This document shows, in pieces, positions 1 through 64,000 of a stretch of DNA of 64,000 nucleotides. Origin of the DNA: Mantamonas sphyraenae STR306 (taxonomy: Eukaryota; Protista; CRuMs). Within the stretch, counting starts at the first letter, position 1. Each line of letters starts with the position of its first letter. The stretch spans positions 278,177 through 342,176 of the forward strand of contig JAPMXV010000008.1 of NCBI GenBank assembly GCA_026936335.1, written 5' to 3'. Made by a program: the position numbers and the translations under genes. The notes beneath the pieces were generated by a model. That model did not search any database and had not been told where the DNA came from. It worked only from the letters and a program-made list of their open reading frames with translations.

Positions 1-3000
1 TCGAAGCGGGCCCTCGTGAGTCGCCAATCTTCCATCTCCTTGGCCAGTGTGCGCTCGGCCTCCTCACGCGCGAGGTCTGCCTGGTGTGCGTCGCGCTTGG
101 CCTTGCTCACGGCGTCAGTCTGGTTCTGCACCTTGTCCTGCAGTTGCGCCACCTGATGCGCCAGCTCGTCCTTGCCTGTGCTTGTCGCGTGTTGCAGGTG
201 CTTCAGCTTGTCCAGGGCGCTTGACAGCTGGCTAACCTTTTCCGTGAGGCCATTGATGGTGCGCTCGGTGCGCTCCTTGTCCTCGGCCAGCCGCTCTTCC
301 AGCGCCGCTTTTTGCTCGGCCATCTGACCGTGCTCCTTTGCCAGCTTCTCGTTGTGACTGCGCAGATGCACAAGCTCCTTGTGCTCTTTGGCCAGTTCTT
401 CGGCCACCTGCGCCGACTCGCGCTGCACGCTGTCCATGTCCGTGGCCAGCTTGGAGTGTGTTTCCTGGCCTCGCTTTTGCGCCTCCAACAGCGCCTGTTT
501 GAGCTCCTGCACCTGGCCATTGGCAGTGGACAGGCGCCACGTCAGCAAAATGGACGACTTGATCTTCTGGCGCCACTTCTGGCGGAAATCACCGGCCTGC
601 AGCTCGAGTTCGTGTTCGCGCTTCTCGGCCGCCTCAGCCGCTCGTATGGACGCCACCTTGAGGTTGTCCAGCTCCTTTTGTACGGCCTTGCGTGCATCCT
701 CTTCACGCTCCTGGGCCTGCGTCCACTCTTCGACGCTTGCCTGCAGGTTGTTGATGGTGCTTGTCATCTGCTTGCGCGCTCGGCCAACCACGTGTCCCGC
801 TCCACATCCATGGCGCGTGCTGTTTCGTCGGCAGCGGCCTCCAAGTCGGCAATGGTTGCGCGCAGCGTGGTGATCTTCTGGCGCATTTCCGTCTCTGCAA
901 CCAGGGTCTCGTTGCTCTGCTCCTTCATGCGCACTTGCACGCGTTGCATCTCCTCCTTGGCACTGTCGGCCTGCTGCTGGGCAGCCACGGCCGTGCGTTG
1001 GAAATCTTCCGCCTGGGTGGTGGCTGCGCGCAGCTGCTCCTGCAGGTTGATGTTTTCGTTTGTGATCTTGCTGAGCTCGTCTGTGAGCTGGGAGATCTTG
1101 GCCATGTTGCGTGCGTTGTGCTCCTCCATGGTGCTGCGCACTGTGGCCAGGGTCTTTTCCACCTGTTGCTTGTCGTGAAGCACGGTGGATGTGTTGCGGT
1201 GCAGAGTTTCGATCTTGGTGGTCGCCTTGCTGAGCTCCTTGTTCAGGTTGTCGCGCGCCTTGATGTACTCCTTGAGCTTGGACTTTTGCTCGCCCAGAGC
1301 CGTCTCCAGCCTTGCACGCTGCTTGACTTCCTGCTCATACTTGCGGTTGAGCTCGTCCAGCTGGCGAACACGCTGCTTCTCCGCTCCCTGCGCGTCCGTT
1401 GCCTTCTTTTGTGCTTCGCGCAGCTCGTGCAGCTGTGCATTGCCCCGTTTGACCTCCTGCTCGTACTTGCCTTGCCACTTGGCCGTGTTGCCGCGCTCAC
1501 GTTCGACGTCGGTGAGCGCCCGCTGCAGCTGCATCTTGAGCTCAGCCACCTCGTGCGCGTGTGCACGTTCCTTGGCCACCTGAGCTGTGCCCTGCGACTT
1601 GAGCAGCTGCTGGGTTTGCTTGTGCTCAGCGTTGGCCTTGCTCAGCTGGTCGGCCAGGTCTGCGGCGTGAGCTGCGTTCTTGTCACACGCCGCGGTGATG
1701 CGCGCAAGTTCGCGCTCCAGACGTTGGTTTTCGCGCTCCAATTCCTTGCGCGCTGTGTTGAGGTCGCCCTTTTCGGCGCTGGCCGCCTTTTCCTGTGCAC
1801 GCAGAGCCAGGTTCCTCTCGTTGATCTTGATCTGGCTCTCCTCCAACTCCTTGTGGTAGATCTCTGCCTGCTCCTGTGCGCTGCGCATGGCACGCTGCAT
1901 GCTCTCCTTGGCCACAGTCTGTTGTGCAAGCTGGTTGCGTGTCTCTTCCAGGGCCGCGCGCAGCTCCTTGATGTCTGCACTTTGGATCTTGGCGTTCTCC
2001 TCGTGCGTCGTGTGCATGGCCTCTGCCTTGTGGCGCTCTGTCTCCAGAGTGCGCACTGTGTTGTCCAGTTCCTTCTGCAGGTCTGCTGCGCGGTCGCTCA
2101 GCAGGTTGCGCTCTTTGTTGACTTCGTTGTAGCGCTGTTCGAGTTCGTTCAGATTTGTGCGCACGGTGAGGTGGTCGTGCTGCAGCGCAGTGTGCGTGCG
2201 CTCCAGGCTCTCAAGCTTGCTGGTGGCAGCTTCGGCGGCGTTGGTCTCGCGGCGAAGCTGATCCTTGAGCTCCTGCAGGGAATGCATGCCCTCCTGGATC
2301 TTGGCCTGGGCGGCCGCAAAGTTTGCGTCCACTTGCTCGCGTGCACGCTTGGCGTGTTCCACGGCTCCCTCGGAAGCCTTGAGCTTGGTCGCCAGCTGCT
2401 TGTTGCTGTTGGCAAAGTGGGTGACCAAGGCACTGAGTGTTTCTTGGGCGGAACGCAGATCCGTGCCCTTGACCTTGCGTGTCAGGCTGACAGGCAGTGC
2501 GGCCGAGGACGATGCGCCCGACGACTGTTCACCAGCCAATGAGGCAGCTTCCTCCTGCAGGGAGTGGACAAAGGTCATGAAGCTGCTGATGCTCTTCTGG
2601 GCGTTTGTGCGCTGGCGTTCGGCGTTGTCAACCTCAAACTGCAGCTTCTTGTAGTCTTGGCTGGCCTGGGCCAACTCGTCCTTGAGAGAGGCGGCCAGTC
2701 GCTCGGTTTGCTCCAGTTTCTCGCGCTTGCGCTGCAGCTCCAGGCTCAGCGCATCGCGCTCTCGTTGCAGCCCACCGACGTCCGCCTGCAGACGCTGGTT
2801 CTCAGCGGTGCTCTGGAGTGGTGCGCGAAGGAGGAGGCGCAAGGGTACGCGGCCACAATGTGGATTTTGGTGAGTGAGTGTGAGGGCGCGTGTGAGCGTG
2901 TGCGAGGGTGGACGGGGGGAAATTTTTGACATGGGCGACAAAAGGACCGTGTGTACAGGGTGGAGTGTGGCGGAGGGCCAATGGATGGCCTGCACAAAGG

Positions 3001-3969
3001 GAGATGCAGAGTCGCTGTGGATTGGATGTGCGTGTGGACAAAGGGTCCGGGGCTGGTTCGGGATGGAGGGGCGGGTTGGGCGCATGTGGCCGTTGGCCGC
3101 GTCGGACAAAGATTGCAAAAGGGGCAAGGAAGGGCCGGAACTCACCTTGTTGAGGTCGTTCTTGATCTGGCGGTATGCCAGGCGCTCATTCTCGAGGGTA
3201 ATGTCACGCTCATTGAGGGTGGCGGCGTACTGGTCTCGCTGGTTGATGGTGGCCTCGAGCTTATCTGAAAGGGCCTTGATGGAGCGACGGTGCTCCTCGT
3301 TTTCCTTCTCGCGTGTCTGGTTGAGGCTGGTGTTGTTGTAACTGAGCGAGTGGTTGGTTGCTTCCATGGCCTTGAGGCTGTCCTGGTCGGCATTGACCTG
3401 CTCCTCAAGCTGCAGGATGACCTGAGAGGCCTCTTGCAGTTTGCTGCGAAGCGACGTGTTTTCAGCCACGACTCCGTCCAGAGTTTCCTCCAGGCCGGCC
3501 TTTTCGGCGTGGGTGTTGCGCAGCTGATCCTTCAAAGATGCAGCTCCACCTGTGATGTGCACACGAGGTGGCGAGCGCGACGAGTCACCGTAGGTGAACG
3601 AGTTGGGGCTGCCGCGTGACGAGGCAGAGGGGCTCGAGGGCGAACTTGCGCGCAACGAGCTGTAGCTGCTGCTCAGGGAGCTTGCCGTCGAAGCACGCGT
3701 CTTTGCAGATTTCAGCGCGCGTCGGCGCCGTTGTTGCAGTTGCTGCTTCCGGGTTTCCGTCTCCTGCATCATCTGAAGCAAGCGAGAATCGGTTTCGCCT
3801 TCGCCATCTGCACGGAAAATCACCAGGGGGTGCGCCAGCGTGACACGCATCGAGTGCACAGCAAGTGTGTGTGTGTGAGTGATGTGCAGGCAAAAGGCGT
3901 GACTAAGAAGCGGGGGCGTGCAAACGTACATGACGATGCCGAGCCGAGGCTACTGCTGAGATCGCTCAT
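1..3969 (-). CDS. Large coiled-coil protein (centrosomal/cytoskeletal-like); 3' end runs off the window; apparent frameshift near 775
   Basis: Exon 1 MSDLSSSLGSASS (3969-3930); GT-AG introns ~3929-3808 and ~3145-2813; long E/Q/K/L heptad-rich ORF; coding-like sequence continues to position 1 in another frame after GAGCGCGCAAG. Confidence 0.8.
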
Positions 3970-4159
3970 CGAGGCAGAAGGGTGCTTTCGGGTTGGGTCG
4001 GTGCGGGCGACATGTGGGGCAGGGAAGCCACTTGTGTGGGAGAACGGCAGCAGAAGCGAGGGATGTGAGGGATGAAGGAGGGGCACATGGACAGAGTCGA
4101 GGGCATGACGAGATGTGATGGAGGAAGGACCGCCAACCACCCCAACACAAAACTCGCCC

Positions 4160-5519
4160 ATGAAGACTGCTGCTGTCCTGTTTGTTGCAGCCATGCTGAT
4201 GGCATGCTGTGTGGAGGCCAGCGGGAGCGTGCCGACGTTTGTGTGGGGGTCGAAGGGGTATGTGGGGAGGCTGGGACAGTGGGCCGGAGAGGGGAGGAGG
4301 CCCGCGTAAGGCTGACGCGTCTTGAGGGACTCGCACGCACAGAATGCTGAGTGAACAGGCTCAGGAACAGGAGGATGTACAAGAAAGCAGCCACGAGGAA
4401 GTGGTGGACATGGTGGGCAGCCTGGTGAACGGCCAGGAGGCACAGGGCAACGTGAGTTTTGGCCAGTCCACGCATTTCGCCCTCTTTCCCGACCCCCGAC
4501 TGTCCCTACGCGTAGCGGACGTCGGAGAAGCGCCATGACGAAGAAACTAGAGTGCCCCACTACGGTGGTGGTATCAGAGAGGGACAGGGCGTACGCGTCC
4601 GCCTCGAAAAGTGATTGATCTATCTATGTTTCCTTTCATTGCTAGATAGTAGCTGAGCGCAAAATTTCGCACGCAGCCGACGTGCTCCTTACACGTGCCC
4701 CGGTCGATGCACAAGGCTGTTTCCCCATTGTTTTTGCTTCCCCCCTTTGCGCCACGTACTCACATCATAGCACACACCTCCGATCCATGGTAGTCTGCGC
4801 TGCGGGACATTGTGTCTTCCGAGGCGCAGCCGCAGGTGGTTGTCGTCTTTGTGCACCCGGGACTGCGTGAGGACGAAGCTGCACGATACGGTGGAGCACA
4901 TGCAGAGGACGAGGCATCGACCTCGTCGCTGGAAGCTCTGAAGAAGGCTGTGTCTGCCAAGAGCCAGGCTCGTGTGGTGTCGCACACGCGCGTGTTTTCC
5001 GACGCCCAGGAGCTCGAGTCGCGCCTGCGCATGCTGGCTGCCCATGTGGTGGACACGTCTGACAACCAGCAGGAGCTGCCCACGCAGAAGCTGGCGTCGT
5101 CCAAGGGCACGCAGCTTGTGCTTGTGCCTCTCCGCGCAGAGGCCTCCCTGAAGGAGCGCCACGAGCAGCTCAAGGCTGCCGATACCCAGATGGCATCTGT
5201 GCTGCGCAGTTTGGAGCAGGCCAAGCTGTCCCATGTGGCAGTTCTCACCTCGGCCCAGGCCAACCAGCCCAACCTTCAGCTCAACTTTGCCGAGCAGGTG
5301 CTTGCCCACGGCCGCCAGCTCATGGAAGTCCGTCTCGGCGACGCAGATGGCAACACCACCACCCCTGACAACGTCGTGTACGACACCTACTTCCCTGCCT
5401 TTGTTATCCAGGGGTACATGGCAGTCTTCCCCATTCTCCTCTTCTCCTGCATGGGCGTTTGCTACACCTGCTACGTCCAGGGTCCCAAGACCTTCCTCAG
5501 CCTCGAGGAAGATGATTAA
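4160..5519 (+). CDS. Type I membrane protein, V-ATPase accessory subunit Ac45/VOA1-like
   Basis: Signal peptide MKTAAVLFVAAMLMACCVEA followed by VPTFVW; introns ~4258-4343 and 4452-4793; C-terminal YFPAFVIQG-TM-VQGPKTF resembles the Ac45/VOA1 TM motif. Confidence 0.6.
4530..4660 (+). ncRNA. Intronic box C/D snoRNA, predicted guide for the LSU rRNA uridine equivalent to yeast U2347 (snR65/SNORD17-like)
   Basis: GCGC terminal stem; C box ATGACGA 4535-4541; C'-like GTGATTGA 4611-4618; D box CTGA 4653-4656 preceded by GCTAGATAGTAG, complementary to conserved LSU rRNA CUACUAUCUAGC (recalled sequence). Confidence 0.8.
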
Positions 5520-5615
5520 GCAGACGGGAAGCGGACAGTGTCTGCCACGCACAATCTCCAACGAAATGGACCACCCTCTTTTTTCATCAACACTTTTGGG
5601 CCTGCTGCCGCCCGT

Positions 5616-6617
5616 TCACACCACCCCGCCGCTCTTTTCCGTCAACGTCTCGACAAACATCACGTTGGCTTGCTCCCACTCCGTGACACGCTCGCGCAGA
5701 TGCGTCTCCACACGCTGGCTGTTGACAAACTGGTTCTTGAATTCGTAGCGCTCGCGCTGTGGTTCCATGTCAACAGCAAAGTCCGTCACTGGCGGTGTCA
5801 GCAAAAGGTGCTCCGGACAATGTGCACCCTGGTTCTGCAGCCAGGTGGGCGTGCCGACGTCTGTTCCGGGGCCACCCTGTGTCCCCTCTGCTCGCAAACT
5901 CACAATTTGGTTCTGCAGCTCCTTCTGCGCCTTTTTCATCACATCCTGAATCTCTGCAATCTGTGCCTTTTCCTCGTCCACCTTTGTCTTGAGGAATTCT
6001 GTGCCGTGCCGTGTGCGGTGAGTGTCCGCGTGCGCCGTGTCAGCCCTCGTCAATCGCCGCCTCATTCAATTTTCCGCCGCTGGTCCTTTGGTCACCTCCC
6101 CTGCACCTGTGCATGGCCTGCACCTGACCATAAACTCACCAATCTCCTCCGTGTACCGTTGCGTGTGCACTTGAGTCTGTGATGAGTGCATGCGTGTGTC
6201 GTGTCAGTGCGCAGCGCTCCCTCGCGTTGTCATTGGCCCGCGCCACTTCTAGCCGTTGACGACACCCGAGCCGCAAAAACCTACCTCGGAGATCTCGGCC
6301 TGTGTCTGGCGGATGTCGTTCAGAATGAGAATAAGGTCCTGACTGATGGAGTCGGCCTTGTCCTGGTAGCGTGTGGCTTCGTTGGCCAGCAGGTCGGTGT
6401 TGAGCTTGACTTTGCTGGTCGCCGCTTTGTGGTTGTCAATCTGCTTCTTCACATCCTTGATGCGCTCCGCGGCACGGTCCCGCTCCTGGGTGCGCTTCTC
6501 CAGCAACGATGCATGCTCCTTCAGCTGGTCGGCAATGGTGGCCAGCGAGTTTTGTGCCGTGGCAATGGCCTGCTGGTGCTGCTTCCTGCGTTGACGAGAA
6601 CGTGAGCGCCCGACCAT
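5616..6617 (-). CDS. Coiled-coil hypothetical protein, about 3 exons
   Basis: ORF segments 6617-6284, ~6177-6139 and ~5997-5616 joined by GT-AG introns; heptad-rich. Confidence 0.6.
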
Positions 6618-6778
6618 GTTCGAAATGTTTGGGCCTGCCGTCGCACCTCCAATCCACGTGCATGGCCAGCTACCGACCAGACTGTACAACCTTTGTCACC
6701 CATTCGTGGTGTTGGGCTGTGTGTATGCGCATGCTCGGCCCCACTGCGCCTGGAGTTCCACTGCAACCTTCGCCTCGC

Positions 6779-8326
6779 ATGTTCCGCCGCTCAGCACGGG
6801 CCATGCCTGGATGCGGCGCCATGTCCCAGGCTTGTTTGGCCCCTTCCATTGCTGCGTGTGTGTCCGACGTCTCCCTGCATGCCGGACTCGCCACCTCGGC
6901 CGAACACGCCGAGGATCTCGACGTCGGCACACTTCACCCCAATGGACGCAGCTCCATCTTCTCCAGCATCGACGGAACGCAACCTGCCTCCAAAATCCGC
7001 ATCCCCAACATCACTATCCCCACGGGCTTTGAGAAAATCACCCAGACCATGGTCGAGGCCGTCTTCAGGAAAAAGTTCGGAGGTATGTCCGACCCGCTAT
7101 CTCTCCGTCTCTCTCCACACACAATGCTCACACTCTCCTTCGCCCCGTCTGTGCCTGCGTCTTCCGTTGCACCTATGTGTACGTACACCGTACTGCTCGC
7201 GTGCACATGCCTCTGGCGTTCCCGCTTGCCGCACAGTCGAGCCTTTTGAGGTCATCAAGGACGACCTTGCGCCGCTCACCACCAACGTGAAAAAGCTGCT
7301 CTCTTCCGACCACCCGGTCCTCTCCTCCGTCGCACAGTACTACTTTAATCTGCCGGGCAAGCTGTTTCGCCCGGCCATTGTTTTGCTCGTCTCTCATGCC
7401 CTGGCGCCCCTCACTGAGGCCAAGGCGATTGACTGGCGTCAGCAATCCCTTGCCGAGATCACAGAGATGATCCACGTGGCCTCACTGGTTCACGATGACG
7501 TCATCGACCATGCAGAAACACGCAGAGGCATTCCTGCTCTCAACAGGTGCGTGCCACGTGTGCATGGCCCTGCCTTTCCCGAGCGACCGTGGCCCGCATG
7601 TTGTTCCCTGCTGACCCCTCCCCTGCTCTCGCCCACCCCGTGTCCCACATCTACGCGCCACACAGGGAGTTTGACAACAAGACTGCCATCCTTACCGGTG
7701 ATTTCCTGCTTGCGCGTGCCTCTGTCAGCCTCGCGCGGCTCCGTGATCCCGAGGTGATTGATCTGCTTTCCAACGTCATTGCCGACCTCGTGGAGGGCGA
7801 ATTCATGCAGATGCGCACGCCCGCAGAAGAGCGCATGACCTTTGACTACTACCTGCGCAAGACATATCTCAAGACGGCCAGCCTGATCAGCAATAGCAGC
7901 CGCGCCGCAGCCATGCTCAACGGCACCGCAAACACAGACATGGAGCAGCTGGCCTTTGAGTACGGCAAGAACCTGGGCATTGCTTTTCAAATTGTCGATG
8001 ACCTCCTCGACTACACCCAGGATTCGCAGACACTGGGCAAGCCCGCAAACAACGACATCCGCGAGGGCATTGCCACCGCACCTGTCCTCTTTGCCGCCGA
8101 GGAATACCCTGAGCTCAATGAGCTCATCATTCGCCGCTTTCGCGACAAGGGCGATGTCGAAACAGCCCTCCATCTCGTCCACAAGAGTGACGGCATCGAG
8201 CGCACACGGCAGCTCGCGACAGCCTACATCCAAACCTGCCTGGACGCAGCGCGCGAAATGCCTCGCTGTGACGCTAGCCAAGCGCTCGAGGCTCTTGCGG
8301 TCAAAGTGGTCAACAGGGTGTCGTAG
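6779..8326 (+). CDS. PDSS1: Mitochondrial trans-polyprenyl (decaprenyl/solanesyl) diphosphate synthase
   Basis: GKLFRP, EMIHVASLVHDDVID, GDFLLA, KTASL, AFQIVDDLLD motifs; two introns (~7084-7236, ~7547-7665); N-terminal transit-like peptide. Confidence 0.92.
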
Positions 8327-8370
8327 GAGAGAGGGGGTGGGCGCAATTCATCTTTGGTTTTTCATTTTCC

Positions 8371-10151
8371 TCACCCAGACAGCGCGATGCCATTCAGAAT
8401 CAATTGGTACCCTTCTGGCACCTCGTCATGCGCCTGCACCAGCGCACAGATCTCCTTCAGGTCGTCGCTGACGCCCTCGAAAAAGTCGGTGAGGTAGAGC
8501 AAGAGGTGGAAGTCCGAGATGCGATCGATGTAGCTCTTCTTGCTGTTGGTGAGCTGGCCCTTGAGGTCCTGCACAGTGGGAGCCACCAGACGGTTGGATA
8601 CGGGAAAGGTCTCGTGGAGCATGCCGTCCTCGTAGGAGATTGGCACAGTGACAAGGAAGATGTCGTTGTCCACTTGCGTGACCTCCTTCAACTCCACCAG
8701 CACGGGGATCTTGCTGATGTACGAGAAGGCGAGGTTGTCGCCGTCGAGCGGGTCGTCCAGACGGTCTTCCTTGGCCAGAGCCAGGGCCTGGTCGGAAAAC
8801 TGGTATCCTTCTGCGCTGAGGCCACCGTCGCGCTGGCCTGCAAGGATGGTCACAAAGGTGTCGCTGTTCTGCAGCTGCAGCATGGCGCCTCGCTTCACTT
8901 CCCACGCACTGGCCACGTAGTTGCGTTCGTCGTGCGACTGGATCCAGCCCACCCATTCCATGCCCAGCGCCTCCACCAACTCGTTCACAGTCGTCTCCTT
9001 GGGGTCGTCCAGCAGGTCAAACCTGCCGTCATTGAATTCCTGCGGCGGTTCGTAGATGGCCTGCACCACCACTTCCGCCGTCTCTGTGTCGTCGTCAACA
9101 AGCACGTGGCCAAACAGAAAGCCCAGCCGGTGGCCACCGTACTGCTGATAGTACGTACCATATTGCCCCAGGGCCGCCTGACTCACTCGGATCTTGGTTG
9201 TGAACGAGTCTGTCTGGGGCTTGAGCTTGAACTTGCGCTCCTCCTCGCGCGACAGGCAGGCGATGCACGAGCCATTGGGACCGTGGTTCGAGCAACGCAC
9301 CTTTTCCGGCTCCTCCTCAAGCGTGCTGGGCAGGCAGTTGATGCACATGTCACGCGGCCCATGCTGGCACCTGTTCTTGTCCCTTTTTGTGTCTCGGCGC
9401 ACCCTGTGTGTGTGCTTTTCCTTGGCTTCCGCCTTGGCCGACTTCTTCACGCGAGTGCAGTTCGGGCACCGCGCGTTTGGGCCGTGCGTACACAGCCAGC
9501 GGATCTCCGTGCCTGGGCGCATCAATCCCCCACACACACATACACATACACACACGTGATGTCAGGCAGATAAAGGCCACCCGATGTCCGTGTCAGTTCC
9601 GTTGCCATGGCCTGCAGCAGAATTCCGGCCGGAAAACGCGTGGCTGCTTTCTTACCTTTGTAGTTCTCGGGCATGCAGTTTGCACAATACGAACGGCTGT
9701 CGTGGTTGCACTTCATCTTGCCTTCGGCCAGTTCCAGGTCCTTGCAGTTGATGCAGTTTTCGTTGGGGCCGTGCAGACACTTGGGTTTGATGCTCTTTTC
9801 GTTGAGGGCGTGGCCTTGTTTGCGTGACGACGACGATGACGACGACGACGACGACGATGAAGATGAAGAAGACGATGAAGATGAAGACGACGATGACGAC
9901 GACGACGACGATGACGATCCACTGCCACTCGCCTGCACGTACAACATGTCACCGTCCTCAAAGCCAAAGGTGCCGATGCGCGAGCTCGCGTCCAGCACCC
10001 CGCTCATGTTGGGCGTCTGCGCAAGAGTGATCGATGATGCGGTTGTCTTGTACACTTCGGCCACTTGCTGCATGAGAGCAAGCACCTTGGCCTGGTCGTC
10101 CATTTCAAACCGTTGTGTGCCTTCCTTGCCACGAACGCGCAAAAGCACCAT
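8371..10151 (-). CDS. NPL4: NPL4 (p97/Cdc48 cofactor): Ub-like N-terminus, repeated CxHG...CxxC zinc motifs, MPN domain
   Basis: MVLLRVRGKEG; CLHGPNENCINC-type repeats; RLGFLFG, AIYEPPQ, VGWIQSH, ISDFHLLLYL; intron ~9656-9513 (GTAAG). Confidence 0.9.
9827..9920. repeat. GAC/GAT/GAA trinucleotide tract encoding poly-Ser in NPL4
   Basis: About 30 consecutive TCG/TCA/TCT codons on the minus strand. Confidence 0.95.
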
Positions 10152-10201
10152 CTTTCTGGGTTTGTCTGCCGCACGCCGCGCAATGCGCCTCACACCCAGT
10201 T

Positions 10202-11659
10202 TCAAATCTGCAGCTTTTTCCGGAAACAGTGACTGAGGGTGTGTCTGACTGCGTGTGCACCCACCACCTCGGCCACAATCGTGTCTAGGTAGTCCCAAAG
10301 CTCAATGTCACGCACCGCGTCGCCAGGCACCTGGGCCAGGCTTTCACTCACGGCCTGCGCATCCCCAGCCAGAGTGTCCAAGCTTGTGCTCAAGTCGTGC
10401 GAGCCTGCTTCATGTTCCACATGTTCCACACTCTCCAGGGCACACCAGCGCGTCAACCTGTTGGCCACGTCGGCATCCACATCCAGGTGCCGACGTAGCG
10501 GATCCCACCTGCTAAGGCGCAGCTGACGCACATACTCTCGTGTTTGACCACGCCCTTTGACCCGTTCCACCACCTGGTCGACATACAGACGCATGGCAGA
10601 CAAACGCAGCAACGCGCGCTGCAGACACGTCTTGTTACGACCACTGCCACACGGAAGACGGTCCTCGTGGTTGCCAAGGTCGTCTTGCACCAGCTGCCGC
10701 GAGTACACTTGCTTCATGGGCCAGAATACGCCCGACTGGGACCACGATGCCACACTCACCGAGCTTGCAAGCGATTCCACGTGGTGGAACCAGTACGGTG
10801 GCACGTACAGGAGGTCACCAGGCTTCAATGTGACCTGTATGCCCTCTCGTGCCGCCTCGCGCAGCCTTGAATCCATTTTGGGTGTCATGGCGCGGTGTAG
10901 AGGCAGCTGCGATTTGTGCCACAGTGGATGCACCTTTGGAAACAGACTCAGCGGCCCGTGAGTCCATGGAGGAAACAGAGTGAACCGTTTGCTTCCCGTC
11001 ACATGTGCATACAGATTGTGGTCCGCGTCGCAGTGTGTGTGTTGAACAGGACCTGCCGAACCTACCCACAGCGTTGCAAACCTGCGTGCTGCATCGCTGT
11101 CGTGCTGCCACATCCACTCATTCGGTTCCACGTCTCCAGCTAGCTTGCTGGGAATGTCACCAAACCAGTAGATGCTCCCGTTGCCCTGGCCTTGAATCTC
11201 CTTCCGGGCAAGTTCACCAAACAACTCCACCGCGCTCATGTTGCGTGTTGTGAACGCCGTCCTCCATTCCATGTGCGGTCCTGGGTTACGTGCCAGGGCC
11301 GTGCGCATGTCCAAGTGCGTGTACACGTTTGGAGGGCCGCTTTGCTTCACGTCTTCCAGTGTCTGCTCGCCAAACGCCTCGGCCACGTATGTCCAGTTTG
11401 TCCACTTGCGCACTGCGGGCCACTGTGCTACCACAGAGCCACGGAGCACGTGCGGCCGCGCTCCTGCAATTAGATGGCGTGCAAAGTCGGCACGTCCGTC
11501 CCACTCGCTCACCTCGACCGAATCCAGCTCGAGGGCGTCCAACACGCGCACAGCGTCAACTTCCTGCGTGGCCATGTGGCCCACGTGGTCAAACAGGTCG
11601 CCTGTTGCTATGCAAACTGACATGGTCAGCAGCAGCCACAGCCGCAGTCGCTTGCTCAT
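10202..11659 (-). CDS. JmjC-domain 2OG/Fe(II) oxygenase (cupin_8, KDM8/FIH-like) with signal peptide
   Basis: WPAVRKW, LWVG...THCD (HxD), GSKRFTLFPP, LKPGDLLYVPPYWFHHVES; hydrophobic N-terminus MSKRLRLWLLLTMSVCIATG; intronless. Confidence 0.85.
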   Translation of the reverse strand: MSKRLRLWLLLTMSVCIATGDLFDHVGHMATQEVDAVRVLDALELDSVEVSEWDGRADFARHLIAGARPHVLRGSVVAQWPAVRKWTNWTYVAEAFGEQTLEDVKQSGPPNVYTHLDMRTALARNPGPHMEWRTAFTTRNMSAVELFGELARKEIQGQGNGSIYWFGDIPSKLAGDVEPNEWMWQHDSDAARRFATLWVGSAGPVQHTHCDADHNLYAHVTGSKRFTLFPPWTHGPLSLFPKVHPLWHKSQLPLHRAMTPKMDSRLREAAREGIQVTLKPGDLLYVPPYWFHHVESLASSVSVASWSQSGVFWPMKQVYSRQLVQDDLGNHEDRLPCGSGRNKTCLQRALLRLSAMRLYVDQVVERVKGRGQTREYVRQLRLSRWDPLRRHLDVDADVANRLTRWCALESVEHVEHEAGSHDLSTSLDTLAGDAQAVSESLAQVPGDAVRDIELWDYLDTIVAEVVGAHAVRHTLSHCFRKKLQI

Positions 11660-11721
11660 CCTGCCCCCTGCCCTGGCCAGTCCAGCGCATTTCCTGCATT
11701 GCCGCTTCACATCCGGCAGCC

Positions 11722-12280
11722 ATGTCCAGCACCATGAGCAAGCGCAGGCTCATGAAGGAAATGAAAAAGTTTGAGAAGGACGCTGTGGAGGGCTTGGAAC
11801 TCCAGGAAGTCGAGGACGTCAACTGGTGCGTTTGCACACACGCCCACCTCCCATGTCTTGACAACGTGGATGCTCACCCTCTGTTTGCCGTCTCCCAAAT
11901 CGTCCACCTCACGCTCCGCCCTCAGCTGGACTGTCAAGCTCACAGGAGCCCCCGAGTCGTTGTACGAGGGCGAGGAGTACCTTCTTCAGGTCAAGTTTGA
12001 CTCGAGCTACCCAATCGACCCGCCCGAGATCAAGTTTGTGGGTGACAAGGTACCCCTCCACGAACATGTCTACTCCAATGGCTTTCTTTGCCTTTCTGTC
12101 CTCTACAGCGACGGGGAATACTCGCCTGCCCTGTCAATCCAGGCCCTGTGCCTCTCCATCCTCTCTATGCTCTCCTCCGCCACGGAGAAGAAGGCACCCC
12201 CCGACGACGATTCTCTCAGCAGGTCTCGTGTCAAGGATGCACGCACGGTCTCATGGGACTTTCACGACGACTCATGCTGA
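11722..12280 (+). CDS. UBE2W: Ubiquitin-conjugating enzyme E2 W
   Basis: KRRLMKEM, YPIDPP, HEHVYSNGFLCLSVL, LSILSMLSSA, C-terminal WDFHDD; intron ~11826-11925. Confidence 0.88.
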
Positions 12281-12423
12281 CGTGTGAGGGGACAATTGTT
12301 CATCATTTGAAAACGCTTTCCGTCCGATCCCTGCACACATCCAACAACCCTCCGCACATCCCCACCTCCAACCCGTCTCGATGGCTCATGCGTGTCTGCA
12401 TGCTGCATGATGGCCCCGGTCCC

Positions 12424-13413
12424 TCAGTCGCGCCACGTCACGTCCACCTGGTCAGTGCGGAACCGCTGGGTGACGTATGAGTCATCGAGCGAGGTCTGGT
12501 AGCCGTGTTGAAATTGCAGCAATCCCGTATAGGCAATCATGGCCCCGTTGTCGATGCAGTATCGGTCGTCCATGGCGTGCAGCTTGCCGCCACGCTCGGC
12601 ACACATCTGCGCCATCATTTCCTGCAGGCGCAAGTTGCAACCCACACCACCGACAATGAGGACCTCGTCGCGCTCGCAATGAGCCATGGCGCGCTCTGTG
12701 ATTTCCACCAGCATGGCAAACACCGTTTCCTGCAGCGAGAAGCACAGGTCAGGCGTCGAGTAGTCCTTGGCCAGGCCCGTCAGGTTGGACAGGATGCCCG
12801 AGAACGACACGTCCATACCCTTGACGACGTAAGGGAGTTCCACATACGTTTGTCCCTTTTTGGCTTCCTGCTCGATGTTGTATCCGGGCGCAGGGTCGTT
12901 CGACAGGTCGACAATGCGGGCAAAGCGGTCCAGGCAGTTGCCAACCGCAATGTCGATGGTCTCGCCAAAGATGCGGTAGGTGTTGAGCGAATACGAGATC
13001 ACTTGCGTGTTGCCGCCACTCACGTACAGCACAATGGGGTCTGCGGCCTGCGTGACCACGCGGCCCATTTCAATGTGACCCACACAGTGGTTGACTCCCA
13101 CCAGAGGCACATCCCACAGCTGCGACAGTGTGCGTGCAACCACGGCCATCGACTGAAGCGGTGCGCCCATCCCCGGTCCCTTTGTGTAGCAAACACAGTC
13201 GAGCTGATCGGGAGTCAACCCAGCCTCCTTCAACGCCTGACTGACCAGATGTACGATCCATTTCTGGTGGTGTTGTGCTGTCTGCCGTGGCAGGAATCCC
13301 TGGCCGGGCGGCGTGATGTATGTGTGGCGCACATTGGCCAGAATTTCGCCCGTTTCGGTCACAATTCCGACGCCGACTTTGTTGGCGCTGCCCTCGATGC
13401 CCAAAGCGTACAT
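12424..13413 (-). CDS. OSGEP: tRNA t6A threonylcarbamoyltransferase (KEOPS Kae1)
   Basis: [51 protein letters not shown]; intronless. Confidence 0.97.
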
Positions 13414-13502
13414 TTTCTGAACTGAACTTTTTGCTGCTGCCCCTCGCGCAAACTCTCGCCGCTCACCCTCACGTGCCCTGTTGCCGATTGTCTGCTTGTA
13501 CG

Positions 13503-14445
13503 TCACAACAGCACACACTTGCGTTCCTTGGGTGAAACCTTCTTGTGCGGCTTGACGGCCTCGTCAAACAATGCCTTCAGACCTTCTTGTGTCAAGGCGC
13601 TGCACTCCATGTATGCCACTGCATGCAGCTTCTTGGCCAGTTTCTTGGCTTCTTTGGGCTCGATCACACTCTCTTCGCCATTCTGGCTCTTCATCTCTTC
13701 CCTCATGTCCAGTTTAAGCCCGACCAGCATCAACGGGACCTCGGGCGCGTGGTGTTGCAGCTCAGGGATCCATTTGTACGATACATTGCTGAACGATGCC
13801 TGTGGTTGCATGGATGCAATGGATGTGTGCGTGTGCGTGTCGTGTGTGAGTGTGTGTCCGTGGGCACGGAGTTGTCCGTCGCCGCAGAGATTGTGGAAGC
13901 TGCTGAATTCTCATTCTCGGGTGAAAAGGTGTGTGCAGGAGTCTCCTGACGGACAGACGATCAGGTCACAGCCACACGGGTGCAGCGAAGAAGTTGGCAG
14001 CGTGCGCAGGGATGTTGCACAACTTACCCTGTGGATGACGGAGAAGCACACGAGGAACAAGTCTGTGTTTGGGTACGACAAGGGCCGAAGCCGGTCGTAG
14101 TCGCTCTGTCCGGCTGTGTCCCACAGCGACAGATTGATGGGGTCGTTGCCACGCATGACTGTAGCATGGTTGCAGTATCCCATGCGGTGCGTGGGGGAGG
14201 GGGCGGGATGGTTCGCATCCAAGGCCATGCGAGCACGAGGAAGGGGCGGGGAGAGCGTGTCAGCGAAACGGCTGTGCCGGAGCACACGTGCGCCCACGCT
14301 CTGCGAGGCACTTACCATGCATGTCGTAGTTGTCAAAGATCGTGGGCACGTAGTCGGTGGGAAAGGTGTTCTGAGTGTAGGCCATCAATAGACAGGTCTT
14401 GCCCACTGCGCCATCCCCGACGACTGTGACCTTCCACGTTTCCAT
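13503..14445 (-). CDS. Rac/Cdc42-type Rho family small GTPase
   Basis: [51 protein letters not shown]; two GTAAG introns. Confidence 0.95.
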
Positions 14446-14522
14446 CTCTCTCGTTCGTTTGCTTCGTCATGCGGGCTTCACCGCCCTCCAAACACGTTTC
14501 AGCCTACCGGATGCTCAACCAT

Positions 14523-14581
14523 GTGTGTGTGTGTGTACGTTTGTGTGTGTACGTGTGTGTGTGTGTGTGTGCGTGCGTGTG
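14523..14581. repeat. (TG)n microsatellite in the Rac/HADHA divergent intergenic region
   Basis: Interrupted GT dinucleotide run. Confidence 0.85.
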
Positions 14582-14644
14582 CAGACATGCAGACATCGTC
14601 CGGTCTGCCCAGGGGCCGACACCCAAATCCCAACACCCGCCCAC

Positions 14645-17600
14645 ATGGTAGGTTGCCTGCACTTGTTCCATCCTTCCCAAACCCTTGCCCCGTCCCTGTC
14701 CACCTCTCCACCGAGGTTTCCACTGCCGCTGCGGAGACCAGCGCGTACTCGTTGCCTGTTGCCTGTCCCGCTCACGCCGTTCTGCCCGCCCAGTTCTCGC
14801 GTGTCTCTCGAAACACAGTGCGCCAGGCACCGGTGCTGGCTTCTGCACAGTCCACTGTGCAGACTGCCGCCGCCGCGTCTGCTGCCTCGGCCGTGCACAA
14901 CTTCTCCACGTCCAGCAGCGTATCCAAGCAGTGTACGTGTCCCCCGGAGGCCAATCTCGATTTTTCGGAGCCTCCTTGCTTTCGCCTCCTCCGGCGACCC
15001 CTGTGCACTCCCCTTGCCCGCCGCATCCATGACCAATCGCTTGTTGCCATCGCCGTGCCGTTGGCGGGCCAATGGATACAACGCGGTCATGGTGGCCCTT
15101 GCGAATTCCACTCAGCACGGCTGTGATCGTTGCGAGCGCGCGGACTCTGACACGCCCACTTCACCTTTGCGCCCCTCCCGCCGCTGCCATGGCCTTGCTG
15201 GGCCCCATCCAATGTCCACACACCCTCGCCCGTCACATAGACAAGCACTTCAAGGTCGAGAACCAGAGCCAGGTGGCCGTCATCCGCATGAACCACGACG
15301 GTGGAAAGATGAACATGGTCTCCACCTCCCTCATGACCGAGTTTGATGGTCTGCTCTCTGACCTCAACAACGACGCTTCTGTCAAGGCCATGGTTGTGGT
15401 GTCTGAGCAGGACAACTTCATTGTTGGCGCAAACATCAACGAGGTACGTGCCCCTTTTCCGCTGCATGCCCTCCGGAAACCCTCTTGACCCGCTCACACC
15501 GGCCTCCTCCGATCCCGCACACCAGTTTGTCGAGTGCAAGACCGCCGAAGAGATGTCCGCCCTCGCCAAGGGTGGCCAGGGTGTCATGCAGCGCATGGAA
15601 GACAGCAAGAAGCCCATTGTTGCAGGTGTGTTCCAGCCCGCCGCACGCCGCGATCGTTCCTCCCAAACCCACGCTTAAGCGCGCTCCTCACATCTGCTCA
15701 CACTCCTCCCCCGCCTTATTTGTCTCCCTGATCCATTGCAGCCCTCAAGGGTCAGAGCCTTGGTGGTGGTGCAGAGTTTGCTCTTGCTTGCCACTACCGC
15801 ATCGCCGCTGACGACGGCAAGGCTGTACGTTTCCGTGCCTCGTCCCTTTTGCCCGCCTTCCTCCCATACAACACGAACATGCACTCACCCTCCCACGTCC
15901 CCGTCGCCTCTGCCTTTCCTCTCGCCTCTGTTCACAGGTCATCGCCTTCCCCGAAGTCATGCTCGGTCTGCTGCCGGCCAGCGGCGGATGCCAGCGCCTG
16001 CCCAAGCTCATGGGTGCACGCAACGCCCTGCCCTACCTCCTCACGGGCAAGAAGCTCAGTGCCAAGAAGGCTCTTGACGCAGGCGTCATCAACGCCCTCG
16101 CCAAGCCCGAGAACCTGGAGGCAGAGGCTGTCGCTGCTGCTCGCTCTCTCATCGAGAGCGGCGTGTCTGAGAAGCACCCTGTGCTCACTCGTCCCCTCGA
16201 CTGGGCCCTCGAATTTACTTCCGTCGGCCGCAACTTTCTCTTTGGCCAGGCCAAGAGTGCCGCCCTGCGCCAGAGCCGTGGCCACTATCCCGCCCTCCCC
16301 GAGATCATCGACGCCGTCAAGTACGGAGTGTCCGGCAAGGACGGCTACGCCAAGGAGGCCGAGGCCTTTGGTCGTCTGGGCATGACGTCTGTCTCCCGCA
16401 ACCTGGTCAACATCTTCTTTGCCCAGACCGCCCTCAAGAAGAACCGCTTCGGCAACCCTGAGCGCTCCTACAATCAGCTCGCCGTTGTCGGCGCCGGACT
16501 CATGGGCGCCGGCATTGCCGATGTGTCTGTCAACAACAAGTTTGACGTCCTCCTCATGGACTCCACCAAGGAGGGTCTGGACCGCGGTGTGAAGCAGATC
16601 AAGGGCAACCTGGACAAGCGCGTCGATCGCGGCGCAAAGACACCGGCTGACCGCGACGCCGTCATGGCACGTCTGGACGCCATCACGACCGAGGGCAACA
16701 TGGAGAAGTTTGGCAAGGTGGACATGGTCATCGAGGCCGTCTTTGAGGACCTGGCCCTCAAGCACAAGGTCATCCAGAACCTGGAGAAGTACCTGCCCGA
16801 ACATGCCGTGCTGGCCACCAACACCAGCGCCCTTCCCATCGCCCAGGTGGCAGAGGGCTCCAGCAGGCCCGAGAACGTGGTGGGCATGCACTACTTCTCG
16901 CCCGTCGAGAAGATGCCCCTGCTCGAAGTCATTGCCACCGACAAGACCAGCAACGAGGCAAAGGCAGCCGCCGTGGACGTGGGCATCAAGCAGGGCAAGA
17001 CCGTCATTGTGGTCGGCGACGGCCCTGGCTTCTACACCTCGCGCATCCTGGCCCCAATGATGATGGAGGGTGCTGCTCTCATGCTCGAGGGCATCGAGCC
17101 CAAGGAGCTGGACAAGCGTCTGCAGAGCTTTGGCTTCCCCGTGGGTCCCGTCACCCTCATGGACGAGGTGGGAATCGACGTGGCCCAGCACATCACCCCG
17201 GGTCTGCAGAAGGCCTTTGGCGCACGCATGGAGGGCAACGACGCACTCATCCAGGACATGGTTGCCCAGGGCAACCTGGGACGCAAGAGCAAGAAGGGTT
17301 TCTACCTGTACCAGCCGCCCAAGCCTCTGCTCAGCGGCAACCTGGCGCCCCTGAACCCGATTGTGACTCCGGTGGCCAAGGCCGTGGGCATGGGCCCCAA
17401 GCGCAGCAAGCCCGTCAACCCGGAGGCTCTCAAGCTGATTGCCCAGCACTACACGCCATCGCACGGTCTCTTCTCCCTCACCGTGGAGGAGAGCGTCAAC
17501 CGCATGGTGTCCCGCTTTGTCAACGAGGCCGTCTTCTGCCTGCAGGATGGCATTCTGGAGAACGCCACCGACGGCGACGTGGGTGCCATCTTTGGCCTGG

Positions 17601-17767
17601 GTTTCCCGCCCTTCCTGGGTGGTCCTTTCCGCTACCTCGACGCCTACGGTGCGGAGAACTACGTCAACATGATGAACCGCCTGGCCGACAAGTACGGCGA
17701 ACGTTTCGTCCCTGCCCCGCTCCTGGTCGACATGGCCAAGTCGGGCAAGAAGTTCCACTCCAAGTGA
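14645..17767 (+). CDS. HADHA: Mitochondrial trifunctional enzyme alpha subunit (enoyl-CoA hydratase + 3-hydroxyacyl-CoA dehydrogenase)
   Basis: FIVGANI, PEVMLGLLP, VVGAGLMGAGIA, IEAVFEDL, GMHYFSPV, GLGFPPFLGGPF; ATG-only first coding exon then transit peptide; about 5 introns upstream of 15940. Confidence 0.95.
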
Positions 17768-17864
17768 GCAGTGGGTGTGCGCATGTGAAGAGGCCCAGGA
17801 GCCGAGGAGCCGAGCGAAGGAGGAGAAATCAAACACTCGTTTCCATTCAGATTGCAGACACATC

Positions 17865-19046
17865 TCAAGACAAAGACGTCTCTTGCAATGTGCTCAGCGT
17901 GAGTGTGTGATCATAGAATGAACATGCGGCGACGAGATCCGTGTAAGGGTCCATGCGACACCAGTCGATGCCGTAGGCGATTGAAGAGTGTGTGGGCTCC
18001 CCCAGGGTGGCGGTTGTGACCAAGGATGCCGTGTTGCCGTCTTCTGTGGAGGTGCAATCGATGTGAGCGAATCCATTGTACATGCAGGCAGCAAGGAGGC
18101 GGTCAGGGTCGCTAGGATGCCACTTTAGACGCCAGACGCCCCCGCCCATCTCCAGCTGCTGCAGTGGTTTGTACATGTTCCGCGTGTCCCACAAGAGGAT
18201 GGAGTCGTCGTAGCTGCCAGTCACAAGAGTATGGTCGTGGTGTGGGTGGCTTTGGATGGAACACACACCCATGCTATGCTTTCGACTGGAGAACGTGGGT
18301 GTGTCGGTGCCCTGGCGCAGATCCCATCCCTTGAACTTGCAGTCGTCGGCACCTGTGTACACTGTATCCGGCTCGTGGGCATGAAAGGCAATGATCCAAG
18401 CCTCAAACTCGTGCCCTGTCCACTGTGCGACGGGACTAGCGAGTGCATTGCTTTGCTGGTCCGACACTGCCCACACCGAGCAGCTCGAGTCGCTGTTGCT
18501 CGTGGCCAGGCGCAATTCTCCTGTGCTGCCACTGGTCAGCACTCTGTTGTTCCACTCCAACGACAGACACAGTGCCGCAGGGTCCTCAGAAACGACGGAG
18601 CGGAACGAGTGAACCTCGGCCACAGTCCCATCCTCGCCAGCCATTCTGTACAAGTGCACACTTCCGTCATCACAGCCAGACGCCAGCAGAGCATCGCTCG
18701 AGTCGCCCACGGGCTCGTGCGACCATTTGAGATCGAGAATGGCCGCGCCTTCTTCGCGCTGGGTCTCCTCAAGCTGGGCACACGTGTCACCCTCCACTAC
18801 TCTGTACACAAGAAGCCTGCCTCGACGCAGCTGTGCGTCTTCACTCTCGTTCTCCTGTTCTTGCCGCTGGTCGTCTGACGCAGCCTGTGCGTTGGCCTTG
18901 TCCACGTCTCGGTGTTGGTATGTGCCGCACACCATCATGTGCTCCAGGCCTGCCACAGGACAGAATTCGATCGAGTCTGCACACAACTCTGTGTCGATGG
19001 TCTGCTGGACATTGAAAGTGCGTTCATTGGCATGGGTACTGGTCAT
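17865..19046 (-). CDS. DPH7: Diphthine methylesterase DPH7 (WD40)
   Basis: ADSIEFCP, CGTYQ, HEFEAWI, TGADD, GGGVWRLKWHP, ACMYNGF, HSSIAYGIDW, CSFYDH. Confidence 0.92.
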   Translation of the reverse strand: MTSTHANERTFNVQQTIDTELCADSIEFCPVAGLEHMMVCGTYQHRDVDKANAQAASDDQRQEQENESEDAQLRRGRLLVYRVVEGDTCAQLEETQREEGAAILDLKWSHEPVGDSSDALLASGCDDGSVHLYRMAGEDGTVAEVHSFRSVVSEDPAALCLSLEWNNRVLTSGSTGELRLATSNSDSSCSVWAVSDQQSNALASPVAQWTGHEFEAWIIAFHAHEPDTVYTGADDCKFKGWDLRQGTDTPTFSSRKHSMGVCSIQSHPHHDHTLVTGSYDDSILLWDTRNMYKPLQQLEMGGGVWRLKWHPSDPDRLLAACMYNGFAHIDCTSTEDGNTASLVTTATLGEPTHSSIAYGIDWCRMDPYTDLVAACSFYDHTLTLSTLQETSLS

Positions 19047-19175
19047 GGGGACTGTCTCCTGCTTGCTGGTTGTGCTGGCGCTGTCTGCGCAGCGTGCAGC
19101 GTGTCTCTTGAGAAGTGTGTGCTTGTGTGCAGTCTGCGTGGCTGTTGCGCATCGCAAGTGTCTGTGTCTTTGTGC

Positions 19176-20016
19176 TCACGACGAGAACAGCGAACCAACC
19201 CACTCTGTGAATGTCGGTTCGCCCTCGGCGCGGCGCTTCTCCGCCATGGCCTTTGCGACCTGGTTGGCGCGCTGGAACTGTTGGTGTGGACAGACGTGAG
19301 GTGCAACGTGCAGGGTGCATGTTGGGTGGGTGGGGTGGCAAGTCAGCTTGTGTGTGTGTGCGTTGCGTGCACGGCAAGCGAAAGTGCGTGGGCTGCCGCG
19401 GGAGGCAAAAAAGCACGCCTTGTACAACGTCACATACCTCCTTCTTGTGGTGCAAGCACTCAAAGTAATCTTCACGCTGTTCCAGACACTTCTTGGGGTC
19501 GTTGCACTCCTCCATGCATCCCGAAAACTCGCGCCACAGCGGGTAGCAACGTCCGGCTGTGGAAAGCGGCGGGTCCCTCGGTGTGTCAGCCGCGCGTACT
19601 CTCTCACCATCGGTACAAACACCACAGGCAGGGCATGGGAAGCTCTTGTGACTCTGGGTGCGTCGTTGTGCACGGCGTATCGCGAGGCAACAGTGCGGAG
19701 TGGACAGGTATGGCGCTCGCAAGCACGCAGACGCTGCGGAGGGAAAACCCTCTCCCGCCCCATGCGGCCAAGCATATGTCCGAGGCCATCGCCACCCGTG
19801 ATAAAGGCCAAGTGTACATCGCAGCCACACGCATGGACGCTCCCATGGACGAGAACGTTTCCTGGAGGCCACGCGTGCAAGGCTCGGCCATGCCACACTC
19901 GCATTTCCACACCACCGCTACCCCTCTGCACCCGTACTCCAACAACCGCCTGTCCCACGCTCAAAACTTTGCTCACAAAACCTACTTGTGCCGTTGATTC
20001 CGTATCCACTCGACAT
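19176..20016 (-). CDS. NDUFS5: Complex I subunit NDUFS5-like (twin CX9C), 3 exons
   Basis: MSSGYGING / GRCYPLWREFSGCM...CLEQREDYFECLHHKKE / FQRANQV; GTAGGT and GTATGT donors. Confidence 0.85.
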
Positions 20017-20101
20017 GTTTGGTGTTTGATTTTTTGGCTGGCGTTCCATGCGCGCGCTTCTCCCCCCTTCTCCATCACATTCACACACACACACACTGCG
20101 C

Positions 20102-23100
20102 TCAACGCGAGCGAAATGCACGAATGCGTCGCAACCGCCGCATTTCTTTGCGGTTGAACGTGTTGGGTACGTGGTCCGACACCTGCGACAACTTTTCTCC
20201 CGAACTGGTCATCACAACCAACATGTCCATGGCGTGGAGGACGGTGTTGGCGCGTGGATTGATGTACATGTAGCTGTGTTCCAGATGGGAGGGGTGACGC
20301 ATCATGCCCAGGCACAGGATGTCGTTGTCCATCATGTCCTCAAACAGATGTTGGTACATGCCGCCGATGTACTCCTTCGGCACGGGGAACTGATACACAA
20401 ACGACGGATTCACGTCGCGCTCATTCACAAGCTCCGGCACAGGTGGCAGGCCGCACACCATCGCTCGCAACAGCGGCAGTGCGTACGGACTGTAGAACGA
20501 TTGCGCCAGGATCGAATCCAACACAGATGCACAGAACACACGCCCACTCGCAAAGTGGGTGTCCATATGATAGTCTGCGTGCCACTGGCTGTTCATCGCG
20601 CTGCGCCAGATCTCGTTCCCTCGCTCAATCAGTCGCTGCTGCTGTGCACCCTGCTTGTCCAAATCCGAAAACGACGACGGCGCCCCGGGCAGCGATGCCC
20701 ACGGTTCGTCCTTGTTCTCTTCTGTCAGTGCTTCTTCTTGCATGATCTGTGCGCTGCCCGTCGATCGCAACCTGTTCAGGTACTTGATGTTGCTGCTTTG
20801 CACAAGCTCTGCCGTCACAATCGCGTCCACGTACGGCCGTGACTCAATCGCACGCACCGTAGCAATGCTCGCCGCATCCACAAGAAACTCGTCGCTGGCA
20901 TGGCTGTTCTTCAGCGTGTTGGCTAGAATCACCACACGCGACGCACGCCTAATCCCGGCTGCCTCCAGGTCGCTGAACGACGTCGGCTCGCCCTCAACGT
21001 AAAACACACGTGGAAACCGCCCGATGGTGCGCCACTGTTGTTTGCTCGGCGGGTTCGGACTCAGAATCACAATGGCAGGGAACTCCGGATCGGGCAAGTG
21101 CTTCGACCGCAACGCAGCCACAAAGTGCACAAGACCGTTCACTTTGTCACCAGCTCCGCACACAATCACGTGGTTGGCCACTCCTGTTTTGCGGTCCAGA
21201 TTGATGTACGACGCATCTGCCAGCGGCGTGCACTCGCCGTGATCGTTCAAATAGTACTCTCCCGTCAGCGTGTGGCCGTGCACCGCGTCCACATGTTCAA
21301 ACTCCAGATCGTGCAAGTCATGCATGGCGTCCCCGTCAATGTCCCCTTCAATTGTATCCTCTGTCTCGTCATCCGAATCGTCGTCGTCGCTGTCGCTCTG
21401 CCTGCGAGTGAGCGAGTCCGGACGTCGCAGACCAATCTGGCTTGTGCTGCGCACAAACCCACTGTCGTCCGGAATCTCCTGTGCAATGTCGTCGTGGAAC
21501 GACACGCTGCTGCTCTGCGACTCTCGCCGTCCCAGGTTCTTCAGGCTGCTCACCAGCTTGTGGTCCGCCTTGCGCGGTCCCGTTGCACGGGTTGATTCAA
21601 GCTGCACATCCGAAGTACGTGCCGCCTTCTCTTGCGGCTCTTCCATCGTACCAGACGGCACCTCATCCTCCTCTTTGTCCTCTTCGTCGTCGGTGTCCTC
21701 ATCCTCGTCCGCCATACTCGAGTCTTTCGAATAGAACGAATCCTGGCGCGCGGCCTCCCGCGTCCTTTCCTGCACAATCCCAATCAGCTCTCCAATCTCA
21801 GAGCCCATCTTGGTGCGTCGGGACGCCGTCGACGGGGAGCCTGAGCTCGCCAGATCCTGCATCTCCACAGACGTGCTGTTGATGGAATGTGTCAGACTCG
21901 GCGCGTGGCTACGGCTCCTTCGCATGCCCTTGACCGTCGCAGGCTCAGCATCGCCAAGCATGCCTGCACTCGTTCGCAACTCTGCAGATCCTCGTCCTTC
22001 GCTTGCGCTGCTGCGGCGGCTGCCACTCCTGCTCTCACCTCCCAAACTGCCGCTGACGCTGTTGCTGCGGCGCAGCGTCGGCTGTGTATCGATGGACATG
22101 GTGCGGCGCTGCACCATGCCCGACTTGACGTTGCTGCTCATCGTCGCCGTGGAAAGGGAGCGCTTCAGGGACGAGGGTTTGAAGCGAACCTGCTCCACCG
22201 CTGGCAGATCTGCAACCGCCTCGCTGCTGGGTGCAATGAAGAAGCCACGGTCTCCCTCTTGGATCACATACTGCTTGCCCGGAAATACCATCAGCACAGA
22301 GGCGCCGTCGTACAAATGGGTCTCCAGACCCAGGAACGTAACTTCGTGCTTGCCGTACACAAAGTTGGCTGCCTCGCCAAAGGTACGCCCGACAAACTTG
22401 GACAGATCGGATGCGTAGATTTCGTGTGAGCAGCCGTACGCATACTCTTGCTGCCACAAGGGCATCTGTTCGTGCTGCGAGGAGGGCTTGAATCCAAACG
22501 TCCGTGCTATGGCCGTAAACAGAGTGCTAAAGCCGGGACAAACGCAGTTGCGTGCCATGATATTCATGCGCAGCTCTTGGATGCTCAGCGAGCGCTCTAC
22601 CTTGGCCGCAACCACCAGGTTCTGCTGGCCCTCCATGCCGTGTACTTGACACAGCACGGGTACGCTCGGCGCATAGTCCTTGACTGCCAGCGAATACAAC
22701 AGGCTGGCGGCATCCTTTTGCTCCGTTTTGATGCCGTACTTGTCCGTCAGGATGACAATGCCAGCCGCTGTGGCAGCCTCGGCGCGCTTGAGATCTTCCT
22801 GTACCATGGGCGAGCCACGAAGGTAGGTGACGCGATTCTCGTAGTAAGGGTGCTCCAGCAGCATTTGCGTCTCCACGCTGGGCTTCTGTGACCCTCCCAT
22901 GATGACCACGTGTGCCTTTTGGTTCTGGTGCAGCGGGTGGAAAAACTCGCGCAGAAAGTCCTGCAGGCCGTCAAATGTGAGGTCACCTGAGACCACAATG
23001 TGACGGTAGCTCTCGTCGCGGTTGAAACGGCCGAGATAGGCGGTGTCAATCTGCTGCAGAGTGATGAGTTTAGAGGTTTGAAGGGGCATCAACACAAAGC

Positions 23101-24021
23101 TGGCGAAAATCATGACCATGATGATCATGCGGCCGGCTGTGGACTCCATGGTGATGTCACCGTAGCCTACAGTGCTGATGGTGATGACGACAAAGTACAA
23201 CGCCTGGTGGTACTCGAGGTAGCCGTCTTGGCCTGGCACTCGTCCCAGTGCGCTGTTCTCGACGTACTGCAGCATGCCAGCAGTGCACACGATGATAGAG
23301 ATGATGGTGAGCACAATGATCATGAGCTGCTTCTGAATGTCGCTTCGGGAAAAGCTGAGGAGGCGATAGGCACGGAGGATGCGCAAGGCGCGCAGGGCTC
23401 GCATGGGCTTAAGGAAGGAGTAGGTGACGGTGGAGTAACCAGCAAGCACGAGAGAGCCAAACACAGGCAGGACAGTGACAAGGTCGACCAACGAGGGCCA
23501 GCTGTACAAGAATTGGAGCTTGTCGCGTGCAAGCCAAAAGTTGAATATGTAGTCGAGGGTGAAGAAGGAGGAGAAGCAGATCTCGACGGTGAAAAACGAG
23601 GCCAGCACGTCGGGTTGTTCCGTGTAGTACAGCTCGATGACGTAGAGGAAGCACGAGGTGAGCGAAAACAAGGCTTGCACAGAGTCCTGCGAGGGTTTTC
23701 CGGAGAGGATGCGAGTCAGGAGGGAGGCCGACAGATATGGGACAGGCAGGAAGGAAGGGGGTCAATCACGGGGCACAGGAGGGACACACGTACCAGGAAG
23801 CGACCGAGACGGGAGGTGTCGAGGTAGATGGAGACCTGTTCGCGGAGAGAGACGTGGGTGTGGCTGGTCTGAGTTCGCGGCGCGAGACACAAGTGCCTGA
23901 TCAGGCGGCTGAGCATGATCAAGAGCCAAATGGACAGAGTGGGCACAAGGAGCACGAGGAGGCCCACGAGCCAGTCCTCGCCAGAAACCGATTGCGGAGC
24001 TGCGGTGGGTGCGGCACGCAT
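20102..24021 (-). CDS. Slo/BK-type calcium-activated K+ channel with RCK domains
   Basis: S4 RALRALRILR, pore TISTVGYGD, RHIVVSG, YLRGSP, CPGFSTL, second RCK NHVIVCG, FASGRVF; intron ~23792-23687; S0-like N-terminal TM. Confidence 0.92.
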
Positions 24022-24040
24022 CTGGAGGCAAACCGAAAAG

Positions 24041-25474
24041 ATGGGTTGGGCCAGAACGCTCGCAGCATGCAGCAGCGTGACTGTGTGTCTGGTGGCCTGT
24101 TGGATCACAAGCACAGGTGTGGCAGGCGTGCAGGCAGGCGAGATCACGGCTGGTGGTGGCATGGACGTGGCGTCGATGACACAAGCGATGCTGGCCGAAC
24201 CTCGAAACGCACAGGGCGTCGTCGACTGGGCGCAGGGCGTGTTGGAAGAATCCCAGCACGCACGCACAAGCGTACAAGGAGAACAACGTCTGGCCGCGGT
24301 GCTGAAGGGCAGGTTGGGGCAAGGAGTGGACGTGGGCAAGGTTCTTGGAACCGCGTTGCAAATGGGCATCCTGCTGGAGCGTGCTGAGCAAGCCCAGGCG
24401 GCCATGATTGTGTACCAGGCGTGTCAAAGACTGGGGCCTTCGGTTGCCATGGTGTATCTGCGGCTGGGATCTGTACTTCAGCAGCAGGGGCGGGCTGAAG
24501 AAGCGTTGCGCGAGTTCAACCACGGCGTGTCACTGGCCAACCGCAACAAAGAATGGCAGCCACCTACGCGCGTGCCCACTGCCGATGCGTCTCCTGTGAA
24601 CGATAGCACGGCCATTGTGGTTCAAACCAAGACGAGGCCTGCGTTTGAGATTGCCACTCACCATCCTGCCTTTGACCACTTTGTCAGCAGCGAACTCATT
24701 GGCCAGGGCACCTGGGACGTGACCAAGATCCGTTTGTGGATCAAACTGCTGTCGGACAAGCCGCGTCGAACGGTGGTGGACTGTGGAGCTCACATCGGCT
24801 TTTTCAGCTTGTACGCTGCCAGCATGGGCCACCGGGTCGTGTCCATTGAACCTGTCGAGAGCAACTGGCGCAAGTTGGAGTACAGTCTGGGACTCAATGC
24901 CCCACGCGGATGGGTGGACAATGTGCAGCTCGTGCGAGCTGCGGCGTCGGAAAAGGCAACTGTGCGCACCATCTTTCGCGACGTCAACAACACAGGCAAC
25001 AACTTTCTGGACCCGCACTACATCGGTTCCTTTGAGAAGCAGCTCACAGCGTCGGATTTTGCCAGCGAGCGCATCCAGACCGTGCGCCTGGACGAGGTGG
25101 TCAAGGAGGATGTATGGCTCATCAAGTTTGACATCCAGGGCCATGAAGGCAAGGCCCTGCGAGGCGCCACACGTTTGTTTCAACGTCATCGCGTCTGCTG
25201 TATCATTGCCGAGTATTGGCCACAGGCGCTGCGCAGCGGAGGCGACGATCCCATCCGGTTGCTCGAGAAGATGCACAGGCGCGGATACGTCATCTACAAA
25301 CAGGCCGACTTTCACCGCGTTGACCTTTCCGTACGCACAGCGGCTGCATTGCGCGCAAGGAACCCTGCGCCCATTGGCAAAAGCGATTTTGCTTCGTTCG
25401 TCGACTCTCTCACGGGCAAGCAGACAGACGTCGTCTTCTGGCTACCCAAGTGCGCAGAATCGAGTGACAAGTGA
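24041..25474 (+). CDS. Signal peptide + TPR + FkbM-family SAM methyltransferase
   Basis: VVDCGAHIGFFSL, VSIEP, IKFDIQGHE; TPR-like YLRLGSVLQQQGRAEEA; hydrophobic N-terminus. Confidence 0.85.
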   Translation: MGWARTLAACSSVTVCLVACWITSTGVAGVQAGEITAGGGMDVASMTQAMLAEPRNAQGVVDWAQGVLEESQHARTSVQGEQRLAAVLKGRLGQGVDVGKVLGTALQMGILLERAEQAQAAMIVYQACQRLGPSVAMVYLRLGSVLQQQGRAEEALREFNHGVSLANRNKEWQPPTRVPTADASPVNDSTAIVVQTKTRPAFEIATHHPAFDHFVSSELIGQGTWDVTKIRLWIKLLSDKPRRTVVDCGAHIGFFSLYAASMGHRVVSIEPVESNWRKLEYSLGLNAPRGWVDNVQLVRAAASEKATVRTIFRDVNNTGNNFLDPHYIGSFEKQLTASDFASERIQTVRLDEVVKEDVWLIKFDIQGHEGKALRGATRLFQRHRVCCIIAEYWPQALRSGGDDPIRLLEKMHRRGYVIYKQADFHRVDLSVRTAAALRARNPAPIGKSDFASFVDSLTGKQTDVVFWLPKCAESSDK

Positions 25475-25566
25475 CGTGCGTGTGGTTTGTATGTATGTGT
25501 GTGTGTGTGTGCATTTGCATTTTGCATTTTCTCATTGGGAGCCAAGCTGAAAACAACGGTCGGCTC

Positions 25567-27712
25567 TCAAAGTTCGCCGTAGTCCACTCCGTCCTCGTCG
25601 TCACTGTAGGTGGCTTCTTCAGCCTTTTGCTTGGTGTCCTTGCTGCTGTTGCCGCCCTCTCCTTCCTCGCCTTCGACTTGCAGCATCATGGGCTGCGACA
25701 CAAAGGTAAAGCCGTCAAAGTTGTTTGCGCTGCCGAGCTTGTTGGGTGCCACATACGTGTCCTGCACCTCTTCCGAGGTAAACTCGGCGTCAAAGTTGCT
25801 GAGATCCTCAGTGTTTTCGGTCTCGGGCACAAAGGGCGGATCCACCTGCAGGGACATCACCGCGTCCCAATCGATGCCCTGGAAAAATTCGTGGCCACGG
25901 ATGTCGTGGCTGGCGTCCTCGCCCACGCCAAGGCGGGAGGAGTAGTTGCGATCCAGCAGCTGCTCGATGAGCGAGACGGCAGACTCGCTGAGGAAGTTGG
26001 GGAACTTGAGCTCCTTGCTGAGGATGTTCTCAAAGGTCTTTTCCTCGTTCTTGTGGTAAAACGGCGATTTTCCAACCATCATCTCGTAGAGGAGCACTCC
26101 CAGGGCCCAGTAGTCCACCTCGTGGCCGTACTTCTTGTTGCGCACCAGCTCGGGGCTCATGTACTGCGCCGTTCCGCAAAACGTGCGTGTGCGGTCGCCG
26201 ATGGGCACGTTTTCCTTGCACATGCCAAAGTCGGTGAGGCACAGATGGCCATCGCCGCGCAGCAGGATGTTTTCTGGCTTGAGATCACTGTGTGTGTGTG
26301 TGTGTGTGGAGTAGGGACGGGGGAAGGGATGGTGTGAGCGCGGTTGTTGTGACGACGTGCGCGAGGACCACACCCACACGACGTACCGGTAGATGATGTT
26401 GCACGAATGCAGGTAGCCGAGTGTCAGAACAAGCTCGGCGGCGTAAAAACGAACGACATCCTCGGCAAACCGCTTCTGCTGGCGGAGGTGGAAGAAGAGT
26501 TCGCCGCCGTTGACAAAGTCCAGCACCAGGTAGAGCTTCTCCGGAGTCTGGAAGGAGTAACGGAGTCCCACAATAAAGGGGAAGTTGGCCAGATTCTTCA
26601 TGATGTTGCGCTCGGCCTTGGTGGCCTCGACCTGGCCACTCTGAATGACCAACTTCTTGCGGATGACCTTCATGGCGTACAGCTTGCCTGTGTCCTTCTT
26701 GCGCACCATCATGACCTTACCAAACCCTCCACGACCGATGACACACAGCAGGTCGAAAGAGTCCTTGTCCACCTTTTCGGTGGTTTTGTCGAGGTATTCG
26801 ATTTTGAGCGTCACGGTTCCGGTGACGTCCTGGCTCTTCTTGGTCTTGCCCGCGAGCTTGGTGAGCACCAGCTCCTCCTCGACCTCACGTCCGTGGATGT
26901 ACTCGCTGAGAAAGACAGAGGCGCGGCCTGAGAAAGGTGTGGCGGGGCGTCAGCAGCCGGGTGGGGAAAGATCTGGACCCGCGTGGCCACTTTTCTCCAT
27001 CAACAAGGAGGTTGCTGTGACCACTCAGCCACACGGCGGATGGCACAAAGCACCATGAGGCGGGAGTGCAGGGACGAGGGACGGGAAGGGGGGCGCAGCA
27101 CGGTCGGGACTGGGGGCCGTTGGCAGGAGAAAGGAAAAGACAAGGGAAGAGGGGAAACGGGAGCTCAGGCTCTTTGGCAGGGCCACCATGGACACAAACA
27201 TACCCAGATGCGTGTCGCTGAGCAACTTCTTGGAGTGGTATACATCAATGTCCAGCTTGGAGGAGGCCGAGTCGTTCGGGATCTCGCTGTGGAGCGTGGG
27301 AGAGGGTGTGAACGGGCAGTCGGGAATGATGGGCGGTGGAGAGAGGGTTGCCTGTCGGATCGAGCGGCGGTGCACAGGCCACAGGCTCACTTACAAGGTG
27401 AACTTTTCGTCATACATCGGATTGACCGACTTTTTGCAGGTCTGGGTCTTGAACTTGGCATTACCCACAGACACTTCGATGTAGGCGTCGGAAACACCCT
27501 TGCTGGCGCCGGCAATGTCGGTTGCTCGCAACACTGGATCGGAGATGGGAGACAACGAGAGACGTTAGCGCTTCCATGGGATGTATTGTCATTGTCTAAT
27601 TGTGCCTACCTGTAAGATTCAACACTGCGACGATTTCCGCGTCGGCTTTGCCCTTGCCCTTGCTTCCGCTGGACGAGCTCATTCTGGAGGTTGGAGCCGA
27701 TGGCGCAAACAT
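25567..27712 (-). CDS. C2-domain AGC kinase (Ypk/SGK/PKB-like)
   Basis: N-terminal C2 (SDAYIEV...KTQT); GRGGFGKV, YAMK, YRDLKPEN across an intron, DFG, TFCGT, hydrophobic motif FDGFTF; start at 27712 or 27682. Confidence 0.92.
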
Positions 27713-27762
27713 CACGATTCAATGGTCATGGCATCGTCACTGTGTGAACTGCTGCTGCTGGA

Positions 27763-27796
<34 letters not shown>

Positions 27797-29822
27797 CTGG
27801 AACTGCTGCTGCTTGAGGTTGAGGTTGCGGCGCTGTTTGCTCGCGCTTCCAGATCATCCGCGACGCTGATCCATCCGTGGCGTCGCGCACCCTGTTCGGC
27901 CCAGCTGAGGACGAGCGTGAAGTCGGAGATGTCAGTAAGTGTGCATGCGAGACATACCGCACCGTCATTGCTGCCATGGTGCACTCACAGTTCCAAAAAG
28001 TGGCAGCCCTGGAAGCTGCCGTCCGTGGCTCCGTCATACGCACCGGTGGGCAGTAGCGTCTCGATCACATTGAAGATAAAGTCAGGTTTGGCCAAACGCT
28101 GGCCATTTTCTGCCAGATGCAACAACCGGTGTCAGCCTTCAGGGTGCGTGCAAGATACAAGAGTTCCGACGCTGCAACTCACCTTTGGTGACGTGCACAA
28201 AGTCAAAATACAGGTCTGGGTTGCGCTGGTGCATCAACTCCAGCTTTTCCTTGTCGTTCGGCTTGACCTTGCGGAACACAAGGCAGGTCAGTTTGCTGCG
28301 GCGCAGAAACGGGCTCGGGTCCAAGCGAAACTTGTTGCTGGGAGTCAGGTGAACCCAACAGATGTTTTCCACGTATTTGTAGCCCCAGCTGTTCAAGACG
28401 TTCATCACTTCCGAAATCAGTGTTTTTGGAGTCCAGATGAACATGAAGCCCTTTTCCATGATCTCGTCGAGACCGAGATGGTTCAGATCCCGTGGTTGGA
28501 TGTACCCAGGGTCGTTCTCGTGACCTTCCACAGCCCAGGGCGGGTCCAACAGCACGGCTTGCAAGCGCAGGTCACGGTACTGGGCGAAATCTGTACGGCA
28601 GTGGGAGGCGGCGAGCGAATGAGCAATGGGAGGTCCCAGAGAGTGCAGGTGAGGCTGGCAATGGTGGACAGCAAACTGACTGTGTTGCATAATGTGTGTG
28701 TGGAGGTAGGGCGACGATGCAGGGTCCGGGTTCAAGAAATCACCGTAAGCCTTGACTGTGGGCGCCCAGCTCAAGGGCACCGGATTGGGGATGCGAGTGT
28801 ACACGGGCATAGTGGGGTCCACCATTTTGACTCGCTTCTTGAGGGAAAACACGTTGCCCTGTGTGTCTGTGTGCTCCGCGAGCACGAGGCGTGTCCTCGG
28901 CGCACGTCCACCTCCACTGCTCTTGCTTGATGAACCTGTACACCCCGCACACCACGGGTGGATGTCAGCACGCTTGTTGACCAACAACGCCCTCGGGCAC
29001 ACACAGCCAACGTACTCTTGCGCTCGCGCGGCTTGCGCGCCTTGTCCGCTTTGAGTGACTTTTTCCGAGCCCGCTCGGCGAAATCGAACCACTGCTCAAA
29101 TTCGTCGAAATAATCAACACTCTGTTCATCCTCGCTGTCGAGCAGGCCACGCCAAGGGCGGAGTGAGTGACGCGCATATGGAGAGGCGAAGATCGTCGAG
29201 TTGGCACTCACCTGTCCTGGAAGTCCTCGCCAAACCGATGCAAATCTCGCACAGCAGCATCCCGTCGAGCGTCTTGGACATTTCCAGCTCGCCGTACAGC
29301 TCCCGTTCCATCTCGATGGCTGTGGGCAGGGCAAGGGTGAGGACGGATTTTTGGCGCGAAAACCAAAGCATGGCGCGGTGCACGTACTACTTTGTTCTAC
29401 CACGGCCTGCTTGACAGTGAATGCAGAGGTCATCTTGAATAGCTCGAGCTGCTGCTGTTCAGTGAGGGGTTGTTCATGACCGGATGCCTCGGCTGAGCTG
29501 GTGTGTTCTGGCGCGCTGCTGCTGCTTGCGCGGCTGTCCTCGCTCTGGATCTGCTCCAGGTACTCAAACTTGCGCATGATGCTTTCAACCGTCTCCTCAT
29601 CCTCAGCGTACCCAAGATACATGGACGCACTGCGTGCCGGTGGAGCCACAGGGGCGTATTTTGGATCAGTTTGTTGTGGATCAGCGCTGTTCGCCACAAA
29701 ACGGCGCAAAGGGCAGAGCAAACCTACCTGGGAATCTTTTGCCGCCCGCCATTGTTGTTACGGCGGATCTTGCGTGTGGCTTGGCTACGTTGGGATGTCT
29801 TTCGCTTGGATGTGCGAGTCAT
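27712..29822 (-). CDS. MT-A70 family N6-adenine methyltransferase-like protein, probably MTA9/AMT6-7 clade
   Basis: AVLLDPPW, GFMFIW, WGYKYVENICWV, ELMHQRNPD, VIETLLP, FLELWA; multi-exon; poly-Ser tail. Confidence 0.8.
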
Positions 29823-29963
29823 GGCTTTGGCAGGGGTTCAGCTGGCTCAGCTAGGGTCTCAAAACATTTTATTGCCAAAGATGGCACCTTGGCTGCCAAT
29901 TGGAACCTCCACGCACACATTCGTCCCCGGCACGAGCATGGTGATCGGCTCACACGCGTGTTT

Positions 29964-30346
29964 TCACCAGCCTTGCTCGTCTGCCATCTGGTTCAACTTT
30001 TCGATCGCCTGCTTTTGCTGATCCTCGATCTTCTGAAGCGTCATTGACTGAGGGCAGGGCATTTGCAGCCATCCATGCGCCGATTTCCAATGGTCAGCAG
30101 ACGCAAGGACGGTACGTGAAAGGCGTGGGCGGGTAAAAACGAACGCCTTGTGCGCGCGAAACGCACACCTCGCGCGGCGCAGCATTGGGGTTGCAAAAGG
30201 CCCAGGGCACATTCACTCACCTTGATGGGCATCAATTTGGGCTTGCACAGCACCTCGTTGGTCACTGTCTGCTCCCAGTACACGACGCCGGCCTTGGGCA
30301 TGACCTCCTGCAGCTCGTCGTTGCTCTGCGTCCACACATTGGCCAT
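29964..30346 (-). CDS. BBIP1: BBSome-interacting protein 1 (BBS18)
   Basis: EVMPKAG...VLCKPKLMPIK / SMTLQKIE matches the BBIP1 signature; intron ~30220-30050. Confidence 0.88.
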
Positions 30347-30503
30347 GGATGATTGTGTCAGCTTGCTCATTCCATCGATTCACATGTCCTTCGACCAACG
30401 ACCCCTCCACAGCCCTCTGGTGGCCCATTTCCACGTACCTTGCCACTCATGCTCACAAACGGTCTGCGCAACGTGTGGCGGCGCCGGTGCATCCAGCTCT
30501 TGA

Positions 30504-32533
30504 ATGTCCACCACCATGCGATTGTCCACTTGGACTGCCATCGCGTGCGTGGCTGCTGCCGTTCTTCTCTTTGCAGCGACACCAACTGCGGCGTCCGAGG
30601 AGTCCAAGGAGCAGCAGTTTGACCTGATGCGCGCCGTCAGCCTTGCGCACCCGTACAACATCGAGGTGGAGCACAACAAGCGCGCTGCCCTCGAACTGCA
30701 TATTGTCGCACAGCGTGCCTACGAAACCAAGGGCCCTACTCCCAGCCTGAACTTCCAGCTGCAGGAGCAGATGCCGCCATCCAAGCTGTGGGAAGCAGTC
30801 ATGGACCCGCTCTCCCTGAACATGTCTGCCACAAAGCTTGTAGGTTCCTTCGCAGCAGCTCATACGCACACGCGCCCGGCCTCACAAGATGCCAAGTATT
30901 TCTGCGTGATTGCGGTTCCCTCATTCCCGTTTGGCTGAGCACTGACGCGTGGGGCGGACGCATTCCCCCGTCCGACACAGCTTCGTCGCATCCACACCTG
31001 GGAAATCGACGCCAGCGGCGTGCAGCTGCAGCCGGGCTCCAACATGCGCATCCAGCTCAGCACATCCTCAGTTGCGCCTGTGGCTGTGTCTCTGGAGCTC
31101 GTGCAGCTTGGTAAGTGATGCCCAAAGGCACCGCGAGCTGTCGTTGCGTCCACGCGGCCGCCGCTGACCCTCTTCCCACTCTCACAGGCGAAGTTGGACA
31201 GTACCAAGTGCTCATTGCTGCCATCCTTCTCATTGCCGTGTACATATTGATTATCTTTGACCTCATGCACCGCACCATTGCTGCGCTGCTGGGATCCTCA
31301 GTGACCCTCGTTGTGGTGTGGATGTTGCGCGAGAAGCCATCGCTTTCCCTTGTCGTCACTTGGATCGACGAGGGTGCCATCGGCCTTCTTCTCGGCATGA
31401 TGATCATCATTGGCATCTTTTCAACCACAGGGTTCTTCGAATTGGCCGCCGTCCAGGCCTTCAAGTACAGCGGCGGAAACATCTGGACGCTTACCTTGAC
31501 CATGTGCATGATTTCCGCCGTCCTGTCGGCCTTTTTGGACAATGTGACCACCTTGTTACTGCTGGCACCCGTCACCCTGCGTCTGGCCAGCGTGGTCGAG
31601 CTCAACCCTGTCCCGTTGCTCCTTGCCGAAGTCATCAGCAGCAACGTCGGCGGCACTGCCACCATGATTGGCGACCCGCCCAATATCATTCTTGGCAACG
31701 CACTCAAGGACCACATTGACTTTATGGGCTTCATCATCAATTTGACGCCGTGCCTGGTGGTTGCAATGGCCTTGACGCTACTCTACTTCCGCATCTACTG
31801 GCGCCACGAGTACAACAAGAAAGTGAACAACGACTACGACATCAGCGAACTCGAGGAACAGTTCTGTATCCATGACCGTGCCCTGTTCTGGAAGTGTGTG
31901 GCCGTGCTGACGCTGGTCATCCTCGGTTTCTTCCTCCATAGTGTGACCGAGCTGGAGCCGGCCTGGATTGCCATGCTCGGGGCAGCTATTTTGCTGCTCA
32001 TCACCACGCCCGACGAACTGGACCCGTTTCTGGAAAAGGTGGAGTGGAGCACGCTGCTGTTCTTCGCTGCGCTCTTTGTGCTCATCGAGGGCCTGCAGGA
32101 GCTAGGGCTCATCCGATATCTGGGCAACCAGACCGCTATCTTCATCAAAGAGGTGGATCCCGAGAGTCAGCTGACAGTGGCCATGGTGCTCATCCTCTGG
32201 GTGAGTGCGATTGTCAGTGCGTTTGTTGACAACATCCCGTGGACAGCCACCATGGTGCCCATCATTGTCCAGCTGTACGACGATCCGCAACTCAGCCTGC
32301 CCATCAAGCCATTGGCCTGGTCGCTGTCGCTGGGTGCATGTCTGGGTGGCAACGGCACGCTGATTGGCGCCAGTGCAAACGTGGTCACCGTCGGCATTGC
32401 CGACCAAGCTGGCTACCCGATTTCCTTTGGCAAGTTTTTCAAGGTGGGCTTCCCTGTGATGCTCATCACAACCACTGTGGCCACAGGGTACGTCATCCTC
32501 GTGTACTCTGTTCTCGGGTGGGGTTTGGAGTAG
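30504..32533 (+). CDS. P-protein/OCA2-like ArsB/NhaD family permease
   Basis: HRTIAALLG, SAFLDNVTT, NVGGTATMIGDPPNI, VEWSTLLFFAALF, SAFVDNIP, LGACLGGNGTLIGASAN; two 5' introns. Confidence 0.9.
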
Positions 32534-32773
32534 ATCGCAAGGAATGCACAAATTTCAAGCTATCGCGTGCAGCTGCTCGCCACAACGCACATCTACACAC
32601 CTTTCACAGGGTGTGTTGTGTGTGTTGCCATGCTCAGTGCCTCTTGCATGCTCAGTGCACCCAGTGGCATCGTCTCCTCCACGTTGCTCGTCATTGCTCT
32701 CTTCCTTCCTCGTTGGATGCCCCCGCGCGCCAAAACCAAACGGTTAAGCCGAGAAATCCCACGTTTGAAAACC

Positions 32774-33441
32774 ATGGACCTCGCACACGCCACAGATCTC
32801 TTTGCATCAGCAGCCGACGAGCTGACCCTCATCAAGGGCATTCACAAGGATGAGCGCGCCCTGGACAAGGCCGCACGCAAGCAACAGGCTGCTCTGGATG
32901 CGCAGTTGCAAGGTGAGTGAGAGTGGACGTCGGGCGAGTGGTTGACACCTGCTGGCACACGCTGACACTTGGACACGAAATCTGGATGGGATGGGATGGG
33001 ATGGGCACTGCAGAGCTGCGTGCACGTGTCAACACATTGCAAGAGTCGGCCACACGCGGTGAGACCGGTGAGGAGCACAAGGAGGCGATGTTCCAGCTGC
33101 GCCAGGACCTGCGCACGCTGCAGTCCCAGCTGCTGGCCATGGAGACAGAAAAGGCGTCGATGCAGGACAAACTGGCCGAGTACAGCATCCGCGCTGATGA
33201 GCTGGAGAGCCAGCTGGCTGAACTGGAACAGACCGAGTTGGACGTGGAGCCCGGGATGGCCGGCAAGGTCGACCTGTACTACGAGATCACACGCATCAAG
33301 TGGGACTATGACAACATTGGCAAGTGCAAGGGCACGGTGCACAACACAGATCACCTCAAGCCCTTTGATCTTCCGCTGGGGTTGACGGGCGACGTGGATT
33401 TCAAGACAACCAACACGCTCTGGGCTCTGATTGACGCATGA
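32774..33441 (+). CDS. SPC24: Kinetochore Ndc80-complex subunit Spc24-like (copy 1)
   Basis: Coiled coil followed by LYYEITRIKWDY...KG...PFDL...TNTLWALI; one intron ~32913-33013. Confidence 0.75.
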
Positions 33442-33776
33442 GAGGAGACAGACGGGGGAAAGGGGGAGGGACGCAGACACAGTGCCATGCCATTTGTACA
33501 GAAGAGTGGCCATTGGAATGGGAATGAATGCCGGGATGACGAGGATGGGTGTTGCACAGCGAGTCCGTCAAGGGTCCAGCATCCATGCGGCGGTGTCTAT
33601 GGCAAGGCAACGTCGAACACAGCGCTCTGCAGGTGCCATGATCACACACACCATGCACAAGCAACCCAGGAGCAAGGGAAACGACCAAGCACATGGTTGA
33701 GCAATGGAAATGTCCGATGTCCGATGTGTGAAGGAGATGATGTGAAGCCCCTTGCATTGTTGTGATGTCTGTGTGC

Positions 33777-34933
33777 TTACTCCTCATCGCGCTTCCTGCG
33801 GCGCTTGCCCTTGACCTTCTCTGTGTTGTGCAGCTTCTTGAGGCGGTTCTTGCGCTCCTTGCGCTGCTTGCGCGACACGTCCGAGGCCGGCTTCTCCAGG
33901 CCCTTGAGACGCAGACGGTGCTTCGGCTCAATGTCCACCATCTTCTTCGTGTTGTCATAGATATACCCGAATCCCGTCGAGCGGCCACCTCCGTACACCG
34001 TCTTGAAGCCAAACAGCACGATGTTGTTCGGGTCCTGCACGCGGTAGGTCTTGGCAATGCGCTCAGCCAGGTCGGCCTTGGACACGTTGGCGCGACCGGG
34101 GTGCACCACCTCCAGCACCTGTGATCGTTCGGGTAGATGGTGTGTATGTAGAGTGTGGGAGCAAGGCGTGTGTGTCAGTGGTCTGCCTTCTGCTGCTGCT
34201 GCCAGTGCGTGTGTGTGTTTCCTCAGCGTCCCGCAGCTTGCATTTCCTCCGCCACCTGCTCTGCCGCCTCTTTCTCGCCCAACCGTCCCACACATGCACT
34301 CGCCAAACACACACCCATGGTGTCACGCATGCATACGCCGCCTGCCGTGTCTGGGCCTTGCCTGTTGTCGCCCCAGCTCGCTGTGACGCGTCTCGGCAGC
34401 TTGGCCAGGAGGGCCAAAAAGCCTCGATTTGTGCACTTTCAGCACACAACCGCGCCTCTCCTGCACGCACACACCCTCATGCGAGCACACACGTGCTCTC
34501 ATGCGTCCCCCTCTTGTACATGCAGCATTGGATGGACACTCCCTTGCGCCCTGCTTGCCTATGTGCTGCCCCACGCCAGCCACAGCCGCTGCGCCAGCTC
34601 GTGAAAAATTGCATGCACCTGCTCTCCCCGCGCCCTCTCTCGACACACACGCTGTATGTTGGCGACTCCCACCCAGCCCACGTGTGCCATGTGCACCCAC
34701 TGCGCTTGCATCGCGTCTCGTGTAGATGCAATGTGTCCACGTCGGGCTAGGGCGCTTGCCGTTTGGCCCACAATCACAGCGCGTGTGTGCGCAATCTCCC
34801 GCTCCTTTCTCGTTTCGCACACAAGACGCAGCAAGTACGTGTGTCACTCGACGTGTAAACTCACAAACTGGCGCCTGCTCAGCAGACGGTTGGTCATGAA
34901 ACGACGCAGAGTGAGCGTGTAGCTGTCCGACAT
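33777..34933 (-). CDS. RPS24: 40S ribosomal protein eS24 (copy 1)
   Basis: Exon 1 MSDSYTLTLRRFMTNRLLSRRQF; ~745-nt intron; exon 2 VLEVVHPGRANVSK...FGFKTVYGGGRSTGFGYIYD. Confidence 0.96.
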
Positions 34934-35057
34934 CCTTTGTTCTCGCAATTCAGGTTGGGTGCCGCGACGCACACCAGTCCACTGTGGGATGTGCCCTCCT
35001 TCTCATGCAATGCAACACTGCCCGGTAGAGATATGCGTTGCATTGTTTCGTCTTCCA

Positions 35058-38000
35058 TCACATGCCGACGTCATCCAAAGCCTCACGAAGGCTGTTGCCG
35101 AGTTCACTGGCCATCATCATCTGGTTGTTTGTGTTGTTGCCATGACTCCTGGAGCTGCCTGCGCTTCGATGGCTGGACACGCTAGAGGAGTCGAAAAACT
35201 CGTACTGCTGCTGCTGCTGCTGCTGCTGTGTTTGCTGTGTCTGCTGCGTGAAGAAGGATTGCTGGCCGCCCCGTCCTTGCTGGGAGCCCGAATTTGTCCC
35301 TTGCATTCGCCCACCTGTGGAGGCAGTGACTGCACGCACGAGCTCCTTCATGTCTTTGAGCTCGGCCTCCTTTTGCTGCAACTCCACGGTAAGGCGGTTG
35401 AGCGAGTAGTCGTGATTCTTCATCTCGCGCTCACGGCGCTGCAGCGCCCCTTCCAGCGCCTGTACCTGCTGTACCTTGTTCTTCAATTCGGCTTCAGTCC
35501 ACTTGAGGCGGTCCTTGAGCGATTTCGACTCGACGCCTGCTTCTTCTGCGCGTCGTTGCTGCTGCCGCCTCTGCTCCTCCAGGGCCACCACTTCGCGGGC
35601 CTTGCCCTGCATGTACCCGTTGACCTGACTCAGCTCGCTGTTGAGCTGCTGCAGCAACATGTCCTTGCTCTCCAACTCGTTGGCCTGCTCCTTGAGGCGT
35701 GTCTGCACCTGTGCCAGATGCTGTTCCAGCTGGCCCACAAGCTGTGTTTGAGTCTGCAGCTCGTTGTTGCTCTGCTCCAGATTCACTCGAGCACTCTCCA
35801 GTTCCACAATGCGCTCGTCGCGTTCGTTCTGCACACTCTCAAACGCCTCGACGGAGACCATGCGCATCTGCTCCTCTTGCAGCTCGGTGTTGCGCTGTTG
35901 CAGCACCTGAATGGCCTGTTGGGCCTCCTGCAGCAAGGCCTGCATGCCTTGCATACGCTCCTGCATCTGATCTGACTCGTGGTAGCCACTGTTCAGTTGG
36001 GCCTGCAGGGTTTGGCGCGCCTGCTCCGTCTCCTGAAGCTTCTTGGTGATGATCAATGTGGCCTTTCGGATGACTGCCAGTCCCTGTTCGCCTGCATACA
36101 TGTGGCTATTGAGGGCCCTGCTATCGCCACGACGCTGGGCAGCGTGCCAGGCAAAGCTCTTTTGGCCTCGGACGAGGGAAGCCATGAGATTGAAGTTGAA
36201 CATGCTGTCTGCGTTGACGATGTTGCGAGTGCTGCCGCAAAAGTGCTTGACGAGCTCAAAGATCTGCGAAGCCTCACCTTCGTGCTTGTGCTTGTCGGAG
36301 GACATGAGTTTGCTGGTGTACACCTCCATGGGATCGTTGCTGTTGCTGCTGGACCTCCTGCTGTGGCTGGCGCTGCCTGATGATGCACCCGACTGTTTGC
36401 GTACATACTGTTGCAGTGGGGTGTCGGGAAACAGGATGGGAATACGAGGGTCATCGCTCACCGAATCTGCTTCGAGTACAAACAGGCGTTCGCCACCGAC
36501 AAGGACACTGCGTCCCACCAAGCTACTCTTTTGAGCACCCAAGAAGCGCATGCGGTTGGCCGCGATGATGTACAAGGCCACGACGCGCAGAGTGAGACGG
36601 GGCTTGCCCGAGTCGCCCTGGCGTTCAGCCAGAACGCCCGAAGTGGCCTGGACCAAATCGTACACTGCGTCACGGAGACGTTGCAGAGAGCGAGCGCGTT
36701 GTTCCAATATGGCTTTCTCGTGTGTGAGCACCTGCAGACGGCGTGAGGTGGGCAGAAGGATGCGCATGGCCAGGCGCAGGGCGTGAAAGAGCTGGTCGGC
36801 GTGGACGAGACTGGCATTCAGCTTTTCGTTGCGCTTCTCGCCGTCTTCCTCCATCTTGGCCATGGCCGCACGCAGGTCCTCGTTTGCCGCCTTGAGCTCG
36901 TTGGCCTTGTCCTTGAGGGCGTCGTAGTCGTTTTGCAGCCTGTCCAGAGCGTGCTGTTCGTTTTTGCCCCTGGTGAGCTTGTCCTTGGCAGCAGCAATTT
37001 GAGACTCGTAGTTGGCTTCCATGCGTTGGGCACGCGCCAGCTGGGTTTCCAGACGAGCGATCTGGTCGCGCATGGCCTCCTCGGCAGCGATGGCACCGGC
37101 GACGCGCTTGCCCAACAGCTGTTGGGTCAATTCCCAGTTGTCGTTGGATGCCTGGCCGGTCATGGCTTCGATCTGCTGCGAGGTGGCGTAGCTGGAGGCC
37201 ATGGAGTGTACGCTTGCGGCGTCGCTGGTGTCGTTTGCACCACGGACGTCGGTGCTTGCGTAGAGCTTGGCGGTGATGTCCTGGAAGAAGCGGGTGCGAG
37301 CTTGGATCTCCTGACGAGCACGCGAAAGTTGGGCTTGGACGTCGTTGAGCTGTTGCTGGTGCTTGTTGCGGTGGCGGTTGTGGTGGTCCATGTCCTTTTC
37401 CATCTCCTCCATTTGACGCTTCATGTCGTTGAGCTCAGCCTTTGCGTTGTCCACCTCTGCCTGGCGGGTGTGTGTTTCGTGGAGCTGGGCCTCGAGCTGC
37501 TGGATGTGTGCGTGGAATTGGTGCAGCTCCTGGGTGACGGCCTGGAGCTGGCGCTCGTGCTCACGGGCCGCGTTGTGTGGGTCACTGATGTTGCCCATGG
37601 CGTGGGTCCAGTCGTCGAGTTGGGATTGCAACTGATGTACCTGCTGGTGCAGGTTCTGGTTCTCGTGGCTGGCACGGTGTTCTGCGCGTTGGCTCTCCTC
37701 GAGTTGTGCCTGCAGCTCGCCCATGCGGCTTTCCAGGTGGACCTTTTCGGTTTTGAGTACGGCTGCTTCGGTGATGTTTTGCTGGTAGATGGCCAGCTGC
37801 TGGTGGTCGGCGCGGAACTGTTCAACTTGGTCCTGCAGCAGGGTGATTTTGTTTTCGTAAGTGGCGACGGTGTTCTGGGCCTGGGTGTGTGCCTTTTGGA
37901 GCATCTGTGGGCAGGTGAGGGGAAAGAGGGGAAATCGAGAGTGTGCGTCCCAGTTGCGGTGGTGTGAGCAGGCGAGGTGTGGTGTTGGGCGAGGAGGAAG

Positions 38001-38888
38001 TGGTAAACACGGTCAACGGGTGTGGGATTTGGCCAGATTTGGCGCTCACCTCGTTTTGGCTGGCCACGGCGTTGAGCTGGACGGCAACATCGTTGTAGCG
38101 GCGTCGATAGGTTTCGTTTTCGTCGTGGAGGACGAGGACCTTGTTGTTCATCTGTCGGATGGTCTCGTTGAGCTGGCGGACCTTGTTTTGGGCCATGGTG
38201 TTTGCCTCGCGGTGGCGCCTGCGCGTGGCTTTGAGCTGCTTGGACAGGTTTGCAATCTGCACGGGGCGGCGGAGGTGGACGGGAGGCGGTTGAGGGTGTG
38301 AGCAGGGAATGGGAGGAGGTGGTGGGGTGGTGCTGTGGGTGGGGGAAGATAGGCAAGGGACACGGACCTCTTGCGAGAGTTTGAAGTTGTCAGTCTCGTG
38401 GAGCTGGTTGTCGGCCTGGTAGGCCTGCAGCTTGGCGTCGATCTCGGCCATCTGGATGCTGTGGCTCTGTGCTTCGCGCAGCTTGCTTTGCTCGAGCTGG
38501 ATGTACTCGCTCTGGAGGGCGCTGTGGTGGGTATGCAGCGGGGCAAAACGGAGGAAGCGCGAGAGCGTGTCAACGGTCGCTCGTCGTTTTGCCGAGGTGC
38601 GCAGAAAGGGCCATGGAAGGGGAAGACGCGACGGGGGGAAAGCACAGGTGATGAAAAGCGCAGAATAGGGGGCGGGGTGGTGTGTGGCGAAGGGGGGATG
38701 GCAGGCTGGCTAGATGTCACGTACGCATTGTGTTGTTCCAGCTGCTTGATTTTGGCCTGGAGCTCCTCGGCCTCCATGCGAGCTTCACGGCCCTGGATGG
38801 CGTGTCGCTCTTCCAACAACCCCAGCTGCGTCTGGAGATTGTGCACCTCCTGGAGCTGGATCTTGCTGGCCTTGCTGCTTGTGGACAT
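35058..38888 (-). CDS. Long coiled-coil protein, CCDC171-like
   Basis: Multi-exon coiled coil; LRVVALYIIAANRM resembles the CCDC171 'VIAVLAANRL' motif; poly-Q near C-terminus. Confidence 0.6.
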
Positions 38889-38931
38889 TGGCTGCGCGTG
38901 CGCTCGTGGAGACAAACCAACGCGAATCACA

Positions 38932-40177
38932 ATGCAGAAGAAGATTGTGTGCCTTGTGCTGATTGCTATGGCCGCGCTTGCCCTGGGCAGCCGTGCCGGT
39001 GCCTCGATGGAGTTTGTCCGCGAGAGCCAGCGCCTGATTGATGAGATCAACTCCAAGCCGACCACCTGGAAGGCAGGCTTCAACGACGCCTTCCTGGGCT
39101 GGACCCGCGATGTACGTGTGCGCGTGTGCGAGTGTGTAGGGAGTCCAGCAGACGCAGTGTGCGACAGCAGCATGTTCTATGTGGAGAAAGAGGGGGGGGC
39201 GTGCGAATGCGCGCAATCCACGCCTTTTTTTTCGTCCAAAGCAATCGTTTGCGTTTGGGCGAAATCGGGCGCTGGAGGTGTGAGGGCAGGCGTGTGGGTG
39301 TGCACACGTGCGGAAATGGACACTGACAGTGCGCACGCATGCATTCGAACAGGACCTGAAGCGCCTGACGGGCACTGTGCTGCAGGAGCCGTCGATGGCT
39401 GTGAAGACGATGCCCACGAAGGAGATGGAGCTGGAGAACTTTGAGGCCCCGGACACTTTTGACTCTCGCCAGCAGTGGCCCGAGTGCAAGAGCATCGGAG
39501 AGATCCGCAACCAAGCCGAGTGCGGCGCCTGCTGGGCTTTTGGCTGCGTGGAGGCTGTGACGGACCGCTACTGCATCGCTTCGGCCAACCACTCGAACCC
39601 GATCCTGTCGGCTCAGTACCTGACGACGTGCGATCAGATGGACAACGGCTGCGACGGAGGCAACCTGCAGACGGCGTGGGAGTTTGTGAAGGAGAACGGT
39701 CTGCCCACTGTGGAGTGCCAGCCTTTCACTGTCAAGTCGTGCCCGCCGGAGCAGCAGCCGTGCCTGCCGCCGTTCCAGCCGACGCCGCAGTGCCGCCAGG
39801 AGTGCTACGGTAACGAGACCGGCCCCATCAAGCAGAAGTACTACGTGAACGACGTGTACAGCGTGGGCGGCATCTTTGGCGCCGAGAAGAAGATCCAGGC
39901 TGAGATCATGGCCCACGGCCCGATCGAGGCTTCGATGACCGTGTACGAGGACTTTGTGCACTACAAGAGCGGTGTGTACCAGCACCAGAGCGGCCAGGCT
40001 CTGGGTGGCCATGCCATCAAGATGATCGGCTGGGGTGAGGAGAACGGCACGCCGTACTGGCTGCTGGCCAACTCCTGGACCACCACGTGGGGCGACCAGG
40101 GTTTCTTCAAGATCCTGCGCGGCCACGACGAGTGCGGCATCGAGCATGGCTGCGTGGCCGGCACTGTCCGCGTTTGA
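38932..40177 (+). CDS. CTSB: Cathepsin B-like cysteine protease (C1A)
   Basis: Signal peptide; WKAGFN; FDSRQQWPEC; IRNQAECGACWAF; GCDGG; GGHAIKMIGWG; YWLLANSW; intron ~39112-39353. Confidence 0.93.
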
Positions 40178-40240
40178 AGGGGGAAGCAATGAACTGCTGA
40201 GCTGCAAAAACAGTTTGTTTGTTGGATTGGCTCATGTGGC

Positions 40241-41657
40241 TCACTTGTGGGTCACCTTGAGGTTGCCATAGGCGCCCTCGACGACGCTGGTGTTGAGGAG
40301 CTCGATGTCTGCGTTGACCATGTCCTCGACAAGTTCTTGGAAGCTAATCTGGGGCTTCCAGCCGAGCTTCTCCTCGGCGTAGCTTGCGTCGCCGAGGAGG
40401 TTGTTGACCTCTGTGGGACGGAAGTACTGCTCGTCGATGCGAACGACCACCTGGCCGACGAGATCGCCCAGGCGGTCCTGGTCGTCGTCGGACACGCCAG
40501 TGACCTTGCCAACCTCGTCGGTTCCCTCGCCCTCCCATCCGATGGTGACGCCGACGACGCCAAAGGACTTTTCAACAAACTCGCGCACGCTGTGTCCTTC
40601 GTTTGTGGCGACGACATAGTCGTCGGGCTCGTCCTGCTGAAGCATCATGTGCATCATGCGGACGTAGTCCTTGGCATGGCCCCAATCACGTGTGGCGTCC
40701 AGGTTGCCCAGGTAGAGGCAGCGCTGGGTTTGGTTGTAGATGCGAGCGACGGCACGAGTGATCTTGCGGGTGACAAAGGTGGGGCCGCGACGAGGGGACT
40801 CGTGGTTGAAGAGGATGCCGTTTGAGGCGTGCATGCCGTAGGCCTGGCGGTAGTTGACGACAATCCAGTAGGCAAACTGCTTGGCGACAGCGTAAGGGCT
40901 ACGCGGGTAGAACGGGGTCTTTTCGGTTTGGGCTTCCTCGTAGATGCCGCCGTAGAGCTCGCTGGTGGAAGCCTGATAAAAGCGACACGTCTCTGTGAGG
41001 CCGTTGGCGCGGATGGCTTCGAGCAGACGCAAGACACCGAGGGCATCGACGTCTGCGGTGTAGGTGGGCATGTCAAAGGAGACACGCACGTGGCTCTGTG
41101 CGGCCAGGTTGTACACCTCGGTGGGCTGGACCTCGCGGATGATTGCGTTCAGGTTGGAAAGATCGGTCATGTCACCGTAGTGGAGGATCATGTCTGTGTG
41201 ACGGGTGTGTGGAGATGAAAGGGGTTAGGGGGGAAGGGGGGGGGACACGGTGGGATGGCCATTGCAGCGGGGTCACGGGTTGTGGACGGGAGCAGACGGC
41301 ATCGCGTCGGGGAACCTGGACCCGGCTGAAGCGGAAAAAACGTACGCTTGGACGAGACGTGCGGGTCCTCATACAGATGCTCAATGCGGCCTGTGTTGAA
41401 GGAGCTGGAGCGACGCATGATTCCATGGACGGTGTAGCCACGCTCGATGAGGAACTCGGCGAGGTAGGAGCCGTCCTGTGTGGCCGAGGGGTCGCGAGGG
41501 AAATGCGTGAGGAGGCTGGGTTTTTTGGCGGTGCCTACAGATGCGTAGGTGGGGTGGGCTGGAAGAGAGGGATGCGGGAAACAGAGGGATTCATATGTAC
41601 CTGTCCTGTGATGCCTGTGATGAGGGCCACCTTGGGGCGTTCTTCGCTCTGGCTCAT
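40241..41657 (-). CDS. GMDS: GDP-mannose 4,6-dehydratase
   Basis: [61 protein letters not shown]; two introns. Confidence 0.97.
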
Positions 41658-41801
41658 GTGCAAATACGGGTTGGGGTGGGCGAGGAGCCGCCGCGGGAGC
41701 GGAGATGGAGATGTTGGAGGAGGAAGGATGCGCATGAGCCAATAGACTATGTGGGAGGTGGGAGGTCAAGGATCGGAGGAGGAGAGTGTGGGAGAGGGGT
41801 G

Positions 41802-42660
41802 TTAGGGTGTGGTGGAGCTGGAAGGAGATGAAGACGGTGAGGGAGCCTCGCTGGAGCTGTTTGTGGCGCTGGAGGAGGTGTCGTCGCTGCTGTTGGTCGA
41901 TTCCGAGGCGCTGGTGCTCTGGGATGGCTTCCAAGTGATACGGAGGATGTAGAGAAGCTCGTTCTTTGCCCTTCGCTTGCGGACAACCTTTGTGTGCATG
42001 CCAAAGGCATCGACGGCGACGGCAATGTCCTGGAGCTTGTTTTCCTTGACGGCAACAAGGTAGAAGCAGCCGTGTGGAGAGAGGAGGTGTGGGAGGAGGG
42101 GGAGGAGGGGATCAAGCTCGGCGCGGCCTTGAGGTCCACCAGCCCAGGCCATGGTGATGTCGCCCTTTGTGACGAGAGCACGGCCTTGCAGGTACTCTTC
42201 TTGGGTGGTGGGCACGTAGGGAGGATTGAAGATGAGGACGTCGATGTGGCCGGCGAGGCGACCGAGTCCGCGGGTAAACTCTGTGTTGACGGCGTGGACG
42301 TGGACACCGTTGGCCTTTGCTGTGCGAGTCAATGCCCGGGTGGCGTTGGGATTGAGGTCTGTGCCCACATAGGTGCGGTCGTCGCCAAGGAGCTGTGCAA
42401 GAAAGGTGATCACACAGCCCGAGCCGCACCTGGATGCCGAGGGAGTGACGAGTGGGTGAGTGGGAATGACAGGGAGAGATGGACACCATCACAGGAACAT
42501 ACCCGATCTCGACACAGAGCTGAGGGTCGACGGTGTCGCAGAGATAGTCGCGTTCGTCTTGGAGAGCGTCGAGAAGGAGAAAGGTGTCCTCCTGGGGCTC
42601 GTAGACGTGCTCAAAGTCGTCTTGGGTGAGGTGAGAGAGGTCGGGTGTGGGAAGGGACAT
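41802..42660 (-). CDS. N6AMT1: HemK2/Mtq2 eRF1 glutamine methyltransferase
   Basis: [22 protein letters not shown] across an intron, [13 protein letters not shown]. Confidence 0.93.
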
Positions 42661-42719
42661 GTGTGGAGAGGCTGCGAATGTGGACGGAAGGATTCATTGT
42701 GTGCGCCCGGGTTGGCGAC

Positions 42720-45700
42720 TCACTTTGCGACCTTGCCGCCGAGGAGCCAGAGCATGCCTTGGTGGAAGCGATCAGCATAGTCAGCGTCTGCGCTGCGTGT
42801 GGCAAGGCGGTGGAGGCCGCCGGACGGGGCGACACAGAGCTCGACGAGGTGGACGGTGTCAAAGGAGCTCTCGGCAGACATGTAGAGGGTGGTGGTGCCA
42901 TCTGGGGCGGGCTTCTTGACGACGCTGAAGACGTTGTTCTCCTCGAGGAAGGCCTCGAGGGTGTCGACGTCTGTGGTGTGGATGGAGCTGAGGTCTGAGC
43001 CACGTTCGGTGGCGTCGTCGATGCTCTTCCAAGAGCTGACAAACTCTTTGCGGCCCAGGGGACCGGCCTGTGTGAGGAAGAGATAGAAGGGCACCATGGT
43101 CTGGAAGTAGTAGACCTTGACGTTGTTCTTGATGGCGACCTGGAGGGCCGGGTTCTCGCCGCCTCGCTTGCCGTTTGTGTTGAGACGGATGGTGCCCTGG
43201 CCCGAGGCGCCATTGAGGACTGTGTTCTGGTCGCCAATGCGCAGGGCCTCTGTAGGCTGAAGGCCGTACTGGTTGACGTTGAACTGGACGGCAAAGTCGT
43301 TGAGGGGACTCTGGGAGCCGTTGCCGATGCGATAGCTCATGACAAGGTCACCTCCGGCGCGCCAGAAGGAGACAGCAACCTGCATGCCGTTGCCCTTGTC
43401 GAGAGGAAGGACGGTGACGTGCGGGATGAGGTGTGTGTACTTGGGCTGTGCGTCGCTGCCTGAGGAGGCGGATTCTTGGGCCTCAAACATAGCGAGGCCA
43501 CTGGAGGAGGAGGAGGAGGAGGAGGGAGAGGCGGTTGTGTTGTCGCCAATGCTGATGAGGTCTTCTCCATTGTCGCCGTCGGCGTCTTCGGTGTCTTCGT
43601 CGCCGTAGTTGACCTGGCCCTGGTTTTGGGCTTCGTCGTCGACGACGTAGTCGTCTGCTTCGTCCTCGCTCTCTCCCTCGTCCTCCTCGGCAAGAAGGCG
43701 GAGGGTGGCGGAGATAAGTTCAGGGGGCTGGTGGTAGACGGAGGCGAGGGACGGGATGTCCTCGAGGAGGTCGTTGACGAGGCCCTGGTCAAGATCCTGG
43801 AACTGGGGATTGATGAGGGGCGTCTCACCGAGGATGACCTCTGCGGCGGCCTCTGGGTCGGCCTTGAGGAGGCGCCAGTACATGTAGCCACGGTCACGGA
43901 GATCAGGGTTGTCGGTTTCGTCTGTGCAGAGGCGCATGACCTCCTTGACAAAGTCCTGGCCCTCGGGCGTGGGTTCCTTGAGGAACATTTTCAGGGAGGC
44001 TGTGAGGAAGGCCAGCTGCACCTGGGGCGGCTCCTCTTCAAAGGATTCGAGGAAGCCGTCGAGCATGGTGTCTGCGCCGTCGATTTGGTCTGAGTACTCG
44101 CCAAGGATCCAGACCATGGCAGCCTTTGCCTCGGGTTCATCCAGGGTTTCCAGCTCGGCGCAGAGGATTTCGATGACGCTTTCGTAGCGTTGAGGATAGC
44201 GTCGGAAGATGTCCTGTGAGAAGGGTTAGGGGTGGAGGGGGAAGGAGGTGTGTCAGGAGGAGACGAGGGGGTCGGGACAGAGGGAATGGGCACGTACGCG
44301 GAGGACAACGATGCACTCTTGGACGACGTAGTCAATGCCTGTTTTGATGAGGTCGACGAGGGTGTCGACGCAGCGGTCTGCAGTGCGTTCGAGCTTGATG
44401 GCGCAGCGGCCAATGGCCCGGACGGCCTTGCGGACGTAGTCGAGATCGACCTGCTGTGCATAACTGGAAAGGGAGAGGGAAGGAAGCGGTGGGGGGGAGA
44501 GGGAGGGGGGGGGGGTTGGAGTGAGGGTGAGGGTGAGACAAAGGACAAGGGGGAAGGAGCGGGCGGGATGGGAGCGGAATCGGGAGGGAAAAACGAAAGG
44601 GACGAGAGAGAGGGCGGGGGGTTTTCGGCCCACGTACTCTTTAAACTCGAGGAGGAGCTGGTCGATGTTGCGTTCTGTGGCGAGGCGGACAAGGATGTCG
44701 ATCTTTTCAATCTTGACAAAGATGGGGTCTGTGAAGACGCAGTAGAAGACGCGCGTCTCGTGAGCGAGAATCTCGGGCCGGCGCTGGATGAGGAGCTGGA
44801 TGACGCGAAGGGCGACATACTGGATCTCGGCGGGTGCGTTGAGGAGAGTGATGAGCGGGCCGCTCATCTTCTTGCAGTAGCTGCGCACAGTCTCCTCGTC
44901 GGTGATGCTCTCGAGGTTCTTCATGATCACTTTGACGGCGGAGAGGACGACGGCACTGTTGGCGTGCTGGAGACGGGCAGAGACACGTTCGCAGACGGTG
45001 CTGGCGGCGTAATCGTCCTCCGGGGTGTAGTTGACGAGGGCGTCGAGGATGTAGACCTGACCCCACTCTGTGCACTCGTTGAGGGCGGTGAGAAGAGTGT
45101 TGAGCATCTGGGAGGTGATGCTAAAGTCGACCTCGCGGCGGCGCTTGGACATCTCTGAGAGGGCAGCGACGGCGTTGGCAATGACCATGGCGTTGGAGTC
45201 ACTGAGCATATCCTGGAGGTCGTCGACAAAGCCCGAGTCCTCGACGATTTCCGGGTCGACGGCGTGGAGTTTGGCGATGGCAATGGCCACGGTCTTGCGG
45301 ACGTAGGGGTCCGAGTCGGAGACACACTTGCGGAGGACCGGGACAAGGTACTCGGCGACGTCAGAGACGTTGAGGCAGCTCATGGTGCGGAGGGCGAGGG
45401 CACGGAGGAGGGGTTTGGTGTTGTTTGCGTCCTCGGTGAAGGCTGCAATGGAGAGAATCACGAGCTCGGGCCGAGTGGTGGCGTAGTTTGTGATGTAGAG
45501 GTAGATGAGCTTCTTGAGCTCGGGGTCATGGGTGTTGATGTTGTTGAGCACGTCCATGAAGACAATGGACATGTCCTTGCCGAGGGTCATGAGCGCGATG
45601 ATGCGCTTCACGGCGAGTTTCTTGTCGTCCACGGACTTTTTCGCCAGTTGCTCACGCAGCTCGTTGATTTCACCTTTGGTACCGTGAAAGTAGCGGCGTT

Positions 45701-45746
45701 GCATGTTTGCACTCGAAGGTGCTCCGGATTTCTTCTTGCCCGACAT
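42720..45746 (-). CDS. AP-1/AP-2 complex beta subunit (beta-adaptin)
   Basis: ELKKLIYLY, RALALRTM, DPYVRKT, LNECTEWGQV, WILGEYS, NPDLRDRGYMYWRLL, appendage domain LQVAIKNN; two introns. Confidence 0.95.
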
Positions 45747-46200
45747 GGTTGTGTTTGGATGGGTGGGGTTGGGCAGGAACGGGAGATACAGATTGAGAGG
45801 GACGCGGTTGGAAGGTGCAAGGTGGAAGTGGGGAGCGGGGTTGAGGCTTAGGGAGTTGGGGGTGGAGGTCGTGGTGGGAAAGGTCATCGCAACTCAAGTT
45901 TGGGAGAGATTTTGGAAAATCTGCTTTTCCACGCTCGCCGCTGCATGAGAGAGCAACGAGTGATGTGGGTAGGACTGTGGAGGATGGGGCTTTTTAGGTG
46001 TGTGCAATTGCTCGAGGGGCGTCAAAGAGGGCAAAAGTGGTCTGTGGCGTTTGACAGCGAGGGGGGGAGAGATTGACGTTTGACAAGCGACTCGCCGTGA
46101 AAAGCGGCGGCTGGCCACGGTGCGCAGGTGGAGTCAAGAGTTGCAAACAAGCAGCAGAGTGTGCAGAACACATTGAAGAACAAAGAGAAGAACAACAAGG

Positions 46201-46878
46201 ATGAGCTACCTCAAGAAGTTGACATCAAGCAGGACATTCAAAGTGAAGTGCGAAGGCTGCGAGGAGAGTGCCGAGCATTGCATCCAGGGGTGCGACTGCG
46301 AGCTGCACGAATATTGTGACGAGGTGGTGAACACTGCGTACATCCCGCTGATCGACTTTTCGGTGGCCAAGCTGAGCAGGCGGCATGTGAGCTGGGCGGA
46401 GTTTTCGGGGGACATCCGGTTGCCGCTGGAGGATCTGGCGCACCTGATCCTGACCGTGATGGATCTGGACAGGGCGGTGCTGCCGTATGCACTGGCTCTG
46501 ATGCGACGTCTGCTGGAGGCGAATGGGTCGTTGGTTGTTTCGGTGAATAATGCTGCCAGGATGCTGGTGGTGACGATGCTGCTGGCACAGAAGATGCTGA
46601 CGGATGTGCCATACACAAACTCAATGTGGGCTAAGCTGACGGGCTTTTCGCTGGACAAGCTGAACGGTATGGAGCGCGAGCTGATTGCGCTGCTGGAATG
46701 GCGGCTGACTGTGGATCAGGAGGAGATCGACGAGTTGATGGGGGTCTACGGAGACGAAAACGATTGTGTGGAGCTGGAATCGGCTTACGGGAGCAGGAGT
46801 AGCTCTGGGGATGGCTCGGAGGAGACCAACGACGTGGACTCTTGGGACTGGCTGGATTTGGAGGAGGTGGAAATGTGA
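46201..46878 (+). CDS. PHO80/PCL-like (cyclin U/P) cyclin
   Basis: RMLVVTMLLAQKMLTDVPYTNSMWAK...LNGMERELIALLEWRL cyclin-box motif. Confidence 0.82.
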   Translation: MSYLKKLTSSRTFKVKCEGCEESAEHCIQGCDCELHEYCDEVVNTAYIPLIDFSVAKLSRRHVSWAEFSGDIRLPLEDLAHLILTVMDLDRAVLPYALALMRRLLEANGSLVVSVNNAARMLVVTMLLAQKMLTDVPYTNSMWAKLTGFSLDKLNGMERELIALLEWRLTVDQEEIDELMGVYGDENDCVELESAYGSRSSSGDGSEETNDVDSWDWLDLEEVEM

Positions 46879-46915
46879 ATGTGAAGTGGAATGTACAAAG
46901 AGGAATCTGAATTAT

Positions 46916-47440
46916 TCACACAAAGCCATCGAGGACCATCAACAGGGTGTCTGCGCCACCGCCCATGGCCAGAGCGCGTTCCGCGAGTTCCATCTCGTCA
47001 TTTAGGGCGACGGCCTCGTCGTTGAGCTGTTGCAGGGGAGCAGTGTTGCTGGACAGGTGATCCAAGGTGGATTTCTGGGCATCGGCCTCCTTCTCGAGGC
47101 GAGCTTGGGCCTTGCGCACGGCGTGGAGGTCGCGGCGCAGAGATTCGACTTGTTGGCTTGCCTGGGTGACCGCTTCTTGTGCCTCCACCTCGGCCGTGTC
47201 CAGAACGGCAGTGTGCTCCTGAGACGCAGTCTTGCCTGTGGCCAGCTGGGCCGAACGCATGTCGAGCCAGTTTTCTTTGTCGGTGGTCTTTGTGCGCAAT
47301 TTGGCAAGACGTGTCTCGGCCTGGTCGACCGCCTGACGCAGCGCCTCTGTGCGTCGCTCCAGTTCATCTGAGTCCATGCTCAGTGCCTCTTGCATGCTCA
47401 GTGCACCCAGTGGCATCGTCTCCTCCACGTTGCTCGTCAT
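46916..47440 (-). CDS. Small coiled-coil hypothetical protein
   Basis: ORF from MTSNVEETM; heptad-rich; first ~22 codons lie within the duplicated block. Confidence 0.55.
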   Translation of the reverse strand: MTSNVEETMPLGALSMQEALSMDSDELERRTEALRQAVDQAETRLAKLRTKTTDKENWLDMRSAQLATGKTASQEHTAVLDTAEVEAQEAVTQASQQVESLRRDLHAVRKAQARLEKEADAQKSTLDHLSSNTAPLQQLNDEAVALNDEMELAERALAMGGGADTLLMVLDGFV

Positions 47441-47520
47441 TGCTCTCTTCCTTCCTCGTTGGATGCCCCCGCGCGCCAAAACCAAACGGTTAAGCCGAGA
47501 AATCCCCACGTTTGAAAACC

Positions 47521-48188
47521 ATGGACCTCGCACACGCCACAGATCTCTTTGCATCAGCAGCCGACGAGCTGGCCCTCATCAAGGGCATTCACAAGGATGA
47601 GCGCGCCCTGGACAAGGCCGCACGCAAGCAACAGGCTGCTCTGGATGCGCAGTTGCAAGGTGAGTGAGAGTGGACGTCAGGCGAATGGTTGACACCTGCT
47701 GGCACACGCTGACACTTGGACACGAAATCTGGATGGGATGGGATGGGATGGGCACTGCAGAGCTGCGTGCACGTGTCAACACATTGCAAGAGTCGGCCAC
47801 ACGCGGTGAGACCGGTGAGGAGCACAAGGAGGCGATGTTCCAGCTGCGCCAGGACCTGCGCACGCTGCAGTCCCAGCTGCTGGCCATGGAGACCGAAAAG
47901 GCGTCGATGCAGGACAAACTGGCCGAGTACAGCATCCGTGCTGATGAGCTGGAGAGCCAGCTGGCTGAACTGGAACAGACCGAGTTGGACGTGGAGCCCG
48001 GGATGGCCGGCAAGGTCGACCTGTACTACGAGATCACACGCATCAAGTGGGACTATGACAACATTGGCAAGTGCAAGGGCACGGTGCACAACACAGATCA
48101 CCTCAAGCCCTTTGATCTTCCGCTGGGGTTGACGGGCGACGTGGATTTCAAGACAACCAACACGCTCTGGGCTCTGATTGACGCATGA
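47521..48188 (+). CDS. SPC24: Spc24-like (copy 2)
   Basis: Same as copy 1 except a visible T to A change at residue 18. Confidence 0.75.
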
Positions 48189-48526
48189 GAGGAGACAGAT
48201 GGGGGAAAGGGGGAGGGACGCAGACACAGTGCCATGCCATTTGTACAGAAGAGTGGCCGATTGGAATGGGAATGAATGCCGGGATGACGAGATATGAGGG
48301 CCGGTCAGGGAGGATGGGTGTGTTGCAAGGGTCCAGCATCCATGCGGCGGGGTCTATGGCAAGGCAACGTCGAACACAGCGCTCTGCAGGTGCCATGATC
48401 ACACACACCATGCACAAGCAACCCAGGAGCAAGGGAAACGACCAAGCACATGGTTGAGCAATGGAAATGTCCGATGTGTGAAGGAGATGATGTGAAGCCC
48501 CTTGCATTGTTGTGATGTCTGTGTGC

Positions 48527-49684
48527 TTACTCCTCATCGCGCTTCCTGCGGCGCTTGCCCTTGACCTTCTCTGTGTTGTGCAGCTTCTTGAGGCGGTTCT
48601 TGCGCTCCTTGCGCTGCTTGCGCGACACGTCCGAGGCCGGCTTCTCCAGGCCCTTGAGACGCAGACGGTGCTTCGGCTCAATGTCCACCATCTTCTTCGT
48701 GTTGTCATAGATATACCCGAATCCCGTCGAGCGGCCACCTCCGTACACCGTCTTGAAGCCAAACAGCACGATGTTGTTCGGGTCCTGCACGCGGTAGGTC
48801 TTGGCAATGCGCTCAGCCAGGTCGGCCTTGGACACGTTGGCGCGACCGGGGTGCACCACCTCCAGCACCTGTGATCGTTCGGGTAGATGGTGTGTGTGTA
48901 GAGTGTGGGAGCAAGGCGTGTGTGTCAGTGTTCTGCCTTCTGCTGCTGCTGCCAGTGCGTGTGTGTGTTTCCTCAGCGTCCCGCAGCTTGCATTTCCTCC
49001 GCCACCTGCTCTGCCGCCTCTTTCTCGCCCAACCGTCCCACACATGCACTCGCCAAACACACACCCATGGTGTCACGCATGCATACGCCGCCTGCCATGT
49101 CTGGGCCTTGCCTGTTTGTCGCCCCAGCTCGCTGTGACGCGTTTTGGCAGCTTGGCCAGGAGGGCCAAAAAGCCTCGATTTGTGCACTTTCAGCACACAA
49201 CCGCGCCTCTCCTGCACGCACACACCCTCATGCGAGCACACACGTGCTCTCATGCGTCCCCCTCTTGTACATGCAGCATTGGATGGACACTCCCTTGCGC
49301 CCTGCTTGCCCATGTGCTGCCCCACGCCAGCCACAGCCGCTGCGCCCGCTCGTGAAAAATTGCATGCACCTGCTCTCCCCGCGCCCTCTCTCGACACACA
49401 CGCTGTATGTTGGCCACATCCACCCAGCCCACGTGTGCCATGTGCACCCACTGCGCTTGCATCGCGTCTCGTGTAGATGCACTGTGTCCACGTCGGGCTA
49501 GGGCGCTTGCCGTTTGGCCCACAATCACAGCGCGTGTGTGCGCAATCTCCCGCTCCTTTCTCGTTTCGCACACAAGACGCAGCAAGTACGTGTGTCACTC
49601 GACGTGCAAACTCACAAACTGGCGCCTGCTCAGCAGACGGTTGGTCATGAAACGACGCAGAGTGAGCGTGTAGCTGTCCGACAT
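48527..49684 (-). CDS. RPS24: 40S ribosomal protein eS24 (copy 2)
   Basis: Exons appear identical to copy 1; the intron carries several substitutions. Confidence 0.96.
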
Positions 49685-49740
49685 CCTTTGTTCTCGCAAT
49701 TCAGGTTGGGTGCCGCGACGCACAGTGCACTTTTTGGCCT

Positions 49741-52245
49741 CTACGCCGATTGCATGGTCACAGCAGCGCTACCCTTGTTGTTGGACTTGTAGACGCCGAG
49801 AAGGTGGGGCATGCGAGCGTAGAGAGATGGGCGATGAGAGATAAAGAGGAACTGGGCAGCGTCGGCGTGCTCGTGCAGCCATGTGGCCATGCGTGAGACA
49901 ACGTGGCGGTCTAAACTGGCGTCCACTTCGTCGAGAATGAAGAGAGGGCAAGGCGAGGCGCTTTGGAGGGAGAGCAGGAGGCTGATGGCAACGAGTGCGC
50001 GTTGGCCTCCGCTCAGCTGATGGACGTCTTTCCAGCCGTCATGGACGTTGGACTGCATGCGGACGTAGACGCCGTGCTGGAACAACCCCACAGGGTCGGC
50101 GACATATTGGAACTGGACCTGCATGCCAGCACTGAGGAAGCCAAAGACGCGCTCGAGATGGGCGGTCTGCGTGGCCAATCCAGAGTGGAACATGGCAAAC
50201 CGTTGTTGTGCGAGCTGTTCGGCAGCGTGAAGCCACTCGTGCATACTCTTGGCCAGAGTGCGCTTGTCCTTCTGCCTCTGTGTGTGTTGTGCATCGAGTT
50301 CAGCTGCTTTGCGAACGCAGTCGCGGTCGACCGAGACATCCAGGGCATCGTGCGCTCGTTTGCAGCTGCGCAATTGGCCGCTGAGAGAGGCACAGAGACT
50401 TGCAAGCTCTCCGCTTGGCAAATCTGGGTGTGTATCCACCGCGAGCTGGTCGATCTGCTCGAGGTTGGACGTGGTGTGGGACACCTGGCGTCGCAGCTGG
50501 GAGACCATGTGCTTTGCCGTGGCTCGGGTGCGCTCTTGTTCGTCGTGGCGGTGATCGAGCTGTCGCAGCTGCTTGCGCATTCGTGTAGCTTGATCTCTGG
50601 CCTTGCGCAGGTCGCGGTGCAGGAGTTTTTCTTTGGGATCGAGAGCAGCCGTAAGCTGGGACAAATCGGCCTGAAGGGCGTCGAGCTGCGCTGTGGAGTC
50701 CACTTGAAGTGTGTTGTGGTTGTGTACGCTGCTGAGACTCTTGGTGACGGCTCCGTTCCAGCGAAAGATCTCGCCAGCAAGCGTGACAAGGTTGAGGCGC
50801 GTGTGTGGGTGCTCGTGCATCCAAAGAGCGGCTGAATGTGCAGTGTCGACGATTGCCCAGGTGTGAGTGTGGCCGGAGATGACTGCGTGGAGCTTGGGGT
50901 CAAAGGATAGGGCGTCGATGAGAGCGATGCCTGTGCTGGAGTCGAGGAGTGTTCCGAGGCTTCGGAGATGATGTCGCAGCATACCCAGCCCAAGTTTTGG
51001 CGCTTGTGGTCGCGGATGAGTTGCAGGGCGTCTTGACGGGTGCGAACGACGACGTGGTGACGGAGCTGCTTGTGCAGTACGGCGTGGACGGCGCACTGGT
51101 ACTGAGAGTCGGTCACACGGACCAACTGAGACCAAGGACCGGTGCAGGTGGAGCGGTACGTGCTGCGCTTGCGCTTGAGTGCGCGGATCTGAGATTGAAG
51201 GCGACGGATGTCTGCCGCGTTTGTTGAGGCAAGCTGGCTTTGCTTGAGCGAGTTGATGTGTTGCTCCACACGCTGGAGATCGCTTTGCAAGGCGTTCTTT
51301 TCTGTGTGGATGCCTTTGAGCTCCGCAGAGGCTTCGTGAAGGGCGTCGGTTTGTTTGCGCAGGTCGGTTTGTTCAGCCGCGAGCTGCTGGGCCAGATCGA
51401 CTCTGCGCCTGGCGCGGATGGAAGCCTGCACGGCTTCCGTGTCGTCACGGAGGTTGTTCAACTGTGTGCATAGATTTTCGAGGCGATGGAGGTCGTCGAG
51501 CTGTGCTTGGATGGCGGTTGTCTGCTTCTCATGTTCGCGATCGGCGAGTTCGAGCTGCTGGAGAGATGTGCGTGCCTGGGCGGCTTGCTCGGAGGCTTGG
51601 AGGGCTTGGTCGTAGAGTGTGCGTGTACCAAGGCATCGTTCCAAGAGATCGAGGGTGCGGAGCGGGTCAGAGAGCTGGGCGGCGGCATCGGCGCTTTGGA
51701 GGATGACGAAGCGATCGGGGTGTTGCATGTCGATGTTCATGTCAAAGAGAAGGGCGTGGATGTGCGACAGGGAGCAGGAGTCGAGGTGGACATCAAAGTC
51801 GTCAAACTCGGGATGGTCGGCAAACAGCAGGTCAGCGGAGGCACATTGGGAGCGGCGGCGATGAATAGAGCGTCGCAGAAGGAGGAGACGATGCTCGCAG
51901 ACGATGCGAAGAGTGACAGAGGCGCCCTCGGAGGCTGGGCGAGGGTGTCAGGATCTATGGAAAGTGAGCGATGGATGCGGGGAATTGGAGCAAACGCACG
52001 GGTGGCGAGGGAGCGATGTCCCAAGGCAAAGCAGATGGCTGTGGGAGGATTGGCGGAGTGTGTGAGCTGCCGCAGTGTTGGCCATGTGTTGGCGGATAGG
52101 ACATTTGGCAACCTTGGACGAGTGTGCTCTTGCCTGCGCCGTTTGCACCGACGACACAGTTGATGGAAGAAGACAAGGGGCCAATGGTGTGGGGAGATGT
52201 GAACGAGGCAAAGGCATGAATGTGAACAGAGTGGAGGTGTGTCAT
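49741..52245 (-). CDS. Divergent short-armed SMC-family ATPase with apparent frameshift near 50935
   Basis: Walker A VVGANGAGKS; AICFALG; Q-loop FVILQS; hinge-like GPWSQLVRV...YQCAVHAVL...HVVV; signature LSGGQ; Walker B FILDEVDASLD; ISHR; introns ~52112-52040 and ~51999-51935. Confidence 0.82.
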
Positions 52246-53783
52246 TTAGATGGCCGCGTCTGCGATTTGCTGCAACACGCGGGCGTGCTGGTGGAGAACG
52301 TGCGCGTTCTCGCCGCCTATGCCTTCGATGAGAGCAGAAAAGGGAGAGGCGCCGTTCTCGACCTGAGTCTTGAGCTGGTCGTAGGCGGTGATGTCGATGC
52401 GTGCCAGTTGCATGTCGACAGACATGCTTGTGACCCAGGTTTCCGCAACGGGGTTCAGGTTCCAGCGCTTGTTGAGCTTTGCCTCGAGGTCGCGCATGTG
52501 TGCAGCGCCATAGAGAATGGCTACGCTGGGTTCGTAGATGCGTTCGTTCTGCCAGAGCTGCTGCCATTCGGGGAGGAGGCGCTCGATGTCCGCGATGACA
52601 ATGTCGTTGCGCTGGTCGATCATGACCTTGTAGACGGGTGCAACGTGCTTCTTGTTGTGGACTGCCTCGAGGGCAAGCATGAGGCCGAGCTTGAGGCGTT
52701 CACGCTGGTCGAGGTGGCCCTCGACTTGGTCGATGAGGTTGTGTACTTTGCTGAGGGGCTCGCCAAAGACGGTGGTGGGCTGGTCGATGCTCTGGCGGTT
52801 GGACTCGACAAGGGCTGCGCCGAGAGAGGTCATGTCTGTGTCTGAGTTGACAAAGTGGCCCTGGGTGTAGTCCATGCTGGTGACCTGGAACGCGAGGTCG
52901 AGGGCCTTGGCCAAGCGGACCTGAGCGACGGCGACACTCTGGGTAGCCTTGATAAAGGCAAACGAGAGGTCTGTGTTGTTTCCTGTGCCGCCTGGGAGGC
53001 CGTCCTGTCCGTAGGAGAGGAGGTTGAAGGTGGCGTTGCTGTGGCTGTACACAAAGGGGCGCCCCCAGGCGTCGTCAAAGATCACTTCCATGCGCTCTTC
53101 CCACATGGGCATCTCGCGGACGCGTTGTTCAAAGTCGTCAAAGGTGGCGGGCAGTGATTCGTCGGGGTGTTCGACCATGCGCTCTGCAAAATCGCCGAGG
53201 ACGAGGAGGCGAGCGAGGGTGATTTGTACAGCACGCTGAGAGGAGAGGGAAGGGGCATTGGGTCAGTGGCAGGGGCGGGAGAGTGGAGAAGGAACGGGTG
53301 GGGTGGACGTACGGATTCGTGGGGCTGGACAAGCTCGTAGAGAACGAGGTCCTGGTCGTTGAGCATGGTTTGCAGATAGCCGTAAGCCTCTGGTTCTGCA
53401 ATGTGCGTGGAGGCGGCGAGCACATAGGTGGGCCCGGCGCCTGTCTTTACGTTGCGGTAGGTGCGTGCGGCGAGCTGGAGCTTGATGGTGCTTCCCTGGC
53501 GCTTGACGCGGATTGCGGGCTTGCCGAGGCCCATATGGCAACGGGAGAACAAAATGGCGTCGGAAGGCATGCGTTCCTTGACAATCTCTTCGGAAACGCG
53601 AAGGAAAGAGAGAGCGAGGGCGGCGGAAACGACAATGGCGGTGGCGACGACGGTGATCATGATTTTCTGTGTGGAGGTGAGGCTGGAGGCAGCGTTGAGG
53701 CGGGAGTAGCCTCGGGTGCGCCTGTTGATGGAGAACTGCCGGGTGGTCGGGTAGGCTTGGCCGACGTCGGCGTCGGAGTGCAT
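52246..53783 (-). CDS. Membrane-anchored TraB/GumN-like protein with an inserted GspG (T2SS pseudopilin) C-terminal motif
   Basis: N-terminal TM; STHIAEPEAYGYLQ...DLVLYELV; DAWGRPFVY...LLSYGQDGLPGGTGNNTDL; RNDIVI...VAILYGAAHM; phase-0 intron ~53311-53237. Confidence 0.7.
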
Positions 53784-53838
53784 GGGCGGGGAAGCGGGGA
53801 AAGGTGTGGGGTGGTCGGGGCGGAAGTGCGCGGGAGGA

Positions 53839-53870
53839 GGCAAGAGGCAAGAGGCAAGAGGCAAGGGCAA
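53839..53870. repeat. (GGCAAGA)n tandem repeat in a 92-bp divergent intergenic region
   Basis: ggcaaga x3 plus two degenerate units between the ATGs at 53783(-) and 53876(+). Confidence 0.8.
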
Positions 53871-53875
53871 CAAGG

Positions 53876-54871
53876 ATGAGCGAACGAGAGGAGGACAAAG
53901 GAAAGCAAGAGAGTGGGAGGAAGAGGGAGGGGAGGCTGGCAAAGTTCCAGTTTGACAACTTTGAGGAGATCAAGAAGGAAGGTCGGAGCAAGTGTGCTGG
54001 GTGCGGGTCGATGCGCAACCGGTACTGCTGGAAGTGCCTGAAGCTCGTGGGCAACGTGTCGTTGTACCCAGAGGTGCGGCTGCCGCTGCCTCTGCACATT
54101 GTGCACCACCCGAAGGAGCTACTTTCGAAAAGCACGATTCCGCATGCTCTGGCGCTGAGCAAGGACGTGACGCTGCACGAGTACGGGCAAGAGACGTTGG
54201 AATTTGATGCAGAGTCGACGGTGCTTCTGTACCCGAGCGAGGAAGCGGTGGAGGTGGAGGAGGTGGACCTGGCGCGGGTCAAGAGGATTGTGGTGATTGA
54301 TGCGACGTGGACATTGGCCAAGAAGGTGGCGCGGGACCCTGTGTTGCAAGCACTGCCTGCAGTGAAGCTTGGGTCACAGTACCAGACGCTGTTCTGGCGG
54401 TTTCAGGACATGGGAAAGCAGTTTCTGGCAACGATTGAGGCGATCTACTACCTGTACAAGGAGTACACGCGTGCGTGGGAGGCACGGGAAGGCAAGACGT
54501 GGGACAGCAACCTGGACAACCTGTTGGTGCTGTTTGCAGCGCAGTACTGCAAGATTCAGGAGACGTACAGGTCGAAGAAGCGAGCGTTTTCGACGATTGA
54601 AGGGTATGTGGAGTATTCTGAGGATGAGCTGGCACATATGGATGTTGCGGACATGAAGATGAGGAGGAAGCGGGTGGCACATCTGCTGCACAAGGAGAAC
54701 ATGGAGAAAAGGAAGCAAGAGCACAAGCGGCAAAAGGCGATGGAGAGGGCTGCGAAGAAGGAGAGGGAGGAGAGAGAGGAGAGGGAAGTGGGAGAAGAGA
54801 TGGAGGGGGGCGTTGGCGTAGAGAAGGTGACGGGGGCCGGGGAGGTCGGGAGCGCGAGTGGAAGCAAGTGA
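53876..54871 (+). CDS. DTWD1: tRNA-uridine aminocarboxypropyltransferase (DTW domain)
   Basis: CxxC...YCWKC zinc motif, HPKE..SKST, LLYPS, VIDATW, TLFWR, LATIEAIY, DNLL. Confidence 0.9.
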   Translation: MSEREEDKGKQESGRKREGRLAKFQFDNFEEIKKEGRSKCAGCGSMRNRYCWKCLKLVGNVSLYPEVRLPLPLHIVHHPKELLSKSTIPHALALSKDVTLHEYGQETLEFDAESTVLLYPSEEAVEVEEVDLARVKRIVVIDATWTLAKKVARDPVLQALPAVKLGSQYQTLFWRFQDMGKQFLATIEAIYYLYKEYTRAWEAREGKTWDSNLDNLLVLFAAQYCKIQETYRSKKRAFSTIEGYVEYSEDELAHMDVADMKMRRKRVAHLLHKENMEKRKQEHKRQKAMERAAKKEREEREEREVGEEMEGGVGVEKVTGAGEVGSASGSK

Positions 54872-54874
54872 AAG

Positions 54875-57862
54875 ATGAACGCACCAAGAGTTCGACGATT
54901 CGTGGCGCGTCGCACCGCATGGTACATGAGGCCGGGTCTGAAGGCGGATTTGTGGATCCATGACCTGTTCTTCCGGCATGCGCTGCGCGTAGGGGAGCGG
55001 CCAATGGTGTTTTTGGCGGTGTCGCTGGTGCTCGTTTGTCTGCCGTTGGTGTACATGCCACAGATGCTGAACCTGCCCAGCAGTCCATCGGAGCTGCTGA
55101 CGGACTTTTCGTCGGGCGCATACACCGGAGCGAGGATGTTTGGACGCTCCCGGCAAGCTGTTCTGCTGGCGACACGGAATGCAGCGTTTCTGGGGGCCCA
55201 GCGTGACGGGATGCCAGGGAATGGGATGGATGTGCGGGTGTTGGATGCAATGTGGGACGCACGTCAAGTGGTGATGGAGACAAAGCATGTGTTTGCAGAT
55301 GGGACGAGCAAAACGTGGTCGGGAGATTTTTGCGCAACGAGGACGCCCGCCGAATTGAGGCAGCTGGGAGAGAAACAAATGGCACGGCGAGGGAGCAGTG
55401 CAGAGTGTGTGGAAACGTCGATTCTGAACGTTTGGGCGTCTCGCGCAGCCTACAGCAACGATACGGACCCGCTGGGAACGTTGAGAAGGTCCGTCTTTGG
55501 AAACGGCACGCGGGTCCGCTTTGCAAGTGGAGGGAGCGAACAGCTGAACAGACTGGCGTCCGGCGTGGCGTGGAACTCAAACGGGGAGCTGGCAAGCGTG
55601 CGCGTGTGGAGGTCGCTGTTTGCATTGGCAGAGGTGAGTTTTGAAAAAGTGAGAAAGAAGGAAACGAGATGGAAGGTTGGAGAAGGTTTTCCAGACACGC
55701 GCTGACAAAACGGCCGCAGGTTCCTGACGACGAGGCGTACAATGACTTTGCGATGGAATTGCCCAAGTGGCTGTACGACGTGGAGAAAGCGGTGGAACCT
55801 GTGGGAGAAGGCGCAGGCGTGGGCATTCTGGTTGGAGCAGACGTGAGTTTTGGTGGTGCGGGGGCCCCAAAGAAGGAAATGCTGACACGGACGCGCGAAG
55901 TTTGAGCAATATCAAGTGGGAAGCGTGCTGTTAGACTTTATCGTGTACGTGACTGGGGTCATTGTGTACTGCGCGGCAGTGGGAATCCGGTGCAAGCGGG
56001 GCGGGCACACGGTTGTGTTCTTGGCAGGCGTTGCGTCGGCGGCGCTGAGCGCCGGGTGCGCGGCTGGCCTCTACGTGGCGGCGGGGTATGAAGGCCACAC
56101 ACTGGTGTTGTACGGCGCTGGTGTGGTGGTGGCCATTGGGATTGACGACGTTTTCATCATGTTGTCCAGCGTGTCGCGTGTGGTGGACAACAACCCGACA
56201 CGACGCCTCGCACGCGGGATCTCCGAGTCGGGCACGGCGATTTTGATGACGACGCTGACGGATGTGCTGGTGTTTGGTGTGCCCATCATCATGGCGGGGT
56301 CGTCGCCACATGTGGTGAACATGGGCTTGTTTGTGACGTTGGGGTTGGTGATCGATTTTGTGACGCAGATGACGTTTGTTGTGGCAGTGATGTTTGTTCA
56401 GCTGAAGCGTGCCGAGCATGACATCGAGTCGCAAATCAAGATGCATGCCCAGCGGACAACCGGGGTGGTCGAGGTGGAAGCGCTGGGCACGGAAAACACA
56501 GCGACGGCGACGCAAAGAGAGTCGCCGAGGGTGGTGCAGGTGCAATCCAAGGTGCTGTCGGAGAACGGGAGCCAGGTGGAGTTGGAAGACGACGATGAGC
56601 TGATGGAACAAGACGACAGCTGGCTGTCGCACGTGATGGCGACGCATTACGTGCACTGGGTGCAACAGAGGTGGTTCCACGTGGCGGCGCTTCTGCTGCT
56701 GGTTGTGTTTCTCGCAGGCAGTGTGCACACCCTGGTTGTGAGCCCTGTGGTGGCGGTGAACGATTTGGACATGGTGAAGTGGGATGCAACGCCGCTGCTG
56801 CGGTCGCGGGACATCGAACTGAAGGAGTTTGGGCCGAGCGCCATGGTGATGAAGGAGCATCTGTTGGTGTTGCAGGAGACTCGATACTGGGAAGCAAACA
56901 CTCAGAGCGCACTGTCGAGCCTGTGCAGGCGTGTGGAGGCGTCGGGGAGGGAGGATGTGGCGTGCTGGTGGAGCGCGTTTGTGCAGTGGCTGAATGGGAG
57001 CGCCGTGGCGTCGGACGAGAGCGGGTTCGGGGCACAGGTGAAGCAATTTCTGGAGGTGCAGAAGTGGGCGCGCAACAAGGTGATGTGGACGGCGGACGGG
57101 AAGCGAGTGGTGGGATCGCGACTGAGCTGGACATCTGGGTACGACGCATGGGTCAACGGCACACTGGATGGATATGCATCGATCAAAGCGGTTCTGTTGG
57201 ATAAAATGACGGCGGAGGAGAAGCGATTGAGCAAGTACGACTCGATCCACGTGCAAACCGCGCTGTCGGCGGTGGAAGGGGCGGACCAGCTGTTGCTGAA
57301 CAGCGTGGTCAGCGGTCTGCTGGTGACAGCCGTGAGCATGGTGCTGCTGGTGAACCCGCTGACGAGTCTGCTGGTGCTGGTATCGATGTGGTCGACGGCG
57401 CTGTGTTTGTACGCTTCGTTTTACTTTCTGCCGATGATCAACGTCAACCTGACGGTGATCTTCTTTGGCACGTTTGCGGTTGGGTTCGGCGTGGACGCGA
57501 CGGCTCATGTTGTGCACCACTTTAATGTGACTGCAGGGACGGTGCACGAGCGCCTGCGGTTGACATTTGCTGCTGTGGGTGGCTCTGTGATCCACGGCGG
57601 AATGACGACGGTGATGTCGTTGGTCGTCCTGTGTTTCATCTCGCATCGAGCGGTGGCGTTGGTGACGTTTCTGGTGTTTATTCTGTCGACATTGCTTTCG
57701 CTGGCGCTGGCGTTGGTGTTGGCGCCTGTGGTGTTGCAGATTGTGACGCCGCCGCCGGCGCTGCGGGATTTGCAGATGCACACGTCGATCAAGGAGAGGG
57801 AGAAGAGGAGACTGGAGAGGATAGGGATGAAGTATGTGGGTGATGTGGGTGCGCCGCAATGA
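54875..57862 (+). CDS. Patched/NPC1-like sterol-sensing RND transporter
   Basis: Two TM bundles; AIGIDDVF (TM4), GTAILMTTLTD, VGFGVDATAH (TM10), GGSVIHGGMTT; introns ~55634-55720 and ~55842-55900. Confidence 0.85.
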
Positions 57863-58417
57863 ATGGTGCGCAAGCAGGACAAACACAATTGGCGAATTGG
57901 AGAGATGGACCGAAACGGTAGGTGCAGTGTCGGCCCCTGACCTCCTCACGGCGATCCTTGCCGGTGTAGCACCCCTCCCCACCCACCCAATCACCCTCGG
58001 CAATGTGGTTGGTGGGTGTGCTGCGGCTGTGTTCAACCAGCTGCTCCGTTTTGGCGGGAGGAAGGAAGCCAGGTTGCGCCAAGACAAGGCGGCGAGGGTC
58101 GTCGTGCTGCCCCCGTGCACCACAGCAGGCAAATGGTGGGCGATCAATCCAGTGTCTCACTGTGGGATGCGTAGGAAGGCGCATCGGACAGTCAGCAAAC
58201 AATGGGACGTCGGGGCTGGGAGGGGAAGGGTCTTGGGTGGCGCAGTGGCAGCAGGCAAACGCCTCTAACAACCGGCACATTCTCACAGAGTCTGAATCTG
58301 AAGGTAGGCAGAGTGGGTGGTCAGAGAACGTGCTGGAGGGACTGTAGATGGAGAGGGGGTGGGGGGGGGGGAAGGAGGGTAGCGCATACAGTGCTCACAA
58401 CGGGCAAAGCAGACGAT

Positions 58418-59999
58418 ATGAGCTCGGTGGAGAGGGATGAATGGCTGGAATTGCTGCAGATCTGGGATTATGCACGGTTTCGTAGAACGCTGGCAGCGGG
58501 AGATGTACATGTACGCGCGATGGAGGTGTTGCATGTCAAGAAGTGGATGAAGGGCAACAAGGGAGTGTGTGCTGACACTTGGAACACAGAACTTGTGTAT
58601 CAATGGCGAGGAATTAGGTGTCAATGAGGCAGTAGCGCTGGCCGAGGCGCTAGAGAAAAACATCAGCTTGCGGATGTTGGACCTCAGTTTCAACCGCATC
58701 AAGGACGCAGGAGCGGCAGCACTTGCGCAGGGATTGAGTGGAAACAGCAGTTTGCAGATGCTGGACCTCAGTTACAACAGCATCAAGGACGCAGGAGCGG
58801 CAGCACTTGCGCAGGGATTGAGCGGGATCAGCAGTTTGCATACACTGTTCCTCAGCCACAACAGCGTCGGGGACGAAGGAGCCACGGAACTGGCACATGC
58901 ACTGAGTGCGAACAACAGCTTGCAGAGACTGTTCCTCAGCCACAGCAGCATCGGGGACGAAGGAGCAACAGTGCTGGCACATGCACTGAGTGCGAACAGC
59001 AGCTTGCAGATACTGAAACTCAGCCGCAACAGCATTGGGGACGAAGGTGCAACAGTGCTGGCTCATGCAATGAGGGAGAACAGCAGCTTGCAGACACTGA
59101 ACCTTAGCCGCAACAGCATCGGGGACGAAGGAGCAGCAGCACTTGGGCAGGCACTGAAGGAGAACAGCAGCCTGCGGATGCTGGACCTTGGACACAACTG
59201 CATTGGGGCAGAAGGTGCATTGGCACTGGCGCAGGCACTGAGTGAGAACAGCAGCAGCTTGCAATTCCTGAACCTCCCGAGCAACAGCATCGGGGACGAA
59301 GGAGCAGCAGCACTGGCGCAGGCCCTGAGTGAGAACAGCAGGTTGCAGACACTGAACCTCAGCGGCAACAGCATCGGGGACGAAGGAGCAGCAGCACTGG
59401 CTGAGGCACTGAGTGAGAGCAGCAGCCTGCAGACACTGGAGCTCATGAGCAACAGCATCGGGGTCGAAGGAACAGCAGCACTGACAAAGGCTATGCAAGG
59501 CAATCGGTCGTGCTGGCACATCGTGGGCCTGAGAAGGGGCACCGTGCAGTCGATGTTGGAGAGAAACAAGAAGCAGCACGTGGAGTTTGTGGAGTGTGGG
59601 GATGTGGAGAAAGTGGCTGCGTTGAGGGAGTGGGGTGTGCCTGTGGACACGTTTGCAGGGGATGGAGGTGAAGAGACTGCGCTGGAGCGAGCAGTGAAGC
59701 GAGGGGATGAGGGGATTGTGGATGTGTTGCGGGGTTGGGGAGCGACGCCGAGGATGGAAACGGTGGAGATGGTGAGAGAGGAAGGGTGGAGGAAGGCGTG
59801 GCATTGGATTGGATGGGGTGGATTGGTGGAGGAGGCGATGGAGGTGGCGTTGGTGATGAACGGGGAGGAGAGGGAGGCGATGTTTGAGTGTGGAGGGATG
59901 GAGGCGTATGTGGAGAGAGGACGGTGGGAAGGGTGGGTGACACTGCCGGATGAGGTGATGGAGAGGGTGGTGGAGTGGATGGGGAGGGGTGCGGAATGA
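58418..59999 (+). CDS. Ribonuclease-inhibitor-type LRR protein with C-terminal ankyrin-like repeat
   Basis: About 11 repeats of 28 aa, NSSLQTLNLSRNSIGDEGAAALAQAL; ETALERAVKRGDEGIVDVL; phase-0 intron ~58511-58589. Confidence 0.88.
58655..59500 (+). repeat. 84-bp tandem repeats encoding LRRs
   Basis: Recurrent aacagcatcggggacgaaggagca at ~84-nt spacing. Confidence 0.9.
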
Positions 60000-60008
60000 A
60001 GGGGTGGT

Positions 60009-63000
60009 TCATTCGAGGCGTTGACGTTTGGAGGAGGAGGAGGAGGAGGAGGAAGGGTCTTTGCGCTTGGGCAGGGTGAATGGAGGGATGGGGTAGGCGT
60101 TGACGAGTGCAGGGGTGGTGGGACGGGTGGTGATGTGGGGTGATGCGGTCGATGAGGGTGTGGAGGAGGGTGTGCAGTGTGGCGTCGCTGGGTTTGGGGT
60201 TGTCGAGCCAGGTGATCTTGAGGGAGAGGGACGTGACGCCGCGGGTGAGGGTTTTGCTGATAGCAGGTTGAACCTGCTGGTAGGTGAGGTTTGGCCTGAG
60301 GAGGCGGACAAAGAAGGCCAGGTCGACAGGCGGCACGCCAACGTTGCCCAGCGCCAGGATGATGTGTCGCAGCAGGGACATCAGGCTGCCGGTGTTGATC
60401 AGCTCACGCAGTGCCTGGTGTTCGTGTGAATGCTGATGGCGAGGGTGCTTGGCTGCGCGTGCCTTCATGTGTGCCAGCAGCGTCTGGAACTCCCGAGCCG
60501 TGCAGCTGCCACGCTCGTCTGCGGTATTGCTCCAGCCACTGCGCACAGACTCAGGATGCCACTTGTCCACCGTGTTGGTGGTGGTGAGGTGGTGGTCGTA
60601 GTCACATTGTGTCCAGTGTGGGTCGCTGTCGTTGTCAGCAGGTCGTCGTGCTTTCTGCAGCCACAGCTGGGTCTGCTTCTGCTCCTTCCAGGTGGTGGGA
60701 TGGGGCCTGTTACCGAGAGTGTCCATCTCTGTCATGAGTAGGTGGAGGAGGGCGTAGTTGGGGTCGCCGTGGTTGGGTGGTTCCTCCAGCCAGCACACCT
60801 TCAACCCAGCCTTTGTCACACCCATAGCCAGACCAGCGTGGAGGATGGCGAGTCTGCACGCGCGTTGATCCACGTCATGGCCGAGAAGGGTGAGGCACAA
60901 GGCCATGTCGCCCTGGGAAATGGGAATGTTGCACAGAGCGAGCTGAATCTGTCGGACCAGCGTGTTCAGGGTGCCATGGCAGACCACAACACGCGCCTGC
61001 AGGGTCATGAGGTCGGGGATGTTGTCGACGGGATGCTCGTTGGCCAGGGTGTGCATGTGCTTCAGCAGTGCCGTGTGCTCCTTCTTGTTGCTGCGGCTGC
61101 GCTCGCTCTTGCGCCAATACGTCCATCCACTGCGCACAACGCCATCTGGCAGTCCATCCTCCACGGCCATCTTCTCCTCCTCTGTTGGCTCGGGCAGAAC
61201 AAACTCTGGGATATCGAGGGCATTGACAGCGTCGACGGTGGTGGGGCGGATAGTTGTGATGCGGTCGATGAGGGTGTGGAGGAGGGTGTGCAGTGTGGCG
61301 TCGCTGGGTTTGGGGTTGTCGAGCCAGGCGATCTTGAGGGAGAGGGAGGTGACGCCGCGGGAGAGGGTGTTGCTGATGGCACCAACCACCTGCTGGTAGG
61401 TGGCCTGTGGCCTGAGCAGGCGGACAAAGAAGGCCAGGTCGACAGGCGGCACGCCAACGTTGCCCAGCGCCAGGATGACGTGTCGCAGCAGGGACCGCAG
61501 GTCACCGTTGTTGATCAGCTCACGCAGTGCCTGGTGTTCGTGTGTGTGCTGATGGCGAAGGTGCTTGGCTGCGCGTGCCTTCATGTGTGCCAACAGTGTC
61601 TGGAACTCCCGCGCCGTGCAGCTGCCACGCTCGTCGCTGGGCGAGGCATTGCTCCAGCCACTACACACAGACACAGGATGCCAATATTCCATCTCGGTGG
61701 TGGAGAGGTGGTGGTCGTAGTCGCATTGTGTCCAGTGTGGGTCGCTGTCGTTGTCAGCAGGGCGCCGTGCTTTCTGCAGCCACAGCTGGGTCTGCTTCTG
61801 CTCCTTCCAGGTGGTGGGATGGGGCCTGTCACCGAGAGTGTCCATCTCTGCCATGAGCAAGTGGAGGAGGGCGTAGTTGGGGTCGCCGTGGTCGCGTGGC
61901 ACCTCCAGCCAGCACACCTTCAACCCAGCGTTTGTCACACCCATGGCCAGACCAGCGTGAGTGATGGCAAGTCTGCACGCCTGTTGATCCATACAACGGC
62001 CGAGAAGGGTGAGAAAGAGGGCCATGTCGCCCTGGGATAGGGGAATGTTGCCCAGAGCGAGCTGAATCTGTCGCACAAGCTTGTTCAAGGTACCATGGCA
62101 GACCATTACACGCGCTTGTAGGGTCATGAGGTCGGGGTTGTTGTCGATGGGATGCTCATTGGCCAGGGTGTGCATGTGCTTCAGCAGTGCCGTGTGCTCC
62201 TTCTTGTTGCTGTGGCTGCGCTCGTCGCTGTTTCCCATCGTCCACCCTTTTCGTACAACACCATCTGCCAACTTGTTCGTCTTGTCCACTGCTGCGTTCT
62301 TCCCTGCACAGGTGTCTCCGTTCTTGGCCCTCCTTGCCCGTGTGCTCGACGTTCCTGTCTCTGTGCCACTGCCAGCCGTGATCCTGCGCCTGCGCTGTCC
62401 GCTGCCATTCATCCTTTGTGGACCAGTACGACGGCTGTTGTGGCTTCTGCGATGTCGTGTGCGGCCTCCTCTTGTGCGTCTTGGCTGCCATTCGTCCCTG
62501 TCCTCCTGTTCAAAGTCGTCTGCGTCGTTGTCGCTGTCGTCCTGTGGCAAGTACTCCTCATCCATGGCATCACCAGTGTCTGCAAAACTGAGTGGGCCCT
62601 GAGTGTCCATCTCGTCGTCCACGTGCTGCTGGGTTGCGTCCTTTGCCTCGCCGTCTTCTTCGTACGCCTCCATCCATGAACTGGTCATCCACTCTGAGCT
62701 GCTGGAGATTGACCGTGGTTCAAGGTGGCCAAAGTTCAGGAACATCAGGTCCTCCACGTCGCCGGTGTCTTGTGTGTGAGTGTCTTGGTCTGCGCCGTCG
62801 TCGTCGCAGTCTCCAGTCTGCCGTGTGGCCTGGTGGGAGGAGGACGACGATGTGGTGGTGGATGTGGTCCGTGTGATGCCGACAAAGGCAGGGCTGATGC
62901 GTTTGCGGACGCGGTTGTGGTTGATGGTGGGTTGAGCAGGCGGAGGGTGAAACGGAGTCTGAGCGAAGTGCATCTGGGCGGTTTGTCGCGGCGGAGGAGG

Positions 63001-63177
63001 CGGCGGAGGAGGGTAGGCGTAGTATGGGTGGCCCTGGTGAGCATATGCGTAGTGCTGCTGGGAGTGGGTGTTGACAGGGACCCAGATGATGGGTGGTTGT
63101 GGATGCTGGTACGGGTTTTGTACGCCAGAGACGGGCAGCGTGTTCGGAAGTGGCTGGGCAGCCATGGGAGGGACCAT
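60009..63177 (-). CDS. Telomere-adjacent protein of unknown function: Pro/Gln-rich and acidic N-terminus plus four homologous ~185-aa domains; frameshift near 60135
   Basis: Long intronless ORF with two ~1.1-kb tandem units; start codon uncertain. Confidence 0.7.
60075..62265. repeat. Two ~1.1-kb tandem direct repeat units (~60075-61148 and ~61149-62265)
   Basis: Long identical stretches, e.g. gtgtgcatgtgcttcagcagtgccgtgtgctccttcttgttgctg at ~61050 and ~62168. Confidence 0.93.
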
Positions 63178-63846
63178 GTACGCGTAGCTGTGGGGGACGG
63201 GGAGGGGCAGGGCGAGGTGGAAATGGTGAGCGGAAGGCGGAATGGACGCCGTCAGGGCAGAAGCGGGGTGAAGCGAGGCTGGAACGAGCAAAGAGGGAAT
63301 ACGGAGGAGATTCGCAGACGGGGAAACTGGCAACTGGGAGGCAGTGACAGGTGAGAGGGGATCGGAGAAGGGCGGACAAGGCAGCACCGGTGGTGATGGG
63401 GAAGTGGAGATGCAGGGGAGGAGTGCAGGGAAGGGACGGAGGCATGGAGGAGGGATAGAAGCGGGAGGAGCGGGCAGTCAGAAAAACGGAGTGGAAGGCA
63501 GAACGCACGCTGGGTAGGTGTTGGGTGTGTGTTGTTGTTTGGGAGTGATAGAGTAGTCTTTGTCCATGGTGGTGGTGGTGGTACTGGAGTGCATGTAAAT
63601 TGCGTTGGACAGGTAGACGGTGTCGTGGGTGTTGGTGATACTTTGGTTGAAGGCGGATGGGCAGTGCTGACTGCGCGGCGTTGCAGGACAACGGCCACTC
63701 ACCAGCGACATTTCCACTCCCACCCATTGCCCATTGCCCCATGTCACCACCCAACTCAGCCACCCCGCCAGCAGACACAAGCACAACTCACATGACATAG
63801 ACCGGATTCACATTTCACCAGACCAAATTTACCAGGGCCTCTCAAA

Positions 63847-64000
63847 GTTAGGGTTAGGGTTAGGGTTAGGGTTAGGATTAGGGTTAGGGTTAGGGTTAGG
63901 ATTAGGGTTAGGGTTAGGGTTAGGGTTAGGGTTAGGGTTAGGGTTAGGGTTAGGGTTAGGGTTAGGGTTAGGGTTAGGGTTAGGGTTAGGGTTAGGGTTA
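63847..64000 (+). repeat. Telomeric repeat array (TTAGGG)n
   Basis: About 25 tandem TTAGGG units to the window end, with two TTAGGA variants in the proximal part. Confidence 0.99.

Follow-up and report, generated by a model that had tools for sequence, protein, structure and literature searches.

Termination-reinitiation is established in viruses, as in the calicivirus TURBS and the UAAUG arrangements of influenza B M1/BM2 and hypoviruses, and in these cases an upstream element is needed to tether the 40S subunit; in the TURBS type this motif is complementary to helix 26 of 18S rRNA and lies within about 100 nt. In compact protist genomes, signals for 3'-end formation can be fused to stop codons, as with UAAA in Trichomonas and the AGURAA-type signal in Giardia, and in Blastocystis stops are made by polyadenylation. 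In green algae, polycistronic mRNAs with small cistrons have been described, for which single transcripts and both proteins were demonstrated and leaky scanning is favoured (PMC7896298). In microsporidia, overlapping transcripts often start in upstream or end in downstream genes (PMC3629993, citing Williams 2005 and Corradi 2008).

Here we describe two tightly joined gene pairs in Mantamonas sphyraenae, a member of CRuMs, a deep-branching and barely studied eukaryotic supergroup. The locus is closest to the compacted eukaryotic genomes cited in PMC3629993 and PMC6009652, in which transcripts are forced into neighbouring genes: in both, intergenic DNA amounts to tens of nucleotides or none and the affected pairs are functionally unrelated. 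In contrast to those genomes, Mantamonas is free-living, with 25 Mb, about 9,400 genes, 12% repeats and introns retained, and a transcript overlap is here proposed from gene positions; its compaction is therefore not of the parasite or endosymbiont-remnant type. With the green-algal polycistrons the locus shares nuclear intron-containing genes and very short inter-ORF distances (the algal polycistrons have no spliced leader, and none was seen in the window), but its upstream ORFs are 486 and 331 codons long with many ATG triplets, and it is known from the genes. With viral termination-reinitiation it shares a stop and a start a few nucleotides apart after a long upstream ORF, but the genes are cellular and no tethering element was seen in the sequence before junction 1.

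Four genes around one divergent spacer

The window, that is, the whole 64-kb stretch of DNA analysed, is the right end of C8, a 342-kb chromosome with a telomere at both ends. The features of the locus are as follows.

49741..52245, minus: SMC-like gene with short arms and several exons (ATG 52245, TAG 49743-49741; Pfam, PDB and motifs)
52039..52112, minus: predicted SMC-like intron 1, 74 nt, GTTGCC...CAG, atypical donor (reading frame, homology)
52113..52245, minus: SMC-like exon 1, 44 codons + 1 nt, Walker A GANGAGKS (homology)
52243..52248, minus: junction 1, TAA ATG, 0-nt spacer (sequence; motif table)
52246..53783, minus: TraB/GumN-like gene, 486 codons, one intron (ATG 53783, TAA 52248-52246; Pfam T2SSG)
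53236..53312, minus: predicted TraB-like intron, GTACGT...CTGAC...CAG
53784..53875, no strand: divergent spacer, 92 nt, between TraB-like ATG 53783 (minus) and DTW ATG 53876 (plus)
53876..54871, plus: DTW-domain gene (DTWD1-like), 331 codons, single exon (Pfam DTW 3e-19; TGA 54869-54871)
54867..54879, plus: junction 2, AG-TGA-A AG ATG AA, 3-nt spacer (sequence)
54875..57862, plus: Patched/sterol-sensing-domain gene, about 947 codons (exons 54875-55633, 55720-55842, 55901-57862)
55634-55719 and 55843-55900, plus: predicted Patched-like introns (from sequence)

The initial annotation had described a 92-nt divergent spacer flanked by pairs with 0-nt and 3-nt stop-start spacers, both in frame, and this geometry is present in the sequence at every coordinate given. 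Junction 1 reads ...GCC ATC TAA ATG ACA CAC on the minus strand (stop 52248-52246, ATG 52245-52243) and junction 2 reads ...AGC AAG TGA AAG ATG AAC on the plus strand (stop 54869-54871, ATG 54875). The plus strand of the spacer is rich in G and carries four copies of the heptamer GGCAAGA at 53839-53866; a comparison of 15 divergent spacers on C8 revealed no common promoter motif. Neither junction was carried by any metagenome contig searched.

The proposed gene identities were borne out as well. The SMC-like gene matches Pfam SMC_N (2e-23), SMC_hinge (1.7e-4) and AAA_23, and its translations contain RFVILQ, a coiled coil, the hinge, LSGGQ and ILDEVD, so that the Walker A head, the hinge and the C-terminal signature and Walker B that define the family are all present, although canonical SMCs have much longer arms. 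Its C-terminal head matches SMC4/Smc/SMC1 heads in PDB up to residue ~457 of 464 (SMC4/Smc heads at 1e-19). Residues 2-42 align with residues 2-42 of an archaeal (Pyrococcus) SMC and with 3-40 of SMC3, and position 2 of the SMC_N profile falls on residue 4; because the in-frame codon before this ATG is the TAA stop, no alternative start is possible. The introns, which had been proposed for both downstream genes, are predicted from GT..AG boundaries, a restored reading frame and homology; excision of SMC-like intron 1 gives ...GANGAGKSTLVQ followed by AICFALG, joining GAGKSTLVQ to its canonical SMC continuation. The nearest AG ahead of the SMC-like ATG lies 16 nt upstream, within TraB-like coding sequence.

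The TraB-like gene has a weak Pfam T2SSG match (3e-7) and a sole detectable homologue, P0030 (29% identity, including the ILYGAxHM motif), which is encoded on a metagenome contig of bacterial type, where genes overlap and one neighbour is pilin-like. Beyond the aligned region, 48 residues remain in the TraB-like protein and 42 in P0030, and these similar tail lengths place the TraB-like stop where it is expected. The DTW protein is 33-44% identical to its homologues, with conservation stopping near residue 250; its last ~80 residues form an unconserved K/E-rich tail. The Patched-like gene matches Pfam Sterol-sensing (4e-19) and Patched (5e-15). Its residues 5-17, ahead of the sole alternative Met (M18), match residues 6-18 of P0033, a foreign homologue of 1116 aa, and its N-terminus is collinear with another homologue, P0032, from residue 10; about 20 paralogues elsewhere in the genome align from the equivalent of residues 5-16. 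By these alignments, both downstream start codons and the TraB-like C-terminus are anchored by homology. It follows, as had been claimed, that a 3'UTR, poly(A) site, promoter or 5'UTR would not fit between the ORFs, so that the genes of a pair must either share an RNA or have these signals within neighbouring coding sequence.

Compaction of the chromosome and a motif at gene ends

The published assembly comprises 25.06 Mb (25,061,354 b) in 78 contigs with 59.19% GC and TTAGGG ends, and holds 9,416 genes of mean length 2,282 bp (PMC10492846). These gene statistics imply that about 86% of the genome is genic. The transcriptome reported in the same paper, which also lists a poly(A)+ RNA-seq run, has 9,255 contigs of mean length 2.2 kb; this approximates the genes in number and mean length and fits, weakly, with most assembled transcripts holding a single gene. 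That paper contains none of the words intergenic, UTR, overlapping and polycistronic (PMC10492846).

Long ORFs (at least 100 codons, with a coding signature) by themselves account for 79% of C8. Convergent stop-to-stop distances on this chromosome are mostly 2-120 nt, with a cluster at 36-46 nt, and between Pfam-verified genes in the window they are 37, 44, 63, 92 and 97 nt; as convergent pairs are tightly packed too, the squeeze on 3' ends extends to genes that could not share a transcript. Intergenic DNA is thus nearly absent in all orientations, as in compacted genomes, judged from the C8 ORFs and the published statistics. By crude ORF calls, 89 pairs of neighbouring ORFs share a strand and 80 do not, and C8 neighbours show neither the strand clustering or directional clusters of operon- or polycistron-using eukaryotes nor distinctly shorter within-unit spacers. 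The distribution of same-strand stop-to-ATG distances, a point raised in the initial annotation, on C8 spreads continuously from about 0 to about 100 nt (crude ORF calls), within which the two junctions are the tightest verified and the only ones of at most 3 nt between genes of demonstrably different families. They are the extreme end of a genome-wide squeeze. By estimate rather than count, chance alone would produce one or two divergent sites with both arms tight among the ~4,700 tandem pairs of the genome.

The hexamer AATGAA marks gene 3' ends on C8, often fused to the TGA stop (TGA makes up 77% of stops). Around 131 stops it was counted 25 times between -15 and +30 and not once in the 285 nt ahead of the stop. 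Of the 73 copies on C8, 27 are near sense stops and only 6 are in sense coding sequence, and with at most one mismatch the hexamer is found at 58% of stops versus 14% of coding-interior controls. From its position and its depletion in coding sequence, AATGAA probably functions as a poly(A) signal. Like the Trichomonas, Giardia and Blastocystis signals, it lies at the stop or no more than ~30 nt from it and often includes the stop codon itself (AA-TGA-A); in contrast to them it also contains an ATG, and can therefore overlap the start of the next gene or mimic a start. First ATGs at most 30 nt past an upstream stop on C8 are mostly in AATG(A) context, whereas better-spaced starts favour C-ATG-T. 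The Patched-like stop (TGA 57860-57862) lies within a perfect AATGAA at 57858-57863, and the motif after this stop, AATGAATG, mimics a TGA-ATG junction with no gene behind.

At junction 1, the ATG lies within AAATGA/AATGAC, and at junction 2 the stop is embedded in AGTGAA and the start in GATGAA, all one-mismatch variants of AATGAA. Both upstream genes thus carry variants at their stops, which suggests that their own transcripts end there. Neither the TraB-like nor the DTW gene has an exact AATGAA, however, and counts near stops versus coding-interior controls are 6 vs 1.0 for AGTGAA, 5 vs 3.7 for GATGAA (not specific) and 3 vs 1.3 for AATGAC; as GATGAA and AATGAC are weakly specific, read-through into the downstream gene is plausible.

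Probable overlapping transcription units and competing readings

The initial annotation had posed a choice between shared RNAs and signals buried in neighbouring coding sequence. That dichotomy is right, and the evidence leans towards buried signals, given the convergent squeeze, the mixed strands, the stop motifs and the long upstream ORFs. We therefore consider it probable that these are four ordinary, separately functioning nuclear genes with their own mRNAs, whose transcription units overlap in an ultra-compact genome. The intergenic DNA of the two tandem pairs would have been lost through packing, and the four genes would still each give rise to a separate mRNA with a cap and a poly(A) tail. 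Start sites for the SMC-like and Patched-like genes would be located in the final tens of nucleotides of the coding sequence upstream, a stretch free of ATG for 165 nt (SMC-like) and 69 nt (Patched-like), which is no longer than chance allows (P ~0.12 and ~0.35). For the TraB-like and DTW mRNAs, cleavage and polyadenylation would take place inside the downstream coding sequence, a few tens of nucleotides past its start, as directed by AATGAA-type signals overlapping the stop and start codons. We infer these start and poly(A) sites, and the monocistronic mRNAs, from the gene arrangement; since no promoter or initiator motif was definable on C8, the internal promoters are assumed rather than seen.

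In the main competing reading, the 92-nt spacer is a bidirectional promoter and each mature mRNA carries two ORFs, the downstream one translated by termination-reinitiation (UAA-AUG; UGA-AAG-AUG). We regard this as unlikely, even though the homology-anchored starts, 0 and 3 nt from the stops, have the spacing of known termination-reinitiation systems of the TURBS type, the upstream genes lack the exact AATGAA with which the Patched-like gene ends, and the two tightest verified C8 junctions flank one spacer. Eukaryotic ribosomes normally reinitiate very poorly after ORFs of 331-486 codons, no UGGGA-type tethering motif was seen by eye (a weak test) in the 100 nt ahead of junction 1, neighbouring genes are not clustered by strand, convergent pairs are equally compacted, and the four genes have no functional link. 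From general knowledge of eukaryotic translation, the length and ATG richness of the upstream ORFs (19 triplets in TraB-like, 15 in DTW) argue against leaky scanning and make reinitiation unlikely. For a spliced-leader RNA, no Rfam family matches within the window, and no leader is reported in PMC10492846. A more general form, in which some abutting pairs yield leader-free dicistronic nuclear mRNAs with termination-coupled reinitiation and an AATGAA-like element chooses between 3'-end formation and read-through, seems to us rather improbable.

Junction 2 could also be looser than it appears, if the Patched-like protein started at M18 (ATG 54926) behind a typical 54-nt spacer and ATG 54875 were only part of the DTW 3'-end motif. 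The AATG(A) context of close first ATGs on C8 would accommodate this, as would the non-coding score (-0.34) of the 17 codons ahead of M18 and the gene-less imitation of a TGA-ATG junction after the Patched-like stop; but the alignments to P0033, P0032 and the ~20 paralogues begin ahead of M18, which in P0033 corresponds to an internal conserved residue of the MRPGLK.DL motif, and junction 1 does not admit such an explanation. We consider this start doubtful. It is very improbable that junction 1 is the relic of a horizontally acquired bacterial operon that gained introns later: TAAATG is often found at junctions in bacterial operons, the SMC-like gene is unusually short and the only TraB-like homologue lies on a bacterial-type contig, but no SMC gene adjoins that homologue, the SMC-like head has eukaryotic SMC4 and SMC1 among its closest matches alongside prokaryotic Smc, the plainly eukaryotic DTWD1-like/Patched-like pair has the same geometry, and tight packing is genome-wide. 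The earlier description of such junctions as bacterial or viral in style was overstated, abutting and overlapping genes being known from compacted eukaryotic genomes. Readthrough of the stops, another mechanism offered there, would yield TraB-SMC and DTW-Patched fusion proteins and is barely credible. Nothing supports it beyond both junctions being in frame, which is not significant with two junctions; in the SMC-like protein the N-terminal strand begins at residue 2-4, just where free SMC proteins have theirs, few contexts terminate translation as strongly as UAA with a following A, and the fusions would be biologically senseless.

Under the preferred reading of overlapping monocistronic units, a free-living heterotroph combines abutting genes with a 3' motif holding both ATG and TGA, so extreme compaction and forced transcriptional overlap would also occur outside parasites and endosymbiont remnants. 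Among homology-anchored test cases, these two junctions are the cleanest; were the dicistronic reading true, a lineage close to the base of Amorphea would have a polycistronic system that is cellular rather than viral and works without a leader. As the first in-frame ATG after a stop is often that of the upstream AATGAA, ORF-based starts and 'operon-like' junctions need a homology check. Several other seemingly tight junctions on C8 were artefacts, being either one gene split by an intron or the ATG of a 3' motif.

Two abutting gene pairs around one divergent spacer

The sequence at both junctions, the divergent layout and the 92-nt spacer between the arms are identical to those described in the initial annotation, which had called the locus a symmetric divergent "operon-like" cluster, and the four gene identities that it had assigned were supported by Pfam and PDB sequence searches. 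Junction 1, on the minus strand, joins the stop of a TraB/GumN-like gene to the ATG of an SMC-like gene, and junction 2, on the plus strand, joins the stop of a DTW-domain gene to the ATG of a Patched-like gene.

Features of the locus (window positions)
53784-53875: divergent spacer of 92 nt between the TraB-like and DTW genes
53783-52246, minus strand: TraB/GumN-like gene, starting at ATG 53783, 486 codons, ending GCC ATC TAA with the stop at 52248-52246
53312-53236, minus strand: single predicted intron of the TraB/GumN-like gene, 77 nt
From 52245, minus strand: SMC-like gene, ATG ACA CAC, beginning at the base directly after the TraB-like TAA
53876-54871, plus strand: DTW-domain gene, 331 codons, ending AAG TGA
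54875-57862, plus strand: Patched/sterol-sensing-domain gene, ATG AAC, after an intervening AAG

The introns predicted in three of the four genes were placed by GT..AG boundaries, a branch-point-like CTGAC, restored frames and homology; homology searches used individual exons, and exons were joined solely for frame and length checks. The four genes have no function in common. Neither junction's sequence was found in metagenome contigs, the large Patched-like exon gave no match in a word search among 8,000 saturated candidates, and exact-protein look-ups with the DTW protein and with two foreign Patched-like homologues (P0032 and P0033) returned no records. In the divergent spacer, a GGCAAGA heptamer is repeated four times in tandem (53839-53866), immediately 5' of the DTW start.

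As far as homology shows, the gene ends at both junctions are real. The initial annotation had considered that the true starts of the downstream genes might lie well downstream; homology instead places the SMC-like start at its junction ATG and, with good probability, the Patched-like start at ATG 54875 rather than at M18, an alternative start 17 codons downstream. Residues 2-42 of the first SMC-like exon align to residues 2-42 of an archaeal SMC and 3-40 of SMC3, and ATG 52245 is the sole possible start of this gene because the in-frame codon 5' of it is TAA. The TraB-like protein has one detectable homologue (P0030), and its tail past the aligned region is 48 residues long; because this is similar to the 42 residues in P0030, its stop is at the expected position. 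For the Patched-like protein, foreign homologues found by an exhaustive HMMER search are collinear from residue 5-10, the alignment to about 20 paralogues elsewhere in this genome begins at positions equivalent to residues 5-16, and M18 is an internal position in the conserved motif MRPGLK.DL; a true spacer of 54 nt at junction 2 is improbable. Conservation of the DTW protein stops at about residue 250 and is followed by about 80 unconserved, K/E-rich residues, a tail that may also serve as a control region for the Patched-like gene.

The N-terminal module of the Patched-like protein recurs in these paralogues genome-wide, some of them in tandem (for example, on other contigs, C5:100398-100673, C51:47343-47903 and C69:211008-217100), and they are an expanded family of sterol-sensing-domain proteins.

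Compaction of the chromosome and genome

The M. sphyraenae assembly comprises 25,061,354 b in 78 contigs, and the window terminates in TTAGGG repeats; the published FALCON assembly is described as 25.06 Mb in 78 contigs with 59.19% GC and TTAGGG ends (PMC10492846). The published annotation has 12% repeats and 9,416 genes with a mean length of 2,282 bp (PMC10492846), gene figures that imply about 86% genic DNA. The words intergenic, UTR, overlapping and polycistronic are absent from that genome paper (PMC10492846), and our literature search returned no paper connecting Mantamonas with these topics.

Packing statistics were taken from one chromosome, C8 (342,176 b, telomere to telomere), with crude ORF-based calls from a frame classifier. 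Its training set was 22 Pfam-verified window segments, and in leave-one-out trials it found the correct frame for 22 of 22. Of the C8 sequence, 79% falls within ORFs that are 100 codons or longer and have a coding signature. The stops of most convergent pairs are separated by 2-120 nt, with a cluster at 36-46 nt, and the convergent distances between Pfam-verified window genes are 37, 44, 63, 92 and 97 nt; divergent distances are overestimated because the ORF calls miss 5' exons. Neighbours lie on the same strand in 89 cases and on opposite strands in 80, without directional gene clusters. Same-strand stop-to-ATG distances, a survey of which the initial annotation had proposed, form a continuum on C8 between about 0 and about 100 nt. 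The squeezing is therefore general and also affects pairs that are unable to share a transcript.

Two tight arms round one spacer look striking, yet about 1-2 such sites would be expected per genome, an estimate rather than a count, which assumes that a few percent of about 4,700 tandem pairs are separated by 3 nt or less and that several hundred divergent sites are flanked by a tandem neighbour on each side. The locus is a real, well-anchored case of abutting nuclear genes, and it is best regarded as the far end of the compaction seen across the M. sphyraenae genome, not as a special operon.

A candidate 3'-end signal and the transcripts of abutting genes

The hexamer AATGAA, first met when convergent spacers were examined, is the most enriched after C8 stops (19 observed versus 0.77 expected in the first 60 nt). 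Around 131 C8 stops, it is absent from the preceding 285 nt and has 25 copies from -15 to +30; among 73 copies on both C8 strands, 27 adjoin a sense stop and 6 fall in sense coding sequence, to which 37% of all strand positions belong. If one mismatch is allowed, it is present at -6 to +48 of 58% of stops versus 14% of coding-interior controls. TGA accounts for 101 of the 131 stops (77%), and in many cases it is the TGA of AA-TGA-A that serves as the stop.

Examples of AATGAA in the window
57858-57863: at the Patched-like stop
59995-60000: at the next gene
40188-40193: plus strand
8366-8361: minus strand
42698-42693: minus strand

From its position and its depletion in coding sequence, we read AATGAA as a candidate poly(A) or 3'-end signal, which would imply very short 3'UTRs. 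An ATG and a TGA are both part of the hexamer. One-mismatch variants of AATGAA surround the junction codons: AAATGAC contains the junction 1 start, and for junction 2 AGTGAA contains the stop and GATGAA the start. Of these variants, AGTGAA alone shows clear enrichment near stops (6 versus 1.0).

We consider it probable that both junctions are occupied by overlapping monocistronic transcription units. The SMC-like and Patched-like transcripts would begin within the coding tails of the upstream genes, and the 3' ends of the TraB-like and DTW mRNAs would lie a few tens of nt into the downstream coding heads. This arrangement is favoured because compaction is independent of orientation and without strand clustering, and because AATGAA variants are present at the stops of both upstream genes. 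In addition, the upstream ORFs have 486 codons with 19 ATG triplets (TraB-like) and 331 codons with 15 (DTW), numbers of ATGs that argue against leaky scanning, and reinitiation past ORFs as long as 331-486 codons is normally inefficient, which also favours monocistronic overlap. Precedent for the same overlapping transcription is offered by microsporidia and nucleomorphs, as described in PMC3629993, and a weak indication comes from the published transcriptome, whose contigs approximate the genes in number and mean length (PMC10492846).

Several results count against monocistronic overlap. The junction variants of AATGAA are weak, the upstream coding tails are not significantly depleted in ATG, and a search for a promoter or initiator motif 5' of start codons and within 15 divergent C8 spacers gave nothing usable, its "first ATG" set being contaminated by internal exons, with an ACTGAC branch-point signal. 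Because of these results, and because a stop/start geometry of 0-3 nt is also what termination-reinitiation needs, genuine dicistronic mRNAs at both junctions retain some weight, although we regard them as unlikely. That the TraB-like/SMC-like pair is a relic of a bacterial operon is very improbable, and it was rejected as the main explanation: the single TraB-like homologue lies on a bacterial-type contig, and there it has no adjoining SMC gene. Readthrough fusion proteins at the junctions are scarcely to be expected.

Other tight junctions and the skew of chromosome ends

After 13 ORF-level candidates with spacers of at most 30 nt on C8 had been sorted, tight junctions were rejected as a sharp class. 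The TGATG "junctions" in NPL4 (window 9522-9527) and nicastrin (8826-8831 of L015, another piece of C8) are each one conserved gene read as two ORFs, with an intron as the likely cause; such splits resemble the -1 overlaps of prokaryotes and, if counted, would make "operon-like" junctions seem more frequent than they are. The cadherin-like pair and the coiled-coil pair may each be one giant gene. Three consecutive coiled-coil ORFs (1061, 531 and 3758 codons) with two ATGA overlaps, from window 767-3949 into the C8 piece L021 (C8 266,078-282,125), could be parts of a single giant gene interrupted by introns or frameshifts, or else distinct genes. In several other tight candidates the first ATG is probably not the true start, and several have a better-context ATG 50-100 nt downstream, past a stretch that scores as non-coding. 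Well-spaced C8 tandem starts (31-150-nt spacers) prefer C-ATG-T, for example CACATGTCC and CCCATGTTT, with CATGT at 9 of 19 versus 9% of all ATGs, and the sequence just 5' of them tends to be C/A-rich; ATGs within 30 nt of an upstream stop are mostly (A/G)AATG(A/G). Junctions 1 and 2 stand out from this background because homology anchors both sides, and no other C8 junction with a spacer of at most 3 nt joins genes from clearly different families.

A four-ORF chain in the C8 pieces L003/L004 (C8 95,732-98,803, minus strand) has stop-to-ATG spacers of 8, 9 and 10 nt. Its first ORF encodes a 2-oxoacid dehydrogenase E2; 8 nt past the stop of this ORF, an ATG lies within an exact AATGAA, and a CAC-ATG-T start is found 60 nt beyond. 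A "third junction" after the Patched-like stop was rejected as another case in which the first ATG is probably not a start: AATGAATG is followed by ORFs of just 20-25 codons. In the roughly 690 nt past that stop (57863-58550), neither a coding-signature ORF nor an Rfam match was found, an unusually long silence for this genome.

GC skew on C8 tracks the chromosome end rather than transcription direction. Third-codon-position skew on the plus strand is +0.26 for plus-strand genes and +0.38 for minus-strand genes in the last 37 kb (C8 305,000-342,176, window 27,000-64,000), -0.13 and -0.23, respectively, in the first 50 kb (C8 1-50,000), and about 0 in the interior. Therefore, the G-rich strand runs 5' to 3' toward each telomere, and the choice between G and C at third positions flips with gene orientation.
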